This document shows positions 1 to 64,000 of a stretch of DNA of 64,000 bases, piece by piece. The position numbers and the translations under genes were made by a program. The notes beneath the pieces were generated by a model. It made no database searches. It was not told the DNA's origin and was given only the letters and a program-made list of their open reading frames with translations. The first letter of the stretch is position 1, and each line of letters opens with the position of its first letter. Source of the stretch: Escherichia coli (lineage in GTDB: Bacteria; Pseudomonadota; Gammaproteobacteria; Enterobacterales; Enterobacteriaceae). The stretch lies in NCBI RefSeq assembly GCF_050920415.1, contig NZ_CP169309.1. The stretch is one strand, 5' to 3'.

Positions 1-17
1 CACGCGGCAGGCGTTAA

Positions 18-890
18 TCAACGCCCCTTCTTTTTGCGCCCCGGCGAGGTGAAACGTTTACCGTTGGACGCCGGGCGACCACCTTTTTCCGCCGTTTTTT
101 CCATCTTAACGACTGGACGTTTGATGCCCGCCGTTTTCGGTTTGGCTTTCGCTTTAGGTTTTGCCTCGGAAGAGGAATTTTCGATGAGTTTAAAGAGGTC
201 GATTAACTCATCGTCGGTTAAATCGCGCCACTCCCCCAGCGGAATGCCGCTTAAGCTGACGTTCATAATGCGCGTACGCTCCAGCTTTTTCACTTCGTAA
301 CCAAAGTGCTCGCACATGCGACGGATCTGACGGTTCAGTCCCTGCACCAGGGTAATGCGAAAAACAAACGGCGCTTCTTTTTTGACTTTGCACTTTTTCG
401 TCACCGTCCCGAGGATCGGCACCCCCGCCCCCATACCACGAATAAACTCATCGGTGACTGGTTTATCAACCGTGACCAGGTACTCTTTCTCATGGTCGTT
501 ACCTGCACGGAGGATTTTATTCACCAGATCGCCGTGATTGGTGAGGAAAATCAGCCCCTGGGAATCTTTATCCAGGCGGCCAATCGGGAACACGCGTTTG
601 CTGTGGTTAACAAAATCGACAATGTTATCGCGCTCGCCATCTTCGGTGGTGCTGACAATACCGACGGGCTTGTTCAGGGCGATAAGTACCAAATCTTCGG
701 CTTCCCGAGGCTCAATCAACTGACCATTTACTTTCACAACGTCGCCGGGTTTCACCTGATCGCCAATGGTGGCTCGCTTGCCATTAAGGAACACATTGCC
801 TTGCTCGATATAGCGATCCGCTTCGCGGCGTGAGCAAATTCCGCTTTCGCTGATGTATTTATTTAAACGGACTGATGAGTCGGGCAGCAT
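18..890 (-). CDS. rluF: 23S rRNA pseudouridine synthase RluF
   Basis: 290-aa ORF with S4 domain and RluA-family pseudouridine synthase core ([10 protein letters not shown]); synteny next to pepE. Confidence 0.92.
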
Positions 891-1101
891 AAATTCTCCT
901 GTAAAAAACGGAATATACCGTACCTTTGGGTTGATAAAAAATAGTCATGAGCGAACTATTTGTTATTTCCATTGGCTTGAATTCGTTACCTGCTCAAATC
1001 ACTTTCCAGAAGCAATGTGCGACATCGTGAGCCATGTCAGTAAGCGATTAAAATCACAGTGATAGCATGCCTCCCGTGATTTCTTACTAACCGGAGAAGT
1101 A

Positions 1102-1791
1102 ATGGAACTGCTTTTATTGAGTAACTCGACGCTGCCGGGTAAAGCCTGGCTGGAACACGCGCTGCCGCTGATTGCTGAACAGTTGCAGGGTCGCCGTTCA
1201 GCGGTATTTATTCCTTTCGCGGGCGTAACGCAGACCTGGGATGATTACACAGCGAAAACGGCTGCGGTTCTCGCTCCGCTGGGTGTTTCTGTCACCGGTA
1301 TTCATAGCGTTGTCGATCCCGTTGCCGCGATTGAAAATGCTGAGATCGTGATTGTCGGCGGCGGTAATACTTTCCAGTTGCTGAAACAGTGCCGCGAGCG
1401 CGGGCTGCTGACACCAATTACTGACGTGGTGAAACGTGGCGCGCTGTATATTGGCTGGAGCGCAGGCGCTAACCTTGCTTGCCCAACCATTCGTACCACC
1501 AACGATATGCCGATTGTCGATCCGCAAGGTTTCGATGCGCTAAATCTGTTCCCGCTGCAAATCAACCCGCACTTCACCAACGCGCTGCCGGAAGGCCATA
1601 AAGGTGAAACCCGTGAGCAGCGTATTCGCGAACTGCTGGTCGTCGCGCCAGAACTGACGATTATTGGTCTGCCGGAAGGTAACTGGATCACAGTAAGTAA
1701 AGGTCACGCTACGCTGGGTGGCCCGAACACCACTTATGTGTTTAAGGCTGGTGAAGAAGCGGTGCCGCTGGAAGCGGGTCACCGTTTTTAA
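1102..1791 (+). CDS. pepE: Peptidase E (alpha-aspartyl dipeptidase, S51 family)
   Basis: 229-aa ORF recognised as PepE; RBS-like ggagaag just upstream. Confidence 0.93.
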
Positions 1792-1792
1792 G

Positions 1793-1878
1793 TGAATTGC
1801 CGGATGCATGATCCGGCATCTTGTACATAGTGCCTGATGCGACGCTTTACGCGTCTTATCAGGCCTACAGGGGCACGG
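1793..1878. repeat. REP (palindromic unit) element downstream of pepE
   Basis: gcctgatgcgacgct...gcgtcttatcaggcctac matches the REP consensus; sits between convergent pepE and yjbB. Confidence 0.75.
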
Positions 1879-1880
1879 TA

Positions 1881-3512
1881 TTAATACTCGTCCCGTCCTT
1901 CATCTTCATCCGGCTGTTCCAGCACACTGTAAGCCACCGAACAAAACAGCGAGTTCAGACGCTGCATATCTCCCAGTAAGCCTAAATGAAGCGAACTGGT
2001 TTCAATGCTCTGCACGTTTTGCTGATGCAGGCGATCGACGTGGGCGTGGGAATAGCGGCGATTAAGAATGCGAAAACGATGTTTGCTGCGGCGCAAACGA
2101 CGGGCGCTGGTAACATCGCCAGAGAAGAAAACCGACATTGCCAGTTTTAAATTACTGAGCAATTGCTCATAGAGCGCATCCAGTTCCTTCAAGCCATCAA
2201 GCGAAAATGCTCGCCTTGCAGCCAGCGATTTGTCGGCAATTTCACTCCCCATGCGCTCGACGATATCGGAGGCCTGTTCAAGGTTGAGCGACATTTCGAT
2301 GATCTCCGCCCAGCGGCGCGACTCTTCTTCTGCCAGTTCCTCTTTTGGCATTCGCGCCAGATACAGCTTAATGGCGGTATAGAGAACATTGATATCATCT
2401 GCCAACTTACGCAGCTCTTTCTCCTGCCGTGGCTCGCCGTGCATCACTTTATTCAACCCTTCCATCATCTGTTCCATGGCGTCGCCAATGCGCAGGGTTT
2501 CGCGGGCAGCGTTCGCCAGAGCAAGCGTGGGCGTATCTAGCGCGCTGACATCCAGATGTTTAGGCCGTAGCTGGGTATCCAGTTCCGGTTCATCGCGAAT
2601 AATCGTTTTGCAAAACCGTGCCATCGGGTCAACAAATGGCAGCATGACCAGGCAGCGTACAAGGTTGTAGAAGACGTGGAAATAGATCACCAGTTCCGCT
2701 TTTGGCAATGACAACTTCCCCATTGTCTCTGCCAGCAAATGAACAAACGGCAGGATAATCAGGCTACCCACCAGCTTAAACAGCAGACTACCCAGCGCGA
2801 CACGGCGGGCTGCGGCATTGGCGGCACTGTTGTTGAGCATCGCCAGCAGGCCGGAACCGAGGTTAGCACCAATCACCAGACAGAGCGCCACCGGGAAGGA
2901 GATAATGCCTGCGGCGGTCAGAGTCGCGGTCAGCAGTACAGCAGCAAGGCTGGAGTAGCTGATAATGGCGAACATCGCGCCAATCAGCGCATCCAGCAGA
3001 ATATCGCCGGTTAGCGAGGCAAAGATCACCTGAACGCCGTTTGCCTGGGTGATCGGCGTTACGGCCTGCACAATCAATTCCAGCGCCAGTAAAATCAGCC
3101 CAAGACCAATACCGACACGGCCTAGTTGCCCGGCGCGTGACTGTTTGCGGCCGAGGAAAAAAATCACGCCGATAAAAATAAGTAACGGTGACAGCCAGGA
3201 TAAGTCGAAGGTGAGAATACGCGCCATTAGCGCCGTCCCGACATCTGCACCCAGCACAATCACCAGCGCAGGCGCGAGAGCAACCAGATCCTGGGCGACA
3301 AACGAGGTCACCAGCATGGTGGTGGCATTACTGCTCTGCACCAGTGCTGTAACGCCGATCCCCGCGCAAAAGGCAAGCGGCTTCTTTTCGACGCTTCGGC
3401 TAAGAACAGTACGCAAACGCGCGCCGAAGACGCGCATTACGCCGGTTCGAACAATATGAGTCCCCCAGACCAGCAGGGCGACGGCAGAAAGCAGGTGAAG
3501 CAGCGTTAACAC
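1881..3512 (-). CDS. yjbB: Na+/phosphate cotransporter family membrane protein
   Basis: 543-aa ORF with hydrophobic N-terminal half and charged C-terminal domain; position between pepE and metH as in E. coli. Confidence 0.88.
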   Translation of the reverse strand: MLTLLHLLSAVALLVWGTHIVRTGVMRVFGARLRTVLSRSVEKKPLAFCAGIGVTALVQSSNATTMLVTSFVAQDLVALAPALVIVLGADVGTALMARILTFDLSWLSPLLIFIGVIFFLGRKQSRAGQLGRVGIGLGLILLALELIVQAVTPITQANGVQVIFASLTGDILLDALIGAMFAIISYSSLAAVLLTATLTAAGIISFPVALCLVIGANLGSGLLAMLNNSAANAAARRVALGSLLFKLVGSLIILPFVHLLAETMGKLSLPKAELVIYFHVFYNLVRCLVMLPFVDPMARFCKTIIRDEPELDTQLRPKHLDVSALDTPTLALANAARETLRIGDAMEQMMEGLNKVMHGEPRQEKELRKLADDINVLYTAIKLYLARMPKEELAEEESRRWAEIIEMSLNLEQASDIVERMGSEIADKSLAARRAFSLDGLKELDALYEQLLSNLKLAMSVFFSGDVTSARRLRRSKHRFRILNRRYSHAHVDRLHQQNVQSIETSSLHLGLLGDMQRLNSLFCSVAYSVLEQPDEDEGRDEY

Positions 3513-3661
3513 GAGTTCAGGTTCTCCTTATCGTTATATGTTCCTGAAGCAATTGAATGACCAAAGGACCGGAAACACGCTGACTGGCATCTTTACTGTG
3601 CCTTTTGACCTTCGTTTTTCCGGCTAAGATTATTCCAGCCTGATTCCAGTATAAGTGTTTC

Positions 3662-3699
3662 ATATTAATAAAGAGACAGGGCACTCATTGAGCGCCCTG
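3662..3699 (-). terminator. Intrinsic terminator downstream of metH
   Basis: Minus-strand hairpin cagggcgctcaatgagtgccctg followed by a U-rich run, about 30 nt after the metH stop. Confidence 0.6.
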
Positions 3700-3731
3700 T
3701 TTGTTGTAAGGAAAAGTGACAGATTTGTGAA

Positions 3732-7415
<3,684 letters not shown>

Positions 7416-7577
7416 ACTTGCTCCCGACACGCTCAACCCAGATTTAATAAAAATTCAACAAACCATACTGGCATAAACGCATCTGTGGTAAAAGCGAGCA
7501 CCACGCAACATGAGATTTGTTCAACATTAACTCATCGGATCAGTTCAGCAACTATTGCATTAGCTAACAATAAAAAT

Positions 7578-7591
7578 GAAAATGATTTCCA
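7578..7591 (+). promoter_or_regulatory. Putative IclR autoregulatory box upstream of iclR
   Basis: gaaaatgatttcca, whose reverse complement tggaaatcattttc resembles the IclR half-palindrome; about 25 bp before the iclR start codon. Confidence 0.4.
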
Positions 7592-7614
7592 CGATACAGA
7601 AAAAGGAGACTGTC

Positions 7615-8439
7615 ATGGTCGCACCCATTCCCGCGAAACGCGGCAGAAAACCCGCCGTTGCCACCGCACCAGCGACTGGGCAGGTTCAGTCTTTAACGCG
7701 TGGTCTGAAATTACTGGAGTGGATTGCCGAATCCAATGGCAGTGTGGCACTCACGGAACTGGCGCAACAAGCCGGGTTACCCAATTCCACAACCCACCGC
7801 CTGCTAACCACGATGCAACAGCAGGGTTTCGTGCGTCAAGTCGGCGAACTGGGACACTGGGCAATCGGCGCACATGCCTTTATGGTCGGCAGCAGCTTTC
7901 TCCAGAGCCGTAATTTGTTAGCCATTGTTCACCCTATCCTGCGCAATCTAATGGAAGAGTCTGGCGAAACGGTAAATATGGCGGTGCTTGATCAAAGCGA
8001 TCACGAAGCGATTATTATCGACCAGGTACAGTGTACGCACCTGATGCGTATGTCCGCCCCTATTGGCGGTAAATTACCGATGCACGCTTCCGGTGCGGGT
8101 AAAGCCTTTTTAGCCCAGTTAAGTGAAGAGCAGGTGACGAAGTTACTGCATCGCAAAGGGTTACATGCCTATACCCACGCAACACTGGTGTCTCCTGTAC
8201 ATTTAAAAGAAGATCTCGCCCAAACGCGAAAACGGGGTTATTCATTTGACGATGAGGAACATGCGCTGGGGCTGCGTTGCCTCGCAGCGTGTATTTTCGA
8301 CGAGCACCGCGAACCATTTGCGGCAATTTCGATTTCCGGACCGATTTCACGTATTACCGATGATCGCGTAACCGAGTTTGGTGCGATGGTGATTAAAGCT
8401 GCGAAGGAAGTGACGCTGGCCTACAGCGGGATGCGGTGA
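7615..8439 (+). CDS. iclR: Glyoxylate shunt repressor IclR
   Basis: Start placed at MVAPIPAKRGRKP (274 aa) after RBS aaaaggag; track ORF begins 13 codons upstream. Helix-turn-helix plus IclR effector domain. Confidence 0.93.
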   Translation: MVAPIPAKRGRKPAVATAPATGQVQSLTRGLKLLEWIAESNGSVALTELAQQAGLPNSTTHRLLTTMQQQGFVRQVGELGHWAIGAHAFMVGSSFLQSRNLLAIVHPILRNLMEESGETVNMAVLDQSDHEAIIIDQVQCTHLMRMSAPIGGKLPMHASGAGKAFLAQLSEEQVTKLLHRKGLHAYTHATLVSPVHLKEDLAQTRKRGYSFDDEEHALGLRCLAACIFDEHREPFAAISISGPISRITDDRVTEFGAMVIKAAKEVTLAYSGMR

Positions 8440-8455
8440 CATTTTCGCCTCTGAT

Positions 8456-10180
<1,725 letters not shown>

Positions 10181-10194
10181 TTATTGCCCTCATC

Positions 10195-10390
10195 AGGAGC
10201 AGTGAATTGCCGGATAAGACGCGCAAATCGTCGCATCAGGCGTTGATTGCCGGATGCGGCGTGAACGTCTTATCCAGCCTACGGTCAGCAACGGTTGTAG
10301 GCCTAATAAGACGCGCAAGCGTCGCATCAGGCATCGTGCACCGATTGCCGGATGCGGCGTGAACGCGTTATCCGGCCTACAATCAGCAAC
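10195..10390. repeat. Cluster of REP elements (BIME) in the aceA-aceK intergenic region
   Basis: Several alternating copies of gccggatgcggcgtgaacgc / ttatccggcctac and gcctgatgcgacg motifs. Confidence 0.8.
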
Positions 10391-10403
10391 GTGTATCAGT
10401 TGC

Positions 10404-11708
10404 TTAGAACTGCGATTCTTCGGTGGAGCCGGTCAGCGCGGTGACTGAAGACGTGCCGCCCTGAATAATGGTCGTCACTTTATCGAAATAACCTGTACCC
10501 ACTTCCTGCTGGTGAGATACGAAGGTGTAGCCATCTTTCGCGGCGGCAAATTCCGGTTGCTGCACTTTTTCAACATAGTGCTTCATACCTTCGCCCTGGG
10601 CATAGGCGTTTGCCAGGTCGAACATGTTAAACCACATGCTGTGGATGCCTGCCAGGGTGATGAACTGGAACTTGTAGCCCATATCCGACAGCTGCTGCTG
10701 GAAGCTGGCAATAGTTTTGTCGTCGAGATTTTTCTGCCAGTTGAAGGACGGCGAGCAGTTATAAGCCAGCAGTTTGCCTGGATATTTCGCGTGGATAGCT
10801 TGTGCAAAGCGACGCGCCAGTTCCAGATCCGGCGTAGAGGTTTCACACCAAACCAGGTCAGCATATGGCGCATACGCCAGGCCACGGCTGATTGCTTGCT
10901 CAATGCCTGCATGAGTACGGAAGAAGCCTTCGTTGGTGCGCTCGCCGGTAATAAATTCGCTGTCATACGGGTCGCAATCGGAGGTGATCAAATCCGCCGC
11001 ATCAGCATCGGTACGTGCAACCAGCAGGGTTGGAACGCCCGTAACGTCGGCAGCCAGACGCGCCGCAACCAGTTTCTGGATTGCTTCCTGAGTTGGCACC
11101 AGTACTTTACCGCCCATATGACCGCATTTCTTCACTGATGCCAGCTGATCTTCGAAGTGAACTGCCGCTGCACCGGCTTCAATCATCGCTTTCATCAGTT
11201 CAAAGGCATTCAGGACACCGCCAAAACCGGCTTCCGCATCGGCAACGATCGGCAGGAAGTAATCGACATAGCGCGGATCGCCCGGCTCAATGCCCGCGGA
11301 CCATTGGATCTGATCCGCACGGCGGAAGGTGTTGTTGATCCGCTCCACCACAGCTGGCACCGAGTTTGCCGGATAGAGCGACTGATCCGGATACATGCTG
11401 GCCGCCAGGTTAGCGTCCGCCGCTACCTGCCATCCCGACAGATAGACTGCTTCAATACCCGCTTTCGCCTGTTGCAGCGCCTGACCGCCAGTCAGTGCAC
11501 CGAGGCTGTTGATGTAGCCTTTTTTCGACTCGCCATGCAGCAGACGCCACATTTTCGCCGCGCCCAGTTGCGCCAGCGTGCATTCAGGATTGACTGAACC
11601 GCGTAATTTCACCACATCTTCCGCGCTGTATGGGCGAGTAATGCCTTCCCAACGCGGTTGAGTCCACTCTTTCTGTAATTCTTCAATTTGTTGTGTACGG
11701 GTTTTCAT
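10404..11708 (-). CDS. aceA: Isocitrate lyase
   Basis: Start placed at [11 protein letters not shown] (434 aa); track ORF has a 5-codon upstream extension. Contains the isocitrate lyase KKCGH motif. Confidence 0.95.
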
Positions 11709-11737
11709 GTGCAGATGCTCCATAGTTATGTGGTGGT

Positions 11738-13339
11738 TTACGCTAACAGGCGGTAGCCTGGCAGGGTCAGGAAATCAATTAACTCATCGGAAGTGGTGAT
11801 CTGTTCCATCAAGCGTGCGGCATCGTCAAAACGCCCCTGGGAGAAACGTTCTTCGCCCAGTTCGCTGGCAATGACTTTCATCTCTTCGCCCAGCATCTGG
11901 CGGAACAAGGCTTTGGTCACCGGTTTGCCATTACTCAACGTTTTTTGGTGATGGATCCACTGCCAGATGGAGGTACGGGAAATTTCAGCCGTCGCCGCAT
12001 CTTCCATCAGGCCATAAATCGGCACGCAGCCGTTGCCGGAGATCCATGCTTCGATGTACTGCACAGCCACGCGAATGTTGGCGCGCATACCTTCTTCGGT
12101 GCGTTCACCATCACAAGGTGCCAGCAGCTGATCGGCAGTAATCGGCGCGTCTTGTTCGCGCATCACTTCAAGCTGATTTTTACGGGAGCCGAGAATGTCG
12201 TTGAATACCGCCATTGCCGTATCCGCAAGGCCCGGGTGGGCAATCCATGTGCCATCGTGACCGTTATTGGCTTCCAGCGATTTATCCGCTTTTACTTTGT
12301 TGAGCACCTGGTTATTGCGCTCTTCATCTTTGCTCGGAATAAACGCTGCCATGCCGCCCATCGCAAATGCGCCGCGTTTATGGCAGGTTTTGATTAACAG
12401 GCGTGAATAGGCATTAAGGAACGGTTTATCCATCGTCACAGCCTGTCTGTCTGGCAGGACGCGATCGGGATAGTTTTTCAACGTTTTGATATAGCTGAAG
12501 ATGTAATCCCAACGACCGCAGTTCAGACCAACAATATGGTCACGCAGCGCGTGAAGGATTTCATCCATCTGGAACACGGCGGGCAGCGTTTCAATCAGCA
12601 ACGTCGCCTTGATGGTGCCGCGCGCCAGATTAAAGCGATCTTCTGCATAGCTGAAGACTTCGCTCCACCAGGCCGCTTCCTGCCAGGACTGGGTTTTTGG
12701 CAGATAGAAATAGGGGCCACTGCCTTTTGCCAGTAAGGCCTGGTAGTTGTGAAAGAAGTAGAGCGCAAAATCAAACAGGCTGCCAGGGATTGCCTCACCA
12801 CGCCAGGTGACATGTTTTTCCGGCAAGTGCAGACCGCGTACCCGACAAATCAACACCGCTGGATTGGGCTTGAGCTGGTAAATTTTGCCTGCTTCATTGG
12901 TGTAACTGATGGTGCCATTAACTGCATCGCGCAGGTTAATTTGCCCATCGATCACTTTGTTCCAGTCCGGGGCCAGTGAATCCTCAAAATCGGCCATAAA
13001 GACTTTCACATTGGCGTTGAGCGCGTTGATCACCATCTTGCGCTCTACGGGTCCGGTAATCTCTACCCGACGATCTTCTAAGTCCGCAGGAATACCACGA
13101 ATTTTCCAGTCAACATCACGAATGGAAGCTGTTTCCGAAATAAAATCAGGCAATGTTCCGTTATCGATATCCTGCTGCTGCTGAATGCGCGCTGCCAGAA
13201 GTTTATTGCGTTGTGGCGTAAAATGCGTCACCAGCTCAGTCAGAAACTCTACCGCTTCGGCAGTAAGAATTTGCTTCTCCTGCTCGCCATACGGCCTTGT
13301 GAAAACCAGTTCATCGGTTGTTGTTGCCTGTTCAGTCAT
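11738..13339 (-). CDS. aceB: Malate synthase A
   Basis: Start placed at [11 protein letters not shown] (533 aa); track ORF has a 6-codon extension. 14-bp gap to aceA. Confidence 0.95.
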
Positions 13340-13431
13340 CGTGCTGCTCCTCGTCATGGATCCGAAAACTTCCCCACTGTGAACGAAGGATCGTTGTGCG
13401 CTTTTCGTTCAGCACAACTAAGACTACTCAT

Positions 13432-13472
13432 TTAAAATGCAAAATCAAAAACAATTTCCATTTTAATTAAAA
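13432..13472 (-). promoter_or_regulatory. aceBAK promoter region with IclR operator
   Basis: AT-rich region upstream of aceB containing aaaatgcaaaatcaaaaacaatttccatttt, which I recall as the IclR-bound segment of the aceB promoter. Confidence 0.45.
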
Positions 13473-13537
13473 ATACTTAATAACTTATTGATAACAATAT
13501 AAATAAAATTTGTTCACCTACTAAGGTGCGTTTCGGA

Positions 13538-13563
13538 AATAAAAAAGGCACCCGAAGGTGCCT
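13538..13563 (-). terminator. Intrinsic terminator of metA
   Basis: Minus-strand stem ggcaccttcgggtgcc followed by UUUUUUAUUU, about 45 nt after the metA stop. Confidence 0.75.
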
Positions 13564-13607
13564 GAGGTAAGGTGCTGAATCGCTTAACGATCGACTATCA
13601 CAGATGA

Positions 13608-14537
13608 TTAATCCAGCGTTGGATTCATGTGCCGTAGATCGTATGGCGTGATCTGGTAGACGTAATAGTTGAGCCAGTTGGTAAACAGCAAATTACCGTG
13701 ACTACGCCAGCTCGCTCGCGGTGTATTTTGCGGATCATTATGCGGGAAATAGTTATACGGTACATCCGGGTCTAGTCCGGCTTCCACATCGCGGAAAAAT
13801 TCCTGCGCCAGCGTTTGCGCATCATATTCGGGATGGCCCGTCACAAAGGCAATGCGCTTATCTTTGCTGGCAAACAGATAGGCATCCCCTTCTTCTGTCT
13901 CCGCCAGAATTTCCAGATCGGTGTAATCACGAATCAGCGCTGCCGGAAAGTCAGCATAGCGCGAATGCGGTGCCAGGAATGAATCATCAAAGCCACGCGT
14001 CAGAAGCGCATGAGGATGGAGAATATGATGCTCGTAAACGCCAGATAGTTTGTCGGTGCGGGTTTGCTTAGGAATGCCGTAGAGGATATTGAGCGCGGCC
14101 TGGACCGCCCAACAGACAAACAGCGTCGAGGTGACGTGATCTTTCGACCACTCCAGCACCTGTTTGATCTGCGGCCAGTAAGCGACATCATTAAACTCCA
14201 CCAGGCCCAGCGGCGCGCCGGTAACTATCAGACCGTCAAAGTTTTGTTCCTGAATATCTTCAAAGTTACAGTAGAAGTTATTCAGATGCTCTGCGGGCGT
14301 GTTGCGCGATTCACGGGAATCGATGCGCAACAGCTGAATATCGACCTGCAAAGGTGAGTTTGAAAGCAGGCGCAGAAACTGATTTTCAGTTTCGATCTTC
14401 TTCGGCATCAGGTTAAGGATAAGCACCTTTAGCGGACGAATTTCCTGACCAGACGCGCGAGAAGTTGTCATCACAAAGACGTTTTCTTCACGCAAGAAAT
14501 TGACGGCGGGTAGCTCGTCCGGCACACGAATCGGCAT
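13608..14537 (-). CDS. metA: Homoserine O-succinyltransferase
   Basis: 309-aa ORF starting [23 protein letters not shown]. Confidence 0.95.
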
Positions 14538-14693
14538 AACCTGATTACCTCACTACATACGCTTATACGTTTAGACATCCAGATAGCTGAAGATAACCAG
14601 AAAATTTGCCAATGTCGAGCCTGCATGTTGAAGGTGAGAAAGTTTCAAGGAAAAGGCTACGTTAGAATATAAGAATGACGAAAAGGAGAGAAA

Positions 14694-15137
14694 ATGGTTA
14701 TTAGTATTCGCCGCTCACGGCATGAGGAAGGGGAAGAACTGGTTGCGATTTGGTGCCGTTCTGTCGATGCCACTCACGATTTTTTATCAGCAGAGTATCG
14801 GGCCGAGCTGGAAGAGCTGGTACGTTCCTTCCTGCCGGAAGCGCCGTTGTGGGTCGCGGTTAATGAGCGGGATCGGCCGGTTGGGTTTATGTTGTTAAGT
14901 GGGCAGCATATGGATGCGCTGTTTATCGATCCTGATGTGCGCGGCTGCGGCGTGGGTCGGATGCTGGTGGAACATGCGCTCTCGATGGCACCGGAACTGA
15001 CAACCAATGTTAATGAGCAAAATGCCCGGGCGGTAGGGTTCTATAAGAAGTTGGGATTTAAGGTTACGGGACGCTCTGAGGTGGACGATTTGGGGAAACC
15101 GTATCCGTTGCTGAATCTGGCGTATGTGGAGGCGTAG
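14694..15137 (+). CDS. yjaB: GNAT family N-acetyltransferase
   Basis: 147-aa ORF with GNAT acetyl-CoA binding motif (RGCGVGRMLVEHAL); divergent from metA. Confidence 0.88.
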   Translation: MVISIRRSRHEEGEELVAIWCRSVDATHDFLSAEYRAELEELVRSFLPEAPLWVAVNERDRPVGFMLLSGQHMDALFIDPDVRGCGVGRMLVEHALSMAPELTTNVNEQNARAVGFYKKLGFKVTGRSEVDDLGKPYPLLNLAYVEA

Positions 15138-15200
15138 GCATTTTTTTTCTCATCCCGGTGAGCTGAACTTCAGGTTTCGTACCCACCAATGGTGACATGA

Positions 15201-15584
15201 TTATTTCTGCTTAAGCATTGCCATGACCGCACTATCACTGAGCACCACTGATTGCGCATGGATGTGGAAATGGCGATATTTCATTAACGTTGCACCAGCG
15301 ACCACTTCATGAAGAATGCGTTCCTCAACCTGTGACAAACCGCCCTCATTCATTTCCAGCGCGCTCACAACAATATCCATACGTTTTGCTGGCAAAAAAG
15401 AGTACCAGGGTGAACGTGGGTGGAGTTGCAAAACAAGATCTTGCAGAACTTTTTCTGCAACAAAGAAATTGGCGATTAACAGGCGCTGGTTACTGAAGGC
15501 AGCCTCTCCTGACACTTCACGTTTGCTTTCAAGATCGCGAACAGTAATTTGATTACGACGAATTTGGATATACAGAACTGACAT
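15201..15584 (-). CDS. yjaA: Stress-response protein YjaA
   Basis: Start placed at MSVLYIQIRRNQ (127 aa); the track ORF is extended 12 codons from a TTG that lies inside the rrnE terminator. Confidence 0.85.
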   Translation of the reverse strand: MSVLYIQIRRNQITVRDLESKREVSGEAAFSNQRLLIANFFVAEKVLQDLVLQLHPRSPWYSFLPAKRMDIVVSALEMNEGGLSQVEERILHEVVAGATLMKYRHFHIHAQSVVLSDSAVMAMLKQK

Positions 15585-15616
15585 GAGATTCCCTTCATCA
15601 TGCAAATAATTGATAT

Positions 15617-15646
15617 GCAAAAAACCCCGGCCTTATGGACCGGGGT
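15617..15646 (-). terminator. rrnE operon terminator
   Basis: Minus-strand hairpin aaccccggtccataaggccggggtt followed by UUUUUUG, immediately 3' of the 5S gene. Confidence 0.7.
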
Positions 15647-15658
15647 TTTTCTAATTTG

Positions 15659-15778
15659 ATGCCTGGCAGTTCCCTACTCTCGCATGGGGAGACCCCACAC
15701 TACCATCGGCGCTACGGCGTTTCACTTCTGAGTTCGGCATGGGGTCAGGTGGGACCACCGCGCTAAGGCCGCCAGGCA
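15659..15778 (-). rRNA. rrfE: 5S ribosomal RNA (rrnE operon)
   Basis: 120 nt matching the E. coli 5S sequence (TGCCTGGCGGCC...GGGAACTGCCAGGCAT) on the minus strand. Confidence 0.95.
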
Positions 15779-15871
15779 AATTCTGTTTCATCAGACCGCT
15801 TCTGCGTTCTGATTTAATCTGTATCAGGCTGAAAATCTTCTCTCAATCCGCCAAAACATCTTCGGCGTTGT

Positions 15872-18774
<2,903 letters not shown>

Positions 18775-18968
18775 TCACAACCCGAAAATGTTTCTTTCGA
18801 TTCATCATCGTGTTGCGAAAATTTGAGAGACTCACGAACAACTTTCGTTGTTCAGTGTTTCAATTTTCAGCTTGATCCAGATTTTTAAAGAGCAAATATC
18901 TTAAACATGACTCGTAAGTCATCTTTAACGATATCAAGGTCGGCGACTTTCACTCACAAACCAGCAAG

Positions 18969-19044
18969 TGGCGTCCCCTAGGGGATTCGAACCCCTGTTA
19001 CCGCCGTGAAAGGGCGGTGTCCTGGGCCTCTAGACGAAGGGGAC
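18969..19044 (-). tRNA. gltV: tRNA-Glu (UUC) in the rrnE spacer
   Basis: 76 nt: reverse complement reads GTCCCCTTCGTCTAGAGGCCCAGGACACCGCCCTTTCACGGCGGTAACAGGGGTTCGAATCCCCTAGGGGACGCCA. Confidence 0.95.
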
Positions 19045-19215
19045 ACGAAAATTGCTTATCACGCGCTGCGTGATATTTTCGTGTAGGGTGAGCTTTCATT
19101 AACAGAAAGCGAACGGCCTTATTCTCTTCAGCCTCACTCCCAACGCGTAAACGCCTTGCTATTCACTTTTCATCAGACAATCTGTGTGAGCACTGCAAAG
19201 AACAGTTCTTTAAGG

Positions 19216-20756
<1,541 letters not shown>

Positions 20757-20880
20757 AAAAGTTTGATGCTCAAAGAATTAAACTTCGTAATAAATTACGT
20801 GTTCACTCTTGAGACTTGGTATTCATTTTTCGTCTTGCGACGTTAAGAATCCGTATCTTCGAGTGCCCACACAGATTGTC

Positions 20881-20900
20881 TGATAAATTGTTAAAGAGCA
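20881..20900 (-). promoter_or_regulatory. rrnE leader boxA antitermination element
   Basis: Minus strand reads TGCTCTTTAACAATTTATCA, the rrn boxA consensus. Confidence 0.8.
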
Positions 20901-20940
20901 GTTGCGACGCGGCTTTCAGCTCACTGTCGCGAGGTGGCGT

Positions 20941-20968
20941 ATATTACGCTTTCCTCTTTCAGAGTCAA
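20941..20968 (-). promoter_or_regulatory. rrnE P2 promoter
   Basis: Minus strand -35 TTGACT, 16-bp spacer, -10 TAATAT. Confidence 0.65.
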
Positions 20969-21050
20969 CCCTGAATTTCAGGATTTTTCTCTTCAACCGA
21001 ACCGGCTGTTTGTGTGAAGTGATTCACATCCGCCGTGTCGATGGAGGCGC

Positions 21051-21078
21051 ATTATAGGGAGTTCTCCGCAGGCCGCAA
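21051..21078 (-). promoter_or_regulatory. rrnE P1 promoter
   Basis: Minus strand -35 TTGCGG, 16-bp spacer, -10 TATAAT followed by GCGC discriminator. Confidence 0.65.
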
Positions 21079-21249
21079 TAGAAAAATTGCAGAAAAATGA
21101 CTGACTGCTGCATTCCCCAGCAAAACCCCGCTTTATACCTTTTTACGCACAGAGTTATCCACAACCATCAATGTAATTTCTGTATTTTTCCCACGGTAAA
21201 CACTGTCAAAATTGTGATCACCATTGAAAGAGAAAAATTCGCGAGCGTT

Positions 21250-21271
21250 GCGCAAACGTTTTCGTTACAAT
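21250..21271 (+). promoter_or_regulatory. purHD promoter with PurR operator
   Basis: gcgcaaacgttttcgt matches the PurR operator palindrome (ACGCAAACGTTTGCGT), immediately followed by a -10-like TACAAT. Confidence 0.6.
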
Positions 21272-21372
21272 GCGGGCGAAAAATAAGGATGCCCCGTTAG
21301 GGGCGTTAGCTGAGTTTTTCGCGAAAAATTCAGCTAACGCTCTCTGTAATAGTCAAATCCAGGGGATTTACC

Positions 21373-22962
21373 ATGCAACAACGTCGTCCAGTCCGCCGCG
21401 CTCTGCTCAGTGTTTCTGACAAAGCCGGTATCGTCGAATTCGCCCAGGCACTTTCCGCACGCGGTGTGGAGCTGCTGTCTACAGGGGGCACTGCCCGTCT
21501 GTTAGCAGAAAAGGGTCTGCCGGTAACCGAAGTTTCCGATTACACCGGTTTCCCGGAGATGATGGATGGACGCGTGAAGACCCTGCATCCGAAAGTGCAT
21601 GGTGGCATTCTGGGCCGTCGCGGCCAGGACGATGCCGTTATGGAAGAACATCAGATCCAACCTATCGATATGGTGGTTGTTAACCTCTATCCGTTCGCCC
21701 AGACCGTGGCCCGTGAAGGTTGCTCTCTGGAAGATGCGGTTGAGAACATCGATATCGGTGGTCCAACGATGGTGCGCTCCGCCGCCAAGAACCATAAAGA
21801 TGTCGCAATCGTGGTGAAGAGCAGCGACTACGACGCCATTATTAAAGAGATGGATGCCAACGAAGGATCGCTGACGCTTGCAACCCGTTTCGATCTCGCT
21901 ATCAAAGCCTTTGAACATACCGCCGCCTACGACAGCATGATTGCCAACTACTTCGGCAGCATGGTTCCGGCTTATCACGGTGAAAGCAAAGAAGCCGCCG
22001 GTCGCTTCCCGCGTACGCTGAACCTGAACTTCATTAAGAAGCAGGATATGCGCTACGGCGAGAACAGCCACCAGCAGGCTGCCTTCTATATAGAAGAGAA
22101 TGTGAAAGAAGCCTCCGTTGCCACCGCAACCCAGGTTCAGGGTAAAGCCCTCTCTTATAACAACATCGCCGATACCGATGCGGCGCTGGAGTGCGTGAAA
22201 GAGTTCGCCGAGCCGGCATGTGTGATTGTGAAGCACGCCAACCCTTGCGGTGTGGCTATCGGCAATTCCATTCTTGATGCTTACGATCGCGCGTATAAAA
22301 CCGACCCCACCTCGGCGTTCGGCGGCATTATCGCCTTTAACCGCGAGCTGGATGCTGAAACCGCACAGGCCATCATTTCTCGTCAGTTTGTTGAAGTGAT
22401 TATTGCGCCGTCCGCCAGCGAAGAAGCGTTGAAAATCACCGCCGCTAAACAGAACGTACGTGTCCTGACATGTGGTCAGTGGGCCGAGCGTGTTCCAGGC
22501 CTTGATTTCAAACGCGTGAACGGCGGTCTGCTGGTTCAGGATCGTGACCTGGGGATGGTTGGTGCAGAAGAACTGCGCGTCGTCACCAAACGTCAGCCGA
22601 CCGAACAGGAGCTGCGTGATGCGCTATTCTGCTGGAAGGTGGCGAAGTTCGTGAAATCTAACGCCATTGTCTACGCCAAAAACAATATGACCATCGGTAT
22701 TGGCGCAGGCCAGATGAGCCGCGTGTACTCCGCGAAAATCGCCGGTATTAAAGCTGCCGATGAAGGCCTGGAAGTGAAAGGTTCGTCAATGGCTTCTGAC
22801 GCATTCTTCCCGTTCCGCGACGGTATTGATGCCGCGGCCGCTGCGGGCGTGACCTGCGTAATCCAGCCTGGCGGTTCTATCCGTGATGACGAAGTGATTG
22901 CCGCCGCCGACGAGCACGGTATTGCGATGCTCTTCACCGACATGCGCCACTTCCGCCATTAA
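21373..22962 (+). CDS. purH: Bifunctional AICAR transformylase / IMP cyclohydrolase
   Basis: 529-aa ORF starting [19 protein letters not shown]. Confidence 0.96.
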
Positions 22963-22973
22963 TGGAGCGACAG

Positions 22974-24263
22974 ATGAAAGTATTAGTGATTGGTAATGGC
23001 GGGCGCGAGCACGCGCTGGCCTGGAAAGCGGCCCAGTCGCCGCTGGTTGAGACTGTTTTTGTTGCTCCGGGTAACGCAGGCACTGCACTGGAACCCGCGC
23101 TGCAAAACGTCGCTATCGGCGTGACCGATATCCCGGCACTGCTAGATTTCGCGCAAAATGAAAAGGTAGATTTAACCATCGTCGGCCCGGAAGCGCCGCT
23201 GGTGAAAGGCGTGGTCGATACCTTCCGCGCCGCCGGGCTGAAAATCTTCGGACCAACCGCAGGCGCCGCACAACTGGAAGGCTCGAAAGCGTTTACCAAG
23301 GATTTCCTGGCCCGCCATAAGATCCCTACGGCGGAATACCAGAACTTCACCGAGGTAGAACCTGCACTGGCGTATCTGCGTGAGAAAGGCGCGCCAATCG
23401 TCATTAAAGCGGACGGTCTGGCTGCCGGGAAAGGCGTTATCGTAGCGATGACGCTGGAAGAAGCCGAAGCGGCCGTTCACGACATGCTGGCAGGCAACGC
23501 TTTTGGCGACGCGGGTCATCGTATTGTTATCGAAGAGTTCCTCGACGGCGAAGAAGCGAGCTTTATCGTGATGGTGGACGGTGAGCATGTGCTGCCAATG
23601 GCCACCAGCCAGGATCACAAACGCGTAGGCGATAAAGATACCGGGCCGAACACGGGCGGTATGGGCGCTTACTCCCCTGCGCCAGTGGTGACCGATGAAG
23701 TTCATCTGCGCACGATGGAACGTATCATCTGGCCAACCGTGAAAGGTATGGCGGCGGAAGGCAACACCTACACCGGTTTTCTCTATGCGGGCCTGATGAT
23801 CGACAAACAGGGTAATCCGAAGGTTATCGAATTTAACTGCCGCTTTGGCGATCCGGAAACCCAGCCGATTATGCTACGCATGAAGTCCGATCTGGTTGAG
23901 CTTTGCCTGGCGGCCTGTGAAGGTACGCTTGACGAGAAAACGTCCGAGTGGGATGAACGCGCTTCTCTCGGCGTGGTGATGGCTGCGGGTGGATATCCGG
24001 GCGATTACCGCACCGGCGATGTGATCCACGGCCTGCCGCTGGAAGAAGTGTCTGACGGCAAAGTGTTCCACGCGGGCACAAAACTGGCGGATGACGAGCA
24101 GGTGGTAACCAGCGGCGGGCGCGTACTGTGCGTCACCGCGCTGGGTCATACCGTGGCAGAAGCGCAGAAACGCGCTTATGCCTTAATGACCGATATCCAT
24201 TGGGACGATTGCTTCTGCCGGAAGGATATCGGCTGGCGCGCCATCGAACGCGAGCAGAACTAA
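22974..24263 (+). CDS. purD: Phosphoribosylamine-glycine ligase
   Basis: Start placed at MKVLVIGNGGREHALAWK (429 aa), 11 nt after the purH stop; ATP-grasp fold. Confidence 0.95.
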   Translation: MKVLVIGNGGREHALAWKAAQSPLVETVFVAPGNAGTALEPALQNVAIGVTDIPALLDFAQNEKVDLTIVGPEAPLVKGVVDTFRAAGLKIFGPTAGAAQLEGSKAFTKDFLARHKIPTAEYQNFTEVEPALAYLREKGAPIVIKADGLAAGKGVIVAMTLEEAEAAVHDMLAGNAFGDAGHRIVIEEFLDGEEASFIVMVDGEHVLPMATSQDHKRVGDKDTGPNTGGMGAYSPAPVVTDEVHLRTMERIIWPTVKGMAAEGNTYTGFLYAGLMIDKQGNPKVIEFNCRFGDPETQPIMLRMKSDLVELCLAACEGTLDEKTSEWDERASLGVVMAAGGYPGDYRTGDVIHGLPLEEVSDGKVFHAGTKLADDEQVVTSGGRVLCVTALGHTVAEAQKRAYALMTDIHWDDCFCRKDIGWRAIEREQN

Positions 24264-25585
24264 CGCGACAGTTTTGCCAATAGCGTTTTGCGCGTAATCC
24301 CTAACTGACGGGCGGCTTCGGTTTTGTTGCCGCCCGTTTTCTCCAGCGCCGCCAGAATCACTTCCTTTTCGACTTCCACCAGCGGCTGAATATCCTGACT
24401 TTGCACCAGCGGGATCGGCGTACTGGCAATCGCCAGCGGCAGCTCGCGTTCGGAAATATATTCCCCGGTCAGCAGCACCACCGCCCGTTCCACCGCGTTT
24501 TCCAGTTCACGAATATTTCCCGGCCAGTCGTAGTGAATCAGCAGATCCATCGCCTGGGGAGTAAACCCTTTTACCGCCTTGCGATTGCGTTCGGCAAAGC
24601 GCTGCAGAAAATGGTTAGCCAGCAGTGGAATATCTTCCCGCCGTTGCCGTAGCGAAGGTACTTCAATCGCCACCACATTCAGGCGATAGTAGAGATCCTG
24701 ACGAAAACGCCCGGCCTTTACCTCAGCGGCAAGATCGCGATGAGTCGCCGCAATCAGCCGGACATCAACCGAGATAGTCTGATTGCTACCGACACGCTGG
24801 ACTTCGCGCTCCTGAATCGCACGCAGTAGACGAACCTGCATCATCAGTGAGATATCGCCAATTTCATCGAGAAACAGCGTGCCGCCGTCTGCCTCCACAA
24901 AGCGCCCTTCCCGCCGTTTGTCGGCTCCGGTAAACGCCCCTTTTTCGTGACCGAACAATTCAGATTCCAGTAAGGATTCGTTGAGTGCCGCACAGTTGAG
25001 CGTTACCAGCGGCTTTTCACTCCGTGCGCTACTGGCGTGAATCGCCCTGGCGACCAGCTCTTTACCGGTGCCGGAATCGCCGTGGATCAGCACCGTGGCT
25101 TCCGATGGCGCGACAAGGGCGATTTCACTGAGCAGGTGTTGCATCGCCGGGCTTTTACCGACCATACCGAACTGGCTGGCAGACACCGCAGGCGTTTCAG
25201 CATCAACACTGTGCGTATGCGCAAGCGCCTTTTCCAGGGTTGCCTGCAGGTTATCGAAATCCAGCGGCTTGATGAGATAATCCAGCGCCCCGGTTTTCAA
25301 CGCCTCTACCGCCGTCTCGACGCTGGAGTACGCGGTCATAATCAGTACCGGAATTGCCGGATTTAACGCTTTGATCTCTTTCAGCGTGGCGATGCCATCC
25401 ATCTCTGCCATTCGCACATCACAAAGCACAAGATCAAAAACCTGTTCCCGCACTTGCTCCAGCGCCTGTCGCCCGCTGTTTGCCAGCACGACGTTATAGC
25501 CCCAGCCGCGCAGCAATGCCTGCAAGATAGTGCAGTGGCTAATGTCATCATCCACCACCAGAATATCGATATTATCGTGCGTCAT
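24260..25585 (-). CDS. zraR: Sigma-54-dependent response regulator ZraR
   Basis: 441-aa ORF with receiver domain, AAA+ sigma-54 activation domain (GESGTGKE, GAFTGA) and C-terminal HTH; 4-bp overlap with zraS. Confidence 0.93.
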
Positions 25586-26958
25586 CCTTGTGGGTCCTTA
25601 CGCGTAATATTGACCGGAAGCCAGAGGGTGAACGTTGCACCTTTCCCCTCCTGGCTTACGACCTGAATTGTACCACCGTGTTGTTCAACAATATTATGCA
25701 CAACCGCCAGCCCCAGTCCGGTGCCTTCGGCTTTGGTGGTGAAGTACGGGGTGAAGATGGCTTCAAGCTGATCCGCCGCAATTCCCTTACCGCTGTCGGT
25801 TACGTTTATTTTAACGCCTGCGCTGCTTTCGCTGGCCGTCACGCTAATCACGCCATGCTGACCAATAGCCTGAATAGCATTGAGATAGAGATTCAACAGG
25901 ACCTGAGTCAGTCGGTCCGGATCGGCCTGTATCTTCGGCAATGCGTCGTTGGCGGTAAAGCGTAATTGGATCTCCCTACTGTTTGCATCCTGGCTTACCA
26001 GTTGTAATGAGTGGTTAATCAGCGTGTTGAGATCCACCGCCTTCAAAGCAAGATGCGTTGGCTTAACCAGCTCCAGCAGCTCGCTTACCACGCGGTTTAA
26101 ACGGTCGGCTTCTTTCGCCATCACCTGCGCCAATTGATGTGCTTCTCCTCCTGCTGGTGCGCGTTCGGCAAAATATTTCGCCAGCCCTTTAATCGAGGAA
26201 AGCGGGTTACGGATTTCATGGGCGACGCCTGCGGCCAGATGTCCCAGCGCCACCAGCTTCTCTTTGCGCTTCATTTCATCCTGTAACAGCTGGCGCGAGC
26301 GAAGATAGCGGCGATACCAGAAGAATGACAACACGCTTGCCAGCAAGACCGTCGCCAGGGCGAAGAGGATAATCAGGGTGTTTCTCTGCTCACGCTCTTC
26401 GGCACTCACAATGTTACTGGCGTCGAAAGCGATAAAAATTGCTTGTGGTGTCGTGGCATACTGCTGCATATGGCGCATCCGGTGCATTCCAGCAGCAAAC
26501 ATCGGTTGAAACTGGCGATAAATTTCCAGAACAGGCTCGCCGTCTGCGCTATCGATCCGCCGCCACGCTTCTTCGTCTCCCGGATGTAACTGCTGCATTT
26601 CCTGCGGGGAATAAAGCTGTTTTCCCACCATGCCGGAGTTGCTATGCATCACGATTGTTCCTTGTTCATCCGTGACCGCAAACCAACGCACTCCTGGCTG
26701 CCCAGCCATTTCTTCCAGTAAAGCCTGCTGCTGCGCATGATGCATGCGCATCCCCATACCGACGCGCGAGCCGGATTCGAGAGCGCGGATAAGTACACTG
26801 CCTTTTTCCAGCAGAGTTTGTCTGGCGGCGGCAGTCTCGCGCCCATAATCGCGAATCACGGTCACCGCAAACAACCCCACCAGTCCAACAATGACTACGG
26901 GAAGGATCGCGCTTAACCATTTTGCTGAGGCATCTTTTGATCGCTGCATAAAACGCAT
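25582..26958 (-). CDS. zraS: Sensor histidine kinase ZraS
   Basis: 458-aa ORF with transmembrane segments, H-box (AHEIRNPL) and ATPase G-boxes. Confidence 0.92.
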   Translation of the reverse strand: MRFMQRSKDASAKWLSAILPVVIVGLVGLFAVTVIRDYGRETAAARQTLLEKGSVLIRALESGSRVGMGMRMHHAQQQALLEEMAGQPGVRWFAVTDEQGTIVMHSNSGMVGKQLYSPQEMQQLHPGDEEAWRRIDSADGEPVLEIYRQFQPMFAAGMHRMRHMQQYATTPQAIFIAFDASNIVSAEEREQRNTLIILFALATVLLASVLSFFWYRRYLRSRQLLQDEMKRKEKLVALGHLAAGVAHEIRNPLSSIKGLAKYFAERAPAGGEAHQLAQVMAKEADRLNRVVSELLELVKPTHLALKAVDLNTLINHSLQLVSQDANSREIQLRFTANDALPKIQADPDRLTQVLLNLYLNAIQAIGQHGVISVTASESSAGVKINVTDSGKGIAADQLEAIFTPYFTTKAEGTGLGLAVVHNIVEQHGGTIQVVSQEGKGATFTLWLPVNITRKDPQG

Positions 26959-26989
26959 CTTCTTCTTTGCCTGTTCATCCCTTTTTGAC

Positions 26990-27006
26990 AGCAGAAATCA
27001 TGCCAT
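26990..27006 (-). promoter_or_regulatory. Putative sigma-54 promoter of zraSR
   Basis: Minus strand tGGcatgatttctGCt with canonical -24 GG / -12 GC spacing. Confidence 0.45.
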
Positions 27007-27056
27007 CTTTTATTAGCACTTACCCTGCGCTTTAACACAAAGGCTTAAGTTTCAAT

Positions 27057-27102
27057 GAGTAAAAATGACTCGCTACACACAGCTGGCGAGTCATTTTTAC
27101 TC
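27057..27102. promoter_or_regulatory. ZraR enhancer binding sites (inverted pair)
   Basis: gagtaaaaatgactcgc (27057-27073) and its reverse complement gcgagtcatttttactc (27086-27102), between divergent zraP and zraSR. Confidence 0.7.
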
Positions 27103-27143
27103 GTTTATCATGTCATATTGCCCGTCATATCAGCGTTTCGCCG

Positions 27144-27160
27144 TTGGCACGAAAGATGCA
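27144..27160 (+). promoter_or_regulatory. Sigma-54 promoter of zraP
   Basis: tTGGCACgaaagaTGCA with correct -24/-12 spacing, about 40 bp before the zraP start. Confidence 0.7.
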
Positions 27161-27195
27161 ATACACAAAGTAAGACAACCACTGGAGGATTAACC

Positions 27196-27615
27196 ATGAA
27201 ACGGAACACGAAAATTGCCCTGGTGATGATGGCGCTTTCAGCAATGGCGATGGGATCGACATCTGCATTTGCTCACGGCGGACACGGTATGTGGCAGCAA
27301 AATGCCGCGCCTTTGACCAGCGAACAACAGACAGCGTGGCAGAAAATCCATAATGACTTTTACGCTCAAAGCAGCGCACTGCAACAGCAACTGGTGACGA
27401 AGCGTTATGAATACAATGCCCTGTTAGCCGCGAACCCACCGGATAGCAGCAAAATTAACGCGGTCGCCAAAGAGATGGAGAATTTGCGTCAGTCGTTAGA
27501 TGAGTTACGGGTGAAACGAGATATTGCGATGGCTGAAGCGGGTATTCCGCGCGGTACCGGAATGGGTTACGGCGGCTGCGGTGGTGGCGGTCATATGGGT
27601 ATGGGCCACTGGTAA
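27196..27615 (+). CDS. zraP: Periplasmic zinc-binding chaperone ZraP
   Basis: Start placed at MKRNTKIALVMMALSAMAMG (signal peptide) after RBS ggagga; track ORF is extended 47 codons upstream. Gly/His-rich C-terminus. Confidence 0.9.
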   Translation: MKRNTKIALVMMALSAMAMGSTSAFAHGGHGMWQQNAAPLTSEQQTAWQKIHNDFYAQSSALQQQLVTKRYEYNALLAANPPDSSKINAVAKEMENLRQSLDELRVKRDIAMAEAGIPRGTGMGYGGCGGGGHMGMGHW

Positions 27616-27616
27616 A

Positions 27617-28318
27617 TCAGAACGTTTTCTCGTTGGGTTGCCAGCGACAGAAATCAGAGTTTGCCACTAACAGTAATTGCGAACCTTCGGGCGCTTCCAG
27701 CCATGCCACGCTGACATCAACAGAAGAGCGGCTCTGGCGGCGCTCGATATGCGCTATCGCCTGCGAATCTAAATCAGGTTTAATGGTTTGCCCTTCGCAG
27801 GTGGTCACGGTCTGTTCCATCGCATGCCAGCGCCCCTGGCGCAGCACGACTCTCCCCTGACGTAAGGCATCGCTAATCTGGCGGATCTGATCAGCACGAT
27901 AACGGTATAAATCGATTTGGTCGTTAGAAAGCTGCTGCTTTTCCCCATCGGATTCACGTTGCATAAAGCTCAGATCGCCGCGATCGTCAAAACGCGCGCG
28001 AATGTTCACCGGCGGTTTGCTGTAAACATTGATATTGATGAGCGTGAGGTTATCGCCCTGCCAGCGATACTCTCGCGTCGTGGTATCGCCACTGCGCCAC
28101 GGGCTAAACACAGCAAGCAGATGCACATTATCGCCACTGTCTTTTCGCCAGATACGTACCGCGCCCTGATCTTCAGCAAATCCACTGGCGGTAAAGGGAG
28201 GAAGTGAAGAGTTGTGGCTACAGGCAGTGAGAAACAGAGCGCCCGCCAGCATCAATGATCGACGCCAGAAAGACAAAAGGGGTGAAACCACCCCTTCGTT
28301 AAAACTGTTCACTGCCAC
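27617..28318 (-). CDS. yjaH: Conserved lipoprotein YjaH (DUF1481)
   Basis: 233-aa ORF with lipoprotein signal (LFLTACSHN); conserved position next to hupA. Confidence 0.8.
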   Translation of the reverse strand: MAVNSFNEGVVSPLLSFWRRSLMLAGALFLTACSHNSSLPPFTASGFAEDQGAVRIWRKDSGDNVHLLAVFSPWRSGDTTTREYRWQGDNLTLININVYSKPPVNIRARFDDRGDLSFMQRESDGEKQQLSNDQIDLYRYRADQIRQISDALRQGRVVLRQGRWHAMEQTVTTCEGQTIKPDLDSQAIAHIERRQSRSSVDVSVAWLEAPEGSQLLLVANSDFCRWQPNEKTF

Positions 28319-28324
28319 GCAATC

Positions 28325-28597
28325 TTACTTAACTGCGTCTTTCAGTGCCTTGCCAGAAACAAATGCCGGCACGTTAGCTGCGGCAATTTTGATTTCTTTA
28401 CCGGTCTGCGGGTTGCGGCCAGTACGCTCAGCGCGGTGGTTCACTTTGAAGGTACCGAAACCAACCAGTTGTACAGCATCGCCTTCTTTCAGAGACTCAG
28501 TAATTGCAGCCAGAGTGGACTCCAGAGCAGCTTTAGCCTGGGTTTTGGACAGTTCTGCTTTCTCTGCAATTACATCAATCAGTTGAGTCTTGTTCAT
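28325..28597 (-). CDS. hupA: DNA-binding protein HU-alpha
   Basis: 90-aa [55 protein letters not shown]... Confidence 0.97.
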
Positions 28598-28783
28598 AAG
28601 TTATCCTTACAATGTGTTTATCGCTTGCTAAGCATCGAGTGCGACGGAAATGCCAGAATAGCACTCTCCTGCATACACGCACCGATAGCCACTTTTTTTC
28701 GCCCCCCAAATGTAGACCAGACGGGGGGCGAAAGGGAAGACTCCAGGTATGACAAATCAGGCGTTAAATCACGTTTTCTGGTC

Positions 28784-29374
28784 TTATTGCTGAAAAATTA
28801 TACCAATATTGCTCTCGCCCGCCTCACGCAGGTCTGCCCTAAGGCCTTTTATCAGCTCGATATCGCGTTCTTCGCACTCAGCTAAAAGTCGGAATATTTC
28901 CCACTGAATGTCCCACTCTTGCTCTACAGCTGGGTTTTCTTTGAGCTCTTCATCGCTCATTTCACGGCCAGCCTGAGTCATTTCCAGCATCGCCACGGTC
29001 GTGATGGAGGTCTTACTCACTTCTACCGCGTGTTCGAGCGTTTCGCCACTTAAACGCGAATGGACCAGTTCACTTAACGCCACGCAAGCATCGATTGCCG
29101 GATAAACGCCGTACAGATCGAAATCGTCGGCTGAAGGAATCGCTTCTTCAAATTTCTCCAGTTGGCTGTCGAAATTTACTTTTGCGTCTTTGACGGTCAG
29201 CGTTTCCCAGATGAGATCGAGAATACGGCGGTAAATTTGCCCATCACCAAAACCAGTTTGCTGACAGAATACGGCGTAATTAGGGTACATACGTTCGCAT
29301 AAGCAGGCCATAAAAGTGACGTGCTGCCAGCTTTCCAGGCGCTCCAGACGCAGATGAATTGGGTTTTGTAACAT
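28784..29374 (-). CDS. yjaG: Conserved protein YjaG (DUF416)
   Basis: 196-aa ORF; conserved neighbour of hupA and nfi. Confidence 0.85.
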   Translation of the reverse strand: MLQNPIHLRLERLESWQHVTFMACLCERMYPNYAVFCQQTGFGDGQIYRRILDLIWETLTVKDAKVNFDSQLEKFEEAIPSADDFDLYGVYPAIDACVALSELVHSRLSGETLEHAVEVSKTSITTVAMLEMTQAGREMSDEELKENPAVEQEWDIQWEIFRLLAECEERDIELIKGLRADLREAGESNIGIIFQQ

Positions 29375-29416
29375 GTTGAGTTCTCAAATACGGAAATTAT
29401 CCGCAGTTTACCTGAA

Positions 29417-30088
29417 TTAGGGCTGATTTGCTGTATAGCGCACGAATGCAGGACGTTCCGAGGCCACCGCGTCTGCCCAGCGCGTTGGCTCCGGCAGACG
29501 ATAGCCTTTCATGCAGCGTTGTACCCAGGCCAGCGCACTATCCATGCTGACACGATGGCCAGTTGCGATAAATAGCGGGTTACAGCGCGCTTTACTGCGC
29601 CAGACCCAGGCCAGCTGCTCGCCTTTATCCATCAACGGTGCCAGCGCGCCCGGTTCGCTGGAGAGCGGCTCGAATTTACCGCATAACCGCTTTTTCGCTA
29701 CGCCAATGGTCGGCACATCCACCAGCAAACCAAAGTGGCTGGCGACGCCAAGACGGCGAGGATGCGAGATCCCGTGACCATCGACAAACACTAAATCCGG
29801 CTTTTGCGACAGCATCTCCCACGCTGCCAGCAGCGCAGGATATTCGCGGAAGGAAAGAAAACCTGGAATGTAAGGCATGGTGGTGGCGATGCGTGCCACT
29901 TTATACTCCACCAGCTCAAGAGAGGGGTATTTCAGCAGCACCATCGCCGCTCGCGTCACGTCTCCGCCCTGCTCAAACCCGACATCGGCTCCGGCGATCA
30001 GATCCGGCGGATCTTTATCAAGTCGATCCTCACGGATCACAGAGGAAGCCAGTTCGATTTGTTGAGCGCGTAATGACGCGAGATCCAT
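29417..30088 (-). CDS. nfi: Endonuclease V
   Basis: 223-aa [41 protein letters not shown]... Confidence 0.95.
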
Positions 30089-30100
30089 AATCGCTCCTTA

Positions 30101-30244
30101 GAGCCTGGTTCAACAGGCGTAATTGTTGAAGGCAGTTTGAGGCCGGACAGCGCGGAAAAACCGGAGCGTACACGTAGTACGTGAGGATTTTGAGCACTGC
30201 CCGGCCTCAAAATGGCAAATAAAATAGCCTGATGGACCAGGCTC
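30101..30244. repeat. 144-bp palindromic MITE-like element between hemE and nfi
   Basis: About 19-bp terminal inverted repeats (gagcctggttcaacaggc / gcctgatggaccaggctc), internal inverted pair tttgaggccggacag / ctgcccggcctcaaa, central palindrome cacgtagtacgtg; flanked by TTA on both sides. Confidence 0.6.
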
Positions 30245-31309
30245 TTAGCGGTGATACTGTTCAGACAGTCGATGCACAGCCTCCACAAACACGCCAGCAT
30301 GTTCTGGCGGCACATCCTGGTGAATGCCGTGACCAAGGTTAAATACATGACCTTCGCCGTGACCGAAACCTGCAAGTATAGTCGCGACTTCTTCTTCAAT
30401 GCGGGCAGGTGGCGCGTATAGCATCGACGGATCCATATTACCCTGCAGCGCGACTTTATTGCCCACGCGGCGGCGCGCATCGGCGATATCCGTTGTCCAG
30501 TCGAGACCCAGCGCATCGCAACCCGTTTCCGCCATAGCTTCCAGCCACTGTCCACCGCCTTTGGTAAACAGGGTGACCGGTACACGGCGACCGTCGTTTT
30601 CACGCAGTAAACCATCAACTATTTTATGCATGTAATAGAGCGAGAACTGTTGATAATCGCGCCCGGTGAGCACGCCGCCCCAGGTATCGAAGATCATCAC
30701 GGCCTGAGCACCAGCTTTAATTTGCGCATTCAGATACAAAGTGACGCTTTTCGCCAGTTTATCGAGCAGAGCGTGCAGCGCCTGTGGATCGGCATACATC
30801 ATCTTTTTGATCACGGTGAACGCTTTGCTGCTGCCACCTTCCACCATATAGGTCGCCAGCGTCCACGGGCTGCCGGAAAAACCAATCAGCGGCACTTCGC
30901 CTTTCAGTTCGCGGCGAATAGTACGCACCGCGTTCATCACATAGCCCAGCTCATCTTCCGGGTCCGGAATTGGCAGTTTATCAACGTCAGCTTTGCAGGT
31001 GACTGGCGAGGTAAAACGCGGACCTTCTCCGGCTTCAAAATAGAGCCCTAACCCCATCGCGTCCGGCACGGTGAGGATATCGGAAAAGAGGATTGCCGCA
31101 TCCAGCGGATAGCGACGCAGCGGTTGCAAAGTCACTTCGCACGCCAGCTCTGCATTTTTGCACAGCGACATAAAATCGCCCGCCTGGGCGCGCGTGGCTT
31201 TATATTCCGGTAGATAGCGACCCGCCTGGCGCATCATCCATACTGGAGTGACATCAACGGGCTGGCGCAGCAGCGCCCGCAGATAACGATCGTTTTTGAG
31301 TTCGGTCAT
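30245..31309 (-). CDS. hemE: Uroporphyrinogen decarboxylase
   Basis: 354-aa [39 protein letters not shown]... Confidence 0.96.
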
Positions 31310-31348
31310 TTTGGCTGTTCCTTAGTGCGTCAGGCGGTCAGTGTATCA

Positions 31349-32122
31349 TCACTCATACTCTGCCCGACACATCGCCACCGTATCTTCTATCAGACGGCGC
31401 GCCACGGTGCCGGGCGGCGGAAGTAACGGTAAATCATCGTAGCGATACCAGTTCGCCTCGAGCAGCTCTTTCGGATCAATCACGATGTCGCCGCTGTCAT
31501 ATTCCGCCATAAATGCGGTCATCAGCGACTGGGGAAACGGCCACGGCTGGGAAGTCACGTACCGCAAGTTTTTAACTTTAATTCCGCTCTCTTCCATCAC
31601 TTCCCGCGCGACCGCCTGCTCGAGGGTTTCGCCCACTTCGACGAATCCGGCAAGTACCGTATGGACACCGTTACGATGGCGGGTATGCTGGGCGAGGAGG
31701 ATCGAATCATCGCGACGGATGGCAACAATAATGCAGGGGGCGATTTGCGGGTAGTAACGCTCACGGCAATGGCTGCACAGCATCGCCCATTCGGTTTTGC
31801 TTGGATACATTTCATGCCCGCAGTAACCACAGTATTTATGCGATCGGTAAAACTCCGCCAGTTGCACGCCACGTCCGGCCAGTTGAAACAGCCCAACATC
31901 GAGATCAATGACCTGACGTACCGACCCCATATCGTGACGCCGCTGCTGTTGTACTAACCAAACAGGTTCCCCCTGCCATTCGCCGATTTGTAGTGCGCGC
32001 TGACCCACAAGATCGAAATTTGCCGCTTCGCCATATGGCAATTCTCCCTTCGGCAACCATAATTTTTGTTCATGGCTGACGACCCACCAGCCGTGATCTA
32101 ATTTTTCAATTATACGATCCAT
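31349..32122 (-). CDS. nudC: NADH pyrophosphatase (Nudix hydrolase)
   Basis: 257-aa ORF with zinc-ribbon cysteines and Nudix box ([22 protein letters not shown]). Confidence 0.93.
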
Positions 32123-32216
32123 AGCTCTTGCACTACCTTTGCATCACTGGCATGTTTAACATGGTTTTTACATTTCTCACTGAGCAGTTTTTGAATACAA
32201 ACTTGCGGAGTCAATC

Positions 32217-32693
32217 ATGCTTAACCAGCTCGATAACCTGACGGAGCGCGTCAGAGGAAGTAACAAACTGGTTGATCGCTGGCTACATGTACGTAAGCAT
32301 CTGCTCGTGGCTTACTACAATCTGGTTGGCATTAAGCCTGGCAAAGAATCGTACATGAGGCTAAACGAAAAAGCCCTTGATGATTTTTGTCAGAGCCTGG
32401 TCGATTACTTGTCTGCCGGACATTTCAGTATTTATGAGCGCATTCTTCATAAACTGGAAGGCAATGGGCAACTCGCACGCGCCGCGAAGATTTGGCCACA
32501 ACTCGAAGCCAATACCCAACAGATTATGGATTACTACGATTCCAGCCTGGAAACCGCTATCGATCATGATAATTACCTTGAGTTTCAACAGGTTTTATCT
32601 GACATCGGCGAGGCCCTGGAAGCGCGCTTTGTGCTGGAAGATAAGCTGATTCTGCTGGTGCTTGACGCCGCCCGCGTCAAACATCCTGCTTGA
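32217..32693 (+). CDS. rsd: Regulator of sigma D (anti-sigma-70 factor Rsd)
   Basis: 158-aa ORF MLNQLDNLTERVRGSNKLVDRWLHVRKHLLVAYYNLVGIKPGKESY. Confidence 0.93.
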   Translation: MLNQLDNLTERVRGSNKLVDRWLHVRKHLLVAYYNLVGIKPGKESYMRLNEKALDDFCQSLVDYLSAGHFSIYERILHKLEGNGQLARAAKIWPQLEANTQQIMDYYDSSLETAIDHDNYLEFQQVLSDIGEALEARFVLEDKLILLVLDAARVKHPA

Positions 32694-32725
32694 GTTCTGC
32701 GCTGTTAACGCGTAATTTACATTCA

Positions 32726-32752
32726 ACGCCCCGTTTGCGGGGCTAATTTCTT
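32726..32752 (+). terminator. Intrinsic terminator downstream of rsd
   Basis: Stem gccccg-tttg-cggggc followed by taatttctt. Confidence 0.6.
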
Positions 32753-32754
32753 GT

Positions 32755-32915
32755 CGGAGTGCCTTAACTGGCTGAGACCGTTTATTCGGGATCCGCGGAA
32801 CCTGATCAGGCTAATACCTGCGAAGGGAACAAGAGTTAATCTGCTATCGCATCGCCTTTGCGGCGATCGTCTCTTGCTTCATCCGTCGTCTGACAAGCCA
32901 CGTCCTTAACTTTTT
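32755..32915 (+). promoter_or_regulatory. TPP riboswitch (THI element) in the thiC leader
   Basis: Conserved THI-box signatures: ggctgagaccg...cgggatccgcggaacctgatcaggctaatacctgcgaagggaac; sits directly upstream of thiC. Confidence 0.8.
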
Positions 32916-32922
32916 GGAATGA

Positions 32923-35448
<2,526 letters not shown>

Positions 35449-35456
<8 letters not shown>

Positions 35457-36204
35457 CCGTGACTTTATGCGTTATAGCCGCCAAATCCTGCTCGACGATA
35501 TCGCTCTTGACGGGCAGCAAAAACTGCTCGACAGCCAGGTGCTGATTATCGGTCTGGGTGGGTTGGGTACACCTGCTGCGCTATACCTGGCGGGAGCTGG
35601 TGTCGGGACGCTGGTACTGGCAGATGACGACGATGTGCATTTGAGCAATCTGCAACGACAAATCCTCTTTACGACTGAAGATATCGATCGCCCGAAATCG
35701 CAGGTCAGCCAACAGCGACTGACACAGTTGAATCCCGACATTCAACTGACAGCATTACAACAACGGTTAACGGGTAAGGCGTTAAAAGATGCGGTAGCAC
35801 GGGCCGATGTGGTACTCGACTGTACCGACAACATGGCGACTCGCCAGGAGATTAATACCGCCTGCGTAGCACTTAACACACCGCTTATCATCGCCAGCGC
35901 GGTCGGATTTGGTGGTCAGTTGATGGTGCTGACACCGCCCTGGGAACAGGGGTGTTACCGCTGCCTGTGGCCGGATAACCAGGAGCCAGAACGCAACTGC
36001 CGCACGGCGGGCGTGGTTGGCCCGGTGGTCGGGGTCATGGGCACGTTACAGGCACTGGAAGCAATTAAGCTATTGAGTGGTATAGAGACCCCTGCGGGAT
36101 ATCTTCGACTGTTTGACGGTAAATTAAACCAATGGCGCAACCTGGCGTTGCGCCGTGCCAGCAGTTGCCCAGTATGCGGAGGAAGCAATGCAGATCCTGT
36201 TTAA
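35449..36204 (+). CDS. thiF: ThiS adenylyltransferase ThiF
   Basis: Start placed at [15 protein letters not shown] (251 aa), overlapping the thiE stop; E1-like GxGxxG (GLGGLG) and CxxC motifs. Track ORF is extended upstream in frame. Confidence 0.93.
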
Positions 36205-36388
36205 CGATCAACCGATGCAGTGCGTCGCCGGACTAACTGTTCACGAACTGCTGGAGCAACTCGATCAACAACAAGCAGGTGCGGCACTGGCAATTAATCA
36301 GCAAATCGTCCCGCGGGAGCAATGGGCGCAACATATCGTGCAGGATGGCGACCAGATCCTGCTTTTTCAGGTTATTGCAGGGGGTTGA
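36188..36388 (+). CDS. thiS: Sulfur carrier protein ThiS
   Basis: 66 aa, [12 protein letters not shown]...ends GG (ubiquitin-like sulfur carrier). Confidence 0.93.
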
Positions 36389-36389
36389 G

Positions 36390-37160
36390 ATGTTACGTAT
36401 TGCGGGCAAAACGTTTGATTCACATCTGTTTACCGGCACCGGGAAATTCGCCTCTTCACAATTGATGGTGGAGGCGATCCGCGCTTCCGGCAGCCAACTG
36501 GTGACGCTGGCGATGAAACGTGTCGACTTGCGCCAACACAACGATGCTATCCTCGATCCACTTATCGCGGCGGGTGTGACACTACTGCCAAATACTTCTG
36601 GGGCGAAAACTGCGGAAGAAGCCATTTTCGCCGCTCATCTGGCACGTGAAGCGTTAGGCACAAACTGGCTAAAATTAGAGATTCACCCTGACGCCCGCTG
36701 GCTGTTGCCCGATCCCATCGAAACCCTGAAAGCCGCCGAAATGTTGGTGCAACAGGGATTTGTCGTGCTGCCTTACTGCGGTGCCGATCCAGTGTTGTGC
36801 AAACGTCTGGAGGAAGTGGGCTGTGCAGCAGTAATGCCGCTCGGCGCACCAATTGGCTCTAATCAGGGACTGGAAACCCGCGCCATGCTGGAGATTATTA
36901 TCCAGCAAGCCACGGTTCCGGTGGTCGTTGATGCTGGCATTGGCGTTCCCAGCCATGCCGCGCAGGCGCTTGAAATGGGAGCCGATGCGGTGTTAGTGAA
37001 TACGGCGATTGCCGTCGCGGACGATCCCGTCAACATGGCGAAGGCATTTCGTCTGGCGGTAGACGCCGGCCTGCTGGCACGTCAGTCCGGGCCGGGCAGT
37101 CGCAGTCATTTTGCTCATGCCACTAGCCCGCTGACCGGATTTCTGGAGGCATCGGCATGA
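36390..37160 (+). CDS. thiG: Thiazole synthase ThiG
   Basis: Start placed at [20 protein letters not shown] (256 aa), immediately after the thiS stop. Confidence 0.93.
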
Positions 37161-38290
37161 AAACCTTCAGCGATCGCTGGCGACAACTGGACTGGGACGA
37201 CATCCGCCTGCGTATCAACAGCAAAACGGCTGCTGACGTAGAGCGGGCGCTCAATGCCTCGCAACTCACTCGCGACGATATGATGGCATTGCTATCACCT
37301 GCCGCCAGTGAATACCTGGAACCACTGGCTCAACGGGCGCAGCGTCTGACCCGTCAGCGATTTGGCAACGTCATCAGCTTCTACGTCCCGCTTTATCTCT
37401 CTAATCTTTGCGCTAACGACTGCACTTACTGCGGATTTTCCATGAGCAATCGCATCAAGCGTAAAACGCTGGATGAAGCGGATATCGCCAGGGAAAGCGC
37501 CGCTATCCGGGAGATGGGCTTTGAACATCTATTGCTGGTCACTGGTGAACATCAGACGAAAGTGGGGATGGATTACTTTCGTCGTCATCTCCCTGTCCTG
37601 CGTGAACAGTTCTCTTCACTACAGATGGAAGTACAGCCACTGGCGGAAGCGGAATACGCCGAGTTAAAGCAACTTGGTCTGGATGGGGTGATGGTTTATC
37701 AGGAGACATATCACGAGGCGACATACGCCCACCATCATCTGAAAGGGAAAAAACAGGACTTCTTCTGGCGGCTGGAAACGCCGGATCGGCTGGGCCGTGC
37801 GGGGATAGATAAGATAGGCCTCGGCGCGCTAATCGGCCTTTCCGACAGCTGGCGCGTTGACTGCTATATGGTTGCCGAACATTTGCTATGGCTGCAACAA
37901 CATTACTGGCAAAGCCGTTACTCTGTCTCCTTCCCGCGCCTGCGCCCGTGTACTGGCGGGATTGAGCCAGCGTCGATTATGGATGAACGCCAGTTAGTGC
38001 AAACTATCTGCGCCTTCCGCCTACTTGCGCCGGAGATTGAACTGTCACTCTCCACGCGGGAATCACCGTGGTTTCGCGATCGCGTTATTCCGCTGGCGAT
38101 CAATAACGTCAGCGCCTTCTCGAAAACGCAACCAGGTGGTTATGCCGACAATCATCCCGAGCTGGAACAGTTCTCACCGCACGACGATCGCAGACCAGAA
38201 GCGGTGGCCGCCGCGTTAACCGCTCAGGGTTTGCAGCCGGTGTGGAAAGACTGGGACAGCTATCTGGGACGCGCCTCGCAAAGGACATGA
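37157..38290 (+). CDS. thiH: 2-iminoacetate synthase ThiH (radical SAM)
   Basis: 377-aa ORF with [10 protein letters not shown] radical-SAM motif; overlaps the thiG stop by 4 bp. Confidence 0.94.
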
Positions 38291-38336
38291 GACAAAATGT
38301 AAGAACGTAAATTTATTCCGAGCAGCTACGGAAGAT

Positions 38337-38374
38337 GAAAAACGCAAGGTTGTTGAAAGCGTTGCGTTTTTTTA
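38337..38374 (+). terminator. Putative terminator of the thiCEFSGH operon
   Basis: Hairpin aaacgcaa...ttgcgtt followed by eight U residues, about 50 nt after the thiH stop. Confidence 0.45.
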
Positions 38375-38544
38375 TGTTAGTACCGTCAGCAGGAATGTTG
38401 TCCAGGGCGAAAAGCTTCTTCCTCGTTTCGCCCTGCCTTTCTTAAAAATTCCGTAATGCAAAGTCTGAAGCCATCGCCTGTTGAGCAATGAAAGAGATCT
38501 GATTGTAAGAGAGTAAATACTCAACTATCATAGAGACGAAAATA

Positions 38545-38706
38545 AGAACACATGTTCTCATCTTCCAGGATGCAGCAGACTGAAGAAATTCAGACATCCC
38601 GCAACCTGCGATTATCGCAAGGTCAAGGCAAAGTCCGGTAATGGCGTTCTGAATACCAGAGATAATTCTCTGGCGAAACCCACCTTAAGGTGGGTTTTGT
38701 TATTTT
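38545..38706 (+). ncRNA. Candidate small RNA 3' region downstream of thiH (possibly SroH-like)
   Basis: Two consecutive plus-strand hairpins (ccagagataattctctgg; cccaccttaaggtggg) ending in uuuuguuauuuug. I recall an sRNA annotated between thiH and yjaZ in K-12; the 5' end given here is a guess. Confidence 0.3.
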
Positions 38707-39239
38707 GATGGCTGAGGAAGCTGCTTATTTCTCAATAAGTTGTAGGCAATGGTGAAAAATTTCACTGATTTACCTTTCTGTTTTTCAGAAATGGGATAAG
38801 CGCTAGTTACATGCAAACGAAGTTTTTTCTTTTCCCTGAAAGCCCTGAACGCAACAAAGTAAAATGCCTTGTCTCCTCCGTTTAAATCCACTTCAATCAC
38901 GGCATAGCTACCATACCCAGCATGAATAACGTTGCTTTCTGGCAGCGCCAAAATGGTTCTTTTTAAGTGTATGCGCGCTAAGTTATAACGGTGCTGGCAG
39001 AAGGGACGAGATTCTTTAGGCGCGTGGTACATTAACGATTGTTTTTCTTCGTTAGTCTGATGTTCATAATCTTTTGTGAAGCAGTGAAGAGAGTAGGTAA
39101 CCCAGAAGCGATACTCTAAAGGCTCTTTGCCCTCATGATGCTGAACGTAGACAGCCTGATGAGCATCAAGAAATGATAAATCACGAATATCACCATCCGG
39201 ATGTCCAAAAGGTCGCCACTTCTCCACTTCCTGTTTCAT
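38700..39239 (-). CDS. yjaZ: Heat-shock protein YjaZ (HtrC)
   Basis: 179-aa ORF; conserved position between rpoC and thiH. Confidence 0.85.
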   Translation of the reverse strand: MKQEVEKWRPFGHPDGDIRDLSFLDAHQAVYVQHHEGKEPLEYRFWVTYSLHCFTKDYEHQTNEEKQSLMYHAPKESRPFCQHRYNLARIHLKRTILALPESNVIHAGYGSYAVIEVDLNGGDKAFYFVAFRAFREKKKLRLHVTSAYPISEKQKGKSVKFFTIAYNLLRNKQLPQPSK

Positions 39240-39401
39240 TATCGTTCCTTAAGAAAGTCACACAGGAATAGTATCGAATTCTTGCCGAGCTTGACTCAAT
39301 TAGTTCAGTCAGTTTCAGGATATTAGTCATCTCTACATTGATTATGAGTATCCAGAAATTCATTAAATATTCTGACAAATGCTCTTTCCCTAAACTACCC
39401 C

Positions 39402-39426
39402 CATAAAAAAACCCGCCGAAGCGGGT
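39402..39426 (-). terminator. rpoC (rplKAJL-rpoBC) terminator
   Basis: Minus-strand stem cccgcttcggcggg followed by UUUUUUU, 25 nt after the rpoC stop. Confidence 0.8.
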
Positions 39427-39451
39427 TTTTACGTTATTTGCGGATTAACGA

Positions 39452-42400
39452 TTACTCGTTATCAGAACCGCCCAGACCTGCGTTCAGCAGTTCTGCCAGG
39501 CTGGCAGATGCGTCTTCTGCAGTCACCTGCGGTGCAGCCGGAGCTTCACCCGCAGCACGGCGACGCATACGATCCTGGTGGTACGCGTAACCGGTACCTG
39601 CCGGGATCAGACGACCCACGATAACGTTCTCTTTCAGGCCGCGCAGTTCGTCGCGTTTGCCCGCAACGGCTGCTTCGGTCAGCACGCGAGTGGTCTCCTG
39701 GAACGATGCCGCGGAGATGAAGGACTCGGTTGCCAGAGACGCTTTGGTGATACCCAGCAGATCGCGGGAGTAAGTTGCACCCACTTTGCCGTTCGCTTCC
39801 AGTTCGCGGTTTGCGATCTTGACGCGAGAGTATTCAACCTGTTCGCCTTCCAGGAAGTCGGAGCTGCCCGCGTTAACGATGGTAGCTTTACGCAGCATCT
39901 GACGAACGATAACTTCGATGTGTTTATCGTTAATCTTAACGCCCTGCAGACGGTATACGTCCTGTACTTCATTAACGATGTAACGAGTCACAGCATGAAC
40001 ACCACGCAGACGCAGAATGTCATGCGGCGCTTCCGGACCGTCGGAAATTACGTCACCACGTTCTACACGTTCACCTTCGAACACGTTGAGCTGACGCCAT
40101 TTCGGAATCATCTCTTCATACGGCTCGCTACCGTCTACCGGGGTGATAACCAGACGACGTTTACCTTTGGTTTCTTTACCGAAGGAAACCACACCGCTGA
40201 TTTCAGCCAGGATTGCCGGCTCTTTCGGACGACGTGCTTCGAACAGGTCCGCAACGCGTGGCAGACCACCGGTGATGTCCTTGGTACCGCCAGATTCTTG
40301 CGGAATACGCGCCAGGGTGTCACCGGAGCTGATCTGTACGCCATCTTCCAGCTGAACAATCGCTTTACCCGGCAGGAAGTACTGCGCAGGCATGTCGGTA
40401 CCCGGGATCAGAACGTCGTTACCCTGAGCATCAACGATTTTCAGTGCCGGACGCAGATCTTTACCACCTGCGGTACGTTCTGCGGAATCCAGAACCACCA
40501 GCGAAGACAGACCGGTCAATTCGTCGGTCTGACGAGTAATGGTCTGGCCGTCGATCATGTCAGTAAAGCGTACAAAACCGCTTACTTCGGTGATAACCGG
40601 CATGGTGTGCGGGTCCCAGTTTGCAACGGTCTCGCCGCCAGCAACCTGTTCGCCATCGCCTTTCGCCAGTACTGCACCGTAAGGCACTTTATAGCTTTCT
40701 TTGGTACGACCGAATTCGTCGATCAATTTCAGTTCGGTGTTACGGGAAGTGATAACCAGTTTACCGCTGGAGTTCACAACCGACTTCACGTTGCTGAGCT
40801 TGATGCTACCTTTGTTTTTCACCTGGATGCTGGATTCAGCAGCCGCACGAGATGCCGCACCACCGATGTGGAACGTACGCATGGTCAGCTGTGTACCCGG
40901 TTCACCGATGGACTGTGCCGCGATAACACCGATTGCTTCACCTTTGTTGATGATGTGGCCACGTGCCAGGTCACGACCGTAGCAGTGCGCACATACACCA
41001 AAGTCGGTGTCACAAGATACAACAGAACGTACTTTAACCGCGTCGACAGAGTTCTCTTCCAGCAGGTCACACCACTGTTCGTGCAGCAGCGTGTTGCGCG
41101 GAACGAGGATATCAGCAGTACCCGGCTTCAGAACGTCTTCAGCAGTTACACGACCCAGTACGCGATCGCGCAGCGGCTCTTTAACGTCACCACCTTCGAT
41201 AACCGGAGTCATCATGATACCTTCATGAGTACCACAATCGTCTTCGGTAACCACCAGGTCCTGCGCCACGTCAACCAGACGACGAGTCAGGTAACCGGAG
41301 TTCGCAGTTTTCAGTGCGGTATCCGCCAGACCTTTACGAGCACCGTGGGTTGAGATGAAGTACTGGAGTACGTTCAGACCTTCACGGAAGTTCGCGGTGA
41401 TTGGCGTTTCGATGATGGAGCCATCCGGCTTCGCCATCAGACCACGCATACCCGCCAGCTGACGAATCTGTGCCGCAGAACCACGCGCACCGGAGTCGGC
41501 CATCATGTAGATGCTGTTGAAGGAAACCTGCTTCTCTTCCTGACCGTCACGGTTAATAACGGTTTCAGTTTGCAGATTATCCATCATCGCTTTGGATACA
41601 CGATCGTTCGCCGCAGCCCAGATATCGATAACTTTGTTGTAGCGTTCGCCCGCAGTTACCAGACCAGACTGGAACTGCTCCTGAATCTCAGCAACTTCAG
41701 CTTCTGCCTCGGAGATGATTTCGTGTTTCTTCTCCGGGATGACCATGTCATCGATACCAACAGATGCACCAGAACGCGCTGCATATGCAAAGCCGGTGTA
41801 CATGATCTGGTCCGCAAAAATAACGGTCGGTTTCAGACCGAGAATGCGGTAGCAGGTGTTCAGCATTTTGGAGATTGCTTTCTTACCCAGCGCCTGGTTG
41901 ACGATGGAGTAAGGCAGACCTTTCGGTACAATCATCCACAGAATAGCACGGCCAACGGTCGTATCTTTCAGGCTGGTTTTCGCTACTAATTCACCGTTAG
42001 CATCTTTTTCATACTCGGTGATACGCACTTTAACGCGCGCATGCAGAGAAGCCAGACCAGAGCGATACAGACGTTCTGCTTCTTTCGGGCCAGTCAGCAC
42101 CATGCCTTCGCCTTTGGCGTTAACACAGTCGCGGGTCATGTAGTACAGACCCAGTACAACGTCCTGAGACGGAACGATGATTGGTTCGCCGTTCGCCGGG
42201 GACAGGATGTTGTTGGTAGACATCATCAGCGCACGCGCTTCCAGCTGGGCTTCCAGCGTCAGCGGTACGTGAACAGCCATCTGGTCACCATCGAAGTCGG
42301 CGTTATATGCCGCACAAACCAGCGGGTGCAGCTGGATAGCTTTGCCTTCGATCAGTACCGGTTCAAATGCCTGGATACCCAGACGGTGCAGAGTCGGTGC

Positions 42401-43675
42401 ACGGTTCAGCAGTACCGGGTGTTCGCGGATAACTTCGTCCAGGATATCCCAAACGACAGCTTCTTCGCGCTCAACCATTTTCTTCGCAGCTTTAATGGTG
42501 GTAGCAAGACCACGCAGTTCCAGCTTGCCGTAGATGAACGGTTTGAACAGTTCCAGTGCCATTTTCTTCGGCAGACCGCACTGATGCAGACGCAGGTATG
42601 GACCTACGGTGATTACAGAACGACCGGAGTAGTCAACACGCTTACCGAGCAGGTTCTGACGGAAACGACCCTGTTTACCTTTGATCATGTCGGCCAAAGA
42701 TTTCAGAGGACGCTTGTTAGAACCAGTGATCGCACGACCACGACGACCGTTATCCAGCAGGGCGTCTACCGCTTCCTGCAGCATACGTTTTTCGTTACGT
42801 ACGATGATGTCCGGCGCAGCCAGATCCAGCAGACGTTTCAGACGGTTGTTACGGTTAATGACGCGACGATACAGATCGTTCAGGTCAGAAGTCGCGAAAC
42901 GACCACCATCCAGCGGAACCAGCGGACGCAGATCTGGCGGCAGTACCGGCAGAACGGTCAGGATCATCCACTCTGGTTTGTTACCAGACTGAACGAACGC
43001 TTCCAGCAGTTTGATACGCTTGGTCAGCTTTTTACGCTTGGTTTCGGAGTTGGTTTCGTTCAGCTCTTCACGCAGCTGTTCGCACTCTTGCTCCAGATCC
43101 ATGCTCTTCAGCAGAGCCTGGATTGCTTCCGCACCCATTTTCGCGTCGAATTCGTCACCGAACTCTTCCAGCGCGTCCAGATACTGCTCTTCAGTCAGGA
43201 TCTGCTGACGCTCCAGGTTGGTCATACCGCCTTCGATAACCACATAGGATTCGAAGTACAGTACGCGTTCGATATCGCGCAGCGGCATATCGAGCAGCAG
43301 GCCGATACGGGACGGCAGCGATTTCAGGAACCAGATGTGCGCAGTCGGGGAAGCCAGTTCGATGTGGCCCATACGCTCACGGCGTACTTTAGTCTGGGTC
43401 ACTTCAACGCCGCACTTCTCACAGATGACGCCACGGTGTTTCAGGCGCTTGTACTTACCGCACAGGCACTCGTAATCTTTTACCGGCCCAAAGATACGGG
43501 CGCAGAAAAGGCCGTCACGTTCTGGTTTGAACGTACGGTAGTTGATGGTTTCCGGCTTTTTAACTTCACCGAAAGACCATGAACGGATCATGTCTGGCGA
43601 AGCCAGAGCAATTTTGATCGCATCAAACTCTTCGGTTTTAGTCTGCGCTTTCAGAAACTTTAATAAATCTTTCAC
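39452..43675 (-). CDS. rpoC: RNA polymerase beta' subunit
   Basis: 1407-aa [81 protein letters not shown]...; contains NADFDGD. Confidence 0.98.
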
Positions 43676-43751
43676 GGATTTGCTCCCGTCGGAGTTAGCA
43701 CAATCCGCTGCCGGGTTTTACCCCGACAGCAGTGACCTGTTTGAGCGAGAA

Positions 43752-46700
43752 TTACTCGTCTTCCAGTTCGATGTTGATACCCAGCGAACGAATCTCTTTC
43801 AACAATACGTTGAAGGATTCTGGCATGCCCGGCTCCATCTGATGGTTGCCGTCCACGATGTTTTTATACATCTTGGTACGACCGTTCACGTCATCAGACT
43901 TAACGGTGAGCATTTCCTGCAGGGTGTATGCTGCGCCGTATGCTTCCAGCGCCCACACTTCCATCTCCCCGAAACGCTGACCACCGAACTGTGCCTTACC
44001 ACCCAGCGGCTGCTGAGTAACCAGGCTGTAAGAACCGGTGGAACGCGCGTGCATCTTGTCGTCGACCAGGTGGTTCAGTTTCAGCATGTACATGTAACCC
44101 ACGGTTACCGGACGTTCGAACTGTTCACCAGTGCGACCGTCGTACAGGCGGATCTGACCAGAAGTCGGCAGGTCGCCAAGTTTCAGCAGTTCTTTAATTT
44201 CTGCTTCTTTCGCACCGTCGAAGACCGGCGTTGCGATTGGCATACCTTTGCGCAGGTTTTCAGCCAGACGCATAACTTCTTCATCGCTGAAGGTACTCAG
44301 GTCAACTTTCTGACGAACGTCAGCGCCCAGATCGTAAGCACGCTGGATGAATTCGCGCAGTTTCGCGACTTCTTGCTGCTGTTTCAGCATGGCGTTGATC
44401 TTGTCGCCGATACCTTTCGCAGCCATACCCAGGTGGGTTTCGAGGATCTGACCGATGTTCATACGAGACGGTACGCCCAGCGGGTTCAGTACGATGTCTA
44501 CCGGCGTACCGTTTTCATCGTAAGGCATATCTTCGATCGGGTTGATCTTAGAAATTACACCCTTGTTACCGTGACGACCTGCCATCTTGTCACCAGGCTG
44601 GATACGGCGTTTAACCGCCAGATATACCTTAACAATCTTCAGCACGCCCGGTGCCAGATCATCGCCCTGGGTGATTTTGCGGCGTTTCGCTTCGAGTTTC
44701 TTCTCGAACTCGTGTTTCAGTTCGTCATACTGCTCAGCCAGCTGTTCCAGCTGATTTTGTTTCTCTTCGTCGGTCAGGCCCAGCTCCAGCCAGCGATCGC
44801 GCGGCAGTTTGTCGAGCTTCTCAGCTTCAACGCCACCGGCTACCAGCACAGCACGGATACGGCTGAACAGACCCGCTTCGAGGATCTGCAGTTCTTCAGA
44901 CAGGTCTTTCTTCGCCTGTTTGAGCTGCATTTCTTCGATTTCCAGCGCACGTTTGTCTTTTTCTACGCCATCGCGAGTAAAGACCTGAACGTCGATAACC
45001 GTACCGGATACACCGTTTGGTACGCGCAGAGAAGAGTCTTTAACGTCAGACGCTTTCTCACCGAAGATCGCACGCAGCAGTTTTTCTTCTGGGGTCAGCT
45101 GAGTTTCACCTTTCGGCGTTACCTTACCAACCAGAATGTCGCCACCGGTTACTTCCGCACCAATGTAAACGATACCGGATTCATCCAGTTTGGAGAGCGC
45201 AGCTTCACCCACGTTCGGGATGTCAGCGGTGATCTCTTCTGGCCCCAGCTTGGTGTCACGGGACACACATGCCAGTTCCTGAATGTGAATGGTGGTGAAA
45301 CGATCTTCCTGAACAACACGCTCGGATACGAGGATGGAGTCTTCGAAGTTGTAACCATTCCACGGCATGAACGCTACACGCATGTTCTGACCGAGCGCCA
45401 GTTCACCGAGATCGGTGGACGGACCGTCTGCCAGCACGTCGCCGCGCTCTACCGGTTCACCCAGAGACACACACGGCATCTGGTTGATACAGGTGTTCTG
45501 GTTAGAACGGGTGTATTTGGTCAGGTTGTAGATGTCGATACCCGCTTCGCCCGGATACATCTCGTCTTCGTTAACTTTGATAACGATACGGGAAGCATCC
45601 ACGTACTGAACGACACCACCACGTTTAGCAACCGCAGTTACACCGGAGTCAACGGCAACAGCACGTTCCATACCCGTACCAACCAGCGGCTTATCAGCAC
45701 GCAGAGTCGGAACGGCCTGACGTTGCATGTTCGCACCCATCAATGCACGGTTGGCGTCATCGTGTTCAAGGAACGGGATCAGGGACGCACCGACGGATAC
45801 CACCTGCTGGGTGGATACGTCCATGTAGTCAACCTGGTCGCGGCTGAACAAGCTGGATTCGCCTTTGCTACGGCAAGTTACCAGGTCTTCTACGAAGTGG
45901 CCTTCTTCATCCAGGTTGGAGTTCGCCTGGGCGATAACGTAGTTGCCTTCTTCGATAGCAGACAGGTAGTGAATTTCGTCGGTTACAACACCGTCGATCA
46001 CTTTACGGTACGGCGTCTCAAGGAAGCCATATTCGTTAGTCTGTGCGTACACGGACAGGGAGTTGATCAGACCGATGTTCGGGCCTTCAGGAGTTTCGAT
46101 TGGACATACGCGACCGTAGTGAGTCGGGTGTACGTCTCGAACTTCGAAGCCTGCACGTTCACGGGTCAGACCGCCTGGGCCGAGTGCGGAGATACGACGC
46201 TTGTGCGTAATCTCAGACAGCGGGTTGTTCTGGTCCATAAACTGAGACAGCTGGCTGGAACCAAAGAACTCTTTCACTGCTGCGGAAATCGGTTTGGCGT
46301 TGATCATATCCTGAGGCATCAGGGTATCCAGATCGCCCAGAGACAAACGCTCTTTCACCGCACGCTCTACACGTACCAGGCCAACGCGGAACTGGTTTTC
46401 CGCCATTTCGCCAACGGAACGGATACGACGGTTACCGAGGTGGTCGATATCATCGACTTCGCCTTTACCGTTACGGATATCGATGAGCTTTTTCATAACA
46501 TCAATGATGTCGTCTTTGCTCAGGATACCGGAACCTTCGATTTCGTCGCGCAGCAGAGAACGGTTGAACTTCATACGACCAACCGCAGACAAGTCATAGC
46601 GGTCTTCGGAGAAGAACAGGTTCTCGAACAGGCTTTCAGCGGCTTCACGAGTCGGCGGCTCGCCAGGGCGCATCATGCGGTAGATTTCTACCAGTGCGCT

Positions 46701-47780
46701 CAGACGATCGTTAGTTGGGTCGACACGTAAGGTTTCAGAGATATACGGGCCGTGATCCAGATCGTTGGTGAACAGCGTTTCGATACGCTTGTGACCAGAC
46801 TGGCTCAGCTTAGCCAGCAGATCCAGGCTCAGCTCCATGTTCGCAGCACAGATCAGCTCACCAGTAGACTCATCAATGTAGTCTTTAGCAACCACTTTAC
46901 CTGCGATGTACTCAACCGGGACTTCGATCAGTTTGACGTCGTCTTTTTCCAGCTGGCGAATGTGGCGCGCAGTAATGCGGCGGCCTTTTTCTACGTACAC
47001 TTTACCGTTAGCTTCGATGTCAAAAGATGCGGTTTCACCACGCAGGCGTTCCGGCACCAGTTCCATCTGCAGCTTGTTATCACGGATTTCAAAGATAACT
47101 TTTTCAAAGAACAGGTCGAGGATCTGCTCTGTGGTGTAGTTCAGGGCACGCAGAATGATGGTCGCAGGCAGTTTACGGCGACGGTCGATACGTACGAACA
47201 GGTTGTCCTTCGGATCGAATTCGAAGTCCAGCCAGGAACCACGGTAAGGGATGATGCGCGCGTTATACAGCACTTTACCCGAAGAGTGGGTTTTACCTTT
47301 GTCGGAGTCAAAGAAGACGCCCGGACTACGGTGCAGCTGGGAAACGATAACACGCTCAGTACCGTTGATAACAAAGGTACCGTTGTCCGTCATGAGCGGA
47401 ATTTCGCCCATGTAGACTTCTTGTTCTTTAATGTCTTTTACGGTGCCTTCCGGCGCTTCGCGCTCATAGATCACCAGACGCAGTTTAACGCGCAGCGGTG
47501 CGGAATAGGTCACGCCACGGATTTGACATTCCTGGACGTCAAACACCGGTTCGCCAAGGCGGTAGCTGACGTATTGCAGCTCGGAATTACCGCTGTAGCT
47601 CTGAATCGGGAATACGGAACGGAAAGCAGCTTCCAGACCATACTGCCCTTCAGGATCTTGCTCGATAAATTTCTGAAACGAGTCAAGCTGGATAGAAAGG
47701 AGATAAGGTACATCCAGAACTTGTGGACGTTTACCAAAATCCTTACGAATACGTTTTTTCTCGGTATAGGAGTAAACCAT
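43752..47780 (-). CDS. rpoB: RNA polymerase beta subunit
   Basis: Start placed at [35 protein letters not shown] (1342 aa); track ORF extends 11 codons upstream. Confidence 0.98.
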
Positions 47781-48024
47781 AGGGTTCCTCAGCTCGCTGA
47801 CAAGTCGACCCATCTGTCCATTGAGCGGACAGTTTGTGCAACACTATTTTGTTGACCGGAAAATGGAACACTTTCCGCAATGCCTGTTGCTATCACGCTT
47901 AAACCATTTCATTGCGATTTACACAGAACGGGCGTCCTGTCGCAGTATATTAAGTCGTCGATAGAAACAAGCATTGAAAGGCACAGCAGTAGTCAAACAG
48001 TGTGAAACGCTACTGGCGCCTTAC

Positions 48025-48060
48025 AGCGCAAAAAGGCTGGTGACTAAAAAGTCACCAGCC
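48025..48060 (-). terminator. rplL-rpoB intercistronic attenuator
   Basis: Minus-strand perfect 10-bp stem ggctggtgac-uuuuua-gucaccagcc followed by UUUUUGCGC; further hairpins at 48065-48097. Confidence 0.75.
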
Positions 48061-48099
48061 ATCAGCCTGATTTCTCAGGCTGCAACCGGAAGGGTTGGC

Positions 48100-48465
<366 letters not shown>

Positions 48466-48531
48466 TTAAATTGTTCCTGAATATCAGAATAAGTTTATAC
48501 GTAAGCGAATGCGTTAAAAAGATAACTGCGA

Positions 48532-49029
48532 TTAAGCAGCTTCTTTCGCATCGCGTACAGCAGCCAGAGTACGAACCAGTTTGCCAGCCGAAGCTTCTTT
48601 CATGGTTGCCATCAGGCGTGCAATTGCTTCTTCGTAGGTCGGCAGAGTTGCCAGGCGGTCGATCTGAGACGCCGGGATCAGCTCACCTTCAAAGGCAGCG
48701 GCTTTGACCTCAAATTTTGCATTCGCTTTCGCGAACTCTTTGAACAGACGAGCAGCTGCGCCCGGGTGTTCCATAGAGTATGCAATCAGGGTCGGACCAA
48801 CAAACGCGTCTTTCAGGCACTCGAACGGAGTACCTTCAACAGCACGGCGCAGCAGGGTGTTACGAACAACACGCATGTATACGCCAGCTTCGCGACCTGC
48901 TTTACGCAGTTCAGTCATTTTATCTACAGTTACGCCACGGGAATCCGCAACTACTGCAGACAGCGCGCCTTTGGCTACTTCGCTGACTTCAGCAACAATC
49001 GCTTGTTTGTCTTGAAGATTTAAAGCCAT
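48532..49029 (-). CDS. rplJ: 50S ribosomal protein L10
   Basis: 165 aa [66 protein letters not shown]... Confidence 0.98.
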
Positions 49030-49441
49030 TAGCTTTGCTCCTGGATGTTTGCCAGAGAAAATCTCTGGAACTCACTTCACTCCTCCAAACGGAGAGAGCG
49101 TCTTAATTACGGTGAGCAGAAACAAGCCAGAATATAAAAGAATAATCTTAGCGTTCTGTCACCGTCTACGCAGGGGATTAAGTTTCTTGCGAAACTCCTG
49201 CGGTCTTCGACGGAGGCCTGGATAGGCCAGGCTCCAACGAACAAATCTTTTCTATCCGTCGCTATTCAGCTTGTAGCGGCGTTGGCTTCCTTCGTTCGCA
49301 CCAATCACATAGTTAGCTATGCTCCTGGCGACTCACTCAGTTGCCGCCTTGCTACAACCCGAATATCTCGGATATACGTCTGCATTAAGCATTATACGTG
49401 GGGGTAAGATTGTAGACAAAATCACCGCCCACGTAAAGGCA
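49030..49441 (-). promoter_or_regulatory. rplJ leader (PL10 promoter and L10-L12 autoregulatory leader)
   Basis: 412-bp untranslated region between rplA and rplJ; assignment by position and established knowledge of the operon, boundaries not mapped to specific motifs. Confidence 0.5.
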
Positions 49442-50737
<1,296 letters not shown>

Positions 50738-51283
50738 TTAGGCTTTTTCAACCTGGCTGAAGTCCAGCTCTACCGGGGTCGCACGACCGAAGATAGAAAC
50801 AGACACTTTCAGACGAGATTTCTCGTAATCCACTTCTTCAACAACACCGTTGAAGTCAGCGAACGGACCATCATTAACACGGACCATTTCACCCGGTTCA
50901 AACAACGTTTTCGGACGCGGCTTATCACCAACCTGCTGCAGGCGGTTCATAATCGCATCGACTTCTTTATCGCTGATTGGCGCAGGACGATCGGAAGTAC
51001 CGCCGATGAAGCCCATCACACGCGGTACGCTGCGCACCAGGTGCCAGCTCGCGTCGTTCATCACCATCTGAACGAGGACGTAGCCAGGGAAGAATTTACG
51101 TTCGCTTTTGCGACGCTGACCGCCACGGATTTCAACCACTTCTTCGGTTGGTACCATGACTTCACCAAACAAATCTTCCATGTTGTGTAATTTGATATGC
51201 TCACGCAGCGACGTTGCTACGCGGCCTTCAAAACCGGAAAACGCCTGAACGACGTACCAGCGCTTTTTAGGAGCTTCAGACAT
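50738..51283 (-). CDS. nusG: Transcription termination/antitermination factor NusG
   Basis: 181 aa [52 protein letters not shown]... Confidence 0.97.
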
Positions 51284-51284
51284 C

Positions 51285-51668
51285 TCAGAACCTCAGGCCA
51301 GTGATAAAGGATACCAGGCGAACCAGAATACCATCCAGTCCCCACAGGATCAGTGACATTACTGCGGTAACCGCAGCCACAATCAGCGTGGTGTGCAATG
51401 TTTCCTGGCGAGTCGGCCAAATGACCTTACGGACTTCGGTACGCGCTTCACGGGCAAAAGCAACGGTTGCTTTTCCTTTTGTCGTTAACAGCGCGACACC
51501 ACCCGCTGCAGCAATCAGAATTACTACGGCCAGCGCACGCAGCGGCAGCATAATGTCGCGATAAAGGTAGTTGCCGACAATTGCTACCAGGAGCAATGCC
51601 ACCACAACGACCCACTTCATCGCTTCCAGGCCGCGCCCGCTTCCTTGAGCTTCGGTATTCGCACTCAT
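51285..51668 (-). CDS. secE: Preprotein translocase subunit SecE
   Basis: 127 aa with three transmembrane segments; 1 nt before the nusG start. Confidence 0.96.
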
Positions 51669-51837
51669 AAACCAACCTGTCAGAAGTATTCTACAAACAT
51701 TTTCACCCCGCGATCGCGAGGCAAACCAAATCGAAACGCGTATTAGCTTTTCGGATTATACGCCCTCAACAGAGCCTGTCTCAGCAATGATTATGACAAA
51801 GAAAATCACTGATGAGCCAGGTTCTGGTACGAAAGCG

Positions 51838-51864
51838 TGCAAAAAGGGCATCAAATGATGCCCT
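51838..51864 (-). terminator. tufB terminator
   Basis: Minus-strand stem agggcatcatttgatgccct followed by UUUUU, about 35 nt after the tufB stop. Confidence 0.75.
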
Positions 51865-51897
51865 TTTAGTGCGCATTGCGTCAAATGTTATCGGCAA

Positions 51898-53118
<1,221 letters not shown>

Positions 53119-53196
53119 TCACCACATCAACCAGGCAACATGCCCGACTTGTTGAATGCAATAAACAGAAGGAAAAAACAGGGAGGAGAAAAGAAG

Positions 53197-53272
53197 TGGT
53201 GCTGATAGGCAGATTCGAACTGCCGACCTCACCCTTACCAAGGGTGCGCTCTACCAACTGAGCTATATCAGC
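53197..53272 (-). tRNA. thrT: tRNA-Thr (GGU)
   Basis: 76 nt; reverse complement GCTGATATAGCTCAGTTGGTAGAGCGCACCCTTGGTAAGGGTGAGGTCGGCAGTTCGAATCTGCCTATCAGCACCA. Confidence 0.95.
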
Positions 53273-53278
53273 ACATCT

Positions 53279-53353
<75 letters not shown>

Positions 53354-53469
53354 ATCCTGGAACTCGGCTACCTGATTTTCATTCTGCACTGAATATCGAG
53401 AGAAGCTCTCTTTATTCGAGCCGGTAAGCGAACTTATCGTCTCGGGCTACGCCATCGCGTGGCCGAAAT

Positions 53470-53554
<85 letters not shown>

Positions 53555-53562
53555 GGACTTGA

Positions 53563-53638
<76 letters not shown>

Positions 53639-53652
53639 ATCAAGTAGCGCGC

Positions 53653-53681
53653 ATTCTATGGAGACATGCGAGTTCATGCAA
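53653..53681 (-). promoter_or_regulatory. Promoter of the thrU-tyrU-glyT-thrT-tufB operon
   Basis: Minus strand -35 TTGCAT, 17-bp spacer, -10 TAGAAT, GCGCGC discriminator typical of stringently controlled stable-RNA promoters; AT-rich UP-like tract upstream. Confidence 0.6.
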
Positions 53682-53999
53682 CTAAAAAATTGCATAATTT
53701 GTTTTATTGGTCACATTTTATGCGACACGATGAAGAAACAGTCGAACAGAGGGCAAATTAGCACACTTTTTCAACATCATTGTTCTCAACAATGCGCTCC
53801 TTCTAAAGCGCAATTCTTTTTATCAGATGGAATATCTGTCACATTGCTTTTCAACGATAGCTTCCTGGGAGAGATTTTTTCTTATTATTCCTCCCCATCT
53901 GGTGTTACCCTCCTGCCCATTAACCCATTCAACAGAACTGTGACGCGCCATGGCAAATATCGTTTTGCCGATAGAGCTATGACCGCCAGAAACATGCTT

Positions 54000-54950
54000 A
54001 TGAGTATAAAAGAGCAAACGTTAATGACGCCTTACCTACAGTTTGACCGCAACCAGTGGGCAGCTCTGCGTGATTCCGTACCTATGACGTTATCGGAAGA
54101 TGAGATCGCCCGTCTCAAAGGTATTAATGAAGATCTCTCGTTAGAAGAAGTTGCCGAGATCTATTTACCTCTGTCACGTTTGCTGAACTTCTATATAAGC
54201 TCGAATCTGCGCCGTCAGGCAGTTCTGGAACAGTTTCTTGGTACCAACGGGCAACGCATTCCTTACATTATCAGTATCGCAGGTAGCGTCGCGGTGGGGA
54301 AAAGTACAACCGCCCGTGTATTGCAGGCACTATTAAGCCGTTGGCCGGAGCATCGTCGTGTTGAGCTGATCACTACAGATGGCTTCCTTCACCCTAATCA
54401 GGTGCTGAAAGAACGTGGTCTGATGAAGAAGAAAGGCTTCCCGGAATCGTATGATATGCATCGCCTGGTGAAGTTTGTTTCCGATCTCAAATCCGGCGTG
54501 CCAAACGTTACGGCACCTGTTTACTCGCATCTTATTTATGATGTGATCCCGGATGGAGATAAAACGGTTGTTCAGCCTGATATTTTAATTCTTGAAGGGT
54601 TAAATGTCTTACAGAGCGGGATGGATTATCCACACGATCCACATCATGTTTTTGTTTCTGATTTTGTCGATTTTTCGATATATGTTGATGCACCGGAAGA
54701 CTTACTTCAGACGTGGTATATCAACCGTTTCCTGAAATTCCGCGAAGGGGCTTTTACAGACCCGGATTCCTATTTTCATAACTACGCGAAATTAACTAAA
54801 GAAGAAGCGATTAACACTGCCATGACATTGTGGAAAGAGATCAACTGGCTGAACTTAAAGCAAAATATTCTACCTACTCGTGAGCGCGCCAGTTTAATCC
54901 TGACAAAGAGTGCTAATCACGCGGTAGAAGAGGTCAGACTACGCAAATAA
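54000..54950 (+). CDS. coaA: Pantothenate kinase (type I)
   Basis: Start placed at [20 protein letters not shown] (316 aa), the conserved CoaA N-terminus; P-loop GSVAVGKST. Track ORF is extended 114 codons upstream across the tRNA promoter. Confidence 0.93.
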
Positions 54951-54953
54951 TTT

Positions 54954-54985
54954 AAAGGGGAGCTAATGCTCCCCTTTCTTATTTT
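54954..54985. terminator. Hairpin between convergent coaA and birA
   Basis: aaaggggagc-taat-gctccccttt followed by cttattttt on the plus strand; lies in the 28-bp gap between the two stop codons. Confidence 0.65.
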
Positions 54986-55944
54986 TCTGCACTACGCAGG
55001 GATATTTCACCGCCCATCCAGGGTTTTATTATTCCATCCTGCTCAAGCAATAAAGCGCCTTGTTTGTCTATTCCGCGTGAAATGCCAAATATTTCTTTAT
55101 CACCAATGATAAGTTTCACTGGGCGATTAATAAAATTATCCAGTTTTTCCCAGCGCGACAGATAAGGTGCCAATCCTTCTTGCTCGAAGAGTTCCAGCGC
55201 CGCACGTAATTCACGTATTAGCATGGCCGCCAACGCATTACGATCGAGATTGATCCCAGCTTCCTGCAGCGTGATCCACCCCTGATTAACGATATTCTCT
55301 TCAACACGACGCATTGCCATGTTGATCCCGGCACCAATGACTATTTGCGCCGCATCGCCGGTTTTGCCAGTCAGCTCCACAAGAATACCTGCCAGCTTGC
55401 GATCCTGCAGATAGAGGTCATTCGGCCATTTAACACGAACTTTATCAGCGCCCAACTTGCGTAATACTTCCGCCATCACGATACCGATAACCAGACTTAA
55501 ACCAATCGCCGCAGCCGGGCCTTGTTCCAGACGCCAGAACATCGACAAATATAAGTTTGCGCCAAAAGGTGAAAACCATTTCCGACCTCGGCGACCACGT
55601 CCTGCCTGCTGGTATTCAGCAACGCAGGCATCACCCGATTTAAGCTCTCCGATACGATCAAGAAGGTACTGATTCGTGGAGTCAATAACTGGCAGCACGG
55701 CTACACTACCGCTATCCAGCTGACTCAATATCTGTTCAGCATTAAGTAACTGGATGGGCTCAGGCAGGCTGTATCCTTTACCCGGAACGGTAAAGACATC
55801 AACGCCCCAGTCACGCAGTGTTTGAATATGTTTATTAATGGCCGCCCGGCTCATTCCTAACGTTTCACCCAGCTGCTCACCAGAGTGAAATTCGCCATTC
55901 GCTAATAGCGTGATTAATTTTAGCGGAACGGTATTATCCTTCAT
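54979..55944 (-). CDS. birA: Biotin-protein ligase / biotin operon repressor BirA
   Basis: 321 aa [50 protein letters not shown]...; GRGRRGR biotin-binding loop. Confidence 0.96.
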
Positions 55945-56969
55945 GAAATCGTCTCCACTGCGCTAACTTCACCTGATGTACCAATAAAGCGAACTTCTGG
56001 CTCAAGCCAGACATTAAATTTTTCACCCACTTTCTGTCTTACATGATGTGCCAGGTGCACAATATCTTCGCTTTTTGCATTGCCTTCATTAATGAGAACT
56101 AACGCCTGTTGACGGTGTACCGCAGCCCCACCAATTTGTGTTCCTTTTAGCTGGCACTGATCGATAAGCCAACCAGCGGCCAGTTTTACTGAACCATCCG
56201 TCTGGGGATAATTTGGTGCTGTTGGAAATTGTGCCAGTAATGCTTTAGCCGTTTCGGCAGATACAACAGGGTTTTTGAAGAAACTACCGGCATTGCCATT
56301 CACTTTTGGATCAGGGAGTTTGGTGGTGCGCATATGACACACCGCATCAAATACTTGCTGTGGCGTTACGGTTGTAGGATCCAGACGAGTTAAGTCACCA
56401 TACGTTAGTACAGGTTGCCACTCTTTTGGCAGGCGCAGACCTACGGCTACAATGGCGAAGCGGTCCTGGTATTCATGTTTAAAAATACTGTCGCGATAGC
56501 CAAAACGGCACTCTTTGGCAGTTAAGCGCACTTGCTTGCCTGTCGCCAGTTCAACACAGTCAACATAAGCGCAAACTCGCTGTAATTCTACGCCATAAGC
56601 ACCAATATTCTGGATAGGTGATGAGCCGACACAACCAGGAATTAACGCCAGATTTTCCAGACCTGGCATACCTTCCTGCAAAGTGTATTTTACCAGGCGA
56701 TGCCAGTTTTCTCCGGCTCCTACATGTAAATACCACGCATCAGGTTCATCATGAATTTCGATACCTTTGATCCGGTTGATGATCACCGTGCCGCGATAGT
56801 CTTCCAGAAAAAGTACATTACTTCCTTCACCCAGAATAAGAACGGGTTGCCCTTCTGCGGTTGCATGCTGCCAGGCATTGAGTAGTTGTTGTTCGTCTTC
56901 GGCACATACAATGTGCTGAGCATTATGATCAATGCCAAATGTGTTCCAGGGTTTTAAGGAGTGGTTCAT
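55941..56969 (-). CDS. murB: UDP-N-acetylenolpyruvoylglucosamine reductase
   Basis: 342 aa [21 protein letters not shown]...; 4-bp overlap with the birA start. Confidence 0.96.
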
Positions 56970-57059
56970 AGCTGCTTTCCTGATGCAAAAACGAGGCTAG
57001 TTTACCGTATCTGTGGGGGGATGGCTTGTAGTTATGACGACAGGAAGAGTTTGTAGAAA

Positions 57060-57089
57060 CGCAAAAAGGCCCAGTCTTCCGACTGGGCC
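57060..57089 (-). terminator. rrnB operon terminator (single hairpin)
   Basis: Minus-strand stem ggcccagtcggaagactgggcc followed by UUUUUGCG, 14 nt after the 5S gene. Confidence 0.75.
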
Positions 57090-57103
57090 TTCTGCTTAAT
57101 TTG

Positions 57104-57223
57104 ATGCCTGGCAGTTCCCTACTCTCGCATGGGGAGACCCCACACTACCATCGGCGCTACGGCGTTTCACTTCTGAGTTCGGCATGGGGTCAGGTGGGAC
57201 CACCGCGCTAAGGCCGCCAGGCA
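57104..57223 (-). rRNA. rrfB: 5S ribosomal RNA (rrnB operon)
   Basis: 120 nt, same sequence as the rrnE 5S copy. Confidence 0.95.
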
Positions 57224-57316
57224 AATTCTGTTTCATCAGACCGCTTCTGCGTTCTGATTTAATCTGTATCAGGCTGAAAATCTTCTCTCAATCCGCCAAA
57301 ACATCTTCGGCGTTGT

Positions 57317-60218
<2,902 letters not shown>

Positions 60219-60412
60219 TCACAACCCGAAAATGTTTCTTTCGATTCATCATCGTGTTGCGAAAATTTGAGAGACTCACGAACAACTTTCGTTGTTCAGT
60301 GTTTCAATTTTCAGCTTGATCCAGATTTTTAAAGAGCAAATATCTTAAACATGACTCGTAAGTCATCTTTAACGATATCAAGGTCGGCGACTTTCACTCA
60401 CAAACCAGCAAG

Positions 60413-60488
60413 TGGCGTCCCCTAGGGGATTCGAACCCCTGTTACCGCCGTGAAAGGGCGGTGTCCTGGGCCTCTAGACGAAGGGGAC
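60413..60488 (-). tRNA. gltT: tRNA-Glu (UUC) in the rrnB spacer
   Basis: 76 nt, same sequence as gltV. Confidence 0.95.
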
Positions 60489-60658
60489 ACGAAAATTGCT
60501 TATCACGCGCTGCGTGATATTTTCGTGTAGGGTGAGCTTTCATTAACAGAAAGCGAACGGCCTTATTCTCTTCAGCCTCACTCCCAACGCGTAAACGCCT
60601 TGCTATTCACTTTTCATCGACAATCTGTGTGAGCACTGCAAAGAACAGTTCTTTAAGG

Positions 60659-62200
<1,542 letters not shown>

Positions 62201-62324
62201 AAAAGTTTGATGCTCAAAGAATTAAACTTCGTAATAAATTACGTGTTCACTCTTGAGACTTGGTATTCATTTTTCGTCTTGCGACGTTAAGAATCCGTAT
62301 CTTCGAGTGCCCACACAGATTGTC

Positions 62325-62344
62325 TGATAAATTGTTAAAGAGCA
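62325..62344 (-). promoter_or_regulatory. rrnB leader boxA antitermination element
   Basis: Minus strand TGCTCTTTAACAATTTATCA. Confidence 0.8.
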
Positions 62345-62381
62345 GTGCCGCTTCGCTTTTTCTCAGCGGCGCGGGGTGTGC

Positions 62382-62409
62382 ATGATACGCTTTCCCGCTC
62401 CAGAGTCAA
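62382..62409 (-). promoter_or_regulatory. rrnB P2 promoter
   Basis: Minus strand -35 TTGACT, 16-bp spacer, -10 TATCAT. Confidence 0.65.
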
Positions 62410-62499
62410 GCATTTTTTTGCTTTTCTCTGTCGAGATTCTCAGGAGAATCTCGCTGACCCGGCGGCGTGTTTGCCGTTGTTCCGTGTCAGTGGTGGCGC

Positions 62500-62550
62500 A
62501 TTATAGGGAGTTATTCCGGCCTGACAAGAGGAAATTTAAAATAATTTTCC
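62500..62550 (-). promoter_or_regulatory. rrnB P1 promoter with UP element
   Basis: Minus strand cctcTTGTCAggccggaataactcccTATAATgcgccacc (-35, 16-bp spacer, -10, GC discriminator), preceded by the AT-rich tract ggaaaattattttaaatttcc. Confidence 0.8.
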
Positions 62551-62572
62551 GACCGCGCAACATTCAACCAAA

Positions 62573-63430
62573 TCAGTCTAAAACTGCCAGTTTTTCGAGC
62601 GTTTCGAAGCCGTAGCGCTGTAAAACGGGCAATAATTGTTCAGCTTCTGGCGTCATTGCCATACAAAAGGCAATATTCGCATCGGCGGATTTTGCATCCG
62701 GGGCTTCATGTTCTAACAACCATGCCGTTCGGCGAGCAATCGCTGCGCCAGAATCCACCAGCCGTGTTCCCTCTGGCAGCACTTGTAACAGTTCTTCTTG
62801 TAGTAGAGGGAAGTGGGTACACCCCAGAACAACGGTATCTGGTGGCTCTTTCATTCTTAACCACGGGCGCAAGATACGCTTTAGTGCATCCAGAGAAACA
62901 TCTTCGCCATGCAGCTTCGCTTCAGCCAACTCAACCATCTCTGCCGAGCCCAGCATTTCTATCTGGCATTCATTAGCGAAACGCGCGATCAGCTCATGAG
63001 TATAAGAACGTTTAACTGTTCCGCGGGTTGCCAGTAATCCGACAATGCCATTAGCTGTCAGACGTGCCGCTGGCTTAATCGCCGGCACGACACCAACAAC
63101 CGGGAAGTCGAACTTTTCGCGTAATGCAGGAAGTGAAACGGTACTGGCGGTGTTGCAAGCGACCACTGCCAGCGCAAGGGGATAGCGTTCTTGCACTGCG
63201 GTGACAATTGCCACCACTCGCTCAACAATAAACTCTTCGCTTTTTTCGCCATACGGGAAAGCGACGTTATCGAAAGCATAAATGTAATGGAGATCCGGTA
63301 AGAGATGCCGGATCTCGTCATAGACCGACAACCCACCGACGCCGGAGTCAAACACCAGCACGGTGGGACGTGGTTCAGAAGGTGTAGCTGCCAGACAAGG
63401 TGTATTCCCGTCCTGCAGTTTGGTAGCCAT
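62573..63430 (-). CDS. murI: Glutamate racemase
   Basis: Start placed at [33 protein letters not shown] (285 aa); track ORF has a 4-codon extension. The 5' end overlaps the btuB 3' end. Confidence 0.94.
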
Positions 63431-64000
63431 AGACTGTCTCATAATCTTTGTCGAACAGGTTGGCTATTTTACCACGAACTGTCAGGTGAGAGGTGACCGG
63501 ATACGCAACCGCAAGATCCCACAAGCTCACACCGCCCATTTTCACGGTTTGATACGGCCAGGAGGAGTAATCCTTATCATAGCGAGTGCCTAAATACTGA
63601 TAAGTAATACCCCAGTCGAAGTCATACAACTGCCAGTCGAGCTGGTATTTCACCTGCTGTTTAGCACGGCGTAACAACGGCGTGTCGGTAATTGCATTGT
63701 GCGCATCGACATAATCATAACTCACAGTATGCGTCAGTGGTCCGGTATCAAAATTGGCGATCGCCTCGACGCCCTTAATTCGCGCTTTCCCTTCGTTATA
63801 GTATTTCAGGGTGTGATCATCGTAATCGATCAAGTCACTGACATCGTTACGATATCCAGAAATACGCCAGTTCACCCCAGCGGTTAAGCCTTCAAACGCG
63901 CCTTCCCACTGTTTGCTTTTCTCAGGTTCCAGATTTGGATTTCCGTAGAAGCCATACAGTTGTCCAAGATTTGGTGCCTTATAAGATGTCCCGTAGGAAG
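63375..64000 (-). CDS. btuB: Vitamin B12 outer-membrane transporter BtuB (3' portion only)
   Basis: Reading frame is open to the window end and encodes the BtuB C-terminus (...[37 protein letters not shown]...[12 protein letters not shown] with terminal Phe). The start codon lies beyond position 64000. Confidence 0.93.

Follow-up and report, generated by a model that had tools for sequence, protein, structure and literature searches.

A compact aceK-iclR junction without arpA, very likely the ancestral allele, in an Escherichia strain of probable cryptic clade I

We analysed a 64,000-nucleotide stretch of the Escherichia coli contig NZ_CP169309.1 (assembly GCF_050920415.1), referred to below as the window, at the point where iclR and aceK converge. 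Direct reading places the iclR stop codon, TGA, on the plus strand, preceded by ...GGGATGCGG, and the aceK stop codon, TAA, on the minus strand, where it appears as TTA at 8456-8458. A spacer of 16 nt (CATTTTCGCCTCTGAT) separates the two convergent stops and there is no arpA. The listed open reading frames extend over 7576..8439 (+) and 8456..10180 (-, 574 aa), and both flanking reading frames, aceK and iclR, are intact. The RefSeq annotation of the matching record gives identical ends for the two genes, with nothing annotated between them. The translated AceK has 574 aa and terminates in ...SVRFV. An earlier note on this DNA had placed the stops at 8437-8439 and 8456-8458, 16 bp apart with no gene between them, and had also reported yjaA at 15201-15584. 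Both observations were borne out, the former by direct reading and annotation, the latter by annotation and by perfect matches of both typing primers. The features of the locus are collected in Table 1.

Table 1. Features of the aceK-iclR junction and of the typing loci in the window
Feature	Position	Strand	Description	Source
iclR CDS	7615..8439	+	274 aa, glyoxylate-bypass repressor, ends ...LAYSGMR*; protein WP_000226404.1, common to R32_14_1F	RefSeq annotation of matching record, translation
iclR stop codon	8437..8439	+	TGA	Direct reading
Terminator-like hairpin	8435..8449	+	Weak, 5-bp stem, over the iclR stop, then TCTGATTTAT	
Spacer	8440..8455	none	CATTTTCGCCTCTGAT, 16 bp, between convergent stops	Direct reading
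Putative pre-insertion stretch	8447..8463		GCCTCTGATTTATACGA, ~17 bp, covers the two terminal aceK codons and the stop	Junction alignments
aceK CDS	8456..10180	-	574 aa, isocitrate dehydrogenase kinase/phosphatase, tail ...RFV as in E. albertii	
Clermont primer AceK.f site	8835..8854	-	1 mismatch	
yjaA	15201..15584	-	127 aa; Clermont amplicon 15315-15525, 211 bp, both primers 0 mismatches	

Over its first 45 kb, the window is 100% identical to E. coli MFDS1022581 (NZ_CP169399.1), which comes from animal-source food in Korea. Strain N96, from a Tibetan pig, is 99.6-99.8% identical to the window, and the other complete genomes reach at most 97.8% over the first 20 kb. The window and NZ_CP169399.1 are not byte-identical but differ by a few indels and in rpoC (20000 window bases span 20002 of the record, 25000 span 25001, and rpoC is 99.976% identical), which is explained either by another version of the assembly or by an isolate that is nearly identical. 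Typing at chuA, TspE4.C2 and aes was done on the matching genome MFDS1022581; the checks for chuA, TspE4.C2 and arpA covered the usual loci and were complemented by aggregate counts.

In K-12 MG1655, arpA (2187 bp, 728 aa) sits between aceK and iclR, in agreement with the ankyrin-repeat gene of roughly 2.2 kb described in the earlier note. The K-12 locus (b4016-b4018) comprises aceK at 4218596-4220332, arpA on the opposite strand at 4220301-4222487, and iclR at 4222804-4223628. The gene order yjaA-yjaB-metA-aceBAK ... iclR-metH is the same in K-12 and in the window. K-12, however, carries an additional 2467 bp with arpA, the 3' end of which overlaps that of aceK by 32 nt. Its AceK is four residues longer (578 aa, annotated as a 1737-nt CDS) and has a different tail, ...SVRYGEMLF as translated by eye across the junction, so that the dissimilarity of the AceK C-terminus to that of K-12, also remarked on earlier, holds as well. 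The 16-bp junction itself, for which an occurrence in K-12 had been named as a counter-case, was not seen there, since K-12 carries arpA at this place.

The break between the two forms was placed with alignments anchored on both sides of the junction. Compared with K-12 and with the arpA-containing strain 2013C-4282, homology of the window extends past the iclR stop as far as 8446, is then lost, and is picked up again at about 8464, in the last aceK codons. The distance between the anchors is 20 bp in the window, in R32_14_1F and in UPEC-455U, the arpA-less UPEC comparison strain that we presume to be B2. In genomes with arpA it is 2486-2487 bp, and the net difference from the window amounts to 2467 bp (2467 island columns in the alignment). 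The intervening stretch of about 17 bp, GCCTCTGATTTATACGA, is identical in the window, R32_14_1F and the arpA-less UPEC strain, and near-identical in E. albertii. It has no counterpart in genomes with arpA; therefore, the two states are not linked by a plain deletion of arpA. The binding site of the Clermont primer ArpA1.r in K-12, a perfect match, lies exactly on the island boundary.

The gene itself is annotated in RefSeq either as EspL4 or as a ShET2/EspL2-family type III effector, and is described as an ankyrin-repeat gene. The K-12 arpA (locus L002, 11334-13488) is covered to at least 80% in only 2004 of the 4109 complete E. coli genomes that carry arpA. The partial matches listed align over 72% in two pieces and are annotated as 'ShET2/EspL2 family' rather than 'EspL4'. 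On this comparison, a common arpA allele would have a divergent or deleted internal segment.

Several further differences were seen at and around the junction. Five substitutions fall within 17 nt (8425-8441), covering the 3' end of iclR and the first bases of the spacer, and change the IclR C-terminus from ...AYGGMR to ...AYSGMR. They are common to the window and R32_14_1F only, being absent from UPEC-455U, K-12 and 2013C-4282; E. albertii lacks four of the five and shares the state at 8436. This could be either a mutation cluster or a micro-recombination patch. Just upstream of aceK, the aceA-aceK spacer of the window (10181-10403, 223 bp) contains REP/BIME-like units (GCCGGATGCGGCGTGAACG..TTATCC.GCCTAC, twice). 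The corresponding spacer is 48 bp long in UPEC-455U, K-12 has 182 bp here, and R32_14_1F and 2013C-4282 both have 313 bp, a series of lengths that looks like REP copy-number variation. Between metH and yjbB (window 3546-3736), UPEC-455U has two extra hypothetical genes, and next to pepE it has sorE instead of the rluF/yjbD found within positions 1-1000 of the window; these are lineage-specific indels flanking the locus. Finally, yjaZ, between thiH and rpoC (window ~38700-39240), is present in the window and in K-12. In 2013C-4282 no yjaZ is annotated and the thiH-rpoC gap is 241 bp.

A scan of the spacer and junction for intrinsic terminators returned the weak 5-bp-stem hairpin of Table 1 as the sole candidate. 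Folding of 8400-8500, on either strand, was no more stable than that of shuffled sequence (z = 0.2-0.4). We thus rejected a functional element in the 16-bp spacer, whether a bidirectional terminator or a structured RNA, as the hairpin is weak and folding stays at the level of shuffled sequence. Nothing in the spacer qualifies as a convincing intrinsic terminator. The convergent aceK and iclR transcripts may be terminated by Rho or may end inside the opposing gene.

To assign the strain, we considered the Clermont quadruplex markers. The arpA amplicon (AceK.f/ArpA1.r; primer sequences from PMC4322292 Table 1) is negative: AceK.f matches with 1 mismatch, and ArpA1.r has no site with 3 or fewer mismatches, the homologous 20-mer at 8455-8474 differing from it at 8 positions. 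At its usual locus chuA is likewise negative, as the yhiD-dctR gap of MFDS1022581 is 42 bp and the chu site is empty. In the chuA-positive strain SCU-306, the genes chuS-chuA-chuT... occupy this yhiD-dctR site and both chuA primers match perfectly. Across the collection, 3166 genomes have an empty chu site and 2237 have exactly one chromosomal copy of chuA. The yjaA amplicon is positive (211 bp, 0 mismatches). For TspE4.C2, which is amplified from an alpha/beta-hydrolase gene situated between fabY and fdhE, neither the gene nor the primer sites were found at the fabY-yiiE locus of MFDS1022581. In this genome a transposase and a truncated hypothetical ORF replace the hydrolase between yiiE and fabY (NZ_CP169399.1 4999796-5001610; locus L098, 34796-36610). 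The profile at the usual loci is arpA-, chuA-, yjaA+, TspE4.C2- (- - + -), which the Clermont table lists as 'Clade I or II' (PMC7026060 Table 3).

The clade I-specific aes primers Cl.I_F and Cl.I_R, with a 315-bp amplicon in the ClermonTyping scheme (PMC6113867 Table S1), both match the aes of MFDS1022581 with 0 mismatches (locus L088, 23334-23353 and 23630-23649; 316-bp amplicon), and the clade II aes primers have 3 mismatches each. Of the control strains, E200086 and R32_14_1F give a positive result, and K-12 and ESC818 a negative one, neither of the latter having a Cl.I_F site within 6 mismatches. The MFDS1022581 aes is 97.8-98.2% identical to that of other Cl.I-positive strains and 92.9-93.4% identical to that of K-12 and ESC818. 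A search with the aes-hemH-adk region returned a cluster of about 15 genomes at 97.7-98.7%, including EC42405, with the next step at 96.2%. For 28 other genes (31.1 kb), 2013C-4282 shares 98.84% identity with the window and K-12 shares 97.02%; the two references are 96.97% identical to each other over the same genes. Both 2013C-4282 and EC42405 have been listed as complete genomes of cryptic clade I, in a study that defines 465 true C-I strains (PMC10100065). The clustering with clade I was observed on about 62 kb of a 5.2-Mb genome. The flanks of the junction agree, aceK being 97.7-98.9% identical to that of clade I strains.

The (- - + -) profile, the clade I aes and the identity over the 28 genes together indicate that the source very likely belongs to Escherichia cryptic clade I, a lineage that RefSeq files under E. 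coli. It agrees with the clade I strains of this profile in all four quadruplex results, in the positive Cl.I aes amplicon and in grouping with 2013C-4282 and EC42405. It is unlike the clade I strain E1492, which types as (+ + + -), the other profile compatible with clade I, in the ClermonTyping table (PMC6113867). The authors of that scheme treat clade I as a subspecies of E. coli (PMC6113867).

The earlier note had read the locus as belonging to a B2-like strain rather than K-12. The second half of this statement stands; the first does not, given the empty chu site and the perfect match of the clade I aes primers. The B2 reading had its reasons: B2 and F are arpA-negative in the published Clermont scheme, as the note had said (PMC7026060 Table 3; PMC6113867 Table S2), the Clermont table (PMC7026060) allows B2 for a strain that is arpA-negative and yjaA-positive, and the arpA-less UPEC strain and other human isolates can be aligned over the entire junction without interruption and share its architecture. 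The likeness to the arpA-negative B2/F junction of the 2013 Clermont quadruplex includes the 16-bp spacer, the 574-aa AceK, an identical GCCTCTGATTTATACGA and the lack of a usable ArpA1.r site. Of the B2 characters, the genome has arpA negativity and, via yjaA, a positive yjaA and/or TspE4.C2. However, B2 also needs chuA, and the chu site of MFDS1022581 is empty while chuA-positive genomes each have a single chromosomal copy. Moreover, the genome carries the clade I aes, the window flanks are 5-7% diverged from the arpA-less UPEC strain (aceK 94.8% and iclR 93.8% identical to UPEC-455U), the junction region is only 92-93% identical to arpA-less human isolates, and clade I strains are the closest relatives at each of three separate regions. 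We therefore consider phylogroup B2, or a B2-like source from which arpA is characteristically missing, a most improbable origin. The other counter-case named earlier, a non-B2 profile together with arpA elsewhere in the genome, was observed in its first part; no arpA elsewhere was found, in checks that covered the usual locus and aggregate counts. Even less credible is an artefact of assembly or reading by which arpA was collapsed or skipped. We found no evidence in its favour, and the same junction recurs in three independent complete clade I genomes, in 1308 complete E. coli genomes and in E. albertii, with intact reading frames.

Which of the two junction states came first was addressed by an outgroup scan with AceK as the query and one genome per species. 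It gave at least 80 enterobacterial loci, 77 of them with both aceK and iclR. The two genes are convergent neighbours in all 77 listed loci with both genes, and none of these 77 has an ArpA match at E<=1e-10. The Escherichia outgroup among the matches listed is E. albertii alone, E. fergusonii and clades II-V not being among them. Its junction resembles that of the window in the convergent genes, the near-identical spacer and the 574-aa AceK ending in SVRFV*. It differs in a spacer 1 nt shorter (15 bp, ATCAGTGGCGAAAAG, compared with ATCAGAGGCGAAAATG in the window, aceK sense) and in a nucleotide divergence of iclR and aceK of about 7-12%. The GC content of K-12 arpA is 37.6% and that of the arpA-iclR spacer 32.3%, as against 52.8% for aceK, 54.2% for iclR and 56.1% for metH. 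Among 5426 complete E. coli genomes, the contiguous aceK-iclR junction occurs in 1308 and arpA in 4109; the sum of 5417 is consistent with non-overlapping sets. With so many genomes in this gene-content state, chance is not at issue.

The compact junction with its RFV* tail in E. albertii, the lack of arpA in 77 of 77 outgroup loci and the low GC content of arpA argue that the compact junction is the original state and that arpA was acquired. Since a plain deletion of arpA cannot recreate the stretch of about 17 bp, the arpA-less state is further supported as the pre-insertion one. On these grounds, arpA is probably a horizontally acquired island of about 2.47 kb, and we infer that the allele of the window is ancestral by descent. 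Across the Enterobacteriaceae, iclR and the terminal gene of aceBAK, aceK, converge directly. In part of the E. coli lineages and in the majority of clade I strains, the low-GC island of about 2.47 kb would have entered at this point and overwritten about 17 bp, the two terminal aceK codons and the stop among them. AceK would in consequence have come to end in ...RYGEMLF (578 aa), with its 3' end overlapping that of arpA. With no such insertion in the window, AceK would have kept its 574-aa ...RFV end, with the stops 16 bp apart. The absence of arpA described earlier is better read as an island never inserted, or as the ancestral allele, than as a loss of the B2 type. Overall, we regard it as very likely that the window carries the ancestral, pre-arpA allele of the aceK-iclR junction and that the strain belongs to Escherichia cryptic clade I.

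Clade I is not uniform at this locus. Among the clade I-like top matches, MFDS1022581, N96 and R32_14_1F are without arpA, and at least 14 others, 2013C-4282 included, have it. The arpA of 2013C-4282 matches the group-E primer ArpAgpE.f exactly, in keeping with the typing scheme's 'E or clade I' ambiguity. Relative to 2013C-4282, the window is 97-100% identical over most of iclR and aceK, but identity declines towards the junction: the final ~80 nt of iclR show 92.7% and the final ~300 nt of aceK 94.8-95.3%. This local drop is suggestive of a short patch of recombination. In 2013C-4282 the island shares about 93-97% identity with its K-12 counterpart, much as the flanks do. There is therefore no support for clade I having recently received arpA from an allele of the K-12 type, and a recent import of the arpA-less allele from B2 was rejected, since right beside the junction the window shares 88-95% identity with the arpA-less UPEC strain that was sampled.

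The variation within clade I leaves room for a secondary loss, in which the ancestor of this sublineage had arpA and homologous recombination across aceK and iclR swapped the island for an arpA-less allele of another lineage. Presence of arpA is the majority state among the clade I complete genomes seen, so that its absence could be secondary; the short patch of lower identity to 2013C-4282 flanks the junction; and the similarity of the 2013C-4282 island to its own flanks, in comparison with K-12, makes the island look old in clade I rather than recently imported. The patch, however, stems neither from the presumed-B2 strain that was sampled nor from an allele of the K-12 type, being 88-95% identical to these, the window and R32_14_1F alone have the five substitutions at 8425-8441, and so few sites (8477 and 8479) separate haplotypes with and without arpA that no donor can be named. 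Hence we see such a replacement as possible, if rather unlikely, and even if regained by recombination, the sequence now present would still be an allele of the ancestral type. A further proposition, which seems to us unlikely and is offered as speculation, is that presence and absence of arpA form an old polymorphism across clade I and E. coli sensu stricto, with both alleles kept, or repeatedly exchanged in short patches by homologous recombination, since before the split.

The arpA marker and the (- - + -) profile of clade I are already known. A literature search for which arpA state is ancestral, or for EspL4 being ArpA, returned nothing useful. The practical outcome is the re-identification of the window as cryptic clade I; the understanding of the locus is unchanged. 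Cryptic clade I has recently been described as an emerging source of STEC and ETEC (PMC10100065). A single window that is arpA-negative and yjaA-positive is not enough to call B2, as cryptic clade I shows the same pattern, and only chuA or the aes allele tells the two apart. An arpA-less state that is ancestral, and polymorphic within clade I, would explain why clade I strains type either as 'E or clade I' or as 'clade I or II'. If the polymorphism does predate the split, its association with an altered AceK tail and with the aceK/arpA overlap would point to selection rather than to neutral drift of a marker. Such selection would act either on an orphan gene of the EspL family or on expression at the 3' ends of aceBAK and iclR.

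Follow-up and report, generated by a model that had tools for sequence, protein, structure and literature searches.

The purHD operon covers the AICAR/ZMP step of purine synthesis, a step that many bacteria control by the ZTP riboswitch. In Escherichia coli, the established control of purHD consists of PurR repression only, together with a recently reported DnaA site. The locus studied here raises the question of what is meant by two hairpins that lie between the PurR-regulated promoter and the start codon of purH. A preliminary description of the window, by which we mean the whole stretch of 64,000 nt of E. coli DNA that was analysed, had offered them either as a leader structure affecting purHD expression or as a protein-binding site, and had proposed a comparison across enterobacterial purH leaders. 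The features on which the following argument depends are listed here, with positions counted from the first nucleotide of the window.

21250-21265, + strand: PurR box of the purHD promoter, GCGCAAACGTTTTCGT, which corresponds to the K-12 motif read on the opposite strand and is conserved across Enterobacterales
21266-21271, + strand: -10 hexamer TACAAT, adjoining the PurR box in all Enterobacterales loci compared
21291-21295 with 21300-21304, + strand: P1, a GC-rich hairpin with a 5-bp G/C stem and the loop GUUA
21304-21319 with 21324-21339, + strand: P2, a long hairpin with the pair G21314·U21329 and the loop CGCG (21320-21323)
21339-21349, + strand: GCUCUCUGUAA, the GCUCU or CU-rich tract directly 3' of P2, a candidate anti-SD with weak boxA resemblance
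21355-21369, + strand: ribosome-binding region with the local hairpin AAAUCC-AGG-GGAUUU, conserved in Enterobacteriaceae
21361-21366, + strand: Shine-Dalgarno (SD) sequence AGGGGA, inside this local hairpin
21373-22962, + strand: purH CDS, the first gene of purHD, an ORF of 529 aa annotated as purH in RefSeq E. coli
22962-24263, + strand: purD, the ORF downstream of purH
minus strand: rrnE operon upstream of purH, with the -10 of its promoter P1 at ~21050-21055, its promoter P2 at ~20941-20968 and its boxA at 20889-20899

Regarding the transcript, the hairpins are assigned to the purHD leader because they are placed between the conserved PurR box with its -10 hexamer and the start of purH. The PurR box, TACAAT and the purH ATG (21373) all stand where they had been placed before, and the alignment of diverged E. 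coli lineages showed the PurR box without any change. For K-12, Cho et al. 2011 (PMC3159470) gave the purH-purD PurR motif as ACGAAAACGTTTGCGC. Judged by the spacing from the -10 hexamer, transcription of purHD would start at ~21277-21280, and the 5' UTR would then be ~95 nt long and contain both hairpins. Promoter conservation and the covariation itself, which is described below, both suggest that the hairpins are transcribed, since selection for RNA structure on the purH strand is itself evidence of transcription there. Flannigan et al. in 1990 and Aiba and Mizobuchi in 1989 reportedly mapped the 5' end of the purHD mRNA and noted a hairpin-forming dyad symmetry in the leader, which we take to be probably the structure analysed here.

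On the rrnE side of this promoter the connection drawn earlier does not hold: the palindrome had been put just upstream of the Fis/UP region of rrnE P1, whereas it lies ~260-300 bp upstream of the rrnE P1 start and outside the Fis/UP region. A double DnaA box, TTACGCACA-gag-TTATCCACA, occupies 21143-21163 between rrnE P1 and the purH promoter; it is the in-vivo DnaA ChIP-seq site published as 'upstream of purH' (PMC11317965), and its perfect 9-mer is found in exactly one copy and one orientation in 44 Enterobacterales purH loci. Also upstream of the purH promoter, within a stretch variable among E. coli lineages, AATTGTGATCACCATT at 21210-21225 shows a 10-nt overlapping palindrome and a TGTGA motif resembling a CRP half-site. 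Four perfect boxA sites were seen on the minus strand (18883-18893, 20889-20899, 60327-60337 and 62333-62343), and therefore the window holds two rRNA operons, namely rrnE and a second one ~41 kb away.

The hairpin sequences quoted in the preliminary description are present in the window, and that of P1, gccccgttaggggc, is located exactly at 21291-21304. For P2, the palindrome centred on CGCG is there as described, but the quoted 30-mer begins at 21307 rather than 21306 and understates the repeat. An inverted-repeat search gives a DNA palindrome of 38 bp (21303-21340), the arms of which, 21303-21321 and 21322-21340, have 19 nt each and are 95% complementary with G21314/T21329 as the sole mismatch. 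The RNA stem is thus one of 16-17 bp with one G·U pair and a CGCG loop. It does not carry U-runs on both arms, as had been supposed, since in RNA the U-run is in the left arm only and the right arm bears an A-run. Among close-spaced inverted repeats of at least 15 nt, only four exist in the whole 64 kb, and this palindrome ranks first. The 61-nt segment with the hairpins folds at -29.7 kcal/mol, compared with -14.8 +/- 2.8 kcal/mol for dinucleotide shuffles (z = -5.3, with none of 200 shuffles as good), and for the entire purH leader the folding z against shuffles is -5.7.

A direct repeat, GCGAAAAA, is also found in this region, at 21276-21283 and 21320-21327. Its copy at the presumed 5' end could pair without mismatch with UUUUUCGC (21315-21322), which belongs to the left arm of P2, and so compete with the right arm. 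A switch depending on the start site through GCGAAAAA:UUUUUCGC pairing, like that of pyrC, was considered and rejected, as the pairing is not conserved in other genera.

Within the species, the element is practically fixed. A 241-bp query over the region matched 5419 of 5426 complete E. coli genomes by BLAST, K-12 MG1655 included, in agreement with the earlier guess that it would be present in K-12, and in 5381 E. coli genomes the 60 nt that hold the hairpins show an identity of 99% or more. In diverged lineages, the DNA from the PurR box to purH does not vary, apart from a single strain with two substitutions, of which one falls in the P2 loop, whereas in the same alignment the DNA just upstream toward rrnE has many substitutions. 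The hairpin segment has one locus per genome; the median number of BLAST places is 2, and we read the second as a match of the palindrome to its own opposite strand. A repeat element of the REP/BIME or ERIC kind was rejected because the segment is single-copy, with a single + strand match in the window for the covariance model introduced below.

To go beyond the species, purH loci were taken from one genome per species and their upstream DNA was compared. The architecture recurs in Enterobacteriaceae, Erwiniaceae and Yersiniaceae, and weakly in Brenneria, always in the order of PurR box, TACAAT, A-rich start, GC hairpin, the base of the long hairpin CGUUAGCUGA...UCAGCUAACG, and then directly GCUCU. 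The leader structure is therefore kept well beyond E. coli, with compensatory base changes, which argues for a functional leader RNA structure. The compensatory changes were quantified in a trimmed alignment of the P2 base covering 34 species and 12 basal pairs: 91.2% of the cells are paired and 7 of the 12 pairs have changed on both sides, while none of 500 shuffles paired as well and controls with slid partners gave 25-34% paired. A metagenome scan using the PurR-box/-10 pattern added 58 distinct leaders, and with all 77 distinct leaders the outcome for P2 was the same (91% paired, 7/12 compensatory). Pair 32-49, for instance, is GC in 41 of these leaders, CG in 28, UA in 3 and UG in 2; pair 33-48 is CG in 25, AU in 7 and GC in 5, and also occurs in C·C and C·U forms. 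At the seventh P2 pair the metagenome leaders show new compensatory states, GUUAGGUGA/UCACCUAAC and GUUAGAUGA/UCAUCUAAC, and the C·C and C·U forms there look like intermediates.

Conservation is concentrated at the bottom of P2. The basal 10-12 bp are conserved in sequence as well as in pairing, and the apex ranges between species from a 4-nt loop to inserts of ~90 nt that lengthen the stem. Apex inserts of Erwiniaceae and Yersiniaceae have a common palindromic CU/GA-rich core, YUCUCUAUAUAGAGAR, and some inserts contain strong SD-like purine runs paired to CU-rich strands, e.g. AGAAGGAGGGAUU in Yersinia thracica. A P1-type hairpin abutting P2 is predicted in 71 of the 77 distinct leaders, with loops of 3-19 nt, and the variants that preserve the pairing include UCCCG/CGGGA and CCUC/GAGG, together with U·G and G·U wobbles that form pairs on the + strand alone.

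A covariance model was built from 17 Enterobacteriaceae leaders. It found one + strand match in the window (21277-21375, 121.6 bits), and elsewhere all its + strand matches stood immediately before purH, the loci being those of Enterobacteriaceae, Erwiniaceae, Yersiniaceae and Brenneria; matches on the minus strand were weaker and are the echo of the palindrome. The model had no match in Vibrionaceae or Pasteurellaceae. In Vibrionaceae, purH leaders have a non-homologous long hairpin of their own, e.g. AAAGGUCUUUACCAAAACUGG...UUCAUUUUUGGCAAAUAUCUUU, in the stretch ~30-130 nt before the ATG. Here too the base is conserved and the apex hypervariable, and the hairpin ends ~25-35 nt before the start codon; it was missed both by the purH-leader covariance model and by Rfam.

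Whether the selected molecule is RNA or DNA can be read from the wobble pairs. Across species, G·U pairs number 32 against 9 for A·C, and therefore the + strand RNA is the selected molecule. Comparison of the sequences makes us highly confident that a selected RNA structure exists on the purH strand. The protein-binding site on DNA that had been offered as the other choice fares poorly by the same measure: among species the two arms stand anywhere from 4 to ~90 nt apart, and with a spacing so variable and wobbles biased towards one strand, a DNA operator is unlikely. An operator for a dimeric transcription factor, or a second PurR box, was rejected on these two grounds; the arms resemble everted PurR half-sites, unlike an operator.

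A role of the element as DNA or on the opposite strand might take two forms. It could be a palindromic operator or cruciform tied to purHp or rrnE P1, or P1 and the T-rich flank could terminate transcription on the minus strand and so keep antisense transcripts out of purHp and rrnE. Such a role would fit the perfect-looking 38-bp palindrome and the divergent promoter region next to rrnE, and the terminator scan indeed flagged GCCCCTAACGGGGC-ATCCTTATTT as terminator-like on the minus strand. Against it, besides the variable spacing, the wobbles valid only on the + strand and the distance from the rrnE P1 start given above, the P1 variants GGGGU and GUCCC would leave A·C mismatches if the minus strand were the one that folds, and the A-rich 5' flank is not next to P1 in many species. 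Both forms together are thus considered very improbable.

Turning to known classes of RNA elements, a search of Rfam 15 over positions 20800-21700 at E <= 10 gave no family for the hairpins; only a spurious mir-725 (23.8 bits against a gathering threshold of 76) and Ysr197 appeared, the latter, an rrn-leader family, as a sub-threshold match to the rrnE leader (20878-21111, 118 bits against a gathering threshold of 167). No Rfam family was found in 14 purH loci of other genera either, and literature searches on the purH leader, mRNA and promoter found no functional or comparative study of the hairpins. As far as found, the purHD leader element is hence a conserved cis-acting 5' UTR structure that has no RNA-family entry. 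The ZTP riboswitch (pfl motif) controls purH in many other bacteria of other phyla, and it shares with the purHD element the gene context and the position in a purH 5' leader. In contrast to it, the purHD element is a plain hairpin with a variable apex, lacks the pseudoknotted two-domain aptamer and the conserved internal loops, and has no Rfam match at the above cutoff.

An intrinsic terminator or attenuator on the purH strand was rejected as well, because no U-run follows either stem, the scan found no + strand terminator-like site at P1 or P2 (P2 is followed by CUCUCUGUAAUAG), and there is no conserved leader peptide. The leader peptide itself was rejected, the only uORFs being MPR* in E. 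coli and the non-conserved MRTKAKG* in other genera. This small uORF (MRTKAKG* or ...CDSKAKG*) is seen in Cedecea, Erwinia, Pantoea and Yersinia, where only 7-8 nt separate its end from the purH ATG; it has its origin in the conserved AUGCGAACCAAAGCCAAGGGAUAA, is without an SD of its own, and its frame is lost in Serratia. Mimicry of tRNA was rejected too: over 15000-22000 ARAGORN reported only the tRNA-Glu of rrnE and did not recognise the purH leader as tRNA or tmRNA, and the GGGGC/UAGCU likeness is by eye only.

With the structure assigned to the leader RNA, the next question is how it may act. The best explanation of the module as a whole, to which we give a chance somewhat short of even, is a conserved RNA structure acting in cis after transcription. 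As for a more specific form of it, attention is drawn to the CU tract, which lies ~20 nt upstream of the G-rich SD. Among the 34 species, T56, C57 and T58 never vary, and G54 and C55 hardly do. In E. coli the SD itself is predicted to be mostly paired, with an unpaired probability of 0.25. We tentatively propose, as a plausible model though one for which we would not claim the larger share of belief, that the leader is a cis-acting element of translation or stability in which the CU tract pairs with the SD and P1-P2 serves as the scaffold. In this model, the short GC hairpin P1 and the abutting long P2 would form a rigid stack that presents the CU tract; the tract would pair weakly with the SD (UCUCU with GGGGA), and this pairing would set or modulate the access of the 30S subunit and hence purH translation, with possible knock-on effects on the lifetime of the purHD mRNA. 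The hairpins would in this manner influence purHD expression, as had been suggested at first.

The comparative evidence on the CU-tract:SD pairing is mixed. One position covaries, being U-A in 36, C-G in 34, U·G in 4, A·A in 3 and C·A in none of the 77 leaders; this is essentially one phylogenetic split plus four wobble intermediates, three Yersinia rows fail (A·A), and the flanking pairs are invariant or unpaired. By partition function, SD accessibility is the same for native leaders and for shuffled upstream sequence (0.31 vs 0.31), and in-silico mutants of the CU tract or P1, or deletion of P1-P2, had no clear effect. In addition, U56 and U58 never become C, though C would pair better with G, which hints at sequence-specific recognition over simple pairing, and the conserved primary sequence of the P2 base is left unexplained by the anti-SD model. 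Compared with known 5' UTRs that sequester the SD (anti-SD, and the adhE type needing processing), the purH leader shares a CU-rich tract upstream that is able to pair with a G-rich SD, an SD predicted to be largely paired, and one covarying pair. Unlike them, its helix is short and wobble-rich, the candidate has no named trigger, and the accessibility calculations do not separate native from shuffled upstream sequence. An alternative 'rod' fold proposed by RNAalifold and RNAfold, in which the 5' CCCC of P1 pairs with the SD GGGG and the 3' GGGG of P1 with CUCU, lies within about 0-5 kcal/mol of the P1 fold; it was rejected, as it shows no covariation, and it is broken (U·U) in 11 leaders that keep P1.

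The conservation of sequence, beyond pairing alone, in the P2 base and GCUCU leads to a different reading, in which a trans-acting protein recognises the module as its RNA operator, and the P2 base and GCUCU form a binding site that controls translation or elongation. C33, for example, is kept even where its partner is mismatched. Concretely, it might be a degenerate site of the boxB-boxA kind, recognised like that of the suhB leader by NusB/NusE together with SuhB, NusA and NusG, or else a site for some RNA-binding protein outside the Nus set, or for PurH itself. The succession of a hairpin and GCUCU resembles boxB-AACU-GCUCUUUAACA of the rrn leader, and homologous sites come closer to boxA, namely GTTCTTTAATG in Brenneria (10/11), GCTCTTTATTG in Serratia and Rahnella (9/11), and CGCTCTTA in Erwiniaceae. 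The last is presumably the boxA core of the phage lambda nut site.

In E. coli, GCUCUCUGUAA agrees with the boxA consensus GYTCTTTAANA at 8 of 11 positions and keeps the critical C4, and its place, 23-34 nt from the ATG, is within ~50 nt of the start codon. The suhB leader boxA, described by Baniulyte et al. 2017 (PMC5725501), stands 29 nt from its start codon, so the distance is alike, and the purH leader shares with rrn boxB-boxA and suhB boxA the order of a hairpin and then GCUCU in a 5' leader. E. coli prs, which serves PRPP synthesis and belongs to the PurR regulon, carries a perfect boxA in its leader; a published boxA survey places such a site, GCTCTTTAATA, 18-48 nt ahead of prs/prsA both in E. 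coli and in Enterobacter. As regards PurH, a 2026 preprint recovered it in the E. coli RNA-binding proteome with no targets given, and autoregulation by PurH is conceivable.

Several points weigh against a protein operator, however. The E. coli site GCTCTCTGTAA has three boxA mismatches (positions 6, 8 and 9), and this variant stays unchanged throughout Enterobacteriaceae, contrary to what one would expect of a NusB/E site. Between families, conservation is limited to the first 5-6 nt, GCTCT(T), and the conserved P2 base of this putative site has no counterpart in boxA function. Moreover, the published boxA list, for which perfect matches were required, does not contain purH. CsrA finds no support among the candidates: purH is given 'No' in the columns of Potts et al. 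2017 taken as CLIP calls, that is, no CLIP-seq peak is flagged for it. There are GGA motifs on both sides of the module, one at 21287-21289 and the other within the SD, and the 5' one is absent in Serratia and Yersinia. In supplementary file 4 of the same study, the row of purH (b4006) is labelled 'stability and RNA', and its values of 9.97 and 4.91 look like mRNA half-lives (min) in wild type and csrA mutant. All these considered, we find the operator reading doubtful.

The length of P2 suggests in turn that it could be a processing site for double-stranded RNA, e.g. for RNase III, where a cut would take off the 5' portion of the leader and alter the stability or translatability of the purHD mRNA. 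P2 is a long near-perfect duplex, in E. coli 16-17 bp stacked on P1 and in Erwiniaceae and Yersiniaceae 25-45 bp with internal loops, so that, measured by the about two turns of an RNase III substrate, its length is marginal in E. coli and more than sufficient in other genera. A variable apex on a maintained long stem is typical of processing stems, and Vibrionaceae have an analogous long hairpin. However, in the accessible part of the list of RNase III sites the sole one in the purH-rrsE spacer falls in the rrnE leader (~21031) rather than in the purH leader, purH goes unmentioned in the main text of Altuvia et al. 2018, and RNase III does not need a conserved basal sequence. We regard processing as improbable.

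Much the same small probability is given to the hairpins being a structural 'insulator' that has no regulatory input, and only locks the upstream leader away from the ribosome-binding site or modestly protects the mRNA. Outside Enterobacteriaceae, the region -18..+12 is slightly more open in native leaders (~0.6-0.77, compared with 0.5-0.6 for shuffled upstream sequence), the P2 apex is free to vary, and there are no conserved internal loops like those of a ligand pocket, all of which would suit an insulator. The strict conservation of the basal sequence and GCUCU over three families, however, exceeds what an insulator needs, and P1 begins ~12-14 nt from the presumed 5' end, a distance at which protection by 5' stabilisers of the ompA type is no longer expected.

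What the module might mean for Enterobacterales depends on which of these readings is right. That purHD is under a post-transcriptional control not described before, with the module as its operator, is a long shot, of which two versions are conceivable. In the first, if true, a weak boxA read by the Nus complex would couple purine synthesis to rRNA transcription, alongside the boxA of prs. In the second, if true, the leader would be the site of a metabolite-responsive factor (PurH, or a ZMP- or folate-linked signal) that functionally takes the place of the ZTP riboswitch, which these bacteria lack. Even if the element is only structural, it would still be worth an entry as a conserved cis-element, and would explain the invariance of the leader in E. 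coli. With ~60 nt, it is a small and well-defined target for reporter and probing work. Taken together, a covarying leader in three enterobacterial families and an unrelated hairpin in Vibrionaceae suggest that a post-transcriptional layer may be missing from the present picture of purHD control.

What the first reader, a model, noticed from the sequence alone, without database searches (positions are those of the whole stretch)
28698..28732. Ten-bp GC-rich inverted repeat upstream of hupA that does not fit a terminator
ttcgcccccc-N15-ggggggcgaa forms a perfect 10-bp stem about 100 bp upstream of the hupA start and about 50 bp downstream of yjaG. The flanking T-run is on the wrong side for an intrinsic terminator in either orientation (T-run 5' of the hairpin on plus, A-run 3' on minus), so it is more likely a structured RNA element or protein-binding site in the hupA promoter/leader region.
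Basis: seen in the sequence. Interest (0 to 1): 0.2.

Follow-up and report, generated by a model that had tools for sequence, protein, structure and literature searches.

The report
Inverted repeat is hupA's core promoter
The GC-rich inverted repeat is real, but it lies on the already mapped promoter of the E. coli HU-alpha gene (hupA): its loop holds the -10 box and its downstream arm holds the transcription start, so it is ordinary and known rather than a new RNA element or terminator.

Summary
A perfect 11-bp inverted repeat (28697-28707 / 28723-28733, 15-nt loop) lies 50 nt after yjaG and 99 nt before the hupA ATG. The T/A runs are on the wrong side for an intrinsic terminator.

The repeat coincides with the hupA sigma-70 core promoter. 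The published E. coli start site is 105 nt upstream of the ATG. Capped full-length RNA sequencing gives MG1655 4200175 to 4200605. A Salmonella 5'-UTR oligo begins at the same point. All three place +1 at window 28702/28703, inside the G-run arm.

On the minus strand this gives:
- -35 TTCCCT (TTCACA in most other genera)
- an 18-bp spacer that holds the C-run arm
- -10 TACATT in the "loop"
- the discriminator TGGGGG, then +1 G

hupA mRNA therefore carries only 6-7 nt of one arm and cannot form the hairpin.

Across about 100 Enterobacterales loci the loop is the most conserved part (14/15 positions invariant). The arms change independently, with no covariation above shuffled controls. Only E. 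coli's variant, 1 of 37 distinct variants, has the perfect 11-bp repeat. Term-seq lists show no 3' end there.

Verdict: a known promoter, with palindromy most likely incidental to a C-rich spacer and a G-rich discriminator. Interest is low.

The parts
28723..28733 (-). Upstream arm of the repeat (TTTCGCCCCCC on the minus strand), at promoter positions -31 to -21. It lies in the spacer just downstream of the -35 hexamer.
   Evidence: The C6 run is 96% conserved, but the outer TTTCG varies without compensation.
28708..28722 (-). 'Loop' of the repeat (GTCTGGTCTACATTT), at promoter positions -20 to -6.
   Evidence: 14 of 15 positions are invariant in 72 Enterobacteriaceae loci. The TCTACATT core is kept as far out as Xenorhabdus, Plesiomonas and an AT-rich 2.4-Mb genome.
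28697..28707 (-). Downstream arm of the repeat (GGGGGGCGAAA), at promoter positions -5 to +6. It comprises the G-rich discriminator, the transcription start and the first transcribed bases.
28733..28738 (-). -35 hexamer TTCCCT (3 of 6 matches to TTGACA), 18 bp upstream of the -10 hexamer. The orthologous hexamer is TTCACA (5 of 6) in Kluyvera, Pluralibacter, Dickeya, Serratia, Erwinia, Pantoea, Xenorhabdus and Photorhabdus.
   Evidence: Position inferred from the mapped start site; ortholog alignments.
28709..28714 (-). -10 hexamer TACATT, at -12 to -7 relative to +1 = 28702, with A at -11 and T at -7.
   Evidence: Sequence combined with the start site. Invariant in all loci.
28703..28708 (-). 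[quoted passage not shown]
   Evidence: It varies among genera (GGAGGG, GGGAGG, GGAAGG, GGTAGG, GTGGGG) while the C-run stays unchanged.
28702..28703 (-). hupA transcription start: a G at MG1655 4200176 (-105 from the ATG) or 4200175.
   Evidence: Mendoza-Vargas 2009 Table 1 agrees with Kohno 1990 and Claret 1996; numbering checked against galE P1. SMRT-Cappable-seq gives 4200175-4200605 covering b4000 only, in both listings. Salmonella 5'-UTR T7 oligo GGG+CGAAAAAAGTGGCTATCGG. K-12 is identical to the window here.
28598..28702 (-). hupA 5' UTR, 105 nt. It is a known target of the RaiZ sRNA and of ProQ near the ribosome-binding site.
   Evidence: 87 of 105 positions are invariant in Enterobacteriaceae.
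28325..28597 (-). hupA coding sequence (HU-alpha, 90 aa).
28784..29374 (-). yjaG coding sequence (DUF416, 196 aa), the upstream gene.
28276..28297 (-). hupA intrinsic terminator. The mapped 3' end is MG1655 4200605.

Best explanation
The inverted repeat is the hupA sigma-70 core promoter seen from an unusual angle. On the minus strand the order is: -35 TTCCCT, an 18-bp spacer whose first part is the C-run arm, -10 TACATT in the middle of the 'loop', the discriminator TGGGGG, and +1 G, the last two lying in the G-run arm. RNA polymerase holoenzyme binds this stretch and melts the DNA from the -10 hexamer through the G-run. It then starts at the last or second-last G and produces a monocistronic hupA mRNA that ends at the terminator after hupA. 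These steps are shown. Two further steps are inferred. First, the G-rich discriminator combined with a weak -35 makes the promoter of the supercoiling- and growth-phase-sensitive type, which fits FIS activation and exponential-phase hupA mRNA. Second, the complementarity of the C-rich spacer block and the G-rich discriminator is incidental: two separately constrained homopolymer blocks, not a selected hairpin. The perfect 11-bp version is specific to E. coli and its closest relatives.
For: Start site. The published and re-mapped start is at -105, using a numbering convention checked on galE P1. The capped full-length transcript runs 4200175-4200605 and covers only b4000, in both listings of that dataset. 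The Salmonella hupA 5'-UTR template begins GGG/CGAAAAAAGTGG. The E. coli hupA-5' RNA used in vitro is 110 nt including the AUG. K-12 is identical to the window here.

Promoter activity. A fragment spanning intergenic positions 11-184 drives lacZ.

Promoter anatomy. TACATT falls exactly at -12 to -7, with A-11 and T-7. The orthologous -35 hexamer is TTCACA in most other genera.

Conservation pattern. The loop is 14/15 invariant and the -10 hexamer 6/6 invariant, while the outer upstream arm is variable. Pairwise identity is 0.92 for the repeat region against 0.61 for yjaG third codon positions.

No selection for pairing. Paired cells are 81.0% against 80.8% in shuffles, and 78.7% against 77.9% when Xenorhabdus and Serratia are added. 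Wobble compatibility is the same on both strands, 78.7% against 79.5%. Only 1 of 37 distinct variants has the perfect 11-bp repeat and 4 of 37 a perfect 8-bp core. Hairpin MFE ranges from -24.4 kcal/mol (E. coli, the extreme) to about -5, with a median of -14.3.

Regulatory context. FIS activates hupA, and hupA mRNA accumulates almost only in exponential phase.
Against: The C6 run sits in a promoter spacer, where sequence is normally free, yet it is 96% conserved in Enterobacteriaceae. The core-promoter consensus does not explain this. The upstream half of the loop (GTCTGGTC, -20 to -13) is also invariant without matching an extended -10 motif. Some complementarity persists in most Enterobacterales. 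Xenorhabdus carries a double change (C to T in the upstream arm, G to A in the downstream arm) that restores a pair in 4 variants, and the covariation score there is borderline (14 of 500 shuffles reach it). The tool's consensus promoter scan does not call this promoter, because the -35 hexamer has only 3 of 6 matches. I could not read Kohno 1990 or Claret 1996 directly.
Confidence: 0.85

Rival explanations
1. The hairpin is an atypical terminator or 3'-end-stabilising structure for yjaG. It would form in transcripts that read out of yjaG and either stop RNA polymerase or block 3' exonucleases.
For: The full hairpin would be present only in yjaG read-through RNA, where it is strong. No consensus terminator lies between yjaG and hupA. 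Pair 12-42 alternates C-G and U-G, and Xenorhabdus shows one compensated pair.
Against: There is no U-tract; A7 follows the stem. The loop is 15 nt. In the Adams et al. Term-seq lists (as far as the held text goes) there is no 3' end between MG1655 4199900 and 4200199; the nearest are at 4200251/253, 4200389 and 4200605. The loop is more conserved than the stem. C.A mismatches occur in the stem centre in about a third of variants. Substitutions fit the antisense strand as well as the sense strand. The hairpin is weak in many genera that keep the same gene order.
Confidence: 0.06
2. The repeat is a palindromic operator for a dimeric transcription factor that regulates hupA, for example RstA, whose loss lowers hupA promoter activity.
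For: The repeat overlaps the core promoter. The intergenic fragment lost activity in a rstA mutant. The loop contains TACATTTGG, which resembles the first half of the RstA box TACATnTnGTTACA; I recalled that box from memory and did not test it. The invariant GTCTGGTC block and the C-run are not explained by promoter consensus.
Against: The arms are homopolymer runs 26 bp apart centre to centre, an unusual geometry for a dimer. The two arms change independently among species. The second half of the RstA box is absent. The RstA paper shows no binding data.
Confidence: 0.05
3. The repeat acts as a DNA structure. A cruciform, or a hairpin in the melted strand, would extrude at high negative supercoiling. 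That would sequester the -10 hexamer or attract HU, which prefers distorted DNA, giving supercoiling-sensing or autoregulation of hupA.
For: The single-strand DNA hairpin is predicted at -14 kcal/mol, z = -5.4. hupA is reported to be autoregulated (title of Kohno 1990, cited). HU's preference for cruciform DNA is established knowledge.
Against: A 15-nt loop makes cruciform extrusion unfavourable; by established knowledge, extruding repeats have short spacers. The perfect repeat is confined to E. coli and near relatives, there is no covariation, and only 1 of 37 variants is perfect. No direct data exist.
Confidence: 0.03

Closest known systems
E. coli hupA promoter (hupAp; Kohno et al. 1990, Claret & Rouviere-Yaniv 1996, as cited in PMC2760140)
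   Same: It is the same locus. The single mapped start at -105 falls in the G-run arm, and the -10 and -35 hexamers lie at the expected distances. The region is identical in K-12.
   Different: Nothing differs in substance. The palindromic arrangement of spacer and discriminator is not discussed in any paper I could read, and I could not read the two original papers.
Supercoiling- and stringent-type sigma-70 promoters with G/C-rich discriminators (rrnB P1, tyrT, fis P)
   Same: They share a G/C-rich discriminator, a suboptimal -35 hexamer, FIS activation and exponential-phase expression.
   Different: The spacer is 18 bp rather than the short 16 bp typical of that class. A G lies two bases downstream of the -10 hexamer, which by established knowledge (Haugen et al. 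2006) stabilises rather than destabilises open complexes. A ppGpp/DksA response of hupA was not found in the literature searched.
Rho-independent (intrinsic) terminators
   Same: Both have a G/C-rich perfect stem just downstream of a stop codon.
   Different: There is no 3' U-tract on either strand, the loop is 15 nt, no 3' end is mapped, and the loop is more conserved than the stem.
Cis-regulatory RNA hairpins in 5' leaders
   Same: It lies upstream of a highly expressed, post-transcriptionally regulated gene whose leader binds ProQ and RaiZ.
   Different: The start site lies inside the downstream arm, so the hairpin is not in the leader. There is no Rfam match and no covariation.

Membership tests
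Sigma-70 promoter (hupAp) | Experimentally mapped 5' end of a primary transcript at the site | tested here: met
   Start at -105 from the ATG in two independent mappings. Capped full-length reads give 4200175-4200605. The Salmonella 5'-UTR oligo starts at the same bases. Coordinates were transferred through identical K-12 sequence.
Sigma-70 promoter (hupAp) | -10 hexamer resembling TATAAT about 7 nt upstream of +1, with A at position 2 and T at position 6 | tested here: met
   TACATT at -12 to -7 (28714-28709), 4 of 6 matches including A-11 and T-7. Invariant in all orthologs.
Sigma-70 promoter (hupAp) | -35 hexamer resembling TTGACA, 16-18 bp upstream of the -10 hexamer | tested here: inconclusive
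   E. coli has TTCCCT (3 of 6) with an 18-bp spacer, which is below the scan threshold. Orthologs have TTCACA (5 of 6) at the same position.
Sigma-70 promoter (hupAp) | The fragment drives reporter expression | tested here: met
   From the literature: intergenic positions 11-184 fused to lacZ are active.
Intrinsic terminator | G/C-rich stem with a short loop (3-8 nt) | tested here: not met
   The stem is G/C-rich but the loop is 15 nt. The site is not called by the scan.
Intrinsic terminator | U-tract immediately 3' of the stem on the transcribed strand | tested here: not met
   The minus strand has AAAAAAAGTGG after the stem. The plus strand has AGGGAAG after it, with the T-run on the 5' side.
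Intrinsic terminator | RNA 3' ends map just downstream of the stem | tested here: not met
   No 3' end lies between 4199900 and 4200199 in the held Term-seq tables. Caveat: these are thresholded lists and yjaG may be weakly expressed.
Structured cis-regulatory RNA of the hupA leader | Both arms lie within the transcript | tested here: not met
   +1 lies inside the downstream arm.
Structured cis-regulatory RNA of the hupA leader | Base pairs maintained by compensatory change; match to a curated family | tested here: not met
   Paired cells equal the shuffled control, there is no strand preference, and there is no Rfam hit.
Palindromic transcription-factor operator | Both half-sites conserved together, with symmetric constraint | tested here: not met
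   The G-run varies (GGAGGG and others) while the C-run stays constant. The outer upstream arm varies while CGAAA stays constant.
Palindromic transcription-factor operator | Demonstrated binding of a regulator | not testable with these tools
   Only an indirect RstA effect on promoter activity is reported.
Cruciform-forming inverted repeat | Extrusion under physiological supercoiling, which favours short spacers | not testable with these tools
   A 15-nt spacer argues against extrusion by established knowledge. The DNA hairpin is predicted at -14 kcal/mol.

The most novel reading that the evidence does not exclude
The complementarity between the C-rich spacer block and the G-rich discriminator may be functional rather than incidental. 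It could act as a DNA hairpin or cruciform that senses supercoiling or is recognised by HU, giving structural autoregulation of hupA. Alternatively it could act as an RNA hairpin in yjaG read-through transcripts that insulates yjaG from hupA. The unexplained conservation of the C-run and of GTCTGGTC in a promoter spacer, together with the compensated pair in Xenorhabdus, leave a small opening for this reading.
Probability: 0.07. Interest if true: 0.45.

Novelty: already known. Interest (0 to 1): 0.1.

Why it matters
It matters little beyond correct annotation. The repeat should be labelled as the hupA core promoter (-31 to +6), not as a terminator, riboswitch-like leader element or operator. 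The case is a useful caution: a perfect G/C-rich palindrome can arise where a G-rich discriminator happens to face a C-rich spacer. In such cases start-site data and the conservation pattern (loop more conserved than stem, no covariation) settle the question. If the minority reading were true, it would link the expression of a major nucleoid protein to a DNA structure within its own promoter.

Tried and rejected
- Rfam scan of 28200-29000 at E <= 10 gave only a meaningless miRNA hit.
- The consensus promoter and terminator scan found nothing at the repeat.
- Literature searches for yjaG+hupA and for 'hupA promoter'+'transcription start' returned nothing.
- Start-site supplements of Ettwiller 2016 and Kim 2012 held no hupA entry in the stored text.
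- Thomason 2015 and Ju 2019 are not held, and the Dar & Sorek 2018 and Stein 2020 supplements are not held.
- I first considered TATTCT (28655-28660) as an extended -10 hexamer. I rejected it because it is TTTTCT in most species and conflicts with the mapped start.
- I considered an RNA-level reading from G.U-compatible changes. I rejected it because C.A changes, which are wobble on the opposite strand, are equally frequent.
- The 8-bp repeat between the loop (TCTGGTCT) and the yjaG stop region (AGACCAGA) is not conserved, and I treated it as chance.
- A search for ppGpp or discriminator data on hupA gave nothing relevant.

Full report
**Locus.** The window is E. coli; its yjaG-hupA spacer is 100% identical to O157:H7. 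Around the finding the genes run on the minus strand: hemE, nfi, yjaG (29374-28784), hupA (28597-28325) and yjaH. This matches the MG1655 annotation. Window position w corresponds to MG1655 coordinate 4200281 + (28597 - w).

**Observation.** The repeat is real and one base pair longer than reported. The arms are TTTCGCCCCCC at 28697-28707 and GGGGGGCGAAA at 28723-28733, perfectly complementary and 15 nt apart.
- Read on the coding strand of yjaG and hupA, the sequence is cccTTTCGCCCCCCgtctggtctacatttGGGGGGCGAAAaaaagtgg.
- It begins 50 nt after the yjaG stop codon and ends 99 nt before the hupA ATG.
The terminator scan does not call it.
- Perfect repeats of this size are rare by chance: a mean of 1.6 hits of at least 10 bp in Markov simulations, against 24 hits (about 12 sites) in the window, most of them obvious terminators.
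- The predicted hairpin is strong as RNA and as DNA.

**What it is.** The decisive fact is where hupA transcription starts.
- Mendoza-Vargas et al. 2009 list hupA p1 at -105 from the start codon. Their own mapping agrees with Kohno 1990 and Claret 1996.
- The same table gives galE P1 as -26, so the number is the leader length.
- SMRT-Cappable-seq, which captures 5'-triphosphate full-length RNAs, lists a transcript from 4200175 to 4200605 covering only b4000, in both listings.
- The Vogel laboratory's template oligo for the Salmonella hupA 5' UTR is a T7 promoter ending in GGG followed by CGAAAAAAGTGGCTATCGG.
- The E. coli hupA-5' RNA of Stein et al. is 110 nt including the AUG.
- K-12 is identical to the window from position 35 of the spacer onward.

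All of this places +1 at window 28702 or 28703, the last or second-last G of the G-run. The repeat therefore spans promoter positions -31 to +6. The resulting map on the minus strand is:

| Element | Sequence | Window coordinates | Promoter position |
|---|---|---|---|
| -35 hexamer | TTCCCT | 28738-28733 | -36 to -31 |
| Spacer (18 bp), starting with the C-run arm | | 28732-28715 | -30 to -13 |
| -10 hexamer | TACATT | 28714-28709 | -12 to -7 |
| Discriminator | TGGGGG | 28708-28703 | -6 to -1 |
| Start | G | 28702 | +1 |

A fragment covering spacer positions 11-184 drives lacZ. hupA mRNA contains only GCGAAA of the repeat, so the hairpin cannot be part of the hupA leader.

**Comparative evidence.** I collected 80 Enterobacteriaceae loci through YjaG. 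I then added Dickeya, Erwinia, Pantoea, Serratia, Xenorhabdus, Photorhabdus, Plesiomonas and an AT-rich 2.4-Mb genome.
- The yjaG-hupA spacer is 186 bp in nearly all Enterobacteriaceae.
- From the C-run to the ATG it is almost invariant. Pairwise identity is 0.92 for the repeat region and 0.97 for the leader, against 0.61 for yjaG third codon positions.
- Within the repeat the 'loop' is the most conserved part: 14 of 15 positions are invariant and the -10 hexamer is 6 of 6. The outer bases of the upstream arm vary freely. This is the opposite of what an RNA hairpin shows and is what a -10 region shows.
- In most other genera the -35 hexamer reads TTCACA at the same place, which supports the promoter map.
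- TCTACATT survives even where the G/C blocks are lost, in Plesiomonas and the AT-rich genome.

**Is the pairing selected?** I found no evidence that it is.
- On 44 distinct variants, 81.0% of cells form a standard pair, against 80.8% when partners are shuffled. The central pair is broken in 15 variants, where the G-run reads GGAGGG and the C-run is unchanged.
- Adding Xenorhabdus and Serratia gives 78.7% against 77.9%. There is one clade-specific double change, C-G to U-A in four Xenorhabdus variants, and a borderline covariation score (14 of 500 shuffles reach it). The tool's own documentation says tree-related sequences reach such values without any structure.
- Mismatches that would be wobble pairs on the sense RNA (26 cells) are matched by those that would be wobble pairs on the antisense RNA (29 cells). 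The pattern is simply one of transitions.
- Only 1 of 37 distinct variants has the perfect 11-bp repeat and 4 of 37 a perfect 8-bp core.
- Predicted hairpin energy ranges from -24.4 kcal/mol to about -5, with E. coli at the extreme and a median of -14.3.
- Within E. coli the perfect version is fixed: 5357 of 5388 genomes are identical over 55 nt.

**Terminator question.** In the Adams et al. 2021 tables held here, the 3' ends in this neighbourhood are at 4200251/4200253 (inside the hupA leader), 4200389 and 4200605 (the hupA terminator). None lies between 4199900 and 4200199 on either strand. These are thresholded lists, so weak yjaG ends could be missed. Even so, they give no support to a terminator. 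No Rfam family matches.

**Mechanism.**
- Shown: RNA polymerase starts hupA transcription inside the downstream arm and produces a monocistronic mRNA that ends at 4200605.
- Inferred from established promoter biology: the G-rich discriminator and weak -35 hexamer put hupAp among the promoters whose opening depends on negative supercoiling and growth state. This fits FIS activation and exponential-phase accumulation of hupA mRNA.
- There are caveats. The spacer is 18 bp, and a G two bases after the -10 hexamer is expected to stabilise open complexes (Haugen et al. 2006, from memory). I therefore do not claim stringent control.
- The palindromy is most simply a by-product of a C-rich spacer block facing a G-rich discriminator.
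- Unexplained: why the C-run and GTCTGGTC (-20 to -13) are so conserved in a spacer. An unmapped regulator site, or a constraint on spacer composition, is possible.

**Rivals.** Three alternatives remain at low probability, for the reasons given in their entries: a yjaG 3' hairpin, a palindromic operator (RstA lowers promoter activity when deleted, but no binding is shown), and a cruciform or HU-sensing structure.

**Verdict.** The feature is the already known hupA promoter, so novelty is 'already known' and interest is low.

Noticed in passing
window 27057-27102: A perfect 17-bp inverted repeat (GAGTAAAAATGACTCGC / GCGAGTCATTTTTACTC, 12-nt spacer) lies just upstream of zraP. It is the longest such repeat in the window. 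From memory, it probably corresponds to the ZraR (HydG) enhancer site of the zraP-zraSR intergenic region.
   Followed up: no
window 28598-28702 (-): The 105-nt hupA leader is almost invariant across Enterobacteriaceae (87 of 105 positions; pairwise identity 0.97, against 0.61 at yjaG third codon positions). It stays recognisable in Erwinia, Serratia, Xenorhabdus and Photorhabdus. The known RaiZ/ProQ target near the ribosome-binding site explains only its 3' part.
   Followed up: partly
window 28625-28627 (-), MG1655 4200251/4200253: Term-seq 3' ends lie inside the hupA leader, 28-30 nt upstream of the ATG, in two of the listed conditions (Adams et al. 2021). They could reflect a processing product or premature termination.
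   Followed up: no
window 28637-28667 (-); L082 about 1915-2045: In the leader, GAGAGTGC and GCACTC can pair around a segment that is the only variable part of the leader (TATTCTGGCATTTCCGTC). In Dickeya this segment carries an insertion of about 125 bp. The insertion contains GAGTAAGTGAATGGGGTGAGCG, which closely resembles the ERIC2 primer sequence (recalled from memory), so it is probably an ERIC/IRU element.
   Followed up: partly
window 28764-28777 (-), about -75 to -62 from the hupA start: The block AAAACGTGA(T/C)TTAA just after the yjaG stop codon is conserved from E. coli to most Xenorhabdus and Photorhabdus. It contains a CRP-like half-site (CGTGA) centred near -63.5 and is a candidate for the published CRP or FIS control of hupA.
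   Followed up: no
window 28733-28738 (-): The E. coli -35 hexamer (TTCCCT) is degenerate compared with TTCACA in most other Enterobacterales. The E. coli lineage has therefore weakened its -35 hexamer while acquiring the perfect repeat.
   Followed up: partly
L090, L093-L096 (Xenorhabdus), 901 = hupA ATG: In Xenorhabdus the spacer block reads GCCCTC. In four variants the discriminator reads GAGGGC or GGAGGGC, which restores complementarity (C-G to T-A). Other Xenorhabdus variants keep GGGGGG, giving T.G. This is the only compensated change seen.
   Followed up: yes
L037; protein P0104: A contig labelled Chryseobacterium sp. 18061 carries an Enterobacter-like yjaG-hupA locus. A YjaG protein is also attributed to Vagococcus sp. 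WN89Y. Both are probably contamination or mislabelling in public assemblies.
   Followed up: no

What the first reader, a model, noticed from the sequence alone, without database searches (positions are those of the whole stretch)
30098..30247. 144-bp palindromic MITE-like element between hemE and nfi
Between the hemE stop and the nfi start lies a 144-bp non-coding element with about 19-bp imperfect terminal inverted repeats (gagcctggttcaacaggc / gcctgatggaccaggctc), a second inverted pair (tttgaggccggacag / ctgcccggcctcaaa) and a central palindrome (cacgtagtacgtg). It is flanked on both sides by TTA (30098-30100 and 30245-30247), which would fit a duplicated target site; one copy is the hemE stop codon. 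It is unrelated to the REP consensus seen at 1793 and 10195. My recollection is that in K-12 nfi starts under 10 bp after hemE, so this would be a strain-specific insertion, and the long hairpin could affect hemE-nfi co-transcription.
Basis: partly seen in the sequence, partly recalled or inferred. Interest (0 to 1): 0.55.

Follow-up and report, generated by a model that had tools for sequence, protein, structure and literature searches.

The report
RSA-type MITE inserted between hemE and nfi
The 144-bp palindrome between hemE and nfi is a real, lineage-specific insertion of a small non-coding mobile repeat (most likely the long-known enterobacterial "RSA" repeat) that landed in the hemE stop codon, so it is a tidy but fairly ordinary finding.

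Summary
Window 30101-30244 is a 144-bp imperfect palindrome with 18-bp terminal inverted repeats. It is flanked by a duplicated TTA (30098-30100 and 30245-30247), and the right copy is the hemE stop codon. K-12 has a 9-bp hemE-nfi spacer with a single TTA, and the window differs from it by exactly 144 + 3 bp. Only 308 of 5,426 complete E. coli genomes carry the insertion.

The element belongs to a dispersed family present in 5,425 of 5,426 E. coli genomes (median 5 copies, 6 in K-12 derivatives) and across Enterobacterales, on plasmids and in a P2-like phage. Canonical copies are 143-145 bp and begin GAG...CTC. Their TAA/TAA or TTA/TTA duplications always match, and the target consensus is the palindrome A-Y-TWA-R-T. 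Size with duplications (150/151 bp) and K-12 copy number (6) match the "RSA" repeats of the original K-12 record.

The family shows no strand or orientation bias, so it behaves as a DNA-level non-autonomous transposon (MITE). No parent insertion sequence was found.

The filled allele sits on at least four diverged flank haplotypes with an almost identical element. It is closer to copies in other genera than to resident E. coli copies. This suggests import followed by spread through recombination.

Effects on hemE-nfi transcription (a large hairpin, a weak terminator-like module) are plausible but untested.

The parts
30101..30244 (.). 144-bp non-coding palindromic element (RSA-family MITE), absent from K-12 and from about 94% of E. 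coli genomes
   Evidence: family alignments
30098..30100 (.). Left copy of the 3-bp target-site duplication (TTA). On the mRNA strand it is the UAA that precedes the nfi Shine-Dalgarno GGAG (30094-30097).
   Evidence: Empty versus filled site comparison; family TSD statistics
30245..30247 (-). Right copy of the TTA duplication, which is the TAA stop codon of hemE
30101..30118 (+). Left terminal inverted repeat, GAGCCTGGTTCAACAGGC. It is itself a small hairpin. Positions 30110 and 30113 vary between filled alleles.
30227..30244 (+). Right terminal inverted repeat, GCCTGATGGACCAGGCTC
30216..30243 (-). Terminator-like module on the transcribed strand. Hairpin AGCCUGGUCCAUCAGGCU (-9.7 kcal/mol) followed by AUUUUAUUUG, starting 1 nt after the hemE stop codon.
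   Evidence: Pattern match only; function not shown.
30136..30211 (.). Inner long stem (30136-30150 pairs with 30197-30211) enclosing the apical region
30148..30171 (+). 24-nt core CAGCGCGGAAAAACCGGAGCGTAC, found in family copies throughout Enterobacterales
30171..30183 (.). Apical palindrome CACGTAGTACGTG
   Evidence: pairs at columns 67-72 / 78-83 are almost invariant
30245..31309 (-). hemE (uroporphyrinogen decarboxylase), the upstream gene of the interrupted junction
29417..30088 (-). nfi (endonuclease V), the downstream gene. Its RBS and start context are preserved by the duplication.

Best explanation
The element is a non-autonomous DNA transposon (MITE). It belongs to the enterobacterial repeat family that the original K-12 annotation called RSA.

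Insertion. A copy inserted at the TTA/TAA that serves as the hemE stop codon, 9 bp upstream of the nfi start, and duplicated those 3 bp. The hemE stop and the nfi ribosome-binding context were therefore both regenerated, and no coding sequence was damaged. The insertion chemistry is inferred to be that of a DDE transposase supplied in trans. The inference rests on three features: an 18-bp TIR beginning GAG, a 3-bp TWA duplication, and a palindromic target preference A-Y-TWA-R-T. These resemble IS5-family (IS1031/IS427-type) and PIF/Harbinger elements.

History (inferred). This copy was not copied from a resident E. coli RSA. It came from a subfamily commoner in other Enterobacterales, probably delivered on a plasmid or phage. 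The filled allele then moved between E. coli lineages by homologous recombination.

Consequence (inferred, untested). The hemE-nfi mRNA now carries a 144-nt hairpin of about -78 kcal/mol. Its first transcribed part is a weak hairpin plus U-tract. This could lower or uncouple nfi expression through partial termination or RNase processing.
For: Shown:
- Clean 147-bp difference from the empty site, with a TTA duplication. Empty alleles in other genomes span exactly 309 instead of 456 bp.
- 308 of 5,426 genomes are filled.
- The family is in 5,425 of 5,426 E. coli genomes, median 5 places, 6 in K-12 derivatives. Copies lie at cysP-ucpA, pheM-pheS, rlmL-ycbX and qseE-qseG.
- The family occurs across Enterobacterales, on 171 plasmids including conjugative IncF, and in a P2-like Yersinia phage.
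- Among 61 canonical copies, 21 have TAA/TAA, 20 have TTA/TTA and none has a mixed pair. Lengths are mostly 143-145 bp.
- Target logo over 42 sites: A at -2 in 35 sites, C/T at -1 in 31, G/A at +3 in 33.
- 5 of 57 copies use the stop codon of a flanking ORF as target.
- No strand preference in fold energy (61 of 106, p = 0.12). No orientation bias relative to neighbouring genes (++30, --28, -+21, +-18).
- TIR pairs show compensatory changes (10 pairs).
- RSA in the K-12 record: 150/151 bp, 6 occurrences (PMC5172473). This equals 144-145 bp plus 2 x 3 bp, and 6 places.
- The element is 98.6-100% identical on flank haplotypes that differ by 3-5%. Window versus O121 RM8352 shows no mismatch over 30045-30277, against about 5% in the flanks.
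- The closest relatives of this copy are in Photorhabdus and other genera (90-93%). Resident E. coli copies are at most 88% identical.
- Terminator-like hairpin plus U-tract.
Against: - No autonomous IS with matching ends was found. I looked in the 1.1 Mb of fetched loci, on plasmids and in phages. Mobilisation by a transposase is therefore inferred from anatomy only.
- The IS1031/IS427 properties (3-bp duplication, GAG ends) are recalled from ISfinder-type tables and were not verified here.
- The RSA identification rests on length and copy number. No published RSA sequence could be retrieved.
- The ~105-nt core is conserved well beyond what transposition ends require. Some old copies keep complementary outer stems of quite different sequence. 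Something besides transposition may therefore constrain the element.
- The core-based sampling is biased, because loci were found with a 24-mer from the core.
- Outgroup junctions (E. albertii, E. fergusonii) were not examined.
Confidence: 0.85

Rival explanations
1. The 156-bp spacer is ancestral. K-12 and most E. coli lost it by precise excision or deletion between the two TTA copies.
For: A deletion between 3-bp direct repeats flanking a long palindrome is mechanistically easy. The filled allele occurs on several diverged flank haplotypes, as an old polymorphism would.
Against: About 94% of genomes, including K-12, O157, UPEC and other backgrounds, are empty. The element is 98.6-100% identical between alleles whose flanks differ by 3-5%, so it is younger than the flanks. 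It belongs to a different subfamily from all resident E. coli copies.
Confidence: 0.04
2. The same TTA was hit several times independently (an insertion hot spot), rather than once followed by recombination.
For: The element sits on at least 4 flank haplotypes. The tract shared between the window and O121 is only 233 bp. The family has a defined target preference.
Against: The hemE-nfi site matches the target consensus poorly at -2 and +4. No E. coli genome lacking the filled site holds a copy more than 90% identical that could act as donor (identity bands). Independent events would need the same foreign donor each time, always in the same orientation.
Confidence: 0.12
3. The element is primarily a functional RNA (cis-regulatory hairpin, attenuator or sRNA) kept by selection, not a selfish repeat.
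For: - The ~105-nt core is highly conserved across genera.
- An A/G with T/C pair of core positions co-varies (alignment columns 58 and 92).
- Some TIR-less copies keep complementary outer stems of unrelated sequence (L096, L101, L121, L039).
- A terminator-like module is present.
Against: - There is no orientation bias relative to transcription and no strand preference in folding.
- Copies also lie between divergent and convergent genes.
- No Rfam family reaches its threshold; the best hit is sX9 at 31.7 bits against a gathering score of 44.
- Complementarity of palindrome arms can be maintained at the DNA level by hairpin-templated correction.
- Presence/absence polymorphism with target duplication is transposon behaviour.
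Confidence: 0.08
4. It is a chance palindrome, or a member of the REP/BIME, ERIC or YPAL families.
For: Those are the common enterobacterial intergenic palindromes.
Against: Fold z-scores are -7.65 to -9.3. More than 23,000 related places exist in E. coli genomes. The REP sequences in the window are unrelated. The RU-2/YPAL and RU-3 sequences printed in PMC2759123 are unrelated. ERIC is 127 bp, not 144.
Confidence: 0.01

Closest known systems
RSA repeats of E. coli K-12 (original U00096 annotation; Bachellier & Hofnung 1996 note that 'BEE95' elements are RSA sequences)
   Same: Length of 150/151 bp equals 144-145 bp plus the two 3-bp duplications. There are six occurrences in K-12 (PMC5172473 Table 1). 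The repeats are intergenic, palindromic and enterobacterial.
   Different: I could not retrieve an RSA sequence or its coordinates, so the equation rests on size and copy number. The hemE-nfi copy is not one of the K-12 six, and it belongs to a different sequence subfamily (GGAAAAACC / ATTTTGAG).
ERIC / IRU (127-bp enterobacterial MITE-like repeat)
   Same: An intergenic imperfect palindrome of Enterobacterales with TIRs and presence/absence polymorphism. Its transcripts fold into long hairpins that can affect neighbouring mRNA.
   Different: Unrelated sequence. 127 bp rather than 144 bp. TA termini and duplication (PMC2229807 Table 1) rather than TWA.
Correia/NEMIS elements of Neisseria
   Same: MITEs of 100-160 bp that insert between co-transcribed genes. 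Their hairpin RNA and internal signals alter expression (PMC2229807, PMC3184786).
   Different: Different phylum-level host range, TA duplication and an IHF site. For Correia elements the functional effects have been shown experimentally; here nothing has been shown.
IS5-family subgroups IS1031/IS427 and eukaryotic PIF/Harbinger with their Tourist MITEs
   Same: 3-bp TWA (TTA/TAA) target duplication, palindromic target, and ends starting GAG. The properties of these families are recalled from memory.
   Different: No transposase gene with matching ends was found. The relationship is an inference from anatomy.
YPAL / RU-2 (Yersinia) and RU-3 (E. coli)
   Same: Small palindromic enterobacterial repeats with filled and empty sites.
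   Different: The sequences printed in PMC2759123 are unrelated. YPAL has internal repeats and 3-26-bp duplications.

Membership tests
MITE (non-autonomous DNA transposon) | Terminal inverted repeats | tested here: met
   18-bp TIRs, 16/18 complementary in the window and 17/18 in the commoner allele. They are conserved across 61 canonical copies.
MITE (non-autonomous DNA transposon) | Target-site duplication, shown by comparing filled and empty sites | tested here: met
   K-12 has one TTA and the window has two, flanking 144 bp. Among the 61 canonical copies, 41 have matched duplications (21 TAA/TAA, 20 TTA/TTA) and none mixes TAA with TTA.
MITE (non-autonomous DNA transposon) | Small, non-coding, multiple dispersed copies | tested here: met
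   144 bp. Only spurious ORFs cross it. Median 5 copies per E. coli genome, and many genera carry the family.
MITE (non-autonomous DNA transposon) | An autonomous partner IS with the same ends | tested here: inconclusive
   None was found in the fetched loci, plasmids or phages. Whole genomes rich in near-identical copies (Kosakonia oryziphila, Photorhabdus) could not be scanned.
RSA repeat family of E. coli | About 150-bp unit present six times in K-12 | tested here: met
   RSA is listed as 150/151 bp x 6. This family has 6 places in K-12 derivatives, and 144-145 bp plus 6 bp of duplication gives 150/151 bp.
RSA repeat family of E. coli | Sequence identity to the published RSA consensus, or coincidence with the annotated coordinates | not testable with these tools
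   The papers and the old record are not held. NC_000913.3 carries no repeat feature at cysP-ucpA.
IS5-family / PIF-Harbinger-derived element | 3-bp TWA duplication at a palindromic target | tested here: met
   TWA in 42 of 42 sites with matched duplications, and the consensus A-Y-TWA-R-T.
IS5-family / PIF-Harbinger-derived element | TIRs matching those of a DDE transposase-encoding IS of that family | not tested
   No ISfinder access. The GAG-end and 3-bp duplication properties of IS1031 are recalled from memory.
REP / BIME | 35-40-bp GC-rich REP consensus (GCCGGATG... / ...CATCCGGC) | tested here: not met
   The element lacks it. True REPs at 1793 and 10195 look different.
Intrinsic terminator | GC-rich hairpin directly followed by a U-tract on the transcribed strand | tested here: inconclusive
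   A pattern match lies at 30243-30216 on the minus strand. The stem has 6-7 bp, folds at -9.7 kcal/mol and is followed by AUUUUAUUUG. Against shuffles it is weak (z -1.4). Activity was not measured.
Known structured RNA family (Rfam) | Score at or above the gathering threshold | tested here: not met
   The best hit is sX9 at 31.7 bits against a gathering score of 44.

The most novel reading that the evidence does not exclude
RSA elements would be a still-mobile, horizontally transferred MITE family of Enterobacterales with a PIF/Harbinger-like A-Y-TWA-R-T target. Their ~105-nt core would be conserved across genera because it has a function of its own, such as a host-factor or transposase-recruiting site or an RNA module. 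The hemE-nfi copy, imported from another genus and spread by recombination through about 6% of E. coli, would measurably attenuate endonuclease V expression.
Probability: 0.15. Interest if true: 0.5.

Novelty: new member of a known kind. Interest (0 to 1): 0.3.

Why it matters
For this locus the finding matters little. It is a neutral-looking insertion that preserves both genes, and it is useful mainly as a lineage marker. It is also a natural experiment on translational and transcriptional coupling of hemE and nfi.

For the family, the analysis gives RSA, a repeat that has been named but hardly characterised, a clear transposon anatomy: TIRs, a TWA duplication and a palindromic target. It also shows that RSA travels on plasmids and phages, and that stop codons are recurrent, harmless landing sites. 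If a matching transposase were found, RSA would be a bacterial counterpart of Tourist-type MITEs.

Tried and rejected
- Rfam scan of 29000-31500: nothing above threshold.
- Literature search for an RSA sequence: the key papers are not held. Only a table with RSA length and copy number was found.
- YPAL/RU-2, RU-3 and ERIC: rejected by sequence or length.
- Oriented RNA gene: rejected, because there is no strand or orientation bias.
- 4-bp (TWAG) or 2-bp (TA) duplication: rejected, because the base after the right-hand TWA varies and the TAA/TTA pairs always match.
- Parent IS hunt. TIR-like motifs away from cores in all loci were only further MITE copies. The partial plasmid matches were elements truncated by IS26 or by an IS3-family element.
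- Linkage of the 30093 polymorphism to the filled state: rejected, because empty O157 and UPEC alleles share the same base.
- TIR-less copies as a conserved ancestral gene: rejected. They too are dispersed in unrelated intergenic sites, and only some keep complementary stems.

Full report
**1. Observation**

The genes lie on the minus strand: hemE at 30245-31309 and nfi at 29417-30088. Between them the sequence reads ...cat aatcgctcc TTA gagcctggttcaacaggc ... gcctgatggaccaggctc TTA gcggtg....

The repeat finder recovers both the outer inverted pair and the inner pair. The region folds far better than shuffles:
- RNA, minus strand: -78.4 kcal/mol, z -8.7.
- RNA, plus strand: -83 kcal/mol, z -9.3.
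- DNA: -44.1 kcal/mol, z -7.65.

The TIRs are 18 bp.

**2. Empty versus filled site**

In K-12 MG1655, hemE ends at 4198780 and nfi starts at 4198790. In window orientation the junction is ccat aatcactcc TTA gcggtgat. The window therefore differs by exactly 144 bp plus a second TTA.

On the mRNA strand, K-12 reads CGC UAA GGAGUGAUU AUG. The window reads CGC UAA [element] UAA GGAGCGAUU AUG. The duplication regenerates both the hemE stop and the nfi Shine-Dalgarno context.

A 456-bp junction query finds 308 of 5,426 complete E. coli genomes with the filled state. The rest match in two pieces spanning 309 bp, which is 456 minus 147. A stricter 199-bp query gives the same 308 genomes.

**3. A repeat family**

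The 156-bp spacer matches 23,152 places in 5,425 of 5,426 E. coli genomes. The median is 5 per genome, with 6 in K-12 derivatives. Other loci are cysP-ucpA, pheM-pheS, rlmL-ycbX and qseE-qseG, and they align over the whole element.

An invariant 24-mer from the core was used to scan one genome per species. Hits came from Yersinia, Photorhabdus, Pectobacterium, Dickeya, Erwinia, Edwardsiella, Rahnella, Serratia, Citrobacter, Salmonella arizonae and diarizonae, Klebsiella, Kosakonia, Enterobacter and others.

The family is also on 171 plasmids, including conjugative IncF plasmids of Citrobacter and Klebsiella. It also sits between gpM and gpL of a P2-like Yersinia phage.

**4. Anatomy of the family**

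The consensus is TWA | GAGCCTATCCCAgTAGGCGTAATTGTTGCAG ... core ... GGCAAATAAAATAGCCTAATGGGATAGGCTC | TWA.

- Of 61 canonical copies, 21 have TAA on both sides and 20 have TTA on both sides. None mixes the two. This is what a duplication predicts, and it is not what an extension of the inverted repeat would predict.
- Lengths are mostly 143-145 bp. Longer variants of 159-191 bp carry an extra apical hairpin.
- The reconstructed targets (42 sites) give a palindromic consensus A-Y-TWA-R-T: A at -2 in 35 sites, C/T at -1 in 31, G/A at +3 in 33, T at +4 in 23.
- In 5 of 57 copies the duplicated triplet is the stop codon of a flanking ORF, as it is here.
- TIR pairs show compensatory substitutions (10 pairs).

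**5. DNA element or RNA gene?**

Across 106 copies, neither strand folds systematically better as RNA (61 of 106, p = 0.12). Orientation relative to neighbouring genes is random: ++30, --28, divergent 21, convergent 18. Nothing in Rfam reaches its threshold. This argues for a DNA-level mobile element.

Two observations remain only partly explained.
- The ~105-nt core is very conserved across genera. The sampling was core-based and is therefore biased.
- About thirty copies lack the canonical TIRs. Of the 20 whose outer stems could be scored, nine beat every shuffle, and four of these (L096, L101, L121, L039) have unrelated sequence; others have lost complementarity. They too are scattered in unrelated intergenic sites.

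Hairpin-templated correction of quasi-palindromes is a sufficient DNA-level explanation for the second point (inference).

**6. Name**

The sequences of YPAL/RU-2 and RU-3 printed in PMC2759123 are unrelated, and ERIC is 127 bp.

PMC5172473 tabulates the repeats annotated in the K-12 GenBank record. RSA is listed at 150/151 bp with 6 occurrences. The present family has 6 places in K-12 derivatives. Its 144-145-bp units plus two 3-bp duplications give 150/151 bp. I therefore identify it as RSA. This rests on size and copy number only, because no RSA sequence could be retrieved.

**7. History of this copy**

The window's nfi and hemE differ from K-12, O121 RM8352, JNEC-KY177 and MOD1-EC7003 by 3-5%. 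Only one complete genome (MFDS1022581) is at least 99% identical over the 456-bp junction.

Even so, the element is identical to that of O121 RM8352. There is no mismatch over 30045-30277, against about one per 20 bp in the flanks. It differs at only two TIR positions (30110 and 30113) from the commoner allele.

A table of variable sites shows the filled state on at least four flank haplotypes. The O121 flanks are K-12-like.

No E. coli genome without the filled site has a copy more than 90% identical. This copy carries the GGAAAAACC/ATTTTGAG variant typical of Photorhabdus and other genera (90-93% identity). All resident E. coli copies carry GGAGAAACC/ATTTCGAG (at most 88% identity).

The most economical reading is import of a foreign subfamily member, one insertion, and then spread of the filled allele by homologous recombination (inference). 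Recurrent insertion and an old polymorphism are less likely but are not excluded.

**8. Likely consequences**

Transcription from hemE enters the element at its right end. The first 30 nt form a 6-7-bp hairpin (-9.7 kcal/mol) followed by AUUUUAUUUG. The complete element forms a 144-nt hairpin whose base extends to pair CGCU (the end of hemE) with AGCG (part of GGAGCG).

Partial termination, RNase III or RNase E processing, or reduced nfi translation initiation are all plausible. None was tested, and the small hairpin is weak relative to shuffles.

**9. Mobiliser**

A 3-bp TWA duplication, a palindromic target and GAG ends are, from memory, properties of IS5-family subgroups (IS1031, IS427) and of PIF/Harbinger elements with their Tourist MITEs. 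No such IS was found next to any copy, nor among partial matches. This step is inference.

**10. Verdict**

This is a real, well-defined insertion of a known but poorly characterised enterobacterial repeat. Novelty is modest: a new member and insertion site of a known kind, together with a clearer description of the family's transposon-like anatomy.

Noticed in passing
window 29417-31309 (nfi, hemE) and flanks 27089-33244: The window's haplotype here is unusual. It is about 3-5% divergent from K-12, O121 RM8352, JNEC-KY177 and Escherichia sp. MOD1-EC7003. Only one of 5,426 complete genomes (MFDS1022581, CP169399) is at least 99% identical over the 456-bp junction.
   Followed up: partly
L130 (E. 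coli 98210, CP173528) 2501-3390: An IS200C copy has inserted inside the hemE-nfi element, after GGCAAATAAA in its A/T-rich right arm. This splits the palindrome.
   Followed up: partly
L132 (Klebsiella pCol440I-type 7.8-kb plasmids) 1544-1640: A half element is followed directly by an IS3-family-like end (TGACCTGCTCCCC...) and an ORF starting MKKRFSDEQ. The element was evidently cut by an IS insertion.
   Followed up: partly
L131 (Citrobacter werkmanii plasmid LR822054) 3001-3031, compared with L138: The plasmid copy that lies between an RND efflux permease gene and an acyltransferase gene (L138) is truncated by IS26 in L131, leaving only the right TIR.
   Followed up: partly
L137 (Yersinia phage vB_YenM_42.18) 2501-2620: A family copy (core without canonical TIRs) lies between the gpM and gpL genes of a P2-like phage and is annotated as a 30-aa hypothetical protein.
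   Followed up: no
L115/L116 (labelled Chryseobacterium sp. 18061) and L067 (Methylobacterium mesophilicum, 234-bp contig): Assemblies labelled as non-enterobacterial hold this enterobacterial repeat. L115 has the same flanking genes as Citrobacter sp. 18056 (L079). This suggests mislabelling or contamination.
   Followed up: partly
Family copies L009, L012, L013, L016, L018, L024, L031, L045, L086, L094: These are longer variants, up to about 190 bp. They carry one or two extra GC-rich hairpins (for example GGCCGCTCTAAAGAGCG...) inserted after GTACGTGAGGAT in the apical region.
   Followed up: no
Alignment A3, columns 58 and 92 (window 30157 and 30191): Two core positions co-vary almost perfectly across 47 copies: A with T, or G with C. 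They can be drawn as a base pair in a helix RAAA(A)CC / GG-UUUY. The pattern also marks two subfamilies.
   Followed up: partly
L081-L086 (Kosakonia oryziphila REICA_142): Six or more nearly identical copies share private substitutions (GCCGGTGGTTTGG ... CCAAACCAGC). This suggests recent amplification in that genome, which makes it a good place to look for the transposase.
   Followed up: no
window 17285-17302 and 58728-58745: An identical 18-mer lies about 41.4 kb apart; it appeared as a weak TIR-pattern hit. The spacing fits two rRNA operons (rrnB/rrnE-like spacing, from memory). It is unrelated to the element.
   Followed up: no

What the first reader, a model, noticed from the sequence alone, without database searches (positions are those of the whole stretch)
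38545..38706. Two-hairpin, terminator-ended structure between thiH and yjaZ may be a small RNA
The 409-bp thiH-yjaZ spacer has a likely thi-operon terminator at about 38337-38374 and then, about 300 nt further on, two consecutive plus-strand hairpins (ccagagataattctctgg at 38656-38673; cccaccttaaggtggg at 38679-38694) ending in uuuuguuauuuug. The second hairpin overlaps the yjaZ stop on the opposite strand but has no U-run in that orientation, so it reads as the 3' end of a plus-strand transcript. I recall an sRNA (SroH) annotated in this interval in K-12 but cannot confirm its coordinates or strand.
Basis: partly seen in the sequence, partly recalled or inferred. Interest (0 to 1): 0.3.

Follow-up and report, generated by a model that had tools for sequence, protein, structure and literature searches.

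The report
Known sRNA SroH, partnered with yjaZ
The two hairpins are the 3' end of SroH, a small RNA of E. coli known since 2003 with no known function; comparison with other bacteria shows it is an intricately folded RNA that almost always accompanies the neighbouring gene yjaZ, which suggests the two work as a pair.

Summary
Window 38538-38698 (+) is the annotated small RNA gene sroH (K-12 b4691, Rfam RF00372). It scores 201 bits against a threshold of 80, is 161/161 identical to MG1655, lies on the thiH strand, and ends one base from the yjaZ stop codon. As posed, the finding is already known.

The follow-up produced a lead I could not find in the searchable literature. SroH is not a stand-alone intergenic sRNA. 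Its 140-nt core (38566-38705) recurs next to homologues of YjaZ (Pfam PF27200) in enterobacterial plasmids, phage-plasmids, Aeromonas, Pseudomonas, Marinomonas, Methylococcaceae, many cyanobacteria and a Rubrobacter MAG.

- Protein-first search: 33 of 33 close homologues carry the RNA.
- RNA-first metagenome search: 70 of 82 RNA sites have the gene (67 convergent, 3 in tandem). Most of the inspected orphan sites look like decayed modules.
- An eight-helix fold, including a long-range helix and a pseudoknot, is 98.7% paired, with double-sided changes in 23 of 36 pairs.
- In E. coli the pair is a 947-bp presence/absence cassette, with sroH found in 69% of genomes.

I infer that SroH is the dedicated RNA partner of YjaZ, possibly antitoxin-like. 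YjaZ's weak RelE/ParE-like fold is only a lead, and the function is untested.

The parts
38503..38531 (+). sroH promoter: -35 TTGTAA (38503-38508), 17-nt spacer, -10 TATCAT (38526-38531; K-12 has TATGAT)
   Evidence: Promoter scan; the -10 ends 6 nt before the annotated 5' end. 39 of 45 homologous loci have a >=9/12 sigma-70 match on the RNA strand upstream of the core.
38538..38698 (+). sroH small RNA gene (161 nt, as annotated in K-12 and modelled by Rfam); transcription probably ends in the U-rich tail up to about 38706
   Evidence: RF00372 at 201.1 bits, model positions 1-161; 161/161 identical to MG1655 b4691.
38538..38565 (+). Lineage-specific 5' leader with a small hairpin (38545-38549 / 38554-38558); absent from many homologues, whose promoter sits directly before GGAUG
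   Evidence: Fold. In 24 of the 39 loci with a good promoter match the -10 ends 7-12 nt before the core; in the other 15 it lies 14-48 nt upstream.
38566..38705 (+). Conserved SroH core shared with all YjaZ-linked homologues
   Evidence: Own covariance model R1: 132.2 bits, the only strong hit in the 64-kb window; 42-sequence alignment A4.
38568..38599 (+). P1 (GGAUG 38568-72 / CAUCC 38595-99) enclosing the near-invariant loop CAGCAGA and hairpin P1a (CUGA 38580-83 / UCAG 38590-93)
   Evidence: 100% of cells paired. P1 becomes GAGUG/CGCUC and GAAUG/CAUUC in other lineages; all 4 P1a pairs show double-sided changes.
38576..38651 (+). Candidate pseudoknot: CAGA (38576-79) with UCUG (38648-51)
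   Evidence: 42/42 sequences paired. It becomes CCGA/UCGG in L048 and CAGG/CCUG in the distant subfamily. Few independent changes, so this is the least secure helix.
38600..38646 (+). Long-range P3 (CGC 38600-02 / GCG 38644-46) enclosing variable hairpin P2 (38604-38623), mini-hairpin P4 (GG 38627-28 / CC 38635-36) and invariant GGUAA
   Evidence: P3 is paired in 42/42 sequences and all 3 of its pairs change on both sides (CG/UA 22:20, GC/AU 35:6).
   Evidence: -11.1 kcal/mol; 6 of 6 pairs show double-sided changes; 97.6% of cells paired.
38676..38707 (+).
   Evidence: Terminator scan; -20.6 kcal/mol; 6 of 8 pairs show double-sided changes; 100% of cells paired.
38700..39239 (-). yjaZ (formerly htrC; 179 aa; Pfam PF27200, NCBIfam NF007263), convergent partner gene; its TAA stop (38700-38702) lies in the SroH tail
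   Evidence: ORF list; NCBIfam 427 bits; PF27200 on all homologues; the stop codon sits at the same alignment columns in 42/42 sequences.
38453..39399 (.). 947-bp sroH-yjaZ cassette, replaced by about 27 bp in the sroH-lacking genome that was aligned (NZ_CP109921.1)
   Evidence: Alignment with NZ_CP109921.1; sroH is present in 3742 of 5426 complete E. coli genomes.
38335..38373 (+). thi operon terminator (not part of SroH; lies outside the cassette)
   Evidence: Fold -17.3 kcal/mol, z -3.8; conserved in genomes that lack the cassette.

Best explanation
Shown: window 38538-38698 (+) is sroH, an independently transcribed small RNA with its own sigma-70 promoter and an intrinsic terminator. Shown by comparison: the RNA folds into a conserved multi-helix structure (P1, P1a, P2, P3, P4, hp3, the terminator, and probably a pseudoknot) with near-invariant unpaired nucleotides. 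It is one half of a compact two-gene module whose other half is yjaZ. The module is mobile: it sits on plasmids, phage-plasmids and next to tRNA genes, and in E. coli it is a 947-bp presence/absence cassette. It spans several bacterial phyla. Inferred: SroH works as the dedicated RNA partner of the YjaZ protein. The most likely mode is direct binding that regulates or neutralises the protein, as in a type III toxin-antitoxin pair. The fixed 3' overlap in the common convergent layout may add antisense or termination coupling. My sub-confidences: identity as sroH 0.98; functional coupling to yjaZ 0.8; direct RNA-protein binding 0.45; antitoxin-like neutralisation of a toxic YjaZ 0.3.
Confidence: 0.6

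Rival explanations
1. SroH is chiefly a cis-antisense regulator of yjaZ, in the manner of a type I system. Convergent transcription makes the SroH 3' end, or all of SroH if yjaZ reads through, complementary to the yjaZ mRNA 3' end. Pairing across the stop codon or RNase III cleavage would then lower YjaZ output.
For: The yjaZ stop codon lies in the SroH tail at a fixed distance from the terminator stem in 42 of 42 sequences. On the yjaZ strand the hairpin is followed by UUUCGCC, a poor U-tract, so read-through into anti-SroH is plausible. 67 of the 70 partnered metagenomic sites are convergent.
Against: Three loci keep an intact RNA in tandem with the gene on the same strand, where no antisense overlap exists. 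A cis-antisense RNA needs neither invariant unpaired nucleotides nor a covarying multi-helix fold with a long-range helix. YjaZ is a 179-aa soluble protein, unlike the small hydrophobic type I toxins.
Confidence: 0.2
2. SroH is an ordinary trans-acting base-pairing sRNA with targets elsewhere (for example kbl), and its association with yjaZ is passive co-transfer in a small cassette.
For: An EMSA shows SroH binding kbl mRNA (PMC6172242). SroH was enriched in an Hfq PAR-CLIP. It accumulates in stationary phase and is listed among CRP-regulated sRNAs. A deletion phenotype in cell-envelope stress is cited.
Against: Host-specific mRNA targets cannot explain near-identical unpaired sequence from E. 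coli to cyanobacteria and a Rubrobacter MAG, nor linkage to one protein family in two orientations. SroH is not an established Hfq client. Overexpression had no effect in the biofilm and motility screens.
Confidence: 0.12
3. The hairpins are only terminators: a second thi-operon terminator and/or a bidirectional terminator for yjaZ, with no RNA gene of their own.
For: The second hairpin is palindromic and folds on both strands; Rfam's sroH model also hits it weakly on the minus strand.
Against: A promoter sits at the right distance, and such promoters recur across phyla. The 110 nt upstream of the hairpins are conserved and structured. Published work detects a primary transcript. The thi terminator lies 280 nt upstream and is kept in genomes that lack the cassette.
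Confidence: 0.02
4. The region encodes a small protein starting at the AUG within GGAUG (38571; 23 codons in E. coli).
For: An SD-like AAGGA sits next to an AUG that is almost invariant, and in many homologues the AUG lies near the predicted 5' end.
Against: The ORF length ranges from 1 to 36 codons and is 4-5 codons in 12 loci. The AUG lies inside helix P1, and the SD-AUG spacing is zero.
Confidence: 0.03

Closest known systems
sroH / SroH sRNA (E. coli K-12 b4691; Rfam RF00372)
   Same: It is this gene: same sequence (161/161), same strand, same neighbours, and a full-length Rfam match at 201 bits.
   Different: Nothing differs at the locus. However, Rfam's model annotates only the terminator hairpin as structure, and at its gathering score of 80 bits it misses most distant copies: they score 54-82 bits, and the distant subfamily gives no hit at all. 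The literature found treats SroH as an orphan sRNA of unknown function.
Type III toxin-antitoxin systems (ToxIN, CptIN, TenpIN)
   Same: A protein gene is genetically locked to a highly expressed non-coding RNA. The modules are small and mobile, on plasmids and phage-related elements. The tandem variant (RNA, terminator, then protein gene on one strand) matches the type III layout. Decay is asymmetric, with the RNA outliving the protein gene.
   Different: There are no tandem repeats in the RNA. The usual layout is convergent. YjaZ shows no similarity to ToxN/AbiQ-type toxins and has no PADLOC hit. Toxicity, RNA processing and complex formation are all untested.
Type I toxin-antitoxin pairs with 3'-overlapping antisense RNAs (TxpA/RatA, BsrG/SR4 of Bacillus subtilis; from general knowledge)
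   Same: A convergent sRNA overlaps the 3' end of the protein gene, has a strong promoter of its own, and the RNA is unstable.
   Different: The protein has 179 aa and is not a small membrane peptide. The RNA has a conserved tertiary-type fold and invariant loops. The linkage survives in a tandem orientation that has no overlap.
RelE/ParE-superfamily type II toxins
Bacterial Ro-Y RNA modules (Rsr with YrlA; from general knowledge)
   Same: A structured non-coding RNA of about 100-150 nt is encoded beside the protein it binds, and the pair has a patchy, horizontally spread distribution across phyla.
   Different: There is no sequence or fold relationship, and no evidence yet that SroH and YjaZ form a particle.

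Membership tests
Rfam RF00372 sroH / K-12 sroH (b4691) | Covariance-model score at or above the curated gathering score (80 bits), over the full length | tested here: met
   201.1 bits, model positions 1-161 of 161, at 38538-38698 (+).
Rfam RF00372 sroH / K-12 sroH (b4691) | Same position and strand as the annotated gene: between thiH and yjaZ, on the thiH strand, abutting the yjaZ stop | tested here: met
   MG1655 annotation; 161/161 identity; ORF map.
Rfam RF00372 sroH / K-12 sroH (b4691) | Expressed as a discrete transcript of about 161 nt | not testable with these tools
   Only literature on K-12 is available: a primary transcript with poly(A) at its 3' end (PMC5389530) and a stationary-phase Northern signal. 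The promoter and terminator are present in this window.
Type III toxin-antitoxin system | Antitoxin RNA built of tandem direct repeats | tested here: not met
   Tandem Repeats Finder found none in 38291-39451.
Type III toxin-antitoxin system | RNA gene upstream of the toxin gene on the same strand, separated by a terminator | tested here: not met
   The window and 67 of the 70 partnered metagenomic sites are convergent; only 3 loci have the tandem layout.
Type III toxin-antitoxin system | Toxic endoribonuclease neutralised by direct binding of the RNA | not testable with these tools
   No experiment exists. YjaZ has no ToxN/AbiQ-like or PADLOC match.
Type I toxin-antitoxin system | Small (under about 60 aa) hydrophobic toxin peptide | tested here: not met
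   YjaZ has 179 aa with a mixed alpha/beta globular model.
Type I toxin-antitoxin system | Antisense RNA complementary to the toxin mRNA | tested here: inconclusive
   The genes overlap only over the stop codon and tail, and the extent of the yjaZ 3' UTR is unknown. There is no complementarity to the yjaZ 5' region (mean z 0.12). The tandem loci have no overlap.
RelE/ParE toxin superfamily (for YjaZ) | RelE/ParE fold | tested here: inconclusive
RelE/ParE toxin superfamily (for YjaZ) | Sequence-profile match to a RelE, ParE, HigB or YoeB family | tested here: not met
   No such Pfam hit for any of 65 members even at E <= 10; no PDB profile hit.
RelE/ParE toxin superfamily (for YjaZ) | Adjacent, co-transcribed protein antitoxin gene | tested here: not met
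   The 947-bp cassette holds only sroH and yjaZ; the 2.46-kb plasmids likewise.
Hfq-dependent trans-acting sRNA | Established Hfq binding and validated in-vivo mRNA targets | not testable with these tools
   The literature gives one PAR-CLIP enrichment, flagged there as not an established target, and one in-vitro EMSA with kbl.

The most novel reading that the evidence does not exclude
SroH and YjaZ form a previously unrecognised, widespread and mobile RNA-protein system. A non-repetitive, pseudoknotted RNA of about 130 nt would bind and neutralise a RelE/ParE-like protein. That would be a new class of RNA-antitoxin (type III-like) module, found from E. coli to cyanobacteria and acting in plasmid or phage maintenance or in stress and phage defence.
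Probability: 0.3. Interest if true: 0.8.

Novelty: already known. Interest (0 to 1): 0.45.

Why it matters
As posed, the finding re-discovers an annotated sRNA, which is useful mainly as a check that sequence reading alone can recover real sRNA genes. The follow-up matters more. SroH has had no known function since its discovery, and yjaZ (formerly htrC) is an uncharacterised gene whose original functional designation was retracted (PMC11551758). The two are inherited together across phyla, in two orientations, on plasmids, phage-plasmids and islands, and the RNA has a covariation-supported multi-helix fold. This turns two separate unknowns into one testable hypothesis about a dedicated RNA-protein pair. 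It also shows that the curated Rfam family (terminator-only structure, enterobacterial scope) under-describes the RNA. If the pair proves to be toxin-antitoxin-like, it would add a new architecture to RNA-antitoxin systems, one that is present in the K-12 laboratory strain.

Tried and rejected
1. Other Rfam families over the RNA (rnk_pseudo 29 bits, Hammerhead_II 22 bits, RsmY, P9) are chance hits. The Pseudomonas, Vibrio and Erwinia copies hit neither rnk_pseudo nor any other family.
2. Small-protein reading of the AUG at 38571: rejected. ORF length ranges from 1 to 36 codons and the AUG lies inside helix P1.
3. The single-sequence MFE helix CAGGAUGC/GCGUUCUG is only 79.5% paired across the alignment, shows no double-sided changes, and has C.A in 18 sequences. 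The comparative model is preferred.
4. Trans pairing with the yjaZ ribosome-binding region: no conserved complementary motif, and duplex energies no better than shuffles.
5. The complement of UCUGAAUACC recurs at CDS nt ~390, but it coincides with the codons of the conserved FxVFRE motif, synonymous sites vary, and E. coli itself misses the cut-off. I judged it a by-product of coding.
6. INPHARED phages: no match to the cassette.
7. YjaZ against the local Pfam copy, PADLOC, PDB sequences and BFVD structures: nothing significant. The afdb50 library was unavailable.
8. Tandem repeats: none.
9. Literature: no paper in the held library links SroH with yjaZ/htrC or with an antitoxin role. The Vogel 2003 discovery paper could not be opened under the id I tried, and Hobbs 2010 was never looked up, so both are known here only through citing papers.

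Full report
**1. The observation**

CCAGAGAUAAUUCUCUGG (38656-38673) folds at -11.1 kcal/mol. The second hairpin, whose G+C core is 38679-38694, extends to a 14-pair stem in the terminator scan (38671-38702) at -20.6 kcal/mol. It is followed by UUUUGUUAUUUUG. Both hairpins are far more stable than shuffled sequence, with z about -5.8.

On the minus strand the second hairpin still forms (-13.8 kcal/mol) but is followed by UUUCGCC, so it reads as a plus-strand terminator. The spacer is 409 bp: thiH is 37157-38290 (+) and yjaZ is 38700-39239 (-). The thi terminator near 38335-38373 is real.

There are small corrections. The RNA starts at 38538, not 38545.

**2. Identity**

An Rfam scan of the whole window gives a full-length match to RF00372 (sroH) at 38538-38698 (+), scoring 201.1 bits against a gathering score of 80. 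MG1655 annotates ncRNA sroH (b4691) at 4190327-4190487 on the thiH strand, one base from the yjaZ stop. The window runs in the opposite orientation to MG1655 and is 161/161 identical over the gene. The nearby differences are one base in the -10 hexamer (TATCAT here, TATGAT in K-12) and one base downstream of the gene, at 38709.

A sigma-70-like promoter (TTGTAA-17-TATCAT, 38503-38531) ends 6 nt before 38538.

**3. What is published, within the held library**

- SroH is repeatedly called uncharacterised.
- One in-vitro study reports binding to kbl mRNA (PMC6172242).
- The primary transcript is polyadenylated, and it accumulates together with processed forms in a pcnB mutant. A deletion mutant is cited as sensitive to cell-envelope stress (PMC5389530).
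- Overexpression had no effect on biofilm or motility (PMC4606813).
- SroH accumulates in stationary phase and appears in a list of CRP-regulated sRNAs (bioRxiv 10.64898/2025.12.22.696124).
- It is not an established Hfq client.
- It is patchily distributed within E. coli (PMC3318445).
- The original functional designation of yjaZ (htrC) has been retracted (PMC11551758).
- No paper found connects SroH with yjaZ.

**4. A presence/absence cassette in E. coli**

The 161-nt gene is found in 3742 of 5426 complete E. coli genomes, almost always at >=99% identity. In the others, homology to the spacer stops near window position 38452. In a representative genome (NZ_CP109921.1) thiH is followed directly by rpoC. 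Alignment shows that window 38453-39399 (947 bp: the sroH promoter, sroH, yjaZ and the yjaZ upstream region) is replaced there by about 27 bp. The thi and rpoC terminators are kept on either side.

**5. The same pair on mobile elements**

About 100 PLSDB plasmids match the cassette: Serratia 36, Enterobacter 18, Escherichia 16, Klebsiella 14, Citrobacter 8. In most of the best-matching plasmid records homology begins inside sroH, at window ~38562-38567.

The hosts include:
- 2.46-kb and 5.8-kb ColRNAI-type plasmids;
- phage-plasmids, where the pair sits between tail and baseplate genes;
- large plasmids, where it lies beside a tyrosine recombinase.

The phage-plasmid copy scores 111 bits with Rfam and already shows compensatory changes in both 3' hairpins. 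In one plasmid a relBE pair occupies the yjaZ position next to the same recombinase, and only the last 52 nt of SroH remain.

**6. Linkage across phyla, starting from the protein**

YjaZ belongs to Pfam PF27200 (precomputed labels) and NCBIfam NF007263. It has no hit in the local Pfam copy or in PADLOC. The superfamily comprises 718 clusters at 50% identity with E <= 0.001, almost all of them stand-alone proteins of about 180 aa.

Homologues in Aeromonas, a Thiolinea MAG and a cyanobacterial MAG all have the RNA on the opposite strand, abutting their stop codon. A scan of one genome per species with a YjaZ alignment returned 56 loci. All 33 evaluable homologues at >=41% identity carry the RNA: 30 by a strict motif search and 3 in diverged or insertion-bearing form. 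These include Enterobacterales, Aeromonas, Pseudomonas lundensis, Marinomonas, Psychrobacter, Ferrimonas, Methylococcaceae, about 20 cyanobacteria and a Rubrobacter MAG.

With my covariance model, 18 of 20 distant homologues (26-37% identity; Pseudomonas, Vibrio, and Erwinia, Pantoea and Enterobacter chromosomes, Thermosynechococcus) also give a weaker hit of 14-35 bits in the same place and on the same strand. Rfam recognises none of these. It scores the cyanobacterial and other copies at 54-82 bits, mostly below its threshold.

**7. Linkage, starting from the RNA**

A pattern made only of RNA motifs found 10 viral contigs. Five are true full-architecture copies. Four of those have the gene, and one keeps only what look like its last codons.

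A second RNA-only pattern found 101 metagenomic stretches, of which 80 loci were fetched, giving 82 sites:
- 67 have a convergent YjaZ homologue at the expected distance.
- 3 have an intact RNA (118-119 bits) followed on the same strand by its terminator, a Shine-Dalgarno sequence and a yjaZ-like ORF.
- 9 have no gene despite at least 650 nt of available sequence.
- 2 have no gene, with only 250-649 nt available.
- 1 is not evaluable.

Most of the 11 inspected orphan sites retain at least the start of the gene's 3' end after the terminator, and several keep about 25 nt of it; some of their RNAs are themselves degenerating. Two points follow. First, the linkage does not depend on orientation. 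Second, decay is asymmetric: among the sampled close homologues the protein never lacks the RNA, but the RNA can outlive the protein gene.

**8. The RNA is a structured RNA on the sroH strand**

In a 42-sequence alignment I read eight helices and tested them. Overall, 98.7% of 1512 cells form standard pairs, against 85.6% in column shuffles and 32-49% when the partners are slid. 23 of 36 pairs change on both sides, and 0 of 500 shuffles reach any of the observed measures.

| Helix | Window coordinates | Note |
|---|---|---|
| P1 | 38568-72 / 38595-99 | becomes GAGUG/CGCUC and GAAUG/CAUUC elsewhere |
| P1a | 38580-83 / 38590-93 | all 4 pairs change on both sides |
| P3 (long-range) | 38600-02 / 38644-46 | CG/UA 22:20, GC/AU 35:6 |
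| P2 | 38604-23 | variable hairpin |
| P4 | 38627-28 / 38635-36 | two-pair mini-hairpin |
| Pseudoknot (candidate) | 38576-79 / 38648-51 | CAGA/UCUG; CCGA/UCGG in L048; CAGG/CCUG in the distant subfamily |

The competing helix proposed by the single-sequence MFE fold is only 79.5% paired and shows no compensation.

Other tests agree. G.U cells outnumber A.C cells 36 to 3, which fixes the functional strand. 39 of 45 loci have a >=9/12 sigma-70 promoter match on that strand. The AUG-initiated ORF varies from 1 to 36 codons, so the RNA is not coding. The unpaired segments GGUAA, AAUA and CG, and the loop CAGCAGA, are near-invariant from E. coli to cyanobacteria.

Caveats apply. The helices were derived from the same sequences on which they were counted. 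Many of the sequences are related. The pseudoknot rests on few independent changes.

**9. The protein**

**10. Mechanism**

Shown: sroH is an independent, terminator-ended RNA gene; its fold is conserved; it is linked to yjaZ; the pair is mobile.

Inferred: the RNA product acts with or on YjaZ. Near-invariant loops, a tertiary-type fold, linkage that survives a change of orientation, and asymmetric decay all favour direct RNA-protein recognition and an antitoxin-like or regulatory role. Type III toxin-antitoxin systems are the closest analogue. The fixed placement of the stop codon in the SroH tail (42/42) suggests additional 3' coupling in the convergent form.

Against a strong toxin-antitoxin reading:
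- A K-12 sroH deletion is viable (secondary citation).
- The RNA has no repeats.
- The fold evidence is weak.
- There is no PADLOC hit.
- Nothing functional has been tested.

I found no complementarity between the RNA and the yjaZ 5' region.

**11. Verdict**

The finding as written is a correct re-identification of a known sRNA, so its novelty is "already known". The interest score of 0.45 reflects the added lead, which is well supported at the level of comparative genomics: SroH and YjaZ form a conserved, mobile RNA-protein gene pair. That lead makes the long-unknown functions of both genes directly testable.

Noticed in passing
window 38453-39399: sroH plus yjaZ form a 947-bp presence/absence cassette between the thi and rpoC terminators. 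About 31% of complete E. coli genomes lack sroH; in the one such genome that was aligned (NZ_CP109921.1) the cassette is replaced by about 27 unrelated bases.
   Followed up: yes
L004 3973-4699; L008 about 3000-3672: Phage-plasmids of E. coli and E. fergusonii (88-92 kb) carry the sroH-yjaZ pair inserted between tail and baseplate genes, like a phage moron. No match was found in the INPHARED phage collection.
   Followed up: partly
L005 3974-4057 (plasmid NZ_CP171639.1): Only the 3' part of SroH (a 52-nt Rfam match covering the two hairpins) survives next to a relE/relB pair and the same kind of tyrosine recombinase that flanks yjaZ in Serratia and Edwardsiella plasmids. A classic toxin-antitoxin pair occupies the yjaZ slot.
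   Followed up: partly
L102 950-1077; L139 1502-1628; L150 4691-4817: Tandem variant of the module: intact RNA, then its terminator, a Shine-Dalgarno sequence and a 35-38%-identical yjaZ-like ORF on the same strand. This layout recalls type III toxin-antitoxin loci.
   Followed up: partly
L079 about 2925-3062; L107, L109, L157 and others: Orphan copies of the RNA in which the yjaZ gene is deleted. Several of them (L079, L107, L109, L157) keep only the last ~25 nt or fewer of the gene. Neighbouring genes include an HNH endonuclease-like ORF (L085) and, judged by eye only, a PIN/DUF5615-like ORF (L157).
   Followed up: partly
L045 3015-3167: In a Methylococcaceae MAG the P1a hairpin carries an insertion of about 70 nt that contains AGGAGG followed by an ATG-initiated reading frame running back into the RNA core. 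Its significance is unknown.
   Followed up: no
yjaZ CDS nt ~387-402 in L008, L010, L013, L023, L025, L032-L034, L037-L040, L048: The complement of the invariant SroH segment UCUGAAUACC recurs (with <=2 mismatches) at the codons for the conserved protein motif F-x-V/A-F-R/K-E: 20 of 39 CDS have a hit somewhere, against about 7 expected. This is probably a coding coincidence, and E. coli itself misses the cut-off.
   Followed up: partly
window 38403-38435 (+): A second stable hairpin (CAGGGCGAAA...UUUCGCCCUG, -15 kcal/mol, z -3.4) lies between the thi terminator and the cassette boundary and is conserved in genomes that lack the cassette. Its function is unknown. The thi terminator itself has an A-run before it and a U-run after it, so it looks bidirectional.
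   Followed up: no
L062, L064, L068 (tRNA at about 2147-2243): In Erwinia, Pantoea and Enterobacter chromosomes the distant yjaZ-like gene and its RNA sit about 260 nt downstream of a tRNA gene, a typical island integration site.
   Followed up: no
window 38529: The only difference from K-12 near the gene is in the -10 hexamer (TATCAT here, TATGAT in MG1655), which could alter sroH promoter strength between strains.
   Followed up: no
window 32745-32845 (+); 15661-20756 and 57106-62200 (-); 48034-48095 (-); 10300-10377 (-): Other Rfam hits in the window: a TPP riboswitch ahead of the thi operon, two complete rRNA operons with tRNAs, a P26 match, and naRNA4. All are as expected for this E. coli region.
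   Followed up: no

What the first reader, a model, noticed from the sequence alone, without database searches (positions are those of the whole stretch)
56970..57103. rrnB is followed by one compact terminator, not the tandem T1-T2 region I recall for K-12
Only 134 bp separate the 5S gene from the murB start, with a single strong hairpin (ggcccagtcggaagactgggcc plus U-run, 57060-57089). As I recall K-12 rrnB, the 5S gene is followed by two terminators (T1 stem ggctcagtcgaaagactgggcc; T2 stem ggccatcctgacggatggcc) spread over about 300 bp. The stem here resembles T1 while the flanks (caaattaagcagaa...tttttgcgtttctacaaactctt) resemble T2, as if recombination between them removed the intervening segment.
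Basis: partly seen in the sequence, partly recalled or inferred. Interest (0 to 1): 0.3.

Follow-up and report, generated by a model that had tools for sequence, protein, structure and literature searches.

The report
Single rrnB terminator, a common allele
This E. coli strain ends its rrnB ribosomal RNA operon with one strong terminator hairpin instead of the two found in K-12, but this is the common and probably older form of the locus, so K-12 is the unusual one.

Summary
The operon lies on the minus strand. Exactly 134 bp (56970-57103) separate the 5S gene (57104-57223) from the murB start codon (56969). K-12 MG1655 has 300 bp there. The spacer holds one strong hairpin, GGCCCAGTCGGAAGACTGGGCC (57068-57089), followed by a U-run. 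Its stem is 20/22 identical to K-12 T1, and its flanks are identical to those of K-12 T2.

The proposed deletion by T1xT2 recombination is not supported. The pattern T2 flank, T1-like stem, T2 flank cannot come from one crossover. About 54% of 5,426 complete E. coli genomes lack the tandem at rrnB, and about 41% carry this hairpin type in these flanks. These include O157:H7 (E), CFT073 (B2) and IAI39 (F). All four informative non-coli Escherichia species and most Enterobacteriaceae sampled have a single terminator here. The same hairpin with the same adjacent bases occurs in Citrobacter and Kosakonia.

The K-12 tandem looks derived. It contains a 168-bp T1 unit flanked by an 18-bp repeat. The K-12 rrnB and rrnA ends are 208/209 identical up to the end of T2, which is a gene-conversion signature. 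O157:H7 has the unit only at rrnD, and 27% of genomes lack it entirely.

This is an ordinary intrinsic terminator and a natural polymorphism. Interest is low.

The parts
57104..57223 (-). 5S rRNA gene of rrnB (rrfB)
   Evidence: Rfam 5S_rRNA at 57106-57221, 93.2 bits. The 120-nt boundaries come from alignment to K-12 rrfB.
56970..57103 (-). The 134-bp spacer between the 5S gene and murB. K-12 has 300 bp here.
57061..57095 (-). Extended terminator hairpin, GCAGAA-GGCCCAGUC-GGAA-GACUGGGCC-UUUUUGC
   Evidence: MFE structure, -26.8 kcal/mol, z = -5.4. In an alignment of 18 distinct homologues, 99.1% of cells are paired and 4 pairs show changes on both sides.
57068..57089 (-). Core 9-bp G+C-rich stem with a GGAA tetraloop. 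I call this the type-A hairpin. It is 20/22 identical to the K-12 rrnB T1 stem-loop.
   Evidence: The core alone folds at -18.8 kcal/mol, against -15.8 for T1 and -14.7 for T2.
57057..57067 (-). U-rich tract UUUUUGCGUUU directly 3' of the stem. This is the expected release site.
   Evidence: Read from the sequence. The tract is identical in all rrnB alleles, including K-12 T2.
56970..57031 (-). Block next to murB that is conserved across Enterobacteriaceae (...atacggtaaacta...gtttttgcatcaggaaagc...). It is unchanged between the short and long alleles and is probably the murB promoter and 5' leader. That role is inferred, not tested.
   Evidence: Column conservation over 80 species loci. The block is identical in all E. 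coli alleles. The consensus promoter scan found no site here.
55941..56969 (-). murB (UDP-N-acetylenolpyruvoylglucosamine reductase), the gene downstream in the same direction
   Evidence: ORF of 342 aa. The homologous genes are annotated murB in the matching genomes.

Best explanation
The element is the Rho-independent (intrinsic) terminator of the rrnB operon. A 9-bp G+C-rich stem with a GNRA-type GGAA loop is lengthened by A-tract/U-tract pairing. It starts 14 nt after the mature 5S 3' end and is followed by UUUUUGCGUUU. RNA polymerase should stop about 90-95 nt before the murB start codon. Having only one terminator is not a deletion of the K-12 T1-T2 region. It is the ancestral and widespread state of the rrnB-murB junction. 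Different rrn 3' ends carry interchangeable hairpin modules: type A (CAGTCGRAAGACTG core) or type B, the T2 type (CCATCC-NNNN-GGATGG). These modules sit in locus-specific flanks and are exchanged between operons by gene conversion. The K-12-type tandem arose when a 168-bp unit was copied into rrnB in the A/B1 lineage from another rrn end (rrnA/rrnD type). The unit consists of the T1 hairpin, about 120 bp with further small hairpins, and a copy of the last 13 nt of 5S. The copying probably brought the T2-type hairpin with it. Shown here: the sequences, the fold, the covariation, the allele counts, the outgroup states and the rrnA=rrnB identity. Inferred: actual termination in vivo, the direction of change, and the conversion mechanism.
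For: Terminator: strong fold with z = -5.4. Three compensatory double substitutions occur within the 9-bp core stem in other taxa: E. albertii A-U to G-C, E. whittamii C-G to U-A, and Phytobacter G-C to A-U. A fourth pair with changes on both sides lies in the A/U extension. G.U intermediates also occur. Overall 99.1% of cells are paired, against at most 65% when the partners are slid. The position right after 5S is shared by 80 species loci.

Common allele: the long form at rrnB-murB is present in 2,517 of 5,426 genomes. The type-A hairpin in rrnB flanks is present in about 2,212-2,287 genomes, and the exact 60-nt window sequence in 93. The T2-only short form accounts for about 500.

Direction of change: E. 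albertii, E. whittamii, Escherichia sp. E1V33 and strain E69 are all short, with 128+ (contig cut), 134, 132 and 132 bp. Most of the Enterobacteriaceae spacers that could be measured are 112-190 bp. The string GGCCCAGTCGGAAGACTGGGCCTTTTTGCGTT is identical in Citrobacter amalonaticus (L026) and Kosakonia oryzendophytica (L090). CFT073 (B2), IAI39 (F) and O157:H7 (E) are short type A, while K-12 (A) and IAI1 (B1) are long and identical to each other.

Gene conversion: K-12 rrnB and rrnA are 208/209 identical from the 5S end to GGCCTTTTTGC, and homology stops there. K-12 rrnD also carries the unit and rrnG lacks it. O157:H7 has the unit only at rrnD. The unit is absent from 1,452 genomes and has a median of 2 copies in the rest. 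The rrnA end of the window's own strain is also short, and rrnE inside the window has a single terminator.
Against: No transcript 3'-end data were available, so termination at this site is predicted and not measured. The pattern-based terminator scan did not flag the site. Phylogroup assignments rest on a handful of reference strains (recalled, not tested here), and no genome phylogeny was used. Outgroup Escherichia species are split between type-A and T2-type hairpins. The ancestral hairpin type is therefore uncertain, and only the single-terminator state is clear. Because rrn ends undergo gene conversion, the state of a locus can be overwritten repeatedly. Secondary loss of the unit in the window's lineage, followed by a hairpin swap, cannot be formally excluded.
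Confidence: 0.8

Rival explanations
1. The strain descends from a K-12-like T1-T2 tandem, and recombination between T1 and T2 deleted the intervening segment and left a T1/T2 hybrid terminator.
For: The stem is 20/22 identical to T1, and the flanks are identical to the T2 flanks. The tandem contains an 18-bp direct repeat (AACTGCCAGGCATCAAAT) that could mediate deletion. A clean T2-only short allele that fits such a deletion does exist in about 9% of genomes.
Against: The pattern T2-left / T1-stem / T2-right needs two exchanges, not one. The loop is GGAA, as in K-12 rrnA and rrnD T1, and not GAAA as in K-12 rrnB T1. The same arrangement is present in E. albertii, E. whittamii, Citrobacter and Kosakonia and in the B2, F and E reference strains. 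All non-coli Escherichia sampled are short.
Confidence: 0.07
2. The lineage had a single T2-type hairpin at rrnB, as in strain PSS-12. A short-tract gene conversion from a T1-type hairpin at another rrn end (e.g. rrnD T1) then replaced only the stem-loop.
For: Hairpin modules differ inside identical flanks. O157-type genomes carry a T1 hairpin with a GGAA loop at rrnD that could serve as donor. Two outgroup Escherichia species have T2-type hairpins at this site.
Against: The homology available on either side of the stem is very short, about 4-14 nt between T1 and rrnB flanks. The type-A hairpin in rrnB-type flanks is shared by distant genera and by B2, F and E strains, so retention is more parsimonious than repeated identical conversions.
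Confidence: 0.1
3. It is an assembly artefact. The tandem collapsed across the 18-bp repeat or across repeated rrn ends during assembly.
For: rrn operons are classic sites of assembly collapse. Many draft contigs break exactly here.
Against: The window is 100% identical over the 531 bases compared (56800-57330) to a complete genome, NZ_CP027579.1. The same 134-bp form is present in about 2,200 complete genomes, including the finished reference genomes CFT073 and IAI39. The hairpin sequence itself differs from both K-12 hairpins, and a collapse cannot produce that.
Confidence: 0.01

Closest known systems
E. coli K-12 rrnB T1 terminator (BioBrick B0010 and the T1 of pKK/pTrc vectors; Brosius et al. 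1981, cited from memory)
   Same: It is the same hairpin module: a 9-bp stem with a GNRA tetraloop, 20/22 nt identical (GGCyCAGTCGrAAGACTGGGCC). It starts the same distance (14 nt) after the 5S 3' end. A/U-tract pairing extends the stem in both.
   Different: The flanks differ: caaattaagcagaa / tttttgcgtttctac here, against caaataaaacgaaa / tttcgttttatctg in T1. The stem here is perfect, C-G where T1 has U.G. The loop is GGAA, against GAAA. Predicted stability in context is -26.8 against -32.6 kcal/mol. It is not followed by the 168-bp unit or by a second terminator.
E. coli K-12 rrnB T2 terminator
   Same: It occupies the same slot. The flanks are identical on both sides, apart from one SNP about 40 nt downstream, and it is the last hairpin before the murB-proximal DNA.
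   Different: The stem-loop is different: 22-nt GGCCCAGTCGGAAGACTGGGCC against 20-nt GGCCATCCTGACGGATGGCC. Here it directly follows a complete 5S gene, whereas T2 follows a 13-nt copy of the 5S 3' end.
Single-terminator rrn ends: K-12 rrnG, and rrnE (read here from the window's own copy and from CFT073; the K-12 rrnE end was not fetched)
   Same: One intrinsic terminator lies immediately after 5S, and unique DNA follows within about 60-100 bp. This shows that one hairpin is a normal way to end an E. coli rrn operon.
   Different: The hairpin sequences differ: rrnG uses the T2-type hairpin, and rrnE uses AACCCCGGUCCAUAAGGCCGGGGUU.
Concerted evolution (gene conversion) among bacterial rrn operons (e.g. 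Liao 2000; Hashimoto et al. 2003, cited from memory)
   Same: It accounts for near-identical 3'-end modules at unlinked operons, for example K-12 rrnA = rrnB at 208/209. It also accounts for the presence/absence polymorphism of the 168-bp unit.
   Different: That literature deals mainly with the rRNA genes and the internal spacers. Exchange of terminator modules downstream of 5S was not described in the papers I could search.

Membership tests
Rho-independent (intrinsic) terminator | Stable G+C-rich stem-loop in the nascent RNA | tested here: met
   A 9-bp core with 7 G-C pairs and a GGAA loop, -18.8 kcal/mol alone and -26.8 in context, z = -5.4.
Rho-independent (intrinsic) terminator | U-rich tract immediately 3' of the stem | tested here: met
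   UUUUUGCGUUU directly follows the core stem. The rule-based scan did not call the site, probably because the extended stem overlaps the U-run.
Rho-independent (intrinsic) terminator | Structure maintained by selection (compensatory changes) | tested here: met
   Four pairs show changes on both sides and 99.1% of cells are paired. Only 1 of 500 shuffles reaches the observed values. Slid controls reach at most 65% paired. Caveat: the sequences are related and the variation is modest.
Rho-independent (intrinsic) terminator | Transcripts actually end at the U-tract | not testable with these tools
   No 3'-end or RNA-seq data were available for a strain with this allele.
K-12-type rrnB T1-T2 tandem terminator region | Two successive terminator hairpins (T1 and T2) between 5S and murB | tested here: not met
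   There is only one hairpin, and the spacer is 134 bp against 300 bp.
K-12-type rrnB T1-T2 tandem terminator region | The 168-bp unit that ends in a second copy of the 5S 3' end (AACTGCCAGGCAT) | tested here: not met
   The 20-mer GGAACTGCCAGGCATCAAAT occurs in the window only at the two genuine 5S ends, rrnB and rrnE. The unit is absent from the alignment.
   The left flank is T2-type at all 4 diagnostic positions, the stem is T1-type, and the right flank is T2-type.
   All four informative non-coli Escherichia species and the B2, F and E reference strains carry a single terminator.

The most novel reading that the evidence does not exclude
The number and type of terminator modules at rrn 3' ends is a polymorphic trait shuffled by gene conversion, with 0 to 4 or more copies of the 168-bp T1 unit per chromosome. 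At rrnB it may set how much of the very heavy, antitermination-modified rRNA transcription leaks into murB-birA. Strains with one terminator (B2, E, F) and strains with two (A, B1) would then differ in basal expression of a cell-wall enzyme and of the biotin ligase/repressor.
Probability: 0.12. Interest if true: 0.35.

Novelty: already known. Interest (0 to 1): 0.12.

Why it matters
It matters little for biology. The feature is a textbook intrinsic terminator in a form carried by about 40% of sequenced E. coli. Two practical points follow. First, the rrnB T1T2 cassette used in countless vectors reflects the K-12 (A/B1) allele and not the species norm, so K-12 should not be taken as the reference state when rrn 3' ends are annotated. 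Second, the 168-bp unit is present or absent at individual rrn ends and could serve as a simple lineage marker. It also gives a clean example of concerted evolution that extends past the 5S gene. A functional consequence, altered read-through into murB-birA, is possible but untested.

Tried and rejected
1. The pattern scan for terminators and promoters over 56500-57600 returned nothing. I treat this as a limitation of the tool and not as evidence against the hairpin.

2. Rfam found no family in the spacer.

3. I aligned the K-12 168-bp unit to 5S to test whether it is a decayed second 5S gene. Only the last 13 nt match in a local alignment. The split match GAGTAGG...AACTGCCAGGCAT seen is suggestive but unproven.

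4. Literature searches for a description of rrnB terminator polymorphism found only vector and synthetic-biology uses, general rrn papers, and Brandis et al. 2019 (PMC6735719). That paper notes murB-birA-coaA as an insertion between rrnB and tufB but does not treat the terminators.

5. UMN026 (phylogroup D) is not in the collection, so D was not sampled. The '042' record found is a 4.69-Mb Swiss isolate, apparently not the EAEC 042 prototype as I recall it.

6. An assembly artefact was considered and rejected.

7. Allele counts come from BLAST coverage and identity bands, not from per-genome parsing. They are therefore approximate, to within a few percent.

Full report
OBSERVATION

The window carries rrnB on the minus strand. 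Rfam places 23S at 57317-60218 and 5S at 57106-57221. With the 120-nt boundaries of K-12 rrfB, the 5S gene is 57104-57223. The next gene in the same direction is murB, 55941-56969, 342 aa, starting [11 protein letters not shown].

In K-12 MG1655 the same interval is 300 bp (rrfB ends at 4171756 and murB starts at 4172057). The K-12 interval reads as follows:
- 5S
- caaataaaacgaaa-GGCTCAGTCGAAAGACTGGGCC-tttcgttttat (T1)
- about 120 bp ending in ...cataAACTGCCAGGCAT
- caaattaagcagaa-GGCCATCCTGACGGATGGCC-tttttgcgtttctacaaactctt (T2)

The window reads 5S, then caaattaagcagaa-GGCCCAGTCGGAAGACTGGGCC-tttttgcgtttctacaaactctt.

The RNA folds into a 9-bp G+C-rich stem with a GGAA loop, extended by GCAGAA/UUUUUGC pairing. 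The energy is -26.8 kcal/mol, z = -5.4, and no shuffle of 200 folds as well. The rule-based terminator scan missed it, most likely because the extended stem overlaps the U-run.

WHAT IT IS

It is the intrinsic terminator of rrnB. The same hairpin module, which I call type A, occurs at rrn ends in E. coli and other Enterobacteriaceae. I aligned 18 distinct versions. In that alignment 99.1% of cells in a 13-pair helix are paired and four pairs show changes on both sides. Three of those four lie in the 9-bp core stem: A-U to G-C in E. albertii, C-G to U-A in E. whittamii, and G-C to A-U in Phytobacter. The fourth lies in the A/U extension. G.U intermediates occur in O157:H7 and in K-12 T1. Sliding the partners by one to three columns drops pairing to 23-65%.

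Predicted stabilities in a 56-nt context are -26.8 kcal/mol for the window, -32.6 for K-12 T1, -22.7 for K-12 T2 and -22.0 for rrnE.

A single terminator is normal for E. coli rrn operons. rrnE, which lies in this same window (5S at 15661-15776 by Rfam), ends with one different hairpin 76 bp before yjaA. K-12 rrnG ends with a single T2-type hairpin.

HOW COMMON IS THE ALLELE

I surveyed 5,426 complete E. coli genomes.
- **Long form.** A query that needs both the inter-terminator unit and the rrnB-specific spacer plus the murB start is at least 80% covered in 2,517 genomes (46%). The remaining 2,907 or so genomes match only from the 5S-end repeat onward, which is the short form.
- **Short form, type-A hairpin.** About 2,287 genomes match at 90-95% identity. 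A 60-nt query centred on the window's terminator gives 93 + 1,240 + 879 = 2,212 genomes at 90% identity or more. The 93 genomes in the top band (99% or more) must be exact matches, because a single mismatch in 60 nt already gives 98.3%.
- **Short form, T2 hairpin.** About 500 genomes carry a pure T2 hairpin in a 132-bp spacer.

Allele sequences were read directly from representatives.
- Short, type A, 134 bp: O157:H7 (phylogroup E), CFT073 (B2), IAI39 (F) and the window's closest genome, 2013C-4282.
- Long, 300 bp, identical to each other: K-12 (A) and IAI1 (B1).
- Short, T2-only, with K-12-like flanks and MurB allele: PSS-12, a Swiss isolate named '042', and APEC O78:H4 E123.

The phylogroup labels are from memory.

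DIRECTION OF CHANGE

MurB loci from GTDB species representatives show that 5S-to-murB synteny is conserved across Enterobacteriaceae. Most of the spacers that could be measured are 112-190 bp and carry one hairpin right after 5S. Every informative non-coli Escherichia is short:
- E. albertii: contig cut at 128 bp, hairpin GGCCCGGTCGAAAGACCGGGCC.
- E. whittamii: 134 bp, hairpin GGCTCAGTCGAAAGACTGAGCC.
- Escherichia sp. E1V33: 132 bp, T2-type hairpin.
- Strain E69: 132 bp, T2-type hairpin.

The string GGCCCAGTCGGAAGACTGGGCCTTTTTGCGTT is identical in Citrobacter amalonaticus (L026) and Kosakonia oryzendophytica (L090). The window's arrangement is therefore old, and it is not a recent hybrid of the two K-12 terminators.

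ORIGIN OF THE K-12 TANDEM

The extra DNA in K-12 is a 168-bp unit. It consists of the T1 hairpin, about 120 bp with small inverted repeats, and a copy of the last 13 nt of 5S. With the CAAAT that follows, it is bounded by an 18-bp direct repeat, AACTGCCAGGCATCAAAT.

In K-12 the unit is also present at rrnA and rrnD but not at rrnG. K-12 rrnB and rrnA are identical at 208 of 209 positions from the 5S end through GGCCTTTTTGC, and homology stops abruptly there. That is the pattern expected from gene conversion between operons.

The unit is found in 3,974 genomes, with a median of two copies, and is absent from 1,452. In O157:H7 the only copy is at rrnD, next to yhdZ. In the window's own strain the rrnA end is short with a T2 hairpin.

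The simplest history has three steps:
1. A single terminator at rrnB is ancestral.
2. In the A/B1 lineage a conversion tract from a long rrn end overwrote the rrnB end up to the T2 hairpin.
3. The T2-only allele is either an intermediate or a later loss through the 18-bp repeat.

A tandem of the same design also occurs sporadically at this locus in Kluyvera (L039), Enterobacter (L049, L033) and Raoultella (L076).

One crossover between T1 and T2 gives T1-type sequence on the left and T2-type on the right. The window is T2-type, then T1-type, then T2-type. A crossover in the 18-bp repeat gives the T2-only allele, which is not the window's allele. The loop is GGAA, which is not the GAAA of K-12 rrnB T1. 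The allele is also shared by outgroups and by the B2, F and E reference strains. Collapse during assembly is excluded, because the sequence is identical in complete genomes and is found in thousands of them.

FUNCTION AND LIMITS

That RNA polymerase stops at the U-run (57057-57067) is an inference from structure, position and conservation. No 3'-end data were available.

The 62 bp next to murB (56970-57031) are unchanged in all alleles. They contain a block that is strongly conserved over 80 species. I take this block to be the murB promoter and leader, but this is untested and the consensus promoter scan found nothing there.

Whether one terminator or two changes read-through into murB-birA is unknown.

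Phylogroup statements rest on single reference strains, and phylogroup D was not sampled. The counts come from BLAST bands and are approximate.

The literature I could search contains no description of this polymorphism. Brandis et al. 2019 (PMC6735719) discuss murB-birA-coaA only as an insertion between rrnB and tufB. The classic descriptions of T1/T2 (Brosius et al. 1981; Orosz et al. 1991) are cited from memory.

VERDICT

The feature is an ordinary intrinsic terminator in the common, probably ancestral, single-hairpin form. K-12 is the derived state. Interest is low, at 0.12.

Noticed in passing
L001 358-525 (K-12 rrnB), L008 (rrnA), L010 (rrnD); absent from the window: The 168-bp segment between K-12 T1 and T2 behaves as a cassette. 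It ends in a 13-nt copy of the 5S 3' end and is flanked by an 18-bp direct repeat. It is present in 3,974 of 5,426 E. coli genomes and absent from 1,452, with 1-4 copies typical and up to 10 places per genome. O157:H7 has it only at rrnD. It also contains GAGTAGG about 76 nt upstream of AACTGCCAGGCAT, as if a 5S 3' end (GAGTAGGGAACTGCCAGGCAT) had been split by an insertion rich in inverted repeats. Raoultella (L076) has a shorter version.
   Followed up: partly
window 15619-15650 (-), downstream of the rrnE 5S gene (15659-15778): rrnE lies in the same window. It ends with a different single terminator, AAAAACCCCGGUCCAUAAGGCCGGGGUUUUUU, 76 bp before yjaA.
   Followed up: yes
window 57204-57210 and 15759-15765 (-), 5S positions about 14-16: Both 5S genes in the window read GGCGGCCTTAGCG where K-12 rrfB reads GGCGGCAGTAGCG. 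Strain E69 has CCGTAG. This is small 5S heterogeneity near the 5' end, shared by the two operons in the window.
   Followed up: no
L016 (Escherichia sp. MOD1-EC7003), 1-330: In this species representative the DNA upstream of murB looks like a transposase/IS coding sequence, and it abuts ...attacaaactcttgcc. The 5S-proximal terminator region has been replaced or interrupted by an insertion.
   Followed up: no
L019, L020, L021, L023, L059, L060 (Citrobacter and others), the spacer upstream of murB: The longer 5S-murB spacers in Citrobacter and some other genera are explained by REP-like palindromic units (gccggatgcggcg...cttatccggcctaca; taggcctgataagcgcagcgcatcaggc). They are not explained by a second terminator unit.
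   Followed up: no
window 56970-57031 (-): The last ~60 bp before murB contain a block (atacggtaaacta ... gtttttgcatcaggaaagc) that is strongly conserved across 80 Enterobacteriaceae species loci. It is probably the murB promoter and leader.
   Followed up: partly
E. coli genome collection, plasmid records: The K-12 T1-T2 unit gives 41-68 matching places on plasmids. One example is a 15.9-kb record, NZ_CP174269.1. These are presumably cloning or expression vectors that carry the rrnB T1T2 cassette and were deposited with the genomes.
   Followed up: no
window 56500-57600: The consensus terminator scan reports no site although a hairpin of -26.8 kcal/mol with a U-run is present. Terminators whose A-tract pairs with the U-tract escape that rule.
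   Followed up: yes
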